The notes beneath the pieces were generated by a model that worked only from the letters and a program-made list of their open reading frames with translations, did not search any database and was not told the origin of the DNA. Shown piece after piece: positions 1-14,457 of a stretch of DNA of 14,457 nt. The translations under genes and the position numbers were made by a program. Location: contig DALYLQ010000006.1 of NCBI GenBank assembly GCA_031976225.1, positions 1,485-15,941 of the forward strand. The letters are read 5' to 3'. How positions within the stretch are numbered: position 1 is the first letter of the stretch; each line of letters begins with the position of its first letter. The stretch comes from Chitinophagaceae bacterium. Its GTDB lineage: Bacteria > Bacteroidota > Bacteroidia > Chitinophagales > Chitinophagaceae.

Positions 1-615
1 AACTTAGCCATATTGGTACAACCTTTTTTACCCAACACTGCCCGCAAAATGTTGTATATGATGAAGGTAGTTGAGCGTATGCTAGCTTGGGAAAATGCAG
101 GCAGCTTAAAATTGTTAAGCGTGGGGTATAGCCTTCGTGCACCAGAGTTATTATTTAGAAAAATTGAAGATGCTGAGATAGAACATCAAGTAGCAAAACT
201 AAAAGCAGGATTAGCTAAAGCCATGGAACAAAACAACAGCAGTAGTAGCACCAACCAAGCCACAGCACCAAGTTTTACAGCCGTAAAAACTGAAATTCAA
301 TTCGATGACTTTGCCAAAATAGATATTAGAATTGGTACTATCATAAGTGCCGAAAAAGTGCAAAAAGCCGATAAACTGCTCAAGCTAGAAGTAGATTTAG
401 GTTTTGAAACCCGCACTATTGTATCGGGTATTGCCATGCACTTTACACCCGAAGCTATTGTAGGCCAGCAAGTAAGCGTGGTAGCGAATTTGGCGCCCCG
501 CAAGATGCGTGGTATTGAAAGCCAAGGCATGATTCTAATGGCCGAAGATGCTAATGGCAAGTTGCACTTTGTGCACCCAACGGAAGCTATTAATGCCGGC
601 GCAGGGGTCAGTTAA
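1..615 (+). CDS. metG: Methionyl-tRNA synthetase, C-terminal part (5'-truncated by the window edge). It contains the anticodon-binding region, a Ser/Asn-rich linker and a C-terminal Trbp111/EMAP-like tRNA-binding domain.
   Basis: The frame-1 ORF is open from base 1 and the track ORF 13..615 is its in-frame continuation. The C-terminal block [57 protein letters not shown] is the typical MetRS C-terminal tRNA-binding domain. The upstream part PFLPNTARK...LLFRKIED matches the MetRS anticodon-binding end. Confidence 0.85.
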
Positions 616-624
616 ATGTTGTAA

Positions 625-640
625 CGCCTTACGGCAAATG
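625..640 (-). repeat. Copy 1 of the recurrent motif (G-variant, reverse orientation): CGCCTTACGGCAAATG, which is the reverse complement of CATTTGCCGTAAGGCG.
   Basis: Read directly from the sequence. It forms an inverted pair with copy 2 at 721-736, with one mismatch over 14 nt. Confidence 0.6.
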
Positions 641-661
641 AATACGCAATTCGCAAGCATC

Positions 662-690
662 AATCACTCCTTAGGGAGTGATTTTTTATT
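662..690 (+). terminator. Rho-independent terminator of metG.
   Basis: Stem AATCACTCC (662-670), loop TTAG, stem GGAGTGATT (675-683), followed by TTTTATT. It lies 47 nt after the metG stop. Confidence 0.75.
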
Positions 691-720
691 CGATGCAAGT
701 AATGGCTACCCTCGAAACCA

Positions 721-736
721 CATTTACCGTAAGGTA
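721..736 (+). repeat. Copy 2 of the recurrent motif: CATTTACCGTAAGGTA.
   Basis: Exact 16-mer, identical (as reverse complement) to copy 5 at 7152-7167. It lies 77 nt upstream of the 813 start codon. Confidence 0.65.
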
Positions 737-812
737 AAAGAAAGCGTTAAAATAGTTAGCTATGCAACTAATTTTCCCTTAGTTTTGAAACCACTAAAAT
801 GCTTTTTACCAT

Positions 813-3209
813 ATGAAACGTTCTATCAAAAACGTAGCAGTGTTGGGTTCGGGCGTAATGGGTAGCCGTATTGCCTGCCATTTTGCTGGCATTGGCGTGC
901 AGGTGTTGTTGCTCGATATTCAGCCAAAAGACACACCCGCCGATGCACCGGCAGCCATAAAGAACAAGATTGTGAACGATGCGCTGGCCGCAGCCGTGAA
1001 AAGCAACCCTAGTCCGGTGTATACCAAAGATGTTGTTAAGCGCATTACAACCGGCAACTTCACTGATAATATGAAAGACGTTGCAAAAGCCGATTGGATT
1101 ATCGAAGTAGTGGTTGAGCGTCTTGATATTAAGCAACAGGTATATGAACAAGTAGAAAAGTATCGTAAGCCTGGTACACTAATAACATCGAATACATCGG
1201 GTATACCGATACATTTATTATCGCAAGGCCGTAGCGACGATTTTAAAAAGCATTTCTGCGGCACACACTTTTTTAATCCGCCGCGTTACTTACGGTTACT
1301 AGAAATTATTCCTACCCCTGATACCGATAGCACTGTTGTAGATTTTCTAATGCATTATGGCGATGTATTTTTAGGCAAAACCACGGTTTTAGCGAAAGAC
1401 ACACCTGCCTTTATTGCGAACCGTATTGGCGTATTCGGCATCATGGCCATTTTCAATAGCATGGAGAAAATGGGCCTTACCATTGACGAGGTTGATGCAC
1501 TAACCGGCCCGTTGATTGGCAGACCTAAGAGCGCCACCTTCCGTACAGCCGATGTAGTGGGTATTGATACATTAGTGAAAGTAGCTAAAGGTGTTGCCGA
1601 TAATTGTCCGAACGATGAAGCTCGCAACATTTTCACCATCCCTTCATGGTTAGAAACCTTAGTTAACAACAACTGGTTGGGCGACAAGAGCGGACAAGGT
1701 TTCTTTAAAAAAGTAAAAACACCAGAAGGGAAAAAAGATATTCAAACGCTGAATCTTAGCACACTTAGCTATGAGCCGCGTAAGAAACCAAAATTTGCAA
1801 CGGTAGAAACTGCCAAACCTATTGACAACTTGCATAAGCGCTTAAAAGCCTTAGTAAGTGGTACTGATAAAGCGGCTGAATTTTTGCGCCACTTTCATTA
1901 TGCATTGTTCTCTTATATCTCTTTCCGTATTCCAGAAATCAGTGATGAACTATATCGTGTAGATGATGCCATGATGGCTGGTTTTGGTTGGGAAATTGGT
2001 GCTTTCGAAAGTTGGGATACACTTGGTGTTGCCAACACTGTTGACGCTATGAAAAAAGCAGGCTACCAGGTGGCTCCTTGGGTTGAAACCATGTTAGCGG
2101 CTGGCCATACTAGCTTTTACAAGGTACAACAGGGCAAAAAACTGTATTACCAACAGCATGCAATGAATGAAAGCGAAGCCGGTAACTACAAAGCACTACC
2201 TGGAGGTGATGCCTTTATTGTATTGAACAACTATAAAGACAAGCTAGTTTGGAAAAACAGTAACGCTGCTTTATACGATATTGGCGATGATGTAGTTGGC
2301 CTACAATGGAATACTAAAATGAACAGTATTGGCAGCGAAGTATTAGAAGCTGTTAATAAAAGCATCAATATTGCAGAAGAGCAATTCAAAGGACTTGTTA
2401 TTGCCAACGACGGTGCCAACTTTAGTGCTGGTGCTAACGTGGGAATGATATTTATGTTCGCTATTGAACAAGAGTACGATGAACTTGATATGGCTATTCG
2501 CATGTTCCAGAACACAATGATGCGTTGCCGTTATTCATCTGTACCAGTGGTAGTTGCTCCACACGGGTTAACATTAGGTGGTGGTTGCGAAATGAACTTA
2601 CATGCTGATAAAGTAGTTGCCGCTGCAGAAACCTATATCGGCCTGGTTGAATTAGGTGTTGGCTTAATTCCTGGCGGTGGTGGCACTAAAGAATTTGTAT
2701 TGCGTGCTGCCGATGAAATGCATGAAGACGAGCCTGAAACAATTACACTCAAACATCGCTTCTTTAACATTGCTACGGCAAAAGTAGCCACTAGTGGCTT
2801 TGAAGCTTTTGAAGCAGGTATCTTACGTAAAGGAATTGATGAAGTAGTTGTGAACCAAGGCCGCCGTATTGCCGTAGCGAAACAAGCCATTTTAGATATG
2901 CATGCCAAAGGTTATGCACAACCGCAGCAGCGTAAAGATGTTAAAGTATTAGGCCGTAGTGCTTTGGGAGCATTACATGCAGGCATTAATGGTATGTGGC
3001 GTGCCAATTATGCTACAGAACACGATGCGTTGGTAGCTCGCAAGCTTGCTTATGTAATGTGTGGTGGCGATTTGAGTGAGCCTACTTTTGTTTCAGAGCA
3101 ATACTTACTTGACTTAGAACGTGAGGCTTTCTTGAGTTTGTGTGGCGAACGCAAAACACTAGAACGTATTCAAGGTGTATTAACTACAGGTAAGCCATTG
3201 CGTAACTAA
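813..3209 (+). CDS. Bifunctional fatty-acid oxidation protein of 798 aa: 3-hydroxyacyl-CoA dehydrogenase (N-terminal NAD-binding Rossmann domain) fused to a C-terminal enoyl-CoA hydratase/isomerase (crotonase) domain.
   Basis: N-terminus VAVLGSGVMGSRIA (GxGxxG NAD-binding fingerprint) plus the HCDH core (FFNPPRYLRLLEII, ANRIG). The C-terminal half has a crotonase fold (ANDGANFSAGANV..., LTLGGGCEM, GLIPGGGGT). The HCDH-then-ECH order is the arrangement seen in Bacteroidetes FadB-like proteins, which is reversed relative to E. coli FadB. Confidence 0.9.
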   Translation: MKRSIKNVAVLGSGVMGSRIACHFAGIGVQVLLLDIQPKDTPADAPAAIKNKIVNDALAAAVKSNPSPVYTKDVVKRITTGNFTDNMKDVAKADWIIEVVVERLDIKQQVYEQVEKYRKPGTLITSNTSGIPIHLLSQGRSDDFKKHFCGTHFFNPPRYLRLLEIIPTPDTDSTVVDFLMHYGDVFLGKTTVLAKDTPAFIANRIGVFGIMAIFNSMEKMGLTIDEVDALTGPLIGRPKSATFRTADVVGIDTLVKVAKGVADNCPNDEARNIFTIPSWLETLVNNNWLGDKSGQGFFKKVKTPEGKKDIQTLNLSTLSYEPRKKPKFATVETAKPIDNLHKRLKALVSGTDKAAEFLRHFHYALFSYISFRIPEISDELYRVDDAMMAGFGWEIGAFESWDTLGVANTVDAMKKAGYQVAPWVETMLAAGHTSFYKVQQGKKLYYQQHAMNESEAGNYKALPGGDAFIVLNNYKDKLVWKNSNAALYDIGDDVVGLQWNTKMNSIGSEVLEAVNKSINIAEEQFKGLVIANDGANFSAGANVGMIFMFAIEQEYDELDMAIRMFQNTMMRCRYSSVPVVVAPHGLTLGGGCEMNLHADKVVAAAETYIGLVELGVGLIPGGGGTKEFVLRAADEMHEDEPETITLKHRFFNIATAKVATSGFEAFEAGILRKGIDEVVVNQGRRIAVAKQAILDMHAKGYAQPQQRKDVKVLGRSALGALHAGINGMWRANYATEHDALVARKLAYVMCGGDLSEPTFVSEQYLLDLEREAFLSLCGERKTLERIQGVLTTGKPLRN

Positions 3210-3222
3210 GCCTCGATGCTTT

Positions 3223-3237
3223 ATTTACCGTAAGGTA
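3223..3237 (+). repeat. Copy 3 of the recurrent motif: ATTTACCGTAAGGTA.
   Basis: Lies between the 3209 stop and the terminator stem. The same extended 17-mer TATTTACCGTAAGGTAT occurs at 11114-11130. Confidence 0.6.
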
Positions 3238-3250
3238 TACTTTTATAAAA

Positions 3251-3281
3251 AAAGCAGCTTCAATGTAGAAGCTGCTTTTTT
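3251..3281. terminator. Bidirectional rho-independent terminator shared by the convergent genes 813..3209 (+) and 3302..3733 (-).
   Basis: Perfect 11-bp stem AAAGCAGCTTC (3251-3261) and GAAGCTGCTTT (3268-3278) with loop AATGTA. It is flanked by an A-tract upstream and TTTTTT downstream, so it works on either strand. Confidence 0.8.
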
Positions 3282-3301
3282 GGTGTTATAGGTAATATGT
3301 T

Positions 3302-3733
3302 TTACACAGTAATAGCAACGGTATTTTGCAAAGTTTGTAGGGTACTGTTACCACCAATTCTAAGAATGGTACCATTGGTGTTGTATTCAATGGTGTAATC
3401 AACCAATAGCTGATCACCATTATTCACGTTAGGAATACGTATATTCTTTAATAATGCGGCACTGCTTTGCTGTGGGAACTCATTGAGCTGCATAGGAGCA
3501 ATTTCTGTTTGATACACCGGTGTTACTACGCGGCCATCTACTTTGCTTACCGCTACAATTACTTTAGCATAAGCTTGTGTGTAGATAGGTGCCGTATAAT
3601 TTTTATTAGCGTAAATAGCGAGTTGAATGTTCTGTTCTTTCACATCGCTACAAGTTTGCTGCTCTTGATGTGGTACTAATAAAAGCCCTGTAGTAAAAAG
3701 GCTGGCGAGTAAAGTGATCCAAAAAGTTTTCAT
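3302..3733 (-). CDS. Hypothetical small exported protein of 143 aa with an N-terminal signal peptide.
   Basis: The track ORF is 3302..3772, but the start is more plausibly the internal Met at 3733 (MKTFWITLLASLFTTGLLLV, a classic signal peptide). It lies downstream of the histidine kinase on the same strand and I see no recognisable catalytic motifs. Confidence 0.55.
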   Translation of the reverse strand: MKTFWITLLASLFTTGLLLVPHQEQQTCSDVKEQNIQLAIYANKNYTAPIYTQAYAKVIVAVSKVDGRVVTPVYQTEIAPMQLNEFPQQSSAALLKNIRIPNVNNGDQLLVDYTIEYNTNGTILRIGGNSTLQTLQNTVAITV

Positions 3734-3872
3734 AACAATATGTTGTTGCGTTGGGTTGATATTTTTTGACACTGCAAAGCAACATACATACTGCGTTAAA
3801 GAAATTTAAAGGGCTGATGAAGGCATAGGTAGGCGGATGTATGGTAAGCCTATTTGGATAAGTGGTAAAAGC

Positions 3873-5315
3873 TTATGCCCCTGGAAACTGTACTGTAAAG
3901 GCATTACCATGAGCATCGTTACTTTCGTAATGAAGATGGCCACCCATTTTTTCAGTTAATTGTCGGGCAATACTAAGCCCCAAACCTTTTACCTCTGTCA
4001 AATCGCGATCGCCTGTGGCAGCCTGTTGTAATCGGTTAAAAATTTCATCGAGTTTAGCTTGACCAATTAAATTTCCGGTGGTTTTGCAAGTAATCACAAC
4101 ATCGGTACCAACCACACCCGATACAATTTTAACAGTACTACCAACATCTGATAAGCGTATTACGTTGCTCAACAGCTTGTACATAAGTTGATAAGTTACT
4201 TGCTCATCTAAGTACACAGGTAGTATACCAGGTTGTAATTGAAGTTGCAATTGTACCTGATGCACCATAGCCACCTGCTTTAGATTGGCTGCTGCTTCCG
4301 ATACAATTCTATTGATATCAAATTCGGCGTAATGAAACGAATTGCGTTGTTGGTCATCCATGTTAGCTTTTGCCATCTTTTTTGCGAAAAAAGCAAAGCG
4401 TTCATTCGCTTTTTCAATCAACGCCACCACTTGCTGTTGTTGCGGTGTTAAATGATCATCTTTTAATAAATCAACCCCACTTTGAATGCTGGTATTAAAA
4501 CCATTTAAATCGTGTAACAACATTTGTAACGTAGTGTTACGTGTTTCAGAAACTTTATCTAAATGTCGCTGAATAGATGCAGCTCTAACCTTAACATCCA
4601 TTAATAATTCTTGCAGCTCAGAAAGCATACTGTTACTTGCTTCTATAATTTCATTCTTATGAATATCGTGTAATAATTTGCGGCGTTGGCTATAACTAAA
4701 TGCAGTTGCTAGTATACCAAGAATAATCAACCATCCGTAGTAATACGATTCAAAAAGTGATTGTGCCGATGCTGCACCTTGCCACCAAAAGCAACTCAAA
4801 TAGGTAAGCGACCATGCGAGTAAGGTTAGCACTAATGTATAACGGGTACGCCAGCTACTACTCCAAGCAATTCCTAACAACAATAAGCCCGTGCATGTAA
4901 TTTGTATAGGTAATGCCCTTACGGGTAAAAAAGCAGTTTGCAACGATTGCACCATCACCAATATAAGCGATACTAAAAAGCTACTAATAAATACTGTTTT
5001 TAGGTTAGCAGTTTTTACAGCAACAATGCTTACAACTGCAAGAATACTCATGAGTACTACTTCAATCAGCCATTGCTGCTGCATCCATAGTAAGTTCAGT
5101 ATCAAAAGAATAGGCAATGCCGATACCAATCGAGCCAATAAACGCCTTGCATGTAGCCGTTGAAAACGTATTAATGAATTATGAATATCTTCTTGATTAG
5201 CTTGTGCTAAAGCAAGAGGAATTGGAGTTAACATACTGCTCATAAAAATCAATAAGGGTTGCTGAATGAAGTTAGCACTTTGAATCCATATAGTCAGACT
5301 ACCGCTAATAATCAT
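3873..5315 (-). CDS. Membrane-bound sensor histidine kinase of 480 aa. It has an N-terminal polytopic sensor with about six TM helices, then a HisKA dimerisation/phosphoacceptor domain and a HATPase_c domain. No receiver domain is present.
   Basis: About six hydrophobic segments in residues 1-210. H-box LLHDLNGF (HDLxxP/G type). N-box LLSNVIRLS. G-boxes EVKGLGLSIARQL...GGHL. C-terminus ends FTVQFPGA. The N-terminal start codon choice is uncertain. Confidence 0.85.
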   Translation of the reverse strand: MIISGSLTIWIQSANFIQQPLLIFMSSMLTPIPLALAQANQEDIHNSLIRFQRLHARRLLARLVSALPILLILNLLWMQQQWLIEVVLMSILAVVSIVAVKTANLKTVFISSFLVSLILVMVQSLQTAFLPVRALPIQITCTGLLLLGIAWSSSWRTRYTLVLTLLAWSLTYLSCFWWQGAASAQSLFESYYYGWLIILGILATAFSYSQRRKLLHDIHKNEIIEASNSMLSELQELLMDVKVRAASIQRHLDKVSETRNTTLQMLLHDLNGFNTSIQSGVDLLKDDHLTPQQQQVVALIEKANERFAFFAKKMAKANMDDQQRNSFHYAEFDINRIVSEAAANLKQVAMVHQVQLQLQLQPGILPVYLDEQVTYQLMYKLLSNVIRLSDVGSTVKIVSGVVGTDVVITCKTTGNLIGQAKLDEIFNRLQQAATGDRDLTEVKGLGLSIARQLTEKMGGHLHYESNDAHGNAFTVQFPGA

Positions 5316-5335
5316 TTCTCAACGGTGTACCTTTT

Positions 5336-5349
5336 TTTACCGTAAGGTA
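5336..5349 (+). repeat. Copy 4 of the recurrent motif: TTTACCGTAAGGTA.
   Basis: Lies in the 77-bp divergent intergenic region between the histidine kinase start at 5315 (-) and the ABC start at 5393 (+). It is identical (as reverse complement) to the intragenic copy at 8976-8989. Confidence 0.6.
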
Positions 5350-5392
5350 TCATTCAAAAACAATAATTATGTGACCGTAACTTTTATTACAC

Positions 5393-6304
5393 ATGAGTAT
5401 TGTATTATCACTACATCAACTATCTAAAAACTACGGCAAGGTACAAGCCTTACAACAAGTAAGTTTCGATGTACCTCAAGGCTGTGTTTTTGGTATTTTA
5501 GGACCTAACGGTAGCGGCAAAACCACGCTTTTAGGTATTATTATGAACGTGCTGCAACCCACCAATGGCAACTTCACACTTTTAGGGAAACAACCATCGA
5601 ACGAAGTGCGCAAGCAAATTGGCACACTGTTAGAAACACCTAACTTTTATCATTATTTGAGTGGTGAACGTAATTTAGAAATAGCAGCCACCATTAAAGG
5701 TGTATCTAAAGCCGATATTACTACAGTACTAGAGAAAGTAAATTTATATGAACGTAGGCAAAGTAAATTTAGCACCTATAGTTTAGGCATGAAACAACGC
5801 CTAGCCATTGCGAGTGCATTACTTGGCAACCCCGATGTACTAGTACTAGACGAGCCTACCAATGGCCTCGACCCTGTTGGTATTGCAGAAATTCGCAACC
5901 TTATTATTCAACTAGCGAACGAGGGTAAAACCATTATTATGGCTAGCCACCTACTCGATGAAGTTGAAAAAGTATGTACCCATGTAGCGGTATTGCAAAA
6001 AGGAAAACTTCTCAATACAGGAACTGTTGACGAAGTATTTACCACAGGCGATAGCATTGCTACACTTCAAGCCGATGATTTAGACCAATTAGTAACTGTT
6101 ATCAAAACATTAGAAGGTGTTCAAAAAATACAAATCAAGAACAACACTTTACAGGTGCATTTCGATACAGCAATACTCTCTTTAAAAAGCATCAACTTAC
6201 ATTGCTTCAATAATGGTATTGTACTCAGTAGCTTACAGCTACAAAAACAAAGTTTAGAAAGCAAATTTTTAGCACTTACAGGTGGCCTTACGGTTAATCA
6301 TTAA
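5393..6304 (+). CDS. ABC transporter ATP-binding protein of ABC-2 / drug-efflux type, 303 aa, with a roughly 80-aa C-terminal extension.
   Basis: Walker A GPNGSGKTT, Q-loop, signature YSLGMKQRLAIASAL, Walker B VLVLDEPTNGLD, H-loop ASHLL. Confidence 0.9.
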   Translation: MSIVLSLHQLSKNYGKVQALQQVSFDVPQGCVFGILGPNGSGKTTLLGIIMNVLQPTNGNFTLLGKQPSNEVRKQIGTLLETPNFYHYLSGERNLEIAATIKGVSKADITTVLEKVNLYERRQSKFSTYSLGMKQRLAIASALLGNPDVLVLDEPTNGLDPVGIAEIRNLIIQLANEGKTIIMASHLLDEVEKVCTHVAVLQKGKLLNTGTVDEVFTTGDSIATLQADDLDQLVTVIKTLEGVQKIQIKNNTLQVHFDTAILSLKSINLHCFNNGIVLSSLQLQKQSLESKFLALTGGLTVNH

Positions 6305-6315
6305 TCAATAACAAC

Positions 6316-7107
6316 ATGTTACATTTACTTTACATAGAGTGGCTTAAACTCAAAAACTATCGTACCTTCTGGATTCTTGCGGCCTTATATTTAATCAGCA
6401 TATCAGGCATCAACTATATCACACTAGAATTCATCAAAAAAGCCTACGAAAACCCAGCCGCCAAACTTATTGCCGGAACGCATCCCTTCGCATTCCCCGA
6501 TGTATGGCAAACTGTAACTTACATGAGTAGCTTCACGCTGTTCTTACCGGGCTTACTCATTATTATCAACTACACTAATGAGTTTAGTTACAAAACACAT
6601 CGTCAAAACATCATTGATGGATATAGCCGCCAACAATACATTTCAATCAAAATCATACTTGTATTGTTGCTTGCCCTAATCAGTACACTGCTGGTAACAA
6701 TTAATGCGGCAGCTTTCGGCATAGCACATAACGAAACACCTTTCTCCTTTGAGAAAGCACATTATATCGGCTTGTATTTCGTTCAATGCTTAAACTATTT
6801 CGGGTTGGCACTATTACTCAGCGTACTCTTTAAAAGAGCAGCATTAGCAGTAGGCGTGTACTTTATATATATTGCTATTTTAGAAGATATGATTGGTGGT
6901 ATTATCAACCGATTTAAAGCACCTATAGGTAACTTCTTCCCTATTGATAGCGCCGATAGCCTTATTACCTTTCCTATGTTTAAAGAAGCACAAAAAACAT
7001 TACCCATTGTACGACCAGAATTATGGCAAGTAGCTATTGCATGCGGTATTTACATTGTACTTTATTACACTATCAGCTATTGGCGATTTAGCAAACAAGA
7101 TTTATAA
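6316..7107 (+). CDS. ABC-2 family transporter permease, 263 aa with about six TM segments.
   Basis: Starts 12 nt after the ATPase stop, indicating an operon. It has hydrophobic helices throughout. The size and topology are typical of ABC-2 permeases paired with the preceding ATPase. Confidence 0.75.
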   Translation: MLHLLYIEWLKLKNYRTFWILAALYLISISGINYITLEFIKKAYENPAAKLIAGTHPFAFPDVWQTVTYMSSFTLFLPGLLIIINYTNEFSYKTHRQNIIDGYSRQQYISIKIILVLLLALISTLLVTINAAAFGIAHNETPFSFEKAHYIGLYFVQCLNYFGLALLLSVLFKRAALAVGVYFIYIAILEDMIGGIINRFKAPIGNFFPIDSADSLITFPMFKEAQKTLPIVRPELWQVAIACGIYIVLYYTISYWRFSKQDL

Positions 7108-7118
7108 ACAAGCACCAT

Positions 7119-7146
7119 AACCAACCTTCGGGTTGGTTTTTTATTG
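7119..7146 (+). terminator. Rho-independent terminator after the ABC operon.
   Basis: Stem AACCAACC (7119-7126), loop TTCG, stem GGTTGGTT (7131-7138), then TTTTTATT. Confidence 0.8.
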
Positions 7147-7151
7147 TACAC

Positions 7152-7167
7152 TACCTTACGGTAAATG
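7152..7167 (-). repeat. Copy 5 of the recurrent motif, reverse orientation: TACCTTACGGTAAATG, the reverse complement of CATTTACCGTAAGGTA.
   Basis: Exact 16-mer match to copy 2. It sits immediately after the terminator and 38 nt upstream of the 7205 start. Confidence 0.65.
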
Positions 7168-7204
7168 ATGAAGCATAAATTTACCCTTCTATCGTAATAG
7201 CCTC

Positions 7205-8233
7205 ATGCAACGAAAAACCTTTTTACTACAATCGGCAGCAGCACTTGGCGGTGCTTTATTATACTCCAATCAAGCTTTTACCGCAAGGAAAAAGCCAAAG
7301 AAAATCATACAACCACCTTTTTTAAAAACGGGTGATACTATTGGCATTGTAGCACCCTCTGGCTATGTTACTGAAGCTACGGTTAAGGCTGCTATAGAAC
7401 GCATTCAAGCATGGGGTTTTAACGTTGCGCTAGGTAACACCATTGGCCAACGTTGGGGCACTTTTGCCGACACCGACGAAGCCCGTGCAGCCGATGTGCA
7501 AACCATGATTAACAATAGAAACATTAAAGCTATTCTTTGTGCTCGTGGTGGCTACGGATGGACAAGAATCATGCACCGCATTAATTGGAAATTGCTACAA
7601 CAACAACCCAAGTGGATGATTGGCTTTAGCGATGCAACAGTAGCTCATAGTTACATCAACACGCATCTACACATAGCGAGTATTCACAGTAAAATGTGCA
7701 ATAGCTTCCCCGACGATTGGGCAACCGCAACACCCGAACAACAAGCTACTATTAACAGCATTGAACAAGCTATTACCGGCAAGCCACTTCGCTATAACCT
7801 GCCAACAGATACCAACAATCAATTAGGTACTGTAACAGCTCCAATTATCGGTGGCAACTTGCGTTGTATCGAAAACCTTGCAGGAACACCCTATGCACTT
7901 CAAACAGCAGGAAAAATACTTGTTCTTGAAGATGTTGAAGAACCGCGTTACAATATAGACCGTATGTTTTGGAACCTCTATCATAGCGGTGTACTAGCTT
8001 CATTAAAAGGACTTATTATTGGCGGATTCAGAGAAAAAGCAGCCACCGACCCTAACGATGAGTTTGGTTTAACACTTCCCCAAATTGTACTCGAAAAAGT
8101 ACAAGCATATAACTACCCTGTTGCATTTCAAATGCCAATTGGGCATCAACGAAATAACTTTGCCATCAAACTAGGTGTTACACATCAATTAAACGTGAAT
8201 GCCGAATATTGCAGTTTAGAAGCACTTGCGTAA
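7205..8233 (+). CDS. LD-carboxypeptidase (peptidase S66, LdcA/MccF family) of 342 aa with an N-terminal export signal.
   Basis: S66 hallmarks: GDTIGIVAPSG, IKAILCARGGYG, the nucleophile motif GFSDAT, and a C-terminal region with His and Glu. The N-terminus MQRKTFLLQSAAALGGALLYSNQAFTA looks like a Tat-like signal with RK in place of RR, or a Sec signal. Confidence 0.8.
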   Translation: MQRKTFLLQSAAALGGALLYSNQAFTARKKPKKIIQPPFLKTGDTIGIVAPSGYVTEATVKAAIERIQAWGFNVALGNTIGQRWGTFADTDEARAADVQTMINNRNIKAILCARGGYGWTRIMHRINWKLLQQQPKWMIGFSDATVAHSYINTHLHIASIHSKMCNSFPDDWATATPEQQATINSIEQAITGKPLRYNLPTDTNNQLGTVTAPIIGGNLRCIENLAGTPYALQTAGKILVLEDVEEPRYNIDRMFWNLYHSGVLASLKGLIIGGFREKAATDPNDEFGLTLPQIVLEKVQAYNYPVAFQMPIGHQRNNFAIKLGVTHQLNVNAEYCSLEALA

Positions 8234-9148
8234 ATGACAACAACCATAACTCCACCTTATTTACAACCCGGCGATACAATTGCCATTACTTGCCCCGCAG
8301 GTTTCTTACCACATCACAAGGTAGAAGCTTGTGTAGCAACTTTGCAACTTTGGGGCTTTCGTGTAATCGTTGGCAATACAGTTGGCAATCAACATCATTA
8401 TTTCGCAGGCACTATCGAAGAAAGAAAAACAGAAATTCAAAACTTCTTAAACGATACTACCATTCAAGCCATTTTATGTGGTAGAGGTGGCTACGGTGTT
8501 AGTCAGATAATTGATACGCTAAATTTTGAGGTATTCAAGCAGCATCCCAAATGGTTATTAGGATTTAGCGATATTACCCTACTGCTCAACCATGTACTAG
8601 CTAATTATCAAGTAGCAAGTATGCACTGTTCAATGGCGGCAGCATTTACAAAGGAGCAACCTCAACCATTGCATATTCAAGCAATACACACATTACTTAC
8701 GGGAGGCAAGCAGGCTATTACGCAAGCTTTCAATCAACATAATGTACAAGGCATAGGAGCCGGAACGCTTATTGGTGGCAACCTCACTTTAATGGCACAT
8801 ATAATGGGTACAAATAGTTTACCGCAAGGTAACAACTACCTACTTTTCCTAGAAGATGTAGGCGAGTATTTGTACAATATCGATCGTATGTTGCACCAAT
8901 TAAAGCGAGCTGGTTTGTGGCAGCAAGTGAAAGGCATTATCGTCGGCGGATTTACCGATATGAAAGATACTACGATACCTTACGGTAAAAGTATAAACGC
9001 TATTGTTAGCGAGCACCTGCATGCGTTGAACATACCAGTGGCATTCGATATGCCTATCAGCCACGGCGAGCCTAACTATCCTGTAAAAGTAGGCGGATAC
9101 TACCAACTACACGTACACGAAGCTGGCGCTATACTACAAGAAATGTAA
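8234..9148 (+). CDS. Second LD-carboxypeptidase (S66) paralog of 304 aa with no signal peptide, so presumably cytoplasmic.
   Basis: Its ATG directly abuts the previous TAA (..GCGTAAATG..). It has [20 protein letters not shown] and GFSDIT. It is clearly paralogous to the preceding gene. Confidence 0.8.
8976..8989 (-). repeat. Copy 6 of the recurrent motif, located inside the coding sequence: TACCTTACGGTAAA, the reverse complement of TTTACCGTAAGGTA.
   Basis: Exact 14-mer embedded in the codons for IPYGKS of the second LD-carboxypeptidase. It lies about 275 nt upstream of the fumC start. Confidence 0.5.
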
Positions 9149-9264
9149 CAACGCTACAACAAAGCACACTTCCGTTAATATTGATACAAAGCAGGGCAAT
9201 TACTGATAAATTCCATTGGTTACTCAACAGTTTTCGCCCACCTTTGCCGCACAAAATTATTGCC

Positions 9265-10665
9265 ATGGAATACCGTATAGAAAAAGATACGATGGGTAAG
9301 GTACAAGTACCTGCTCACGTGTATTGGGGTGCTCAAACGCAACGCAGTATCGAAAATTTCAAAATTGCGCAAGACATCAACAAAATGCCGAAAGAAATCA
9401 TTCAGGCATTTGCATACTTAAAGCATGCTGCGGCACTTGCCAATAACGAATTGGGCGTTTTACCCACTGAAAAGAAAGATGCTATTGCTACTGTATGCCA
9501 AGAAATTTTAGAAGGTAAGTTGGCCGATCAGTTTCCGTTGGTAGTATGGCAAACCGGTAGCGGCACACAAAGTAACATGAACGTGAACGAGGTAATTGCC
9601 TACCGTGCACACGTAATTAACGGTGGTTCATTACTCGATGAACAAAAATTCTTGCATCCGAACGACGATGTGAATAAAAGCCAAAGCTCTAACGATACGT
9701 TTCCAACAGCCATGCATATTGCAGCATACAAAATGTTGGTAGAGGTAACCATACCAGGCATTGAAAAACTACGTGATACCCTTGCGGCAAAAAGCAAAGC
9801 ATTCATGAATGTAGTTAAAATTGGGCGCACCCATTTTATGGATGCAACTCCACTTACCTTGGGTCAAGAATTTAGTGGTTATGTAAGCCAATTAAATCAT
9901 GGTTTAAAAGCCATCAAAAATAGCCTTGCACACCTCAGCGAATTAGCTTTGGGCGGTACTGCTGTGGGCACTGGCATTAATACCCCGAAAGGTTACGATG
10001 TTGTAGTTGCCAAACATATTGCTGCGCTTACAGGCCTGCCTTTTGAAACAGCAGAAAACAAATTCGAAGCGTTGGCAGCTCACGATGCCATCGTAGAAGC
10101 GCATGGTGCGTTGAAAACAGTAGCCGTAAGCCTTATGAAAATTGCTAACGATATCCGCATGTTATCGTCGGGGCCACGCTCAGGTATTGGCGAAATTTTC
10201 ATACCCGATAACGAGCCAGGAAGCTCTATTATGCCGGGCAAGGTTAACCCAACCCAATGTGAGGCACTTACTATGATTGCAGCACAGGTATTAGGTAACG
10301 ACGTTGCTATTAATATTGGTGGTGCTAATGGCCACTTCGAACTAAACGTGTTCAAGCCGGTAATGATTTATAACTTCTTGCACAGTGCCCGCTTAATTGG
10401 CGATGGCTGTGTAAGCTTTAACGATAAATGTGCAGAAGGTATTGAACCGCTGCACGATAACATCAAAAAACACGTTGATAATAGTTTAATGTTGGTAACT
10501 GCTTTAAACACCAAAATAGGCTACTACAAAGCAGCCGAAATTGCACAAACAGCCCACAAAAACGGCAGTACTTTAAAAGAAACTGCTGTTGCACTTGGTT
10601 ATCTTACCGCTGAAGAATTTGACCAATGGGTAATTCCGGGTAATATGGTTGGCGACATTAAGTAA
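9265..10665 (+). CDS. fumC: Class II fumarate hydratase (fumarase C), 467 aa.
   Basis: [13 protein letters not shown] and the signature [19 protein letters not shown] are the fumarase-type variants, not the aspartase-type ones. The start at the internal Met 9265 ([13 protein letters not shown]...) is the conserved FumC N-terminus. The track ORF beginning at 9181 looks like a spurious upstream extension. Confidence 0.9.
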
Positions 10666-10696
10666 GCTACACTTACGTGTAAATGATTGCAATATA

Positions 10697-10726
10697 AAAG
10701 CCCCGTTATCAAGCGGGGCTTTTGCT
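10697..10726 (+). terminator. Rho-independent terminator of fumC.
   Basis: Stem AAAAGCCCCG (10697-10706), loop TTATCAAG, stem CGGGGCTTTT (10715-10724). Confidence 0.8.
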
Positions 10727-11114
10727 TGCCTACTATTATCTATCTATACAATAATTACGCTACGTGAGTAATTATCCCAACATCTACCCTTTTATCCCAT
10801 CATTTCGCCACTCATCACACATACATTGCCAATAGTATGGATGTACTTACCAATCATCCCGATTGCACTAGGTGCATGAATAGCCGTAGGTATATCTTTG
10901 ACACTTCAAACTAATCAGCGCTGCGGCGCACTATTATGACTGCTTATATTGCTTCGTTATTATTCAATTTTCGCCAAAGAGTGAAACCACCAGAAGCATA
11001 ATTTATTCATCTCATTTTATTATTTCTTGTTGTTGTTGGCTGCATGTTGGCTTACATGTATAGCCGGTAATACTTGCTTTGCTGCTTATCCAATAGCACA
11101 AGACTTAATATTCT

Positions 11115-11129
11115 ATTTACCGTAAGGTA
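11115..11129 (+). repeat. Copy 7 of the recurrent motif: ATTTACCGTAAGGTA.
   Basis: Lies 30 nt upstream of the flotillin start. It is followed by an AT-rich stretch with TAAATTTTA, which resembles the Bacteroidetes -7 box TAnnTTTG. Confidence 0.6.
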
Positions 11130-11158
11130 TTATAATTTCATATCATAAATTTTATAAC

Positions 11159-13075
11159 ATGACATCGTTCTTATGGAGCTATGGATGGCTCTTTGTATTA
11201 ATGCTAGCATTGATTTTGTACAAACAAGTTTTGCGGATTTTCTTTGGTATGGTGATTGTACCCGAAGATAAAATTGGCTTAGTTACGAAAAAATTTGTGC
11301 TCTTTGGTGAACCTAAAGCCCTACCCGATGGGCGTATTATTGCTACTAAAGGTGAAGCGGGCTTTCAAGCTACAACACTAGCCCCTGGCTTGTATTGGTG
11401 GATGTGGCCTTGGCAATATGGTATTGACATGCATTCGTTCACGGTAATTCCGGAGGGTAAAATTGGCTTAGTACTTTCAAACGATGGTGCTGAACTTCCA
11501 ACAGGTAATATTTTAGCTCGAAAAGTAGAGTGTGATAACTTTCAAGACACAACTGCATTTCTTAGTAATGGTGGACAAAAAGGTAGACAAACACATGTGT
11601 TAACACCAGGTACCTACCGTATTAACACCTTTGCTTTTACTGTTACCATTGCAGAAATGACCATCATCAATGAAAATAAGGTGGGTGTTGTTACGACTTT
11701 AGATGGTGAACCATTACCTAGTAATCAAATTGCTGGTAGGCATATTGAAGGGCATAACAACTTCCAAGACGTTGATAGCTTCTTGGTACACGGGGGTAAT
11801 AGAGGCTTACAACCACAAGTAATTTTAGCAGGTAGCTACTATATTAATCCATGGGCTATTCAAATTGAGGAAATTTGGATGACAGAAGTACCTATTGGTA
11901 ATGTTGGTGTGGTAATCAGCTATATCGGAGAGGAAGGAACCGACTTAACAGGCGATGGGTTTAAGCATGGCAATATTGTAAGTAAAGGCTTTAAAGGTGT
12001 GTGGATGGAACCTTTAGGTCCGGGTAAATATCCCGTTAATAAATATACCATGAAGGTTGAATTGGTACCTACCACAAACTTAGTACTCAATTGGGCCAAT
12101 GCTCGCAGTGAAGCACATGCCCTTGATAAGAACCTAAGTACTATTACAGTGCGTAGTAAAGATGGTTTCCCTTTTAACCTAGATGTAGCACAGATTATAC
12201 ACGTACCAGCCAATGAAGCTCCTAAGGTAATTGCACGTTTTGGTAGCATGACCAATTTAGTAAGTCAGGTACTAGAACCAACTATTGGTAACTACTTCCG
12301 TAACTCTGCTCAAGACAGTGATGTGATTTCGTTCTTAACAACACGTAAAGAACGCCAACAAGCCGCTAAAAATCATATCAAAGAAGTATTAGATGAGTAT
12401 AATGTTTATGCAGTAGACACTTTAATTGGTGATATTGTTCCGCCCGAAGCACTCATGAAAACCTTAACGGATCGCAAAATTGCTGAGGAAGAACAAAAAA
12501 CCTATCAAACCCAACGTATGGCACAAGAGCAGCGCCAAGGAGTTGAAAAAGAAACGGCTATTGCTGATATGCAGAAAGAAATTGTAAAAGCGCAACAAAG
12601 TGTAGAAATTGCACAGCGTACCGCCGATGCAGCCGTTAAAAAAGCTGAGGGTGATGCTACTAGTTTAAAACTGCAAGTAAATGCCGAAGCTGAGGCCACA
12701 AAAATGCGAGCTATCGCTGAAGCAGAAGCTACTAAAGCTAGAGCCGGAGCACAAGCAGAAGCTACCAAACTAAATGCTTCTGCCGATGCTGAACGTATTT
12801 CAAAAACGGGCCTAGCAGAAGCCGAAAAAATCATGGCAATTGGTAAGAGTACCGCCGAAGCCTACGAATTACAAGTAAAAGCTATGGGTAACGATAACTT
12901 CACTCGATTCAAAATAACGGAAGCCATTGGTAAAGAAAACATAAAAATAATTCCAGATGTTTTAATTAGTGGCGGCAATGGCACCGATGGAAGCATTAGT
13001 GGCTTGCTCGGTTTGAAATTAATGGATATGCTTCAAGATAAAAATACACTTGAAACACAATCTACTAATAGCTAA
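11159..13075 (+). CDS. Flotillin-family SPFH/band-7 membrane scaffold protein of 638 aa. It has an N-terminal TM anchor, four tandem 60-75-aa repeats, an SPFH core and a C-terminal Ala/Glu-rich flotillin coiled coil.
   Basis: N-terminal helix SYGWLFVLMLALILY. Repeats begin VPEDKIGLV, IPEGKIGLV, INENKVGVV and VPIGNVGVV, each with LP.G.I...NFQD..FL..GG..G.Q..V..G.Y.IN. SPFH core DVISFLTTRKERQQAAKNHIKEVLDEYNVYAVDTLIGDIVPPEALMKTLTDRKIAEEE. EA repeats AEAEATKMRAIAEAEATKARAGAQAEATK. Confidence 0.85.
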   Translation: MTSFLWSYGWLFVLMLALILYKQVLRIFFGMVIVPEDKIGLVTKKFVLFGEPKALPDGRIIATKGEAGFQATTLAPGLYWWMWPWQYGIDMHSFTVIPEGKIGLVLSNDGAELPTGNILARKVECDNFQDTTAFLSNGGQKGRQTHVLTPGTYRINTFAFTVTIAEMTIINENKVGVVTTLDGEPLPSNQIAGRHIEGHNNFQDVDSFLVHGGNRGLQPQVILAGSYYINPWAIQIEEIWMTEVPIGNVGVVISYIGEEGTDLTGDGFKHGNIVSKGFKGVWMEPLGPGKYPVNKYTMKVELVPTTNLVLNWANARSEAHALDKNLSTITVRSKDGFPFNLDVAQIIHVPANEAPKVIARFGSMTNLVSQVLEPTIGNYFRNSAQDSDVISFLTTRKERQQAAKNHIKEVLDEYNVYAVDTLIGDIVPPEALMKTLTDRKIAEEEQKTYQTQRMAQEQRQGVEKETAIADMQKEIVKAQQSVEIAQRTADAAVKKAEGDATSLKLQVNAEAEATKMRAIAEAEATKARAGAQAEATKLNASADAERISKTGLAEAEKIMAIGKSTAEAYELQVKAMGNDNFTRFKITEAIGKENIKIIPDVLISGGNGTDGSISGLLGLKLMDMLQDKNTLETQSTNS

Positions 13076-13080
13076 AATAT

Positions 13081-13099
13081 GGGGCGGCTTAGCCGCCCC
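13081..13099 (+). other. GC-rich stem-loop of GGGGCGG, a 5-nt loop and CCGCCCC. It is a possible weak terminator or RNA-processing element between the flotillin gene and the lipoprotein gene.
   Basis: Seen directly in the sequence. No T-tract follows on the + strand, so rho-independent termination here is uncertain. Confidence 0.4.
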
Positions 13100-13151
13100 A
13101 CAAGCAAAAACCATCCAGAAAGTATTTAATTTGATACATCAACATAAACAC

Positions 13152-13475
13152 ATGTCACGTATTACAACTACTACCCTAGCTGCAATATTGCTAGTACTAT
13201 TTAGCTGCAACGATAAAAATGAAGATATTACGGAAGATGTTAACCGTAAAGGAGCTGTTGAAAGCAGCATGAGTGTTGAACATATTGATAGCCTGCACGA
13301 CCTACTCATTACCAAACATACCGTTTGGCACAATGGAGCCGTTGCAAGGGTATTTGAACATAGAGATACCTTACCGGCTCTCGGCGATACACTCACTGAA
13401 GCTGAAAACAACGAAGGCGATACCAAACAAATTCTAGTGAAAAAAGATTATGAAATTTTCATTACCATTAAGTAA
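13152..13475 (+). CDS. Small hypothetical lipoprotein, 107 aa.
   Basis: The track ORF starts at TTG 13050 and overlaps the flotillin stop. The internal ATG at 13152 gives MSRITTTTLAAILLVLFSC NDKNED, a signal peptide ending in a lipobox-like LFSC and then an acidic mature N-terminus. I see no recognisable domain. Confidence 0.5.
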   Translation: MSRITTTTLAAILLVLFSCNDKNEDITEDVNRKGAVESSMSVEHIDSLHDLLITKHTVWHNGAVARVFEHRDTLPALGDTLTEAENNEGDTKQILVKKDYEIFITIK

Positions 13476-13489
13476 CTACGCAACAACAC

Positions 13490-13834
13490 ATGAAAAAATC
13501 TAAACATATAGAACTAGTATTAATTACCGCAGCACTGGCAAGCTGTAACCAACCCAAATACAAAAACAACGAGTGGGAAAGCGGTAACAAAACCTATGTT
13601 CGTGCCGATAGCACAGCACCATATACGCGTACACATTACCACGGTGGTGGTGTAGGCCGCTGGTTCTATGCCTTCAGACCTTATGGCGAGTATAACAGTT
13701 TTCAAAATGGCTACAGTAAAGCTGGTTATTATTCTAACGCTATCAGCGAAAAAAGCAACATTGGTTATAACAACAATAAATTCGGCATTGTACGTGGCGG
13801 CTTTGGTCGTAGCTCTTACAGTGCTAGTAGCTAA
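13490..13834 (+). CDS. Small Gly/Tyr/Asn-rich lipoprotein of 114 aa. It may be a DUF1190 (YgiB/YjfM)-like partner of the downstream ATP-grasp gene.
   Basis: MKKSKHIELVLITAALASC NQ.. has a lipoprotein signal and lipobox LASC. The body is low-complexity and Gly/Tyr-rich, ending GIVRGGFGRSSYSASS. It sits directly upstream of a YgiC-like gene, as ygiB and yjfM do in enterobacteria. The homology is inferred and not verified. Confidence 0.5.
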   Translation: MKKSKHIELVLITAALASCNQPKYKNNEWESGNKTYVRADSTAPYTRTHYHGGGVGRWFYAFRPYGEYNSFQNGYSKAGYYSNAISEKSNIGYNNNKFGIVRGGFGRSSYSASS

Positions 13835-13873
13835 GCATTTACCGTAAGGTGATAACTGCCTTACGGCAAATGC
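13835..13873. repeat. Copies 8 and 9 of the recurrent motif arranged as a 15-bp imperfect inverted repeat around a 9-nt spacer. It could form a hairpin or be a dyad operator.
   Basis: GCATTTACCGTAAGG (13835-13849), then TGATAACTG, then CCTTACGGCAAATGC (13859-13873). There is one mismatch (A/G), the same variant position as in the 625/721 pair. It lies between the lipoprotein stop (13834) and the ATP-grasp start (13906). Confidence 0.65.
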
Positions 13874-13905
13874 TAACGCTATCAATATTATTTTAATATT
13901 ATTAC

Positions 13906-14457
13906 ATGCAACGACATATTATTACGCCGCGACATCAATGGCAACATGCGGTGGAAAAATTAGGCTTTGGCTTTCACACACATCCCATAGCCTATTGGGA
14001 TGAATCAACAGCCTACAGCTTTTCTATGAACGAAATAGTGGCATTAGAAAAAGCCACATCAACACTTTGGGATATGTGCCTTAGTGCAGTACAACACATT
14101 ATTGATGAAGAACGCTACACGCAGCTAAGCGTACCAACAACAGCAATACACCTCATAGAAAAAAGTTGGCAAGAAGATCATCCGTCTATTTACGGACGCT
14201 TCGATTTGTGCTATAAAAACAATGAAATCAAACTTTTAGAATTCAATGCCGATACACCTACAAGCTTATTTGAAGCTGGTATTGTGCAATGGTTTTGGCT
14301 AAAAGATATTGATGCCAATAAAGATCAATTCAATAGCATACACGAAAAACTGATTGATTATTGGAAGTATCTTAAAAACTATCTGCATAACGATACACTT
14401 TATTTTACCTGCTTAAAAGAAACGCTTGAAGACCTTACAAATACAGAGTATCTACGC
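13906..14457 (+). CDS. Glutathionylspermidine synthetase-like ATP-grasp protein (GSP_synth family, YgiC/YjfC-type). The N-terminal 184 aa are present and the gene continues past the window end.
   Basis: ATG at 13906, with frame 1 open to the last base. My translation is MQRHIITPRHQWQHAVEKLGFGFHT...RFDLCYKNNEIKLLEFNADTPTSLFEAGIVQWFWL...DQFNSIHEKLIDYWK. This matches my recollection of the conserved pre-ATP-grasp region of E. coli YgiC/YjfC (a ...KLLE.NADTPTSLYE... block). It is absent from the supplied ORF track because no stop codon falls within the window. Confidence 0.8.
   Translation, partial: MQRHIITPRHQWQHAVEKLGFGFHTHPIAYWDESTAYSFSMNEIVALEKATSTLWDMCLSAVQHIIDEERYTQLSVPTTAIHLIEKSWQEDHPSIYGRFDLCYKNNEIKLLEFNADTPTSLFEAGIVQWFWLKDIDANKDQFNSIHEKLIDYWKYLKNYLHNDTLYFTCLKETLEDLTNTEYLR

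Follow-up and report, generated by a model that had tools for sequence, protein, structure and literature searches.

A short asymmetric word of 16 nt, CATTTACCGTAAGGTA, is dispersed at high density through the DNA of an uncultured Chitinophagaceae bacterium, an organism known solely from MAGs and metagenome contigs. We examined it in a stretch of 14,457 nucleotides (the window), in further DNA of the same species and in related genomes. The word is abundant, is restricted to one lineage, lies both between and within genes, and in several proteins has arisen by substitution. We tentatively suggest, with a probability of roughly 40%, that it serves as a DNA-uptake-type "self" tag on chromosomal DNA, specific to the species group. 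DNA-uptake sequences were absent from the options offered in a preliminary description of the window, and they are the class that best matches the genomic pattern.

The window contains seven exact copies of the 13-mer TTTACCGTAAGGT and two copies of its G-variant TTTGCCGTAAGGC, numbers that 0 of 200 dinucleotide-preserving shuffles reached. When up to 2 mismatches were allowed, TTTACCGTAAGGT matched the window 13 times, compared with a mean of 0.57 in the shuffles (largest 4; none 13). Thus the preliminary description was right in taking the element for a real dispersed repeat and not a product of chance, and its coordinates were correct to within 1-3 nt (Table 1). The 13-mer that it described is the core of the repeat; the conserved unit is 16 nt long, with the consensus C-A-TTT-R-CCG-Y-AAGG-Y-A, and is preceded by a weakly kept TG..T, which reads TGCGTW in one subfamily. 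The word is near-invariant and carries roughly 26 bits of information. The flanks of the copies reveal no longer unit, TIR or TSD. A known Rfam RNA family was rejected, as the whole window gave no match to Rfam at the gathering threshold.

Table 1. Copies of the word, and neighbouring hairpins, in the window.
Feature	Position	Core	Strand	Context
G-variant copy CATTTGCCGTAAGGCG	625..640	626-638	-	Begins 10 nt past the metG stop (615), ahead of the terminator at 662-683; kept in the sister species
Intrinsic-terminator-like hairpin (metG)	662..683		+	Between copies 626(-) and 723(+), 84 nt apart
Exact 16-mer CATTTACCGTAAGGTA	721..736	723-735	+	77 nt 5' of the 3-hydroxyacyl-CoA dehydrogenase start (813)
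Copy TATTTACCGTAAGGTA	3222..3237	3224-3236	+	Convergent intergenic; begins 13-15 nt past stop 3209, then a hairpin with T-run; island of conservation in intergenic DNA otherwise diverged from the sister species
Copy TTTTTACCGTAAGGTA	5334..5349	5336-5348	+	Divergent intergenic, histidine kinase / ABC ATPase; sister species shows a 1-nt decay, AAGG to AAAG
Near-copy TTAACCGTAAGGC, 2 mismatches	6285..6297		-	3' end of ABC ATPase gene; encodes GLTVN; sister species carries the closer form TTTACCGTAAGGC
Intrinsic-terminator-like hairpin, ABC-2 permease gene	7119..7138		+	Copy 7152-7167 lies directly 3'
Exact 16-mer with upstream TG..T extension	7152..7167	7153-7165	-	Between tandem genes, antisense to both
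Near-copy TTTACCGCAAGGA	7277..7289		+	Within first S66 peptidase gene; loop variant GCAA
Near-copy TTTACCGCAAGGT	8818..8830		+	Within second S66 peptidase gene; loop variant GCAA; kept in the sister species
Coding copy CTTTTACCGTAAGGTA	8976..8991	8977-8989	-	Within S66 LD-carboxypeptidase gene 8234-9148; encodes IPYGK, part of an invariant KDTTIP[FY]GK block; no indel vs homologues of 47-53% identity
Copy TATTTACCGTAAGGTA	11114..11129	11116-11128	+	30 nt 5' of flotillin start; a strain-specific flotillin indel starts 2 nt past the copy
Tight inverted pair, A-variant (+) and G-variant (-)	13836..13872	13838-13850, 13858-13870	.	7-nt spacer; 1 nt past stop 13834; folds as a 16-bp hairpin (DNA -14.1, RNA -22.3 kcal/mol)

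In 340 kb of DNA of the species we counted 74 exact copies of the 16-mer, and 59, 56 and 58 copies that differ from it by one, two and three letters; 0.0003, 0.012, 0.27 and 3.7, respectively, are expected. When 2 mismatches at most were allowed, the 13-mer was found 277 times, 151 on the + and 126 on the - strand, or once per 1.23 kb. The overall sampled density is about one copy per 1.2-1.9 kb, taken from blocks picked for containing a copy or from the motif-rich flagged window, which leaves the genome-wide count uncertain. A search of related genomes, advised in the preliminary description, shows that the word is lineage-specific. Scanning the extended word over 185,579 GTDB species representatives returned 41 loci, all of them in a single MAG from the species of the window. 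A syntenic sister species (84.7% nt identity) carries the same word at orthologous sites, whereas 46 loci of at least 8 kb each, from relatives at 46-53% S66 protein identity, hold essentially no copies: they gave a single match at up to 1 mismatch, which is chance level, and display no analogous dispersed word.

Copy positions are stable across the ~15% sequence divergence between the species and its sister. In intergenic DNA, conservation between the two reaches 93.2% at motif positions and 83.1% elsewhere; a 15-nt indel accompanies one gain of an intergenic copy. The longest motif-free stretch, 5.3 kb, is a low-GC defence-type island carrying a UvrD-like gene and an AAA_15/AAA_21 ATPase; this observation comes from a single island.

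We examined where the copies lie. Among 143 non-seed copies, 85 are intergenic, 51 (~36%) are coding and 7 lie at the edge of a gene; coding sequence makes up 89% of this DNA. The enrichment in intergenic DNA that the preliminary description proposed to look for is thus present, and about half of all intergenic regions 30 nt or longer contain a copy. Confinement to such regions did not hold up: ~60% of copies are intergenic and ~35-40% lie in ORFs. Likewise, most copies in the window are intergenic as first described, but the one at 8977 lies in the S66 LD-carboxypeptidase gene and the near-copies at 6285(-), 7277(+) and 8818(+) are genic. A positional bias relative to gene ends was also found, toward stop codons. 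In tandem intergenic regions 42 copies are nearer the upstream stop and 18 nearer the downstream start, with 35 in sense and 30 in antisense orientation; 29 copies have a stop within 25 nt, and 7 have a start that close. These numbers speak against the promoter-associated role suggested earlier. A transcription-factor regulon or promoter element was rejected on the same counts, and on the near-invariance of a ~26-bit word found in both orientations about once per 1-2 kb.

Neighbouring copies are co-oriented in just 84 of 237 cases (35%), indicating that there is no replichore skew. Chi and KOPS, which are read by DNA-processing machines, are likewise over-represented within and between genes, but they span 5-8 nt and show strong co-orientation with replication; an architecture motif of this type was rejected on the co-orientation of neighbours. 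Spacing is more even than random (index of dispersion 0.46, p = 0.0025, 37 blocks of 8 kb), partly because there is roughly one copy per intergenic region. Close inverted pairs number 24 (17% of copies), and several of them bracket terminators, that is, hairpins followed by T-runs. Both G-variants in the window had been described as partners in inverted pairs; this is so for the tight pair 13838/13858, whereas 626(-) and 723(+) stand 84 nt apart around the metG terminator.

Such a distribution could be expected of a binding site for an abundant sequence-specific protein (nucleoid-associated, chromosome-organising, or acting in termination or as a roadblock), each site being kept by selection for a local or global function unrelated to DNA exchange. 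The conserved islands amid diverged intergenic DNA (93% vs 83%), the occupancy of intergenic regions and the clustering right after stops and beside terminators are consistent with it, and orientation independence suits recognition at the DNA level. We nevertheless find this reading doubtful. The genome-wide sites known so far are either short words with a strand skew (Chi, KOPS) or occur in small numbers (parS, matS, NBS, SBS), unlike a near-invariant, unskewed word of this information content and sampled density. Selection at each site also fails to explain dozens of copies in unrelated coding sequences, or the 2-3x enrichment of encoded tripeptides described below. Furthermore, the word has palindromic arms around an invariant asymmetric centre, and covariation of its positions 3 and 12 is unexpected for a homodimer that tolerates both bases.

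The coding copies indicate how the word arises. Of 58 such copies, 34 are read in one frame (xLTVN), a preference that codon usage does not predict, and 49 are antisense. The motif-encoded tripeptides LTV, TVN, TVR and PYG are 2.1-3.4x enriched vs relatives. In the S66 peptidase, FabH and Nth, alignments with distant homologues are ungapped across the motif-encoded peptide; therefore these copies were made by substitution and not by insertion. A substitutional origin was thus found for 3 of the 4 checkable coding copies. The exception is a copy in the MutS linker, which coincides with a 4-residue insertion. Together with the copy gained at the 15-nt intergenic indel, it shows that some copies are not clean substitutions.

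Positions 3 and 12 of the word covary strongly (A-T, G-C), which implies a putative mini-hairpin, ACC-GYAA-GGT. The preliminary description had proposed two dyads; covariation supports TACC-GTAA-GGTA and lends no support to TTAC-C-GTAA. The predicted stem of a single copy is just 3-4 bp (-1.8 kcal/mol as DNA), and the computed RNA hairpin has -3.8 to -5.8 kcal/mol. The loops GUAA and GCAA are of the GNRA type and vary solely at N, and in 18 of 97 intergenic copies position 13 is G, which allows a U-G wobble. These features, and the many copies in likely 3' UTRs, would fit an RNA element, namely a hairpin with a GNRA tetraloop, located in 3' UTRs or leaders, that acts as a processing, stability or protein-binding signal. 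We regard this as very improbable: orientation in tandem intergenic regions is not biased relative to transcription (35 vs 30), the antisense excess among ORF copies means that most mRNAs bear the complement, the window has no Rfam match, and a 4-bp hairpin is marginal.

The covariation, and a loop that varies at no position but the N of GNRA, point to a single strand that folds; a miniature REP-like element, an option of the preliminary description, may also account for them. Such an element would comprise an unpaired 5' CATTT tag and a short stem-loop, read as single-stranded DNA by an HUH/Y1 (RAYT-like) enzyme or a domesticated relative, and would be mobile or kept for mRNA 3'-end or topology functions. 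REPs are imperfect palindromes of 20-40 nt with an unpaired GTAG or CGTC tag; those so tagged, some in Bacteroidetes, sit downstream of genes, supply stops, pair in opposite orientation and are occasionally intragenic (PMC3733652). The word shares with REP/REPIN-RAYT systems a tag with a stem-loop, hundreds to thousands of copies, a lineage-specific sequence, a position downstream of genes where some copies give the stop codon, and opposite-oriented dimers. Small indels accompany one intergenic gain and one coding copy, and another Chitinophagaceae contig (L217) bears classic palindromic REP-like repeats. We still consider such an element unlikely. The unit is only 16 nt, its stem is 3-4 bp, the GTAG/CGTC tag is replaced by CATTT, and there is no longer unit, TIR or TSD. 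REPs and REPINs are essentially extragenic and are added by insertion, whereas 51 of the 143 non-seed copies are in ORFs, those in S66 peptidase, FabH and Nth occupy ungapped conserved columns and do not fit a spread by insertion, and positions are stable over 15% divergence. Within the small part of the genome read, no gene flanked by copies resembled a Y1 transposase or RAYT. A crude regex for prepilin and HUH motifs in 303 ORFs (~354 kb, ~10% of the genome) returned nothing, a weak test for HUH proteins and a sample too small to inform on competence genes.

The uptake-tag reading, which we tentatively prefer, draws on the likeness to known systems. The DUS of Neisseriaceae (ATGCCGTCTGAA and its dialects) and the USS of Pasteurellaceae (AAGTGCGGT / ACAAGCGGT) are likewise short non-palindromic words, found about once per kb and equally on both strands. 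Like them, our word is enriched between genes yet common in ORFs, arises by substitution with a strong frame bias and enrichment of encoded tripeptides, has a spacing more even than random, pairs up in inverted orientation at terminators, and is common to sister species; a possible further parallel, seen here in one low-GC island, is its absence from foreign DNA. USS and DUS have been described as originating by mutation and recombination, not insertion; as evenly spaced, in both orientations and under-represented in ORFs; as forming dyad pairs at terminators; and as frame-biased, with tripeptides roughly doubled, and missing from genes without homologues (Findlay & Redfield 2009, PMC2817400; Frye et al. 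2013, PMC3630211). In contrast to the hosts of DUS and USS, ours belongs to the Bacteroidota and has no known competence, the likeness here being one of genomic pattern; the word also has a longer strongly conserved core, of 16 nt, and internal covariation with a GNRA-type loop implies a folded form. Known DUS and USS are read as duplex DNA, and to our knowledge they have no internal base-pair covariation. The strong 3:12 covariation is thus a point against an uptake tag, since a duplex-reading receptor does not explain it. Furthermore, any process favouring the word across the genome would equally produce all of the hallmarks listed.

Cyanobacteria have another hyperabundant short word, HIP1 (GCGATCGC), which is conserved and quasi-periodic and occurs within as well as outside coding sequence. 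Whereas our word is asymmetric, 16 nt long and limited to two sister species, HIP1 is a perfect palindrome of 8 bp, is linked to DNA methyltransferases and spans a phylum. A recent preprint proposes that HIP1 relates to horizontal transfer (bioRxiv 10.64898/2026.06.24.733823).

If the word is an uptake tag, a DNA-exchange step, most likely binding, uptake or processing in natural transformation, would favour fragments bearing it. Point mutation would make new copies wherever these are tolerated, such as just past stops and in permissive codons, signal peptides and linkers, and homologous recombination of the preferentially acquired fragments would spread and maintain them (molecular drive). 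DNA long resident in the genome would thereby come to carry the word about once every 1-2 kb, and recent acquisitions would still lack it. Inverted pairs and terminator-side copies would arise as a side effect of how permissive intergenic DNA is, and might in addition act as hairpins. Covariation within the word suggests that what is recognised may be single-stranded DNA, in a form that is or includes the small stem-loop ACC-GYAA-GGT with CATTT unpaired on its 5' side. Whereas the abundance, lineage restriction, distribution, substitutional origin, conservation and covariation of the word are observations, its tie to transformation and the nature of a protein reading it are inferred. In the literature no such tag is known for the phylum, and for Chitinophagaceae neither an uptake sequence nor natural competence is reported. 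Outside this species and its sister, the only known examples of such a pattern are the uptake tags of Neisseria and Haemophilus.

Seven exact copies of TTTACCGTAAGGT and two of TTTGCCGTAAGGC were found again in the window, and with up to 2 mismatches allowed the window holds 13 matches against 0.57 expected, a count never attained in 200 shuffles. The repeated element recognized in the preliminary description is thus real. It lies among housekeeping-type genes: the MetG C-terminus, a 3-hydroxyacyl-CoA dehydrogenase / enoyl-CoA hydratase of 798 aa, a histidine kinase, an ABC ATPase and its permease, two tandem S66 LD-carboxypeptidases, fumarase C, a flotillin-like protein and small hypothetical proteins. 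Searches across the window for tRNA genes and Rfam families gave zero matches. The tandem S66 arrangement is kept in the sister species, the sole close relative, as is a pair upstream of metG in which a motif copy abuts and overlaps a degenerate inverted one.

Coordinates of motif copies and associated features. Positions are those of the window unless preceded by an L-number, which denotes a locus or contig pulled from databases for comparison.
Feature	Position	Remark
Exact copies of TTTACCGTAAGGT	723, 3224, 5336, 7153(-), 8977(-), 11116, 13838	
Copies of TTTGCCGTAAGGC	626(-), 13858(-)	
Three intragenic near-copies	6285(-), 7277, 8818	
S66 LD-carboxypeptidase paralogues	7205-9148	ATG of second (8234) abuts stop of first (8233)
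Pair upstream of metG	L001 7630-7670 (window -1560 to -1520)	CATTTACGTAAGTA abutting CCTTACGGTAAAT
Flotillin (Band_7) gene and terminator, missing from 98%-identical strains	11132-13100	left junction 2 nt past motif copy 11116-11129; also seen in L003 5599-5641, L005, L007
Copy in MutS linker	L140 ~6905	
Longest motif-free stretch	L162 2707-8000	5.3 kb
Fragmented S66 peptidase and fumarase genes	L002 1538-3851	DMPB01000017.1
CRISPR-like array, IMG/VR contigs	L023 7392-7693; L053 7287-7830	
Tandem arrays in relatives	L176 5914-6134	period 21 nt
	L196 13195-13415	period 21 nt
	L229 7099-7194	period 17 nt
	L232 1937-2066 and 7273-7332	period 14 nt
Palindromes AACTTTTGGAAAGTTTTAAAACTTTCCAAAAGTT, other Chitinophagaceae contig	L217 2455-7535	34 nt, at least 4 sites in 18 kb

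We scanned one genome per GTDB species (n=185,579) with TGNNTNNNCATTTACCGTAAGGTA. All 41 of the 41 loci recovered come from a single MAG, Chitinophagaceae bacterium 21I_056.bin.39, and no other species among the 185,579 gave a match. Two loci of this MAG overlap the 33-kb region obtained by joining flanks to the window, indicating that it represents the same species; the joined region carries 20 motif copies, a mean of one every 1.65 kb. A 207-kb ENA metagenome contig matches the window at 99.9% identity, and the NCBI MAG GCA_003456175.1 does so at 100%; homologues carry Chitinophagaceae annotation. In GCA_003456175.1, runs of N and small duplications break up two of the genes, which is an assembly or scaffolding artefact and not biology. 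In the loci of 21I_056.bin.39, TTT[AG]CCGTAAGG[TC] occurs 166 times in 321 kb. The 16-mer CATTTACCGTAAGGTA is present in 340 kb as 74 exact, 59 one-off, 56 two-off and 58 three-off copies, where 0.0003, 0.012, 0.27 and 3.7 are expected, respectively. As presence of a copy was the criterion for choosing every block, the figure of one per 1.2-2.6 kb is an estimate of density and no census. The genome-wide copy number is likewise an uncertain estimate, because the frequencies of an extended TG..T form (4 of the 20 copies near the window, 43 in total in the reference MAG) do not agree. The sequence inspected, from MAGs and metagenome contigs, covers ~10% of the genome, and all evidence is computational.

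A scan of viral contigs with a 15-mer gave 114 single matches, about the number attributable to chance by a rough estimate, and no phage displayed host-like density. Two viral contigs with multiple matches hold the motif in a CRISPR-like array, with the exact 16-mer inside the 36-nt repeat GTTGTGATTACCTTACGGTAAATGGTTACTAACAAT and unique spacers of 30 nt. Their GC content is only 30-32%, which makes another host probable and the match probably a coincidence.

The lineage is an isolated one. Searching 5.8 billion proteins with the S66 peptidase yielded one close relative at 83%, the next being at 53% or less, so that identity descends in steps of 98%, 83% and at most 53%; fumarase homologues were too conserved to resolve relatives. 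A 21-kb locus of the sister species (L164) displays full synteny at 84.7% nucleotide identity, and the word recurs there at nearly every orthologous site. The two species agree at 84.8% of coding positions and at 83.1% of intergenic positions lying beyond the motif, whereas intergenic motif positions reach 93.2%; several intergenic regions show the motif as a conserved island amid diverged flanks. Turnover is also visible: one copy decayed in the sister species by G-to-A, one near-copy is nearer the consensus there, and one member of a pair exists only in the window species, along with a 15-nt indel. Strains of 98% identity differ by no SNP within any motif copy, which is uninformative on recombination. 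Such strains were also found without the flotillin gene and its terminator, carrying ~50 unrelated bases at that place; as the sister species has the gene, its absence reflects loss or replacement.

In 46 more distant Chitinophagaceae loci, each of at least 8 kb and with 46-53% S66 protein identity, the motif is essentially absent (one match at up to 1 mismatch). Together with its presence in the sister species, this marks the word as a lineage-specific element. Hunting the same 46 loci for a "dialect" revealed no comparable word dispersed through them, only local tandem arrays and a single palindromic family of REP-like type. The arrays differ in sequence, and at least some probably encode peptide repeats; the palindromes are near-perfect and dispersed, classic for REP-like elements, and bear no relation to the motif.

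We examined the position of the copies relative to genes using simple ORF-based calls, which agreed with database gene calls. Leaving aside the seed copies by which blocks had been picked, 85 of the 143 copies are intergenic, 51 lie within ORFs and 7 run across a gene end, in DNA that is 89% coding; among intergenic regions 30 nt or longer, around half bear a copy. The preliminary description had placed the word in nearly every intergenic region; it is not confined to such DNA, and copy 8977 sits in S66 peptidase coding sequence. In tandem intergenic regions 35 copies are sense and 30 antisense, with the upstream stop nearer in 42 and the downstream start nearer in 18. Likewise, 29 copies are no more than 25 nt away from a stop, against 7 for starts, and the TAA stop codon of some genes is supplied by the motif copy itself. 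Stop proximity and mixed orientation rule out the promoter-associated element suggested earlier and disfavour an RNA element; that the word acts as an RNA hairpin is contradicted by the missing orientation bias and is most improbable.

Adjacent copies are co-oriented in only 84 of 237 cases, indicating that a skew of the Chi or KOPS type is absent. Close inverted pairs number 24 (17% of copies), several of which flank both sides of classical terminator hairpins. Counted in blocks of 8 kb, copies are under-dispersed (index 0.46, p = 0.0025). The sample's longest stretch devoid of the motif is low in GC (0.28-0.36), encodes split UvrD-like ORFs or fragments and an AAA_15/AAA_21 ATPase, and looks like an acquired defence island.

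Inside genes, 49 of 58 copies are antisense and 9 sense, and a single frame (xLTVN / xLTAN) holds 34 of them. Codon usage was rejected as the source of this frame bias: it foresees the antisense excess (74%, against 84% seen) and prefers the wrong frame. Four coding copies were checked against distant homologues. Copy 8977 encodes IPYGK, part of the invariant KDTTIP[FY]GK block of S66 peptidases, and aligns ungapped with homologues of 47-53% identity. The FabH copy (GLTAN) aligns ungapped to solved structures, and the alignment of the endonuclease III copy (GLTVK) is likewise ungapped. The fourth encodes SLTA(N) in the MutS linker, a variable region; it falls at an insertion of 4 residues when compared with a 72%-identical homologue, and is the sole coding copy seen with an indel. 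Many further copies fall in signal peptides or at consensus-compatible positions. The tripeptides LTV, TVN, TVR and PYG are 2.1-3.4x commoner than in relatives, and also commoner than their own reversed sequences. The ungapped alignments and the tripeptide enrichment indicate that the word entered proteins mostly through point substitution.

The information-rich unit reads C(-2) A(-1) TTT R CCG Y AAGG Y A(+13), preceded by a weak T(-10) G(-9) T(-6) that is TGCGTW in one subfamily. Apart from this weak upstream signal, the aligned flanks of >200 copies contain no longer unit, TIR or TSD. Variable sites are few, namely 3 (A to G), 7 (T to C), 12 (T to C) and the edges -2 and +13, position 7 corresponding to N in a GNRA loop. 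Covariation links positions 3 and 12, both in intergenic copies (A..T 112, G..C 16, C..G 1, A..C 4, G..T 2; Fisher p = 3e-15) and in coding ones (A..T 57, G..C 23, A..C 8, G..T 1; p = 1e-13). This covariation speaks for a mini-hairpin (ACC-GYAA-GGT) whose 5' CATTT stays unpaired, thereby upholding one of the two internal dyads proposed before; the other, TTAC-C-GTAA, found no support. The mini-hairpin has little stability (-1.8 kcal/mol as DNA, -3.8 as RNA). Its form of a tag plus stem-loop agrees, as does the REP literature, with a small REP-like hairpin recognized by an HUH enzyme, but the stem is tiny, a GTAG or CGTC tag is absent and the coding copies are substitutional, making this reading unlikely.

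Uptake sequences are the standard example of a genome moulded by the machinery with which it exchanges DNA, and to our knowledge only two proteobacterial families have them. The uptake words USS (Pasteurellaceae) and DUS (Neisseriaceae) arise via mutation and recombination rather than insertion, are spaced more evenly than random in both orientations, form dyad pairs at terminators, are under-represented in ORFs (34.5-65% of copies), show strong frame bias with tripeptide frequencies roughly doubled, and are lacking in genes without homologues (Findlay & Redfield, PMC2817400). Related species have the uptake word or its dialects in common, and inverted pairs have been described (Frye et al., PMC3630211). 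At the sequence level the Chitinophagaceae word agrees with USS/DUS in even spacing, orientation, distribution relative to ORFs, mostly substitutional origin, frame bias, tripeptide enrichment, inverted pairs and presence in a related species, and it may share their absence from acquired DNA, to judge by the single island that lacks it; for this reason we favour a putative uptake or self-recognition tag, kept by biased DNA exchange, as the most likely explanation, with a probability of roughly 0.4. We know of no internal hairpin covariation in DUS or USS, a property that sets the Chitinophagaceae word apart from them. That the word is the site of an abundant DNA-binding protein we consider improbable. 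A regex search of 303 ORFs for prepilins and HUH transposases, a crude test over ~10% of the genome, gave no match, which is uninformative. More tentatively, the putative tag may belong to a third independently evolved uptake or self-recognition system, the first outside Proteobacteria, in an uncultured Chitinophagaceae lineage, whose signal would be read as a single-stranded hairpin (CATTT tail plus ACC-GYAA-GGT) and not as a duplex. Our literature searches for uptake sequences in Chitinophagaceae or Bacteroidota found no relevant report, and for the word itself 8 million papers gave just two matches, to a primer or seed and irrelevant.

If the word is no uptake signal, some process writes a near-invariant 16-mer at such density by point substitution, reaching proteins as well as the genome, which would be of interest in itself. 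The word is also a precise marker for metagenome binning and for tracking the lineage. If the uptake reading is true, self-preferring natural transformation is predicted in an environmental group of wastewater- and freshwater-type Bacteroidota where none is known, and the molecular-drive model could be tested independently. Because covariation points to a hairpin as the recognized form, the receptor would be of a different kind.

What the first reader, a model, noticed from the sequence alone, without database searches (positions are those of the whole stretch)
11159..13075. Flotillin/SPFH protein with four tandem N-terminal repeats preceding the SPFH core
Between the TM anchor and the SPFH core there are four consecutive 60-75-aa units, at residues ~33-97, ~98-170, ~171-245 and ~246-307. 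Units 2 and 3 align at about 35% identity (IPEGKIGLV...LP.GNI....NFQD..FL.NGG.KG.Q..VL.PG.Y.IN). Units 1 and 4 are shorter versions lacking the FL..GG..G insert. Each unit resembles the N-terminal beta-hairpin segment that begins an SPFH domain. B. subtilis FloT and E. coli YqiK have only one such segment. The expanded repeat array suggests an unusual extended or oligomer-interface architecture.
Basis: partly seen in the sequence, partly recalled or inferred. Interest (0 to 1): 0.6.

Follow-up and report, generated by a model that had tools for sequence, protein, structure and literature searches.

The report
Membrane SPFH protein with vault-like repeats
This gene encodes a membrane-anchored SPFH ("band 7") scaffold protein that has copied its own first beta-subdomain three extra times; the predicted shape resembles one subunit of the eukaryotic vault particle, and the protein belongs to a widespread, unstudied bacterial family carrying 2 to 13 or more such repeats.

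Summary
ORF 11159-13075 (638 aa) has an N-terminal TM helix, then four homologous units of about 70 aa (aa 30-96, 97-169, 170-243, 244-312), an SPFH alpha/beta core, a long EA-rich helix and a C-terminal tail. Unit 2 vs unit 3 gives a shuffle z-score of 28.8. Family profiles link all four units, with P from 1e-7 to 1e-16. Unit 4 is the start of the Pfam Band_7 match, so the protein has three extra copies of the native SPFH N-terminal subdomain. No Pfam model covers the extra units.

An AlphaFold2 model (pLDDT 91) shows the same five-strand unit four times. [quoted passage not shown] Foldseek aligns whole MVP chains across the entire model, whereas other SPFH proteins cover only about half of it. 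No sequence similarity to MVP was detectable.

Among 1.84 billion representative proteins, 856 match the repeat region at E<=1e-10. Arrays follow an A^n-B pattern, from AB (this protein) to A12-B plus a VWA domain in a cyanobacterium. Orthologues are 75-84% identical across Bacteroidota.

I infer a cytoplasm-facing, membrane-anchored SPFH cage whose wall is heightened by the repeats. I rate it a new variant of a known kind.

The parts
11159..13075 (+). Whole gene: 638-aa membrane-anchored SPFH protein (stop codon included).
   Evidence: ORF list. Pfam Band_7 at aa 243-456. More than 8000 homologues, the top 120 being 81-94% identical and 631-653 aa long.
11168..11221 (+). N-terminal transmembrane anchor, about aa 4-21 (FLWSYGWLFVLMLALILY). 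There is no K/R before it; K22 and R26 follow it.
   Evidence: Read directly from the sequence. The same charge pattern occurs in diverse homologues (alignment A5). AF2 run 1 predicts a helix at aa 2-29. The N-out/C-in orientation is inferred from the positive-inside rule.
11246..11446 (+). Unit 1 (aa 30-96): short repeat unit without the helix insert.
   Evidence: u1-u2 z = 11.3. u1 profile vs long-unit profile P = 1.6e-16. The model shows strands at aa 32-34, 38-44, 68-74, 77-79 and 87-93.
11447..11665 (+). Unit 2 (aa 97-169): long 'type A' unit with the motifs VEC-NFQD and FL-NGGQKG-Q. This is the unit type that is amplified in larger relatives.
   Evidence: u2-u3 z = 28.8 and P = 2e-16. 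Unit HMM hit at 94-169. Type A classification. Model: five strands plus helix 131-136.
11666..11887 (+). Unit 3 (aa 170-243): long 'type B' unit with the motifs GH-NFQD and (L/I)NPW. This type usually (51 of 89 arrays) sits directly before the SPFH domain.
   Evidence: Unit HMM hit at 167-243. Type B is the last unit in 51 of 89 arrays; another 14 end in a B-like unit. Model: five strands plus helix 205-210.
11888..12094 (+). Unit 4 (aa 244-312): the native N-terminal beta-subdomain of the SPFH domain, called 'SPFH1' in cryo-EM papers. It is the template from which the repeats derive.
   Evidence: It lies inside the Pfam Band_7 match 243-456. Long-unit profile vs u4 P = 2.4e-15. It has the same strand pattern in the model.
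12095..12445 (+). SPFH alpha/beta core (aa 313-429).
12446..12883 (+). Long Ala/Glu-rich helix (aa 430-575, with AEAEATK repeats). It is the equivalent of the SPFH coiled-coil wall or vault cap-helix.
   Evidence: Helices at 430-460 and 466-575 in AF2 run 1 and at 430-469 in run 2. Weak NCBIfam hits to the helical parts of TolA, HflC and FloT. Sequence.
12884..13072 (+). C-terminal tail (aa 576-638), with the conserved 'IKIIPD' motif and a Gly-rich stretch. It is the probable cap-closing segment.
   Evidence: Conserved positions K596, P599, G615 and G618 in alignment A1. The role is inferred by analogy with SPFH cage caps and was not tested.
10696..10724 (+). GC-rich hairpin plus T-run after the upstream fumarase gene. 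It suggests that the SPFH gene is transcribed from its own promoter.
   Evidence: Read directly from the sequence: AAAAGCCCCG-ttatcaag-CGGGGCTTTTG. Function not tested.
13078..13102 (.). Stem-loop of 11 bp (8 GC pairs) starting 3 nt after the stop codon.
   Evidence: Terminator-like scan. The scan scored it on the minus strand, so its function for the plus-strand gene is inferred.

Best explanation
Shown:
- The gene encodes an SPFH-family (Band 7) membrane protein.
- Its native N-terminal beta-subdomain, the part that normally sits between the membrane anchor and the alpha/beta core, has been tandemly duplicated.
- The order of parts is: TM helix, short unit, type A unit, type B unit, native unit plus SPFH core, long EA-rich helix, C-terminal tail.
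- The monomer is predicted with high confidence to be an elongated string of four like-folded five-strand domains followed by the SPFH core and helix.
- This is the domain order and fold of the major vault protein (repeats, then the SPFH 'shoulder', then the cap helix).

Inferred:
- Like all structurally characterised SPFH proteins, it oligomerises side by side into a ring or dome on the membrane.
- The bulk of the protein faces the cytoplasm (positive-inside rule).
- The extra repeats pack laterally, as vault repeats do, and raise the cage wall. I estimate roughly 2-3 nm per unit from vault geometry; I did not measure this.
- The result would be a 'half-vault' sitting on the inner face of the cytoplasmic membrane, enclosing a membrane patch plus a taller cytoplasmic chamber than ordinary SPFH cages have.
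- Repeat number (the n in A^n-B) would set the chamber height in different lineages.
- The client or cargo is unknown.
For: - Repeats are real and homologous to each other and to the start of the SPFH domain.
- Pfam Band_7 matches only aa 243-456, and no family covers the extra units.
- The AF2 model of aa 28-470 has pLDDT 91 and pTM 0.77, with the same beta1-beta5 pattern four times.
- Foldseek aligns MVP chains over 500-620 columns, with TMq up to 0.48 (4v60_A, 9bw5_A). Other SPFH proteins give about 230 columns and TMq 0.28-0.37.
- The repeats are as conserved as the SPFH core: 48-54% vs 52-54% identity to the window protein across 60 diverse homologues.
- The family has variable repeat number, always upstream of an SPFH core, in an A^n-B pattern.
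- Charges flanking the TM helix favour a cytoplasmic C-terminal bulk. This is the charge pattern I recall for E. coli QmcA (from memory, not checked here).
- An ECOD-based study classes the N-terminal subdomain of ordinary archaeal SPFH proteins as a single 'MVP repeat' (PMC13607799).
- All solved SPFH proteins form oligomeric cages (PMC13100048, PMC12624060).
Against: - No oligomer was modelled or observed, so lateral packing of the repeats is an analogy.
- No sequence similarity to MVP repeats or to the whole MVP could be detected, and there are no Pfam Vault hits.
- The first AF2 run, with a shallow alignment, failed (pLDDT 39.8). The good model therefore depends on the alignment of 60 sequences.
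- I could not inspect coordinates, so per-domain superpositions and inter-domain geometry are known only through the search scores.
- Topology is predicted from charge bias only.
- There is no conserved neighbouring gene to suggest a client or partner.
Confidence: 0.55

Rival explanations
1. The repeats are not a cage wall. They would form a flexible stalk or a set of binding modules that hold the SPFH ring away from the membrane, or that recruit specific clients (protein, lipid head-group or nucleotide). Repeat number would then tune reach or valency.
For: - Strictly conserved polar or reactive residues inside the units could be ligand or interface sites: Cys125 in type A units, His199 in type B, and the FQD and GG-G-Q motifs.
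- Giant relatives add a C-terminal VWA domain, a typical protein-interaction module.
- There is no oligomer evidence for wall formation.
Against: - pTM 0.77 for a four-unit string implies defined inter-unit packing rather than a floppy linker.
- Rigid-body superposition of 209 residues on three or more consecutive vault repeats shows the same head-to-tail geometry that builds the vault wall.
Confidence: 0.25
2. The protein is oriented like HflK/C, with the repeats, the SPFH domain and the helix in the periplasm. The repeats would extend the cage toward the outer membrane or peptidoglycan.
For: - HflK/C and (probably) prokaryotic prohibitins face the periplasm (PMC2636767).
- An invariant Cys in type A units could be compatible with an oxidising compartment.
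Against: - No K/R precedes the TM helix, while K22 and R26 follow it, and the same holds in diverse homologues. The positive-inside rule therefore gives N-out/C-in.
- There is no signal-peptidase or lipobox motif.
- There is a single unpaired conserved Cys per type A unit rather than Cys pairs.
Confidence: 0.1
3. This is an ordinary flotillin (FloT/YqiK orthologue) whose long N-terminal region only appears repetitive by chance or low complexity.
For: - JGI annotates many homologues as 'YqiK', and NCBI annotates some as 'flotillin family protein'.
- The helix is EA-rich, as in flotillins.
Against: - The repeat statistics are far beyond chance.
- The FloT equivalog scores 16.7 bits against a cut-off of 700.
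- There is no Flot domain hit.
- There is no NfeD neighbour.
- Band_7 covers only aa 243-456.
Confidence: 0.02

Closest known systems
Major vault protein (MVP; PDB 4V60, 9BW5, 3GF5)
   Same: - Same domain order: tandem small beta-repeat domains, then the SPFH 'shoulder', then a long helix and a short C-terminal segment.
- Whole-chain Foldseek alignments span the entire model.
   Different: - No detectable sequence similarity and no Pfam Vault or MVP_shoulder hits.
- Four units instead of nine.
- The long units are about 72 aa with a short helix insert, against about 55 aa in MVP.
- An N-terminal TM anchor occupies the end that MVP uses to join two half-vaults, so at most a membrane-bound half-cage is possible.
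- It is bacterial.
Canonical SPFH cage proteins (QmcA, HflK/C, stomatin, prohibitin, erlin, flotillin)
   Same: - Band_7 domain.
- An N-terminal membrane anchor, an SPFH core, a long helix and a C-terminal tail.
- Closest by sequence is QmcA, E = 1.7e-5.
- The TM charge pattern matches what I recall for cytoplasm-facing QmcA (from memory, not checked here).
   Different: - They have one N-terminal beta-subdomain; this protein has four in tandem.
- There is no NfeD partner gene here, unlike QmcA-YbbJ, YqiK-YqiJ and FloT-YuaF (PMC2636767).
Putative bacterial MVP homologues (Saprospira, Microscilla, Plesiocystis, Herpetosiphon, Moorea; Daly et al. 2013 PMC3762200; bioRxiv 10.1101/872010) and archaeal MVP-like proteins (PMC12962969, PMC13607799)
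   Same: They are prokaryotic proteins that combine MVP-like repeats with a band 7/shoulder domain and a coiled coil.
   Different: - Those proteins were found by BLAST or structure searches starting from eukaryotic MVP, and they are reported from only a few bacteria.
- The present family is not retrievable from MVP by sequence.
- It is TM-anchored.
- Whether any of the published bacterial proteins (for example Herpetosiphon A9AUD4, annotated 'band 7') belong to this family was not tested.

Membership tests
SPFH / Band 7 superfamily (Pfam PF01145) | Significant match to the Band_7 profile above the gathering threshold. | tested here: met
   82.2 bits against a cut-off of 23.6, aa 243-456, profile positions 2-175 of 176.
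SPFH / Band 7 superfamily (Pfam PF01145) | SPFH alpha/beta fold followed by a long helix. | tested here: met
SPFH / Band 7 superfamily (Pfam PF01145) | Assembly into a large homo-oligomeric ring or cage on a membrane. | not testable with these tools
   No multimer prediction or experiment was available. Inferred from solved family members (PMC13100048, PMC12624060).
Bacterial flotillin (FloT/YqiK, 'SPFH2' of Hinderhofer et al.) | Match to the FloT equivalog or flotillin-specific profile. | tested here: not met
   NCBIfam NF058507 FloT scores 16.7 bits against a cut-off of 700, on the helix only. No Pfam Flot domain hit at E<=1.
Bacterial flotillin (FloT/YqiK, 'SPFH2' of Hinderhofer et al.) | Operon with an NfeD-family partner (YqiJ/YuaF). 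| tested here: not met
   The window has no such ORF next to the gene. No neighbour family is shared by more than 22 of the 80 related loci, and those shared are lineage-specific synteny.
Bacterial flotillin (FloT/YqiK, 'SPFH2' of Hinderhofer et al.) | EA-rich coiled-coil region C-terminal to the SPFH domain. | tested here: met
   AEAEATK repeats in a helix spanning about aa 430-575.
Major vault protein family | Sequence match to Vault repeat or MVP_shoulder profiles, or to MVP itself. | tested here: not met
   No Pfam Vault or MVP_shoulder hits for the window protein, its units or giant relatives. hhalign of the family and unit profiles against the verified human MVP sequence was negative.
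Major vault protein family | Tandem vault-repeat fold N-terminal to an SPFH shoulder and a cap helix. | tested here: met
Major vault protein family | Soluble particle closed by N-terminal contacts between two half-shells. | tested here: not met
   The N-terminus is a hydrophobic TM helix, so the MVP-type waist contact is not available. Assembly itself was not tested.

The most novel reading that the evidence does not exclude
This family (TM, short unit, A^n-B repeats, SPFH core, helix) builds membrane-anchored 'half-vaults' in bacteria. Within one protein it also preserves sequence-level evidence that vault-type repeats arise by serial duplication of the SPFH N-terminal subdomain. On this reading it shows how the eukaryotic vault wall could have evolved from an ordinary SPFH cage, and it may share ancestry with MVP rather than being an independent parallel expansion.
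Probability: 0.25. Interest if true: 0.85.

Novelty: new variant of a known kind. Interest (0 to 1): 0.6.

Why it matters
SPFH cages (flotillin, stomatin, prohibitin, HflK/C) and the vault are now seen as related architectures. [quoted passage not shown]

This window's protein belongs to an abundant, highly conserved and experimentally untouched bacterial family. In it, the repeats are demonstrably copies of the SPFH domain's own first subdomain, and copy number varies from 2 to 13 or more.

That offers three things:
1. A concrete and testable route for the origin of vault-like walls.
2. A natural 'ruler' series for asking how wall height affects what an SPFH cage encloses.
3. A tractable bacterial system, since Flavobacterium species carry an orthologue about 80% identical.

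It also flags a domain of about 72 aa that Pfam does not yet describe.

Tried and rejected
- AF2 on the full-length protein with 39 close homologues failed (pLDDT 39.8). I repeated it on aa 28-470 with 60 diverse sequences.
- phmmer of the protein against PDB sequences found nothing. A unit profile against PDB sequences gave only a chance calmodulin hit, E = 1.1.
- Sequence links to MVP were all negative: family profile vs human MVP; unit profile vs MVP; unit profiles vs an alignment of the nine human MVP repeats. The motif resemblance I saw by eye ('GPG-Y-P...VEVV') is therefore only an impression.
- Pfam on isolated units at E<=10 gave only noise.
- PADLOC defence models gave no hit.
It worked with the 10-sequence alignment A5.
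- The search for homologous proteins with the 76-aa unit profile returned only short fragments and was uninformative.
- The AFDB Foldseek library was unavailable.
- The search for a conserved operon partner (NfeD or other) was negative.
- I tried to map the family to the SPFH1-12 scheme of Hinderhofer et al. F. johnsoniae is listed with SPFH2a, SPFH7 and SPFH8 members, but I could not tell which accession is the orthologue.

Full report
**1. The observation**

The ORF at 11159-13075 (+) encodes 638 aa. Pfam finds a single domain, Band_7/SPFH, at aa 243-456 (82 bits, cut-off 23.6). Nothing is found in aa 1-242.

- u2-u3: z = 28.8. Identity is 41% over 75 columns.
- u1-u2: z = 11.3.
- u2-u4: z = 8.4.
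- u1-u3: z = 7.8.
- u3-u4: z = 5.3.
- u1-u4: z = 2.2, not significant alone.

Profile-profile comparison on a shallow family alignment gave u2-u3 P = 2e-16 and u1-u2 P = 1e-7. With deep profiles (387 long units from 150 diverse proteins, and u1 and u4 slices of a 60-sequence alignment), one search gave:
- Long unit vs u4: P = 2.4e-15.
- Long unit vs u1: P = 1.6e-16.
- u1 vs u4: P = 7e-8.

Because u4 is the first 65-70 residues of the Band_7 match, the correct description is three extra tandem copies of the SPFH domain's own N-terminal subdomain, plus the native copy.

**2. Anatomy**

- aa 4-21 form a hydrophobic helix with no K/R before it and K22/R26 after it. The same pattern holds in distant homologues.
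- The units follow at aa 30-96, 97-169, 170-243 and 244-312.
- The SPFH alpha/beta core is at aa 313-429.
- A long EA-rich helix with AEAEATK repeats runs to about aa 575.
- The C-terminal tail has a conserved 'IKIIPD' motif and a Gly-rich stretch.

A first AF2 run with 39 close homologues failed (pLDDT 39.8). A second run on aa 28-470 with 60 diverse sequences gave pLDDT 91.0 and pTM 0.77. In that model each unit shows the same pattern: beta (3 residues), beta (7), a short helix in units 2 and 3 only, beta (7), beta (3), beta (7). After the fourth unit the chain continues into the SPFH core and helix.

**3. What the fold resembles**

Foldseek agrees. MVP chains align over 500-620 columns, with TMq 0.48 for 4v60_A and 9bw5_A. 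All other SPFH proteins align over about 230 columns, with TMq 0.28-0.37.

I verified my copy of the human MVP sequence against the PDB; all 852 residues are identical. I then looked for sequence similarity and found none: family profile vs MVP, unit profile vs MVP, and unit profiles vs the nine MVP repeats were all negative. There are also no Pfam Vault hits. The resemblance is structural and architectural, not a family membership.

Independent literature fits this picture. An ECOD-based survey classes the N-terminal subdomain of ordinary archaeal SPFH proteins as one 'MVP repeat' (H-group 3529.1) followed by SPFH, and describes the vault as an elaboration with eight repeats (PMC13607799).

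**4. The family**

Searching aa 30-245 against 1.84 billion cluster representatives gave 1580 hits at E<=1e-3, 856 at E<=1e-10 and 201 at E<=1e-30. The best hits are much larger proteins: 1802, 1638 and 1793 aa, with 11, 9 and 13 matched stretches.

A unit HMM counts 1 to 13 long units per protein among the 150 listed; the single-unit cases are all short sequences with no SPFH core detected. In every sequence where an SPFH core was detected, the units lie upstream of it.

The units fall into two types:
- Type A has the motifs VEC-NFQD and INT-LF.
- Type B has the motifs GH-NFQD and LNPWF.

Arrays read A^n-B. The window protein is AB, the commonest form (28 of 86 classified). Others are AAB, AAAB and so on, up to A12-B. 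Growth is therefore by amplification of the A unit, while B stays next to the SPFH domain.

The giants also carry a C-terminal VWA domain. P0121 comes from the cyanobacterium Symploca. A six-unit form is common in Geomonas.

No Pfam model covers the unit, and no solved structure matches it by sequence.

Orthologues of the window protein are 75-84% identical across Chitinophagaceae, Flavobacterium (including F. psychrophilum and F. columnare), Mucilaginibacter, Pedobacter, Spirosoma and even Armatimonadota MAGs. Databases name them only 'SPFH domain-containing', 'flotillin family' or 'YqiK'.

The repeats are as conserved as the core, so they are under selection.

**5. Context**

The gene lies between a class II fumarase and small ORFs. 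A GC hairpin plus T-run follows the fumarase gene (10696-10724), and a stem of 11 bp follows the SPFH stop codon (13078-13102). Neighbours are not conserved across 80 related loci, and there is no NfeD-type partner. PADLOC finds nothing. The gene looks like a stand-alone unit.

**6. Mechanism**

Shown: the gene encodes an SPFH protein with a tandemly duplicated N-terminal subdomain, and the predicted monomer has vault-like domain order and repeat fold.

Inferred:
- It oligomerises into a ring or dome, as every solved SPFH protein does (PMC13100048, PMC12624060).
- The positive-inside rule puts the bulk of the protein in the cytoplasm. I recall the same arrangement for QmcA; that is from memory and was not checked here.
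- The repeats pack side by side as in the vault barrel and raise the wall. The result would be a membrane-anchored half-vault whose height depends on repeat number.

The client is unknown. A taller chamber could accommodate large cytoplasmic domains of membrane proteins such as FtsH, but that is speculation.

Rivals:
- The repeats are a stalk or binding modules. The invariant Cys in A units, the His in B units and the VWA domain in giants point that way.
- The orientation is periplasmic. The charge bias argues against it.
- It is an ordinary flotillin without real repeats. This is refuted.

**7. Comparison and novelty**

The protein is a member of the SPFH superfamily. It is not demonstrably a FloT/YqiK flotillin: the equivalog scores far below its cut-off, there is no Flot domain, there is no NfeD neighbour, and the closest solved relative by sequence is QmcA at E = 1.7e-5. 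It is not an MVP family member by sequence.

It probably works like an SPFH cage and looks like a vault subunit. Published bacterial 'MVP homologues' are few and were found starting from eukaryotic MVP (PMC3762200; 10.1101/872010; PMC12962969). I found no paper describing this TM-anchored, variable-repeat family.

I rate it a new variant of a known kind, of moderate to high interest. It gives sequence-level evidence that vault-type repeats can arise by duplication of the SPFH N-terminal subdomain. It also points to an abundant and tractable bacterial system for testing what wall height does in SPFH cages.

Noticed in passing
window 11531-11533 (Cys125) and 11753-11755 (His199); alignments A4 and A5: Type A units carry an invariant Cys in 'VEC-NFQD'. 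Type B units have Gly-His at the equivalent place ('GH-NFQD'). The motifs F-Q-D and G-G-x-x-G-x-Q are almost invariant across 150 diverse proteins. These could mark a ligand, metal or inter-subunit site.
   Followed up: no
P0121, P0122, P0123 (relatives, not in the window): Giant family members (1638-1802 aa, 11-13 long units) end in a von Willebrand factor A domain after the coiled coil. P0121 is from the cyanobacterium Symploca sp. SIO2E6 and is annotated only as 'VWA domain-containing protein'.
   Followed up: partly
loci L001-L080: Orthologues are 75-84% identical across different classes of Bacteroidota and in Armatimonadota/Chthonomonas MAGs. That is unusually high for such distances and suggests very strong constraint or lateral transfer. 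L003 is labelled Methylophilus rhizosphaerae (a proteobacterial MAG) but carries an 83% identical copy, which is probably a mis-binned contig.
   Followed up: no
window 13152-13475 and 13490-13834 (+): Two small ORFs lie downstream. The first, read from Met35 of the listed ORF, starts 'MSRITTTTLAAILLVLFSCNDK', a lipoprotein-like signal with a lipobox Cys. Neither has a Pfam hit (only the first was scanned). Both recur near the SPFH gene in 5 of 80 related loci, though not always immediately downstream.
   Followed up: partly
window 7205-8233 and 8234-9148 (+): Two adjacent LD-carboxypeptidase (Peptidase_S66) paralogues lie in tandem with no gap between them: the first ORF ends, stop codon included, at 8233 and the second starts at 8234.
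   Followed up: no
BFVD hits A0A3G5A4K1 and A0A3G5A5B7 (Harvfovirus sp.): Two giant-virus 'prohibitin/SPFH domain' proteins (802 and 507 aa) align with the model over 591 and 446 columns, far more than other viral SPFH proteins (about 230). They probably also carry repeat arrays ahead of the SPFH domain.
   Followed up: no
window 13078-13102: A perfect stem of 11 bp (8 GC pairs) starts 3 nt after the SPFH stop codon. The scan scored it as a minus-strand terminator, although no convincing minus-strand gene ends there.
   Followed up: no

Follow-up and report, generated by a model that had tools for sequence, protein, structure and literature searches.

A conserved lipoprotein-lipoprotein-ligase trio in Chitinophagaceae and its facultative flotillin neighbour

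Across the Chitinophagaceae, the conserved unit is a trio of genes encoding two small lipoproteins (lipoA and lipoB) and a YgiC/YjfC-type ATP-grasp ligase. The flotillin gene that precedes the trio in the 14,457-nucleotide stretch of Chitinophagaceae DNA analysed here (the window) is a recurrent but dispensable neighbour outside that conserved core. We think it probable that the functional unit is the lipoA-lipoB-ligase cassette, a Chitinophagaceae (Bacteroidota) counterpart of ygiBC and yjfMC, with flotillin a separate, dispensable neighbour. An earlier note on this DNA had proposed a module of all four genes; its trio is conserved, but the flotillin proved facultative and lipoB has no DUF1190 profile match.

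The four plus-strand open reading frames of the cluster lie in series with gaps of 76, 14 and 71 nt, as the earlier note had read them. The first (11159-13075, 638 aa) encodes an SPFH/Band-7 flotillin-type membrane protein and is followed by lipoA (13152-13475, 107 aa, lipobox LFSC), lipoB (13490-13834, 114 aa, lipobox LASC) and the 5' part of the ligase gene (13906-14457, PF03738). The window end cuts the ligase gene after 184 of 377 codons, and its full 377-residue length comes from the source contig, DMPB01000017.1, on which a convergent queA closes the cluster downstream. The flotillin gene is flanked by fumC (fumarase) upstream and lipoA downstream. No tolC, DUF350, DUF2491, PspA or K+ channel gene is present in the window, and neither the window nor the source contig within 10 kb carries a DUF350, AdoMetDC or polyamine oxidase gene.

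We surveyed 80 Chitinophagaceae species genomes, limiting counts to loci that could be judged. LipoA was found at all 76 loci with enough upstream flank, always directly upstream of lipoB, and the ligase gene adjoins lipoB at 70 of 72 judgeable loci. The trio genes keep one orientation and one order throughout the surveyed loci; Segetibacter retains lipoA-lipoB without an adjoining ligase gene. The proposal that the whole neighbourhood would be conserved in related genomes thus holds strongly for lipoA-lipoB-ligase but not for flotillin, which adjoins the trio in 15 of the 80 species. In the relative L008/L018, the trio and flotillin abut a divergent AdoMetDC-DUF4178-DUF350-spermine-synthase-amine-oxidase operon, and nowhere else in the 80-species survey do polyamine genes lie beside the trio. 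A polyamine and envelope context for the trio is plausible.

By its sequence, the window ATP-grasp is a true YgiC/YjfC-family enzyme, as the earlier note had proposed. The window fragment matches the Pfam GSP_synth profile (PF03738) with 209.8 bits (9e-62), and the full 377-residue protein from the source contig matches profile positions 1-371 with 501 bits (2.8e-150). Identity is 44% to YgiC and 43% to YjfC end to end, and the best PDB matches are YgiC (7UK8, 9e-104) and YjfC (7UK6, 4.5e-95); the PDB match to GspS (7e-32) covers the C-terminal part only. The ligase is of the stand-alone type, lacking the N-terminal CHAP amidase domain and scoring 48.8 against a cut-off of 882 for the NCBIfam bifunctional GspS equivalog. 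Its N-terminus is low in hydropathy and bears no signal peptide. According to the summary in PMC11762307, the E. coli homologues are peptide-spermidine ligases in vitro whose physiological substrate is unknown (Pederick 2023), and RefSeq product names likewise give YgiC and YjfC as peptide-spermidine ligases. The 44% full-length identity makes the window enzyme a putative peptide-polyamine ligase.

The open reading frame of lipoA starts at the ATG preceding the signal peptide, and the mature protein of ~90 residues has an acidic N-terminus after the Cys (C-N-D-K-N-E-D). No family in Pfam or NCBIfam matches it. In an alignment of 60 sequences the median identity is 55%, and the motifs VEHLDS, YRDTxPALG and KKDYEIFIT are conserved.

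LipoB is rich in Gly, Tyr and Ser (13, 12 and 12, respectively, of 94 mature residues), and AF2 predicts no confident structure for it (mean pLDDT 37.9). Its C-terminus reads VRGGFGRSSYSASS. The DUF1190-type RGGFG tail that the earlier note had pointed out is indeed present and invariant in lipoB alignments; in the tail RGGFG...SS, residues R102, G103, G104, F105 and G106 and the terminal Ser are invariant or at least 90% conserved (alignments A1 and A2). Among 1835 open reading frames from the fetched loci, only lipoB family members carry the tail motif within their last 30 residues. Beyond the Bacteroidota, YgiB, YjfM and proteins of Sulfitobacter, Asticcacaulis, Acinetobacter (tail IRGGFGRSGFSFGG) and Nocardia have RGG[FYL]G 8-23 residues before the C-terminus, and the gene for each of them stands beside a YgiC-like gene. 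Rhizobium and Azospirillum have the degenerate tails RQGFG and SAGFG, and the DUF1190-like neighbour in Bacillus has no tail. Predictions for all three phyla place the tail outside the cytoplasm, on a lipoprotein or, in Nocardia, on a protein with an N-in single-TM anchor. The lipoB tail could also be convergent low-complexity sequence.

The tail does not make lipoB a detectable member of DUF1190 (PF06693), and at the level of profiles the likeness appears restricted to the two ends of the protein. The Pfam DUF1190 model gave no match to lipoB at E<=1 and none to 26 lipoB family members at E<=10; for comparison, it scores YgiB at 187 bits, YjfM at 64, the Rhizobium protein at 120 and the Sulfitobacter protein at 125. 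A lipoB profile search of 1.84 billion representatives matched 170 proteins, and none of the 150 listed is of DUF1190 length (range 59-161 aa). With hhalign, the tails of lipoB and DUF1190 align at E 0.003-0.004 and the signal regions at 84-97% probability, with no alignment apart from these. Two DUF1190 features, a Cys-rich N-terminal region with four invariant or near-invariant cysteines past the lipobox (C53, C64, C88 and C97 in alignment A3) and a central hydrophobic FxxPLxAGY segment, are absent from mature lipoB, in which no Cys occurs. At the level of HMMs and profiles (Pfam, profile search and hhalign), lipoB thus fails to show the DUF1190 similarity whose lack the earlier note had named as counting against its module; the signal peptide and the tail alone are in common. 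Genes for DUF1190 proteins proper adjoin a YgiC/YjfC-type ATP-grasp gene in E. coli, Rhizobium, Azospirillum, Asticcacaulis and Sulfitobacter.

In the mechanism that we propose for the cassette, the cytoplasmic ATP-grasp would join a polyamine to a peptide carboxylate through an amide bond in an ATP-driven reaction. LipoB would be a disordered, exported lipoprotein whose sole feature conserved across phyla is the RGGFG...(GG/SS) tail, and we infer that this tail marks it as the ligase's partner on the envelope side. LipoB might be the protein substrate of the ligase, modified at its C-terminus prior to Sec export, or it might bind the peptidyl-polyamine product. A point against this reading is that the tail is predicted to be extracytoplasmic whereas the ligase has no signal peptide, so that the ligase could modify lipoB directly only before export. 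The lack of a DUF1190 profile match, Segetibacter with its lipoA-lipoB but no adjoining ligase gene and the tail-less Bacillus neighbour likewise count against it. Under stress, the cassette might then tune the charge or the stability of the envelope. The lead that emerges is that tail-bearing lipoproteins may be the ligase's missing substrate or partner.

The flotillin matches Pfam Band_7 over residues 243-456 (82.2 bits against a cut-off of 23.6). Its sole hydrophobic segment, residues ~1-35, is an N-terminal anchor, in residues 33-244 the first beta-segment of the SPFH domain recurs as three extra copies, and its C-terminal region is rich in Ala, Glu and Lys (33, 21 and 17, respectively, of the 160 residues 441-600). 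Orthologues across the Chitinophagaceae are 79-94% identical. Where the gene adjoins the trio, it lies upstream of lipoA in 9 species and downstream of the ligase gene in 6, always co-oriented, which together with the placement at both ends argues for some functional link. The trio is present at 8 of 56 flotillin orthologue loci, and in Ferruginibacter albus and Flavihumibacter petaseus the orthologue sits elsewhere.

A single four-gene membrane system, with flotillin as a remodelling or scaffold component equivalent to PspA (YjfJ) that organises the ligase and lipoprotein site, nevertheless seems to us unlikely. The recurrence in two gene orders, patchy on the ligase tree, speaks for it, as do the 8 shared loci, the union of trio, flotillin and polyamine operon in L008/L018, and the ~0.05% chance that two given genes are adjacent in a genome of ~4000 genes. 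Against it, ~80% of trio loci have no flotillin within 10 kb, ~86% of flotillin loci have no trio, and a clean deletion of the flotillin distinguishes near-identical strains. A segment of 1969 bp (11132-13100, blastn break-points), comprising the flotillin leader, reading frame and hairpin H1, is replaced in L002, L004 and L006 by a 43-bp filler without significant similarity to it, between flanks that are ~97-99% identical; L013 has identical break-points with flanks ~92-94% identical. In L093, which represents a species ~85% identical, the gene sits at this very site, so its presence is ancestral and its absence is a deletion allele. Flotillin as a fixed member of the module is thus contradicted both by the 15 of 80 trio loci and by its deletion between flanks 98% identical.

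The intergenic sequences also bear on this four-gene proposal. Hairpin H1 (13080-13100, plus strand, -20 kcal/mol, z -4.1) begins 4 nt past the flotillin stop, has a 9-bp G/C stem, is of the type GGGGCGGCU-UAG-CCGCCCC and is kept in L093 with an altered loop. It has no U-tract on the plus strand, and a consensus scan flags it as a minus-strand terminator only. Hairpin H2 (13834-13874, plus strand, 17 pairs, -22.3 kcal/mol, z -6.8) begins at the lipoB stop, occupies most of the lipoB-ligase gap, likewise has no U-tract and is conserved in L013; of 50 loci, 36% have strong but non-homologous stem-loops between lipoB and the ligase gene. The earlier statement that strong terminators are lacking therefore stands as regards a canonical hairpin and U-tract on the plus strand, but in two of the three gaps there are strong stem-loops. 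An A/T-rich element, AAAGTATTTAATTTGA (13119-13134, plus strand), lies 18-33 nt before the ATG of lipoA. The window, L002, L004 and L093 share it without a difference, and L013 shows a single T-for-C change, two bases beyond it. L093 has diverged between H1 and the element but not within the element. It has no match to the strict TAnnTTTG, and its conservation across relatives makes it a candidate promoter of the trio. With its own 3' hairpin and this promoter-like element before lipoA, the flotillin gene is probably transcribed separately from the trio, a point against the four-gene system; as H1 and H2 have no U-tracts, one transcript may nevertheless span all four genes.

That the adjacency is functionless inherited synteny, with an ancestral TonB receptor-DAO oxidoreductase-TM135-[trio]-[flotillin]-AspRS block from which lineages lost or moved either one, is improbable: in its favour, the same flanking genes surround loci with the trio only, flotillin only (for example DAO-TM135-SPFH-AspRS) or both, in many genomes flotillin lies among unrelated genes, and its deletion allele is segregating, but the existence of both gene orders means that adjacency outlasted at least one rearrangement, flotillin still abuts the trio in the window lineage, whose block differs (fumC upstream, queA downstream), and band-7 and polyamine ligase genes are independently linked in other phyla (PMC11237479). 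Under the preferred reading of a trio cassette, any functional link between flotillin and the trio, such as membrane-microdomain scaffolding parallel to that of PspA or band-7, would be facultative.

The substitution of band-7 for PspA in polyamine operons is already published and is not new here: a variant of the ATP-grasp/DUF1190 polyamine operons that also carries AdoMetDC and polyamine oxidase has band-7 in place of the CesT/Tir-PspA dyad (Ravi et al. 2024, mSystems 9:e00847-23, PMC11237479). Those operons and the trio with flotillin alike combine an ATP-grasp related to GSP synthetase, a lipoprotein and a membrane-dynamics protein, and L008/L018 has exactly the polyamine genes of the published variant. 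The precedent favours the earlier idea of a flotillin in the place of PspA, and with it the four-gene system, although the architecture is another one: the published band-7 has a fused C-terminal 2TM and SHOCT, whereas the window flotillin, in which Pfam and hydropathy find no SHOCT and no second TM region, is anchored at its N-terminus, has its N-terminal SPFH sub-segment in triplicate and carries a long tail rich in Ala and Glu. Moreover, the linkage in Chitinophagaceae is facultative and polymorphic, unlike that of the published operons, the window differs from them by its lack of DUF350, DUF2491 and the K+ channel, and eight diverse YgiC-like loci outside the Bacteroidota have no SPFH gene.

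The flotillin itself resembles E. coli YqiK and B. subtilis FloT in its N-terminal anchor, SPFH domain and long Ala/Glu-rich C-terminal region, and differs in having ~210 extra N-terminal residues, the repeats of the first SPFH beta-segment. It scores 16.7 against a cut-off of 700 bits for the NCBIfam FloT equivalog, has no sequence-level relative in the PDB and, with fumC and lipoA as neighbours, adjoins no NfeD/YqiJ-type partner. In JGI annotation the orthologues are called 'uncharacterized membrane protein YqiK'.

The closest parallels to the trio are in E. coli, where the annotated orders tolC-ygiB(DUF1190)-ygiC and yjfI-yjfJ(PspA)-yjfK-yjfL-yjfM(DUF1190)-yjfC, and the sequences TRGGFG and SRGGYG near the C-termini of YgiB and YjfM, agree with the earlier note. 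DUF1190 has a link to envelope stress through ygiB, which is Cpx-regulated and whose deletion causes stress-dependent growth defects in Citrobacter. LipoB is shorter than YgiB and YjfM (114 against 212-223 aa) and lacks their four conserved cysteines and hydrophobic FWMPLMAGY segment, and lipoA is an extra lipoprotein without a proteobacterial counterpart. AlphaFold confidence is low for lipoB and, in the account given in PMC11762307, for its E. coli counterparts. LipoB, YgiB and YjfM have in common a signal peptide with a similar start, MK(K/R)(S/T)K, and the RGG[FY]G tail at the C-terminus, and lipoB-ligase, like ygiBC and yjfMC, places a small, lipidated, low-confidence or disordered protein immediately upstream of a stand-alone ATP-grasp.

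The four consecutive + strand genes proposed in the earlier note were confirmed as open reading frames separated by gaps of 76, 14 and 71 nt, and the cluster is real and non-random. The flotillin ORF (11159-13075, +) matches Pfam Band_7/SPFH with 82 bits over residues 243-456 only. It is followed by the ORFs of two small lipoproteins, lipoA (13152-13475, +; signal peptide …LLVLFSC) and lipoB (13490-13834, +; signal peptide …TAALASC), neither of which has a Pfam or NCBIfam family (scans of both databases gave no match above noise), and by the ORF of a YgiC/YjfC-type ATP-grasp ligase, which runs from 13906 to the window end (+) and matches Pfam GSP_synth at 9e-62. LipoB is indeed rich in Gly, Tyr and Ser (13, 12 and 12 among 94 mature residues), and its C-terminal end is VRGGFGRSSYSASS. 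The window, with a G+C content of ~40%, is identical to part of the MAG contig DMPB01000017.1 (GCA_003456175.1; locus L001), whose nearest relatives are Chitinophagaceae MAGs. On this contig the ATP-grasp gene spans 377 codons and the next gene, queA, is convergent, so the cluster stops at the ATP-grasp gene. Antisense ORFs within the four genes (e.g. 11920-12255, 12505-12834 and 13520-13885, minus strand) were judged to be coding-frame shadows.

Fumarase terminator and flotillin start are separated by an unusually long intergenic region (10666-11158; 493 nt) whose + strand is rich in T (AT skew -0.18 for 11001-11500); its identity is 93-96% in close relatives and only 79% in L093, the locus of a more distant species, and it contains no Rfam match and a 32-codon TTG ORF as its sole ORF. 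An Rfam scan of 10500-14457 returned sub-threshold noise only, at the fumC terminator. Upstream of fumarase, the segment 5393-9148 encodes on the + strand an ABC transporter pair (ATPase and ABC-2 permease) and two tandem Peptidase_S66 (LD-carboxypeptidase-like) paralogues, a gene set that is syntenic in L093 and in the relative L002. In the window the second S66 gene and that for fumarase are intact ORFs; the calls on L001 have both in fragments.

The lipoB family comprises 624 clusters at 90% identity and 170 representatives at 50% identity in a profile search of 1.84 billion representatives; among the matches listed, nearly all relatives are ~100-130 aa long, and all organism names given are those of Chitinophagaceae or closely related Bacteroidota. 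When one genome per species was scanned, 226 species proved to have a lipoB relative, and the best 80 of these 226 loci were analysed with flanks of up to 10 kb. LipoA is found directly upstream of lipoB in 76/76 loci with sufficient upstream sequence and the ATP-grasp gene directly downstream in 70/72 loci with sufficient downstream sequence, which makes the lipoA-lipoB-ligase trio a very stable unit; the two exceptions are Segetibacter genomes with lipoA-lipoB only. We show that a gene for a YgiC/YjfC-type ligase, a predicted cytoplasmic product, is locked to two genes for exported lipoproteins.

At the Segetibacter loci L010, L052 and L062, lipoA-lipoB without an adjacent ATP-grasp gene stands beside cyanophycinase and cyanophycin synthetase genes, and lipoB retains its RGGFG tail. 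In L109-L112 (about 7336-8100), which represent one metagenomic population with flotillin also upstream, two tandem copies of lipoB separate lipoA from the ligase. In ~39 of the 80 lipoB loci (e.g. L014 8092-9558), the trio has as neighbours the genes of a DAO-family FAD oxidoreductase and of TM135, a multi-pass membrane protein of 135 aa; the window has the gene for neither. TM135, for which we found no Pfam family and no similarity to YjfL/DUF350, is encoded on either side of the trio and also flanks flotillin where the trio is missing.

The conserved neighbourhood that had been proposed for all four genes thus holds for the trio and not for flotillin, which adjoins it in 15/80 loci, or 15 of the ~54 judgeable on both sides. 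Where the two adjoin, flotillin lies upstream of lipoA, as in the window, in nine loci and downstream of the ligase in six; its orientation is that of the trio in all 15, and these loci are scattered patchily on the ligase tree. Among cultured strains, Ferruginibacter sp. HRS2-29 (L053) has flotillin upstream, Parasediminibacterium paludis CECT 8010 (L090) has it downstream and Sediminibacterium ginsengisoli DSM 22335 (L085) has none beside the trio. That all four genes constitute a true four-gene system is unlikely. Among 56 informative metagenomic loci with a flotillin orthologue, the trio is present in 8 (5 downstream, 3 upstream) and absent from 48, and unrelated genes surround the orthologue of Ferruginibacter albus and that of Flavihumibacter petaseus. 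Many Chitinophagaceae share a block of TonB-receptor, DAO oxidoreductase, TM135, trio, flotillin and AspRS genes in which the content varies by genome (trio only, flotillin only, or both); an adjacency of flotillin and trio that is pure synteny would fit such a block, and we consider it quite improbable. We favour, with some reserve, the reading in which the trio is the unit and flotillin a facultative neighbour. The flotillin link is weaker than the earlier note proposed and, flotillin being no fixed component, it and the trio should be considered separately.

Flotillin itself evolves slowly: almost all listed orthologues are 79-85% identical to it, and the closest of them 94%. Residues 33-244 (11255-11890) are ~210 extra N-terminal residues consisting of three further copies of the first SPFH beta-segment, with the pattern V/I-P-E-G-K-I-G-L-V ... 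P-G-x-Y, a repeat architecture kept across Chitinophagaceae at ~79-94% identity. A PDB sequence search with flotillin gave no match.

Among close relatives, flotillin is present in L001, L003 and L005, all 100% identical to the window, and absent from L002, L004 and L006, whose flanks are ~97-99% identical to it, and from the sister species L013 (flanks ~92-94% identical). The flotillin-less alleles carry an identical, unrelated 43 bp in place of 11132-13100, the segment that comprises the leader, the ORF and the hairpin H1. In the more distant L093 (~85% identical), flotillin and the hairpin occupy this same position and have diverged to a matching degree; the lineage therefore had the gene ancestrally, and the alleles without it arose by deletion. 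These natural flotillin-plus and flotillin-minus strains offer an isogenic-like comparison. The 43-bp filler was considered as a remnant of the deleted gene and rejected, the similarity not being significant (34% of shuffles score equally well). An exact 14-nt direct repeat, ATTTACCGTAAGGT, is located at 11115-11128 and 13837-13850; by chance alone the 3.9-kb region would hold ~0.03 such repeats. Its left copy ends 3 nt before the left edge of the presence/absence segment and is found too in the flotillin-less alleles and L093, and its right copy is the left arm of the hairpin H2, after lipoB.

The claim that the genes are not separated by strong terminators stands insofar as there is no canonical hairpin with a U-tract on the + strand, and is qualified by strong hairpins in two of the gaps. 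H1 (13080-13100), after the flotillin stop, has a 9-bp all-G/C stem (-20 kcal/mol, z -4.1), and H2 (13834-13874), with 17 pairs (-22.3 kcal/mol, z -6.8), occupies the gap from lipoB to the ligase. A textbook hairpin with U-tract is seen, for comparison, at 10695-10724, where the fumarase gene upstream ends. Just upstream of lipoA is a candidate promoter, the 16-nt element AAAGTATTTAATTTGA (13119-13134), which is unchanged in the window, L002, L004, L013 and L093, and in L093 the stretch from H1 to this element has diverged. Because the strict Bacteroidetes -7 motif TAnnTTTG is found upstream of lipoA in only 3/59 loci, we confine the promoter claim to local conservation. Taken together, the hairpin, the candidate promoter and the clean excision suggest that the trio functions independently of flotillin and is probably transcribed separately.

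The lipoB-ligase gap repeatedly holds very stable stem-loops (z below -5) that are unrelated in sequence, namely in L013, L020, L024, L028, L036, L053, L055, L069 and L081, and z is below -2 in 36% of 50 species loci. Several of these stem-loops are made of CCCCCTAAAGGGGG-type palindromes and look like a dispersed repeat family. These gap stem-loops may allow lipoprotein and enzyme expression to be uncoupled.

PF03738 aligns with the full-length enzyme from one end to the other (501 bits), and identity over the whole length is 44% with E. coli YgiC and 43% with YjfC; the best solved relatives of the enzyme are YgiC (7UK8, 9e-104) and YjfC (7UK6). Neither a signal peptide nor an amidase domain was found in the protein. 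The structures of YgiC and YjfC have been solved and ligase activity has been seen in vitro, an activity that PMC11762307 summarises (Sui 2012, Pederick 2023) as that of a peptide-spermidine ligase and not of a glutathionylspermidine synthetase, and with which the RefSeq product names agree. The physiological substrate and role of both enzymes are listed as explicit open questions in a 2025 TolC review.

In E. coli, YgiC and YjfC are encoded beside YgiB and YjfM, members of the DUF1190 family (PF06693), to which the earlier note had likened lipoB. By the usual criteria lipoB is not a member: PF06693, which scores 187 bits with YgiB and 64 bits with YjfM, gave no match to lipoB and 26 relatives even at E<=10, and the lipoB profile search against the 1.84 billion representatives returned, among the matches listed, only small lipoB-like proteins and none of DUF1190 size. 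Neither the four cysteines conserved in DUF1190 nor its hydrophobic segment is present in lipoB. When lipoB was compared by hhalign with YgiB, YjfM and the DUF1190 alignment, only the termini aligned (the signal-peptide region and an 11-12-residue C-terminal stretch). LipoB is most aptly called a minimal DUF1190-like lipoprotein in which just the two termini are kept. The function of YgiB/DUF1190 is uncharacterised; expression of ygiB is under Cpx control, and the gene is important in Citrobacter exposed to pH or peroxide stress. LipoA is acidic right after the lipidated Cys (C-N-D-K-N-E-D; residues 19-30, within 13152-13210), with the family consensus C-x-x-x-N-E-D, a patch that lipoB does not have and that, we presume, resembles the Bacteroidetes surface-lipoprotein export signal. 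AF2 models had a mean pLDDT of 38 for lipoB (with alignment) and ~37-38 for lipoA (single sequence), the former paralleling the low-confidence YgiB model described in PMC11762307.

A YgiB homologue search listed 120 matches, all enterobacterial and at least 82% identical; DUF1190 diversity was taken from plasmid records, and we compared the C-termini of proteins encoded beside YgiC-like genes in diverse plasmid and chromid records and in E. coli. RGG[FYL]G is found 8-23 residues from the C-terminus of YgiB, YjfM and the Sulfitobacter, Asticcacaulis, Acinetobacter and Nocardia proteins. The Acinetobacter protein is a 125-aa lipoprotein that ends in IRGGFGRSGFSFGG and has a DUF1190 score below the Pfam threshold, and the Nocardia protein is TM-anchored and carries RGGLG. 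The Rhizobium and Azospirillum tails are degenerate (RQGFG, SAGFG), and a DUF1190-like protein of Bacillus, encoded beside a more remote ligase (29% identity), has no such tail. Among the 1835 ORFs of all fetched loci, only lipoB proteins have the motif in their last 30 residues, and in the most divergent lipoB members only RGGFG and the final Ser are, signal peptide aside, invariant or at least 90% conserved. As lipoB keeps only its signal peptide and RGGFG tail and is still locked to the ligase gene, the tail is probably the functionally relevant element, and tail peptides such as GIVRGGFGRSSYSASS give experiments direct access to the question of the target of YgiC/YjfC enzymes.

The ligase would join a polyamine to a peptide carboxylate, and the tail-bearing lipoprotein would be its envelope-side partner, either a substrate modified before export or a binder of the product, in a cassette that may tune envelope properties under stress. 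If the lipoprotein is the substrate, the cytoplasmic ATP-grasp enzyme would amidate the conserved C-terminus with a polyamine ahead of Sec export, the envelope would receive a lipid-anchored, polyamine-capped disordered protein, and flotillin or PspA might organise or protect the membrane site of this process. That RGGFG-tailed lipoproteins (lipoB; DUF1190/YgiB/YjfM) are the physiological substrates of YgiC/YjfC-type ligases is, in our estimate, improbable; the main obstacle is topology, since the tail would, by prediction, lie outside the cytoplasm in all three phyla and the ligase inside it.

Returning to the trio with its facultative flotillin, the finding is not a new system. The central idea of the earlier note is already published in concept, as Ravi et al. 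2024 (PMC11237479) include a variant with a band-7 protein in place of the CesT/Tir-PspA dyad, in which band-7 is fused to 2TM and SHOCT and accompanied by AdoMetDC and polyamine oxidase. At the Chitinophagaceae locus L008 (206-6015; also L018 and L116), a divergent operon directly adjoins trio and flotillin and encodes an AdoMet decarboxylase, DUF4178, a 58-aa protein, DUF350, a TM-fused spermine-synthase-like protein and an amine oxidase; in L151 at least the AdoMetDC end of this polyamine operon is upstream of the trio. L008 and L018, with the polyamine operon beside trio and flotillin, are the Chitinophagaceae version of the type described by Ravi et al. 2024.

Follow-up and report, generated by a model that had tools for sequence, protein, structure and literature searches.

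An inverted repeat upstream of an ATP-grasp gene in Chitinophagaceae is a pair of copies of a dispersed, genus-specific motif with features of a DNA uptake sequence

The inverted repeat at positions 13835-13873 of the 14,457-nt stretch of Chitinophagaceae DNA analysed here (the window) is a head-to-head pair of copies of one short, genus-specific signal that is dispersed over the genome, not a locus-specific operator. The signal occurs on both strands at about one site per 2 kb, is evenly spaced and chiefly intergenic, and is nearly unchanged across 15% sequence divergence. By analogy with the DUS of Neisseriaceae and the USS of Pasteurellaceae, we tentatively propose, as the best-supported reading but at a little short of an even chance, that the motif is a DNA self-recognition tag.

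The two 15-nt arms of the dyad, GCATTTACCGTAAGG at 13835-13849 and CCTTACGGCAAATGC at 13859-13873, are separated by a 9-nt spacer (tgataactg, 13850-13858) and are complementary at 14 of 15 positions, the sole mismatch being an A opposite a C at arm position 7. They can be extended to 16-nt arms (13834-13849 and 13859-13874) with 15 of 16 positions complementary. The extended arm 1 begins on the final base of the TAA stop codon (13832-13834) of a predicted lipoprotein gene and reads (A)GCATTTACCGTAAGG followed by T on the + strand, and the extended arm 2 reads (A)GCATTTGCCGTAAGG followed by C on the - strand. When 40 dinucleotide-preserving shuffles of the window were searched for comparable dyads (15-nt arms, at most one mismatch, spacer of 3-30 nt), the mean was 0.075 per shuffle. 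A 45-nt dyad RNA has a calculated folding energy of -22.3 kcal/mol (z = -6.4) when read from the + strand and -24.2 kcal/mol (z = -8.4) from the - strand; as single-stranded DNA the corresponding values are -14.1 and -15.2 kcal/mol. An earlier sequence-only reading of this DNA had described a near-perfect dyad able to form a stable RNA hairpin, and both points are borne out by these values.

Upstream of the dyad, the gene at 13490-13834 (+) encodes a 114-aa Gly/Tyr-rich predicted lipoprotein without a Pfam match. Downstream, the gene at 13906-14457 (+), truncated by the end of the window, encodes a glutathionylspermidine-synthase-like ATP-grasp protein (GSP_synth, PF03738). The hairpin had been placed 30 nt upstream of the ATP-grasp start codon; the position upstream is correct, but the distance from arm 2 to the ATG (13906-13908) is 32 nt. 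We found no recognisable promoter in the 72-nt gap between the two genes, and in relatives the pair is nearly gapless; the genes are therefore probably co-transcribed, and the hairpin probably forms within their joint transcript. Promoter-like matches in a consensus scan of the window were at chance level (40 against 39.6 expected), and the dyad is absent from the list of terminator-like elements that the same scan produced for the window. The sequence 3' of arm 2, TAACGCTATCAATATT, contains no T-run, and an Rfam scan of the whole window returned no family at the gathering threshold.

Each arm is one copy of a motif of about 15 nt, CATTT[A/G]CCGTAAGG[T/C]. The earlier observation that the dyad is built from two motif copies was confirmed by counting: with up to three mismatches allowed, the dyad 15-mer has 11 matches in the window against 0.48 expected, a number reached by none of 200 shuffles. 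The core CCGTAAGG is the top 8-mer of the window with 11 exact copies, tied with AAAAAGCA, and the 12-mer CCTTACGGTAAA is present in seven exact copies in the 14.4-kb window. Alignment of 73 copies gave the consensus CATTT[A/g]CCGTAAGG[T/c][a/g], with a weaker GCGT box about 4 nt upstream of many intergenic copies. Searching the literature for the motif string gave primers and unrelated matches only.

The bases immediately flanking the core (-1/+1) covary, with 38 copies A..T, 15 G..C, four A..C and none G..T (Fisher P = 5e-9). Both the A..T form (A-type) and the G..C form (G-type) would be able to close a mini-hairpin, R-CC-GTAA-GG-Y, with a GNRA-type loop. For a single motif this structure is weak, having a stem of 3-4 bp and an energy of -3.8 kcal/mol as RNA or -1.8 kcal/mol as DNA. 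We also noted a third variant, TTTTACCCGTAAGGGCAT, in which -1/+1 is the pairing-compatible C..G; it is represented by two in-gene copies, one in the window (4917-4925, - strand) and one on a contig of the same species (L001, position 10649, + strand). The two main types differ in their placement. Intergenic single copies are A-type, while intergenic G-type copies are always in pairs, and the majority of intergenic pairs combine an A-type with a G-type copy. The dyad studied here is such a pair, with an A-type arm 1 and a G-type arm 2, which accounts for the A.C mismatch in the long hairpin. Motif copies follow stop codons or lie within genes, between co-directional genes or in divergent promoter regions, and in at least five independent cases an A-type arm begins 1-13 nt past the upstream stop codon.

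The distribution of the motif was measured in a contiguous single-species sample of 33,022 nt. It covers a single region and consists of the window, 9 kb upstream of it (L088), obtained via a look-up of the hydroxyacyl-CoA dehydrogenase, and a contig of the metagenome-assembled genome GCA_003456175.1 (L001), found via the lipoprotein gene. This gene is present on contigs from several samples; among them are L001 and contigs of a strain variant with 98% identity (L002, L004 and L006). The 33-kb sample contains 20 motif copies at 16 sites, nine copies on the + strand and 11 on the - strand. Although intergenic DNA makes up 9% of the sample, 16 of the 20 copies are intergenic; the other four lie in genes. 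The interval between sites averages 1,890 nt with a coefficient of variation of 0.36, a spacing far more even than expected from uniform placement (P = 5e-5) and also more even than under a null model with 12 sites in random intergenic gaps and four in coding DNA (P = 0.001). Other loci of the lineage were retrieved by searching for motif pairs, which biases their copy counts, and the unbiased sample is the 33 kb only. Within L001, duplicated or overlapping segments at 1537-3852 (GCA_003456175.1, DMPB01000017.1; corresponding to window 8686-10021) fragment the second LD-carboxypeptidase gene and the fumarase gene. These look like assembly artefacts, since the window, L088 and L002 are intact.

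A search of 5.8 billion proteins with the second LD-carboxypeptidase of the window (gene at 8234-9148) returned one cluster at 98% identity, from the same species, one at 83%, from a genome in JGI sample Ga0209278, and otherwise matches of at most 53%. Two close clusters followed by such a drop indicate that the motif-bearing lineage, with its two species, is phylogenetically isolated within Chitinophagaceae. A corresponding search with the fumarase was set aside, as this protein is too conserved (88-92% identity across genera) and the top match (L226) is not syntenic. The locus that bears the 83% homologue (L227, 20.9 kb) is fully syntenic with the composite 33-kb sample and 84.8% identical to it over a 21-kb alignment. 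Of 15 motif sites compared, 12 are unchanged in this sister species, both arms of the dyad included, and several of the 12 sit in flanks that can barely be aligned. Two sites differ by one base, one being degenerate in the sister species (at window position 5337) and the other exact there (the site at window 6286). At the last site, at composite position 24253, the partner arm is missing from the sister species, with an accompanying indel. Identity is 94.8% in motif columns but 82.6% in other intergenic DNA and 84.3% in coding DNA (P = 7e-7). The spacer of the dyad is not conserved: it reads taatacctg in the sister species against tgataactg in the window, two changes in 9 nt.

Within the window, a G-type copy (627-641, -) lies 11 nt past the stop codon of the MetRS gene and is conserved in the sister species, and an A-type copy (720-734, +) is intergenic. 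The two form a tail-to-tail pair that flanks a canonical T-run terminator hairpin at 662-683; in the sister species, the pair is conserved along with its inner flanks. Three further A-type copies are found on the + strand: at 3221-3235, 12 nt past the stop codon of the gene for a 798-aa hydroxyacyl-CoA dehydrogenase and conserved in the sister species despite barely alignable flanks; at 5333-5347, in a divergent promoter region, where the sister species carries its one-base variant (G to A); and at 11113-11127, upstream of a flotillin-like gene. Two lie on the - strand, at 7154-7168, which is intergenic and directly past a terminator-like hairpin at 7119-7138, and at 8978-8992, within the second LD-carboxypeptidase gene, where the copy reads PYGK and is conserved in the sister species. 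A one-mismatch copy, TTAACCGTAAGG (6286-6300, -), lies in the final codons of an ABC ATPase gene, reading LTVN. The canonical T-run terminators of the window (662-683 and 7119-7138) are separate elements that adjoin motif copies.

Two minor features of this region were also noted. The LD-carboxypeptidase (Peptidase_S66) genes at 7205-9148 are tandem paralogues without a gap, the first stop codon ending at 8233 and the second ATG starting at 8234, and this arrangement is conserved in the sister species. The 98%-identical strain variant (L002, L004, L006) lacks window positions 11132-13100, which comprise the flotillin-like (Band_7) cassette, a promoter region and a terminator hairpin, and has 43 unrelated bases in their place. 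The difference is a deletion, as the flotillin-like cassette is present in the sister species (L227); its left breakpoint lies 4 nt past the motif copy at 11113-11127.

Across 97 kb of lineage sequence, 16 of 67 motif copies lie in genes, and every stop-free reading frame is used. The encoded peptides are L-T-[V/A]-[N/K] in nine cases, F-[T/A]-V-R in three, A-L-R-Q in two, and P-Y-G-K and I-Y-R-K in one each. The frame that contains TAA is used by the G-type alone, in which TAA becomes CAA. The tripeptide LTV is encoded by CTTACGGTA in seven of 13 cases, among 96 synonymous options. Comparison with solved homologues placed the motif codons collinear with conserved residues and without insertion in a 2-hydroxyacid dehydrogenase (ALRQ against ALKE), PheT (ERNLTVNDL against ERKLVDTDI) and MetX (HALTANSNA against HTLTSSAHV); in LdcA the PYGK segment aligned collinearly and gap-free with 6uuk. 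Two more in-gene copies lie in variable loops, where the alignment is ambiguous. The collinearity with conserved residues indicates that in-gene copies arose by substitution and not by insertion. Transposition is unable to yield such a pattern; sequence-level bias or selection is able to do so.

Scanning a metagenome collection for TTACCGTAAGG, followed after 0-30 nt by CCTTACGGYAA, returned 23 stretches. Eleven came from large contigs (167-843 kb) of the single JGI sample Ga0209278 and one more (L216) from an ENA sample, and all 12 of these lineage stretches bear the same extended motif. The sister species carries dyads of the same type at many loci that are otherwise unrelated, often 1-13 nt past a stop codon and with unrelated spacers of 7-30 nt. 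Their contexts include the region behind SecA, the gap between an MFS transporter gene and a class II tRNA synthetase gene, and the vicinity of a T9SS cargo gene. None of the dyads examined elsewhere is followed by a U-tract or T-run, and the terminator scan of the window flags no dyad.

When the full GSP_synth protein was used to scan GTDB species representatives, the best relative had 72% identity, and the nearest matches were Chitinophagaceae genomes assembled from metagenomes. The motif is not enriched in any of the 80 loci of other genera recovered in this way, which served as a negative control, and is therefore specific to a narrow lineage. Searching the same 80 loci by tblastn with the motif-bearing proteins revealed no syntenic orthologues. 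The gene pair was examined in 16 Bacteroidota relatives. In every one, GSP_synth lies next to the lipoprotein gene in the same orientation, often with a gap of less than 15 nt, and no dyad is shared.

These data bear on the proposal that the dyad is a locus-specific element, that is, a dimeric transcription-factor operator or an RNA attenuator or processing hairpin governing the ATP-grasp gene. A stable hairpin 32 nt 5' of the ATG, within a likely co-transcript, would suit such a role, as would arms that are identical in the sister species while the spacer is altered. However, all motif sites are equally conserved, whatever their location, and the arms are copies of a motif that recurs about every 2 kb in genes and between them. 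Dyads of the same type with spacers of 7-30 nt adjoin genes as unrelated as those for SecA, an MFS transporter and a tRNA synthetase, which speaks against a dedicated switch for the ATP-grasp gene. The sequence-only reading had named the lack of a dyad in relatives that keep the two genes adjacent and co-oriented as evidence against itself, and at the family level this is what the 16 Bacteroidota relatives display. Conservation of the dyad in orthologous loci extends only to the sister species, which carries the motif genome-wide, but not to these relatives. The palindrome of an operator would be restricted to a regulon and conserved with the regulated gene, whereas here the half-site is genome-wide. 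A gene-specific operator or attenuator is not supported, and we regard a locus-specific function as highly improbable.

The dyad shares with Rho-independent terminators and with intercistronic stabilising hairpins, such as the REP in malE-malF, a GC-containing stem of 15-17 bp directly past a stop codon in an operon-like gene pair. It differs from them in that its arms belong to a genome-wide motif and that the T-run terminators of the window are separate elements. In an intrinsic terminator a GC-rich hairpin is directly followed by a U-tract; the dyad is not, and an attenuator of the canonical intrinsic-terminator kind is contradicted at this and every other dyad examined. No Rfam family was matched either. 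At most, the hairpin might act as a 3'-exonuclease barrier, a weak pause site or a modulator of read-through within the co-transcript. Because a U-tract and locus-specific conservation are both lacking, we regard any such local RNA effect as a possible by-product and not as the purpose of the hairpin.

Uptake sequences are the textbook example of how a genome labels its own DNA for exchange akin to sex. If the motif were a tag of this kind, a competence receptor would prefer DNA that bears it, and biased uptake with recombination, selection, or both would spread and keep copies wherever they are tolerated. Inverted pairs would accumulate directly behind stop codons, and the dyad described here would be one such composite site, directly behind the stop codon of the lipoprotein gene. 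DUS and USS are lineage-specific, hyper-abundant motifs of 9-15 nt without strand skew. The present motif is likewise short and lineage-specific, being missing from neighbouring genera, and occurs on both strands at about one copy per 1-2 kb with even spacing. As in Neisseria, the majority of copies are intergenic, and inverted pairs a few to about 30 nt apart lie just downstream of genes. Copies within genes are made by substitution in tolerated frames, with single-base gain or loss between species, and conservation is stringent at about 85% identity. Neisserial DUS are mostly intergenic, about 1.1-1.5 kb apart and often in inverted pairs no more than 21 nt apart, and they are under stringent conservation in species that share about 85% identity (PMC2397512). 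Uptake sequences inside genes shun stop-containing frames (bioRxiv 10.1101/2025.10.24.684340).

Several features sit less well with an uptake sequence. The host is an uncultured lineage of Bacteroidota represented by MAGs and metagenomes, and the motif sequence is unrelated to known DUS and USS. In a 2025 survey (bioRxiv 10.1101/2025.10.24.684340), Neisseriaceae and Pasteurellaceae were the only families known to have uptake sequences, which gives the assignment a low prior. Unlike DUS and USS, the motif has two covarying sub-types that keep a GNRA-loop mini-hairpin. A receptor for double-stranded DNA does not predict this -1/+1 covariation, which is typical of REP stems, and the mostly mixed A-type and G-type intergenic pairs, which leave an A.C mismatch, resemble REP heterodimers. 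About 70-90% of DUS/USS pairs lie within predicted terminators (10.1101/2025.10.24.684340), whereas the dyads here are without U-tracts and adjoin canonical terminators instead of forming part of them. An uptake model does not account for the covariation, for the polarity of the A-type/G-type pairs or for the upstream GCGT box. Two covarying forms that keep the hairpin would point to recognition of single-stranded or hairpin DNA, in contrast to the double-stranded recognition of DUS by ComP-type receptors.

The main rival explanation, which we consider unlikely, draws on the stem covariation and the mixed pairs. It holds that the motif is a very short REP/REPIN (BIME)-like element in which a 5' CATT(T) tag precedes a 4-bp stem capped by a GTAA loop, and that a Y1 HUH nuclease (RAYT/TnpA(REP)) recognises it as single-stranded DNA. 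The dyad would then be a REPIN-like doublet spread by this enzyme, and effects on mRNA would be incidental. Like REP, BIME and REPIN sequences, the motif is a hairpin-forming repeat with a conserved 5' tag and complementary stem variants (A..T and G..C), and it forms small, even triple, clusters and inverted doublets, both head-to-head and tail-to-tail, that include A-type/G-type heterodimers. Described REP families have complementary stem sub-families and heterodimers that may protect against SbcCD (PMC3733652), and the Bacteroidetes RAYT subclasses 2.4 and 2.6 have atypical hairpins (PMC6006769). The strong intergenic bias, often towards the 3' ends of genes, also fits a mobile repeat, as does the arm at composite position 24253, which one species has and the other lacks, with an indel. 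However, REP and REPIN sequences are strictly or nearly strictly extragenic, whereas four of the 20 copies in the unbiased 33-kb sample, and 16 of all 67, are in genes. About a quarter of the copies are in frame within conserved coding sequence, where they are collinear with conserved residues, cause no indels and are written via codon choice, which transposition cannot achieve. At 15% divergence, 12 of 15 orthologous sites are the same in both species, and random insertion into intergenic gaps would produce far less even spacing. A REP is an imperfect palindrome, 20-65 nt long, whose stem has at least 5-7 bp and whose 5' tag is GT[AG]G or CGTC. The motif is much shorter (about 15 nt) and lacks a GTAG or CGTC tag, and its stem has 3-4 bp (-1.8 kcal/mol as DNA), where described REPs have 5-13 bp. 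A regular-expression search for the RAYT HUH/Y1 motif found nothing in about 130 kb of lineage loci, which is weak evidence for a gene expected in single copy. The genes beside triple clusters, which encode an MFS transporter, a tRNA synthetase and a T9SS cargo protein, are ordinary housekeeping genes.

We also weighed, and likewise judge improbable, that the motif is some other DNA-level signal, either a site, repeated at regular intervals, that binds an abundant protein of chromosome organisation or maintenance, or a HIP1-like motif kept by methylation or repair bias, with the dyad being simply two adjacent sites. Even spacing, orientation independence, strict conservation and in-gene substitution would suit any selected signal in double- or single-stranded DNA. 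Cyanobacterial HIP1 (GCGATCGC) offers a precedent as a hyper-abundant short motif of unknown function (PMC4390886) that is found in and between genes, is made by substitution and has an unsettled role. HIP1, however, is an 8-bp perfect palindrome tied to orphan methyltransferases, whereas the present motif is 15 nt long, asymmetric, biased to intergenic DNA and often paired. Chi and KOPS are skewed between strands; with nine + and 11 - copies the motif is not, and a polar signal of that type is ruled out. No known nucleoid or segregation signal combines such density and length with an absence of strand skew. A MITE, bounded by terminal inverted repeats, is also ruled out, as single copies and collinear in-gene copies predominate.

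Carried to its full extent, the proposed uptake function would make this the first DNA-uptake-sequence system outside Proteobacteria, with a 15-nt tag in two covarying GNRA-mini-hairpin forms in this Chitinophagaceae genus. We regard this wider claim, which rests on the same analogy, as possible but rather doubtful. If it is true, uptake sequences evolved independently in another phylum, and the hairpin covariation would place the system between uptake sequences and REP elements. It would also provide a concrete sequence to test in a phylum in which Riemerella columbina is naturally competent and prefers its own DNA but no motif was found (PMC7965970). Were the motif REP-like instead, it would be an unusually short REP that colonises coding sequence by substitution, which is unexpected. 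For annotation, such dyads in this lineage should not be taken as gene-specific regulatory sites.

Our scans also returned hairpins and motif matches from other organisms, which we do not assign to this family. Five stretches (L205, L207, L218, L219 and L220; from JGI Ga0209916/Ga0209941 and ENA ERZ778017) represent a different lineage of about 35% GC with long clustered repeats and other flanks; these repeats contain a ...TACCGTAAGGcat... hairpin (for example CCAATCCTTACCGTAAGGCATATATAGATCTATATATGCCTTACGGTAAGGATTGG) in up to 14 copies in 9.5 kb. Six more (L203, L208, L212, L215, L217 and L225) are isolated CC-GTAA-GG hairpins from unrelated organisms. Scanning IMG/VR with the 15-mer gave 114 stretches, nearly all single chance-level matches and two CRISPR arrays, among which no phage of the lineage was recognised. 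The CRISPR-like arrays (L103 7400-7677 and L133 7419-7631) have a 66-nt period, and their 36-nt repeat, ATTGTTAGTAACCATTTACCGTAAGGTAATCACAAC, contains the exact 15-mer ATTTACCGTAAGGTA, which is probably a coincidence. Finally, a Chitinophagales relative (L022) has a very strong hairpin of its own in the equivalent intergenic position, at about 7765-7845, roughly 100 nt 5' of GSP_synth (CCCCCAGCCCCTGAAGGGG...CCCCTTTAGGGGTTGGGGG, -46 kcal/mol), which may be a repeat element of that genome.
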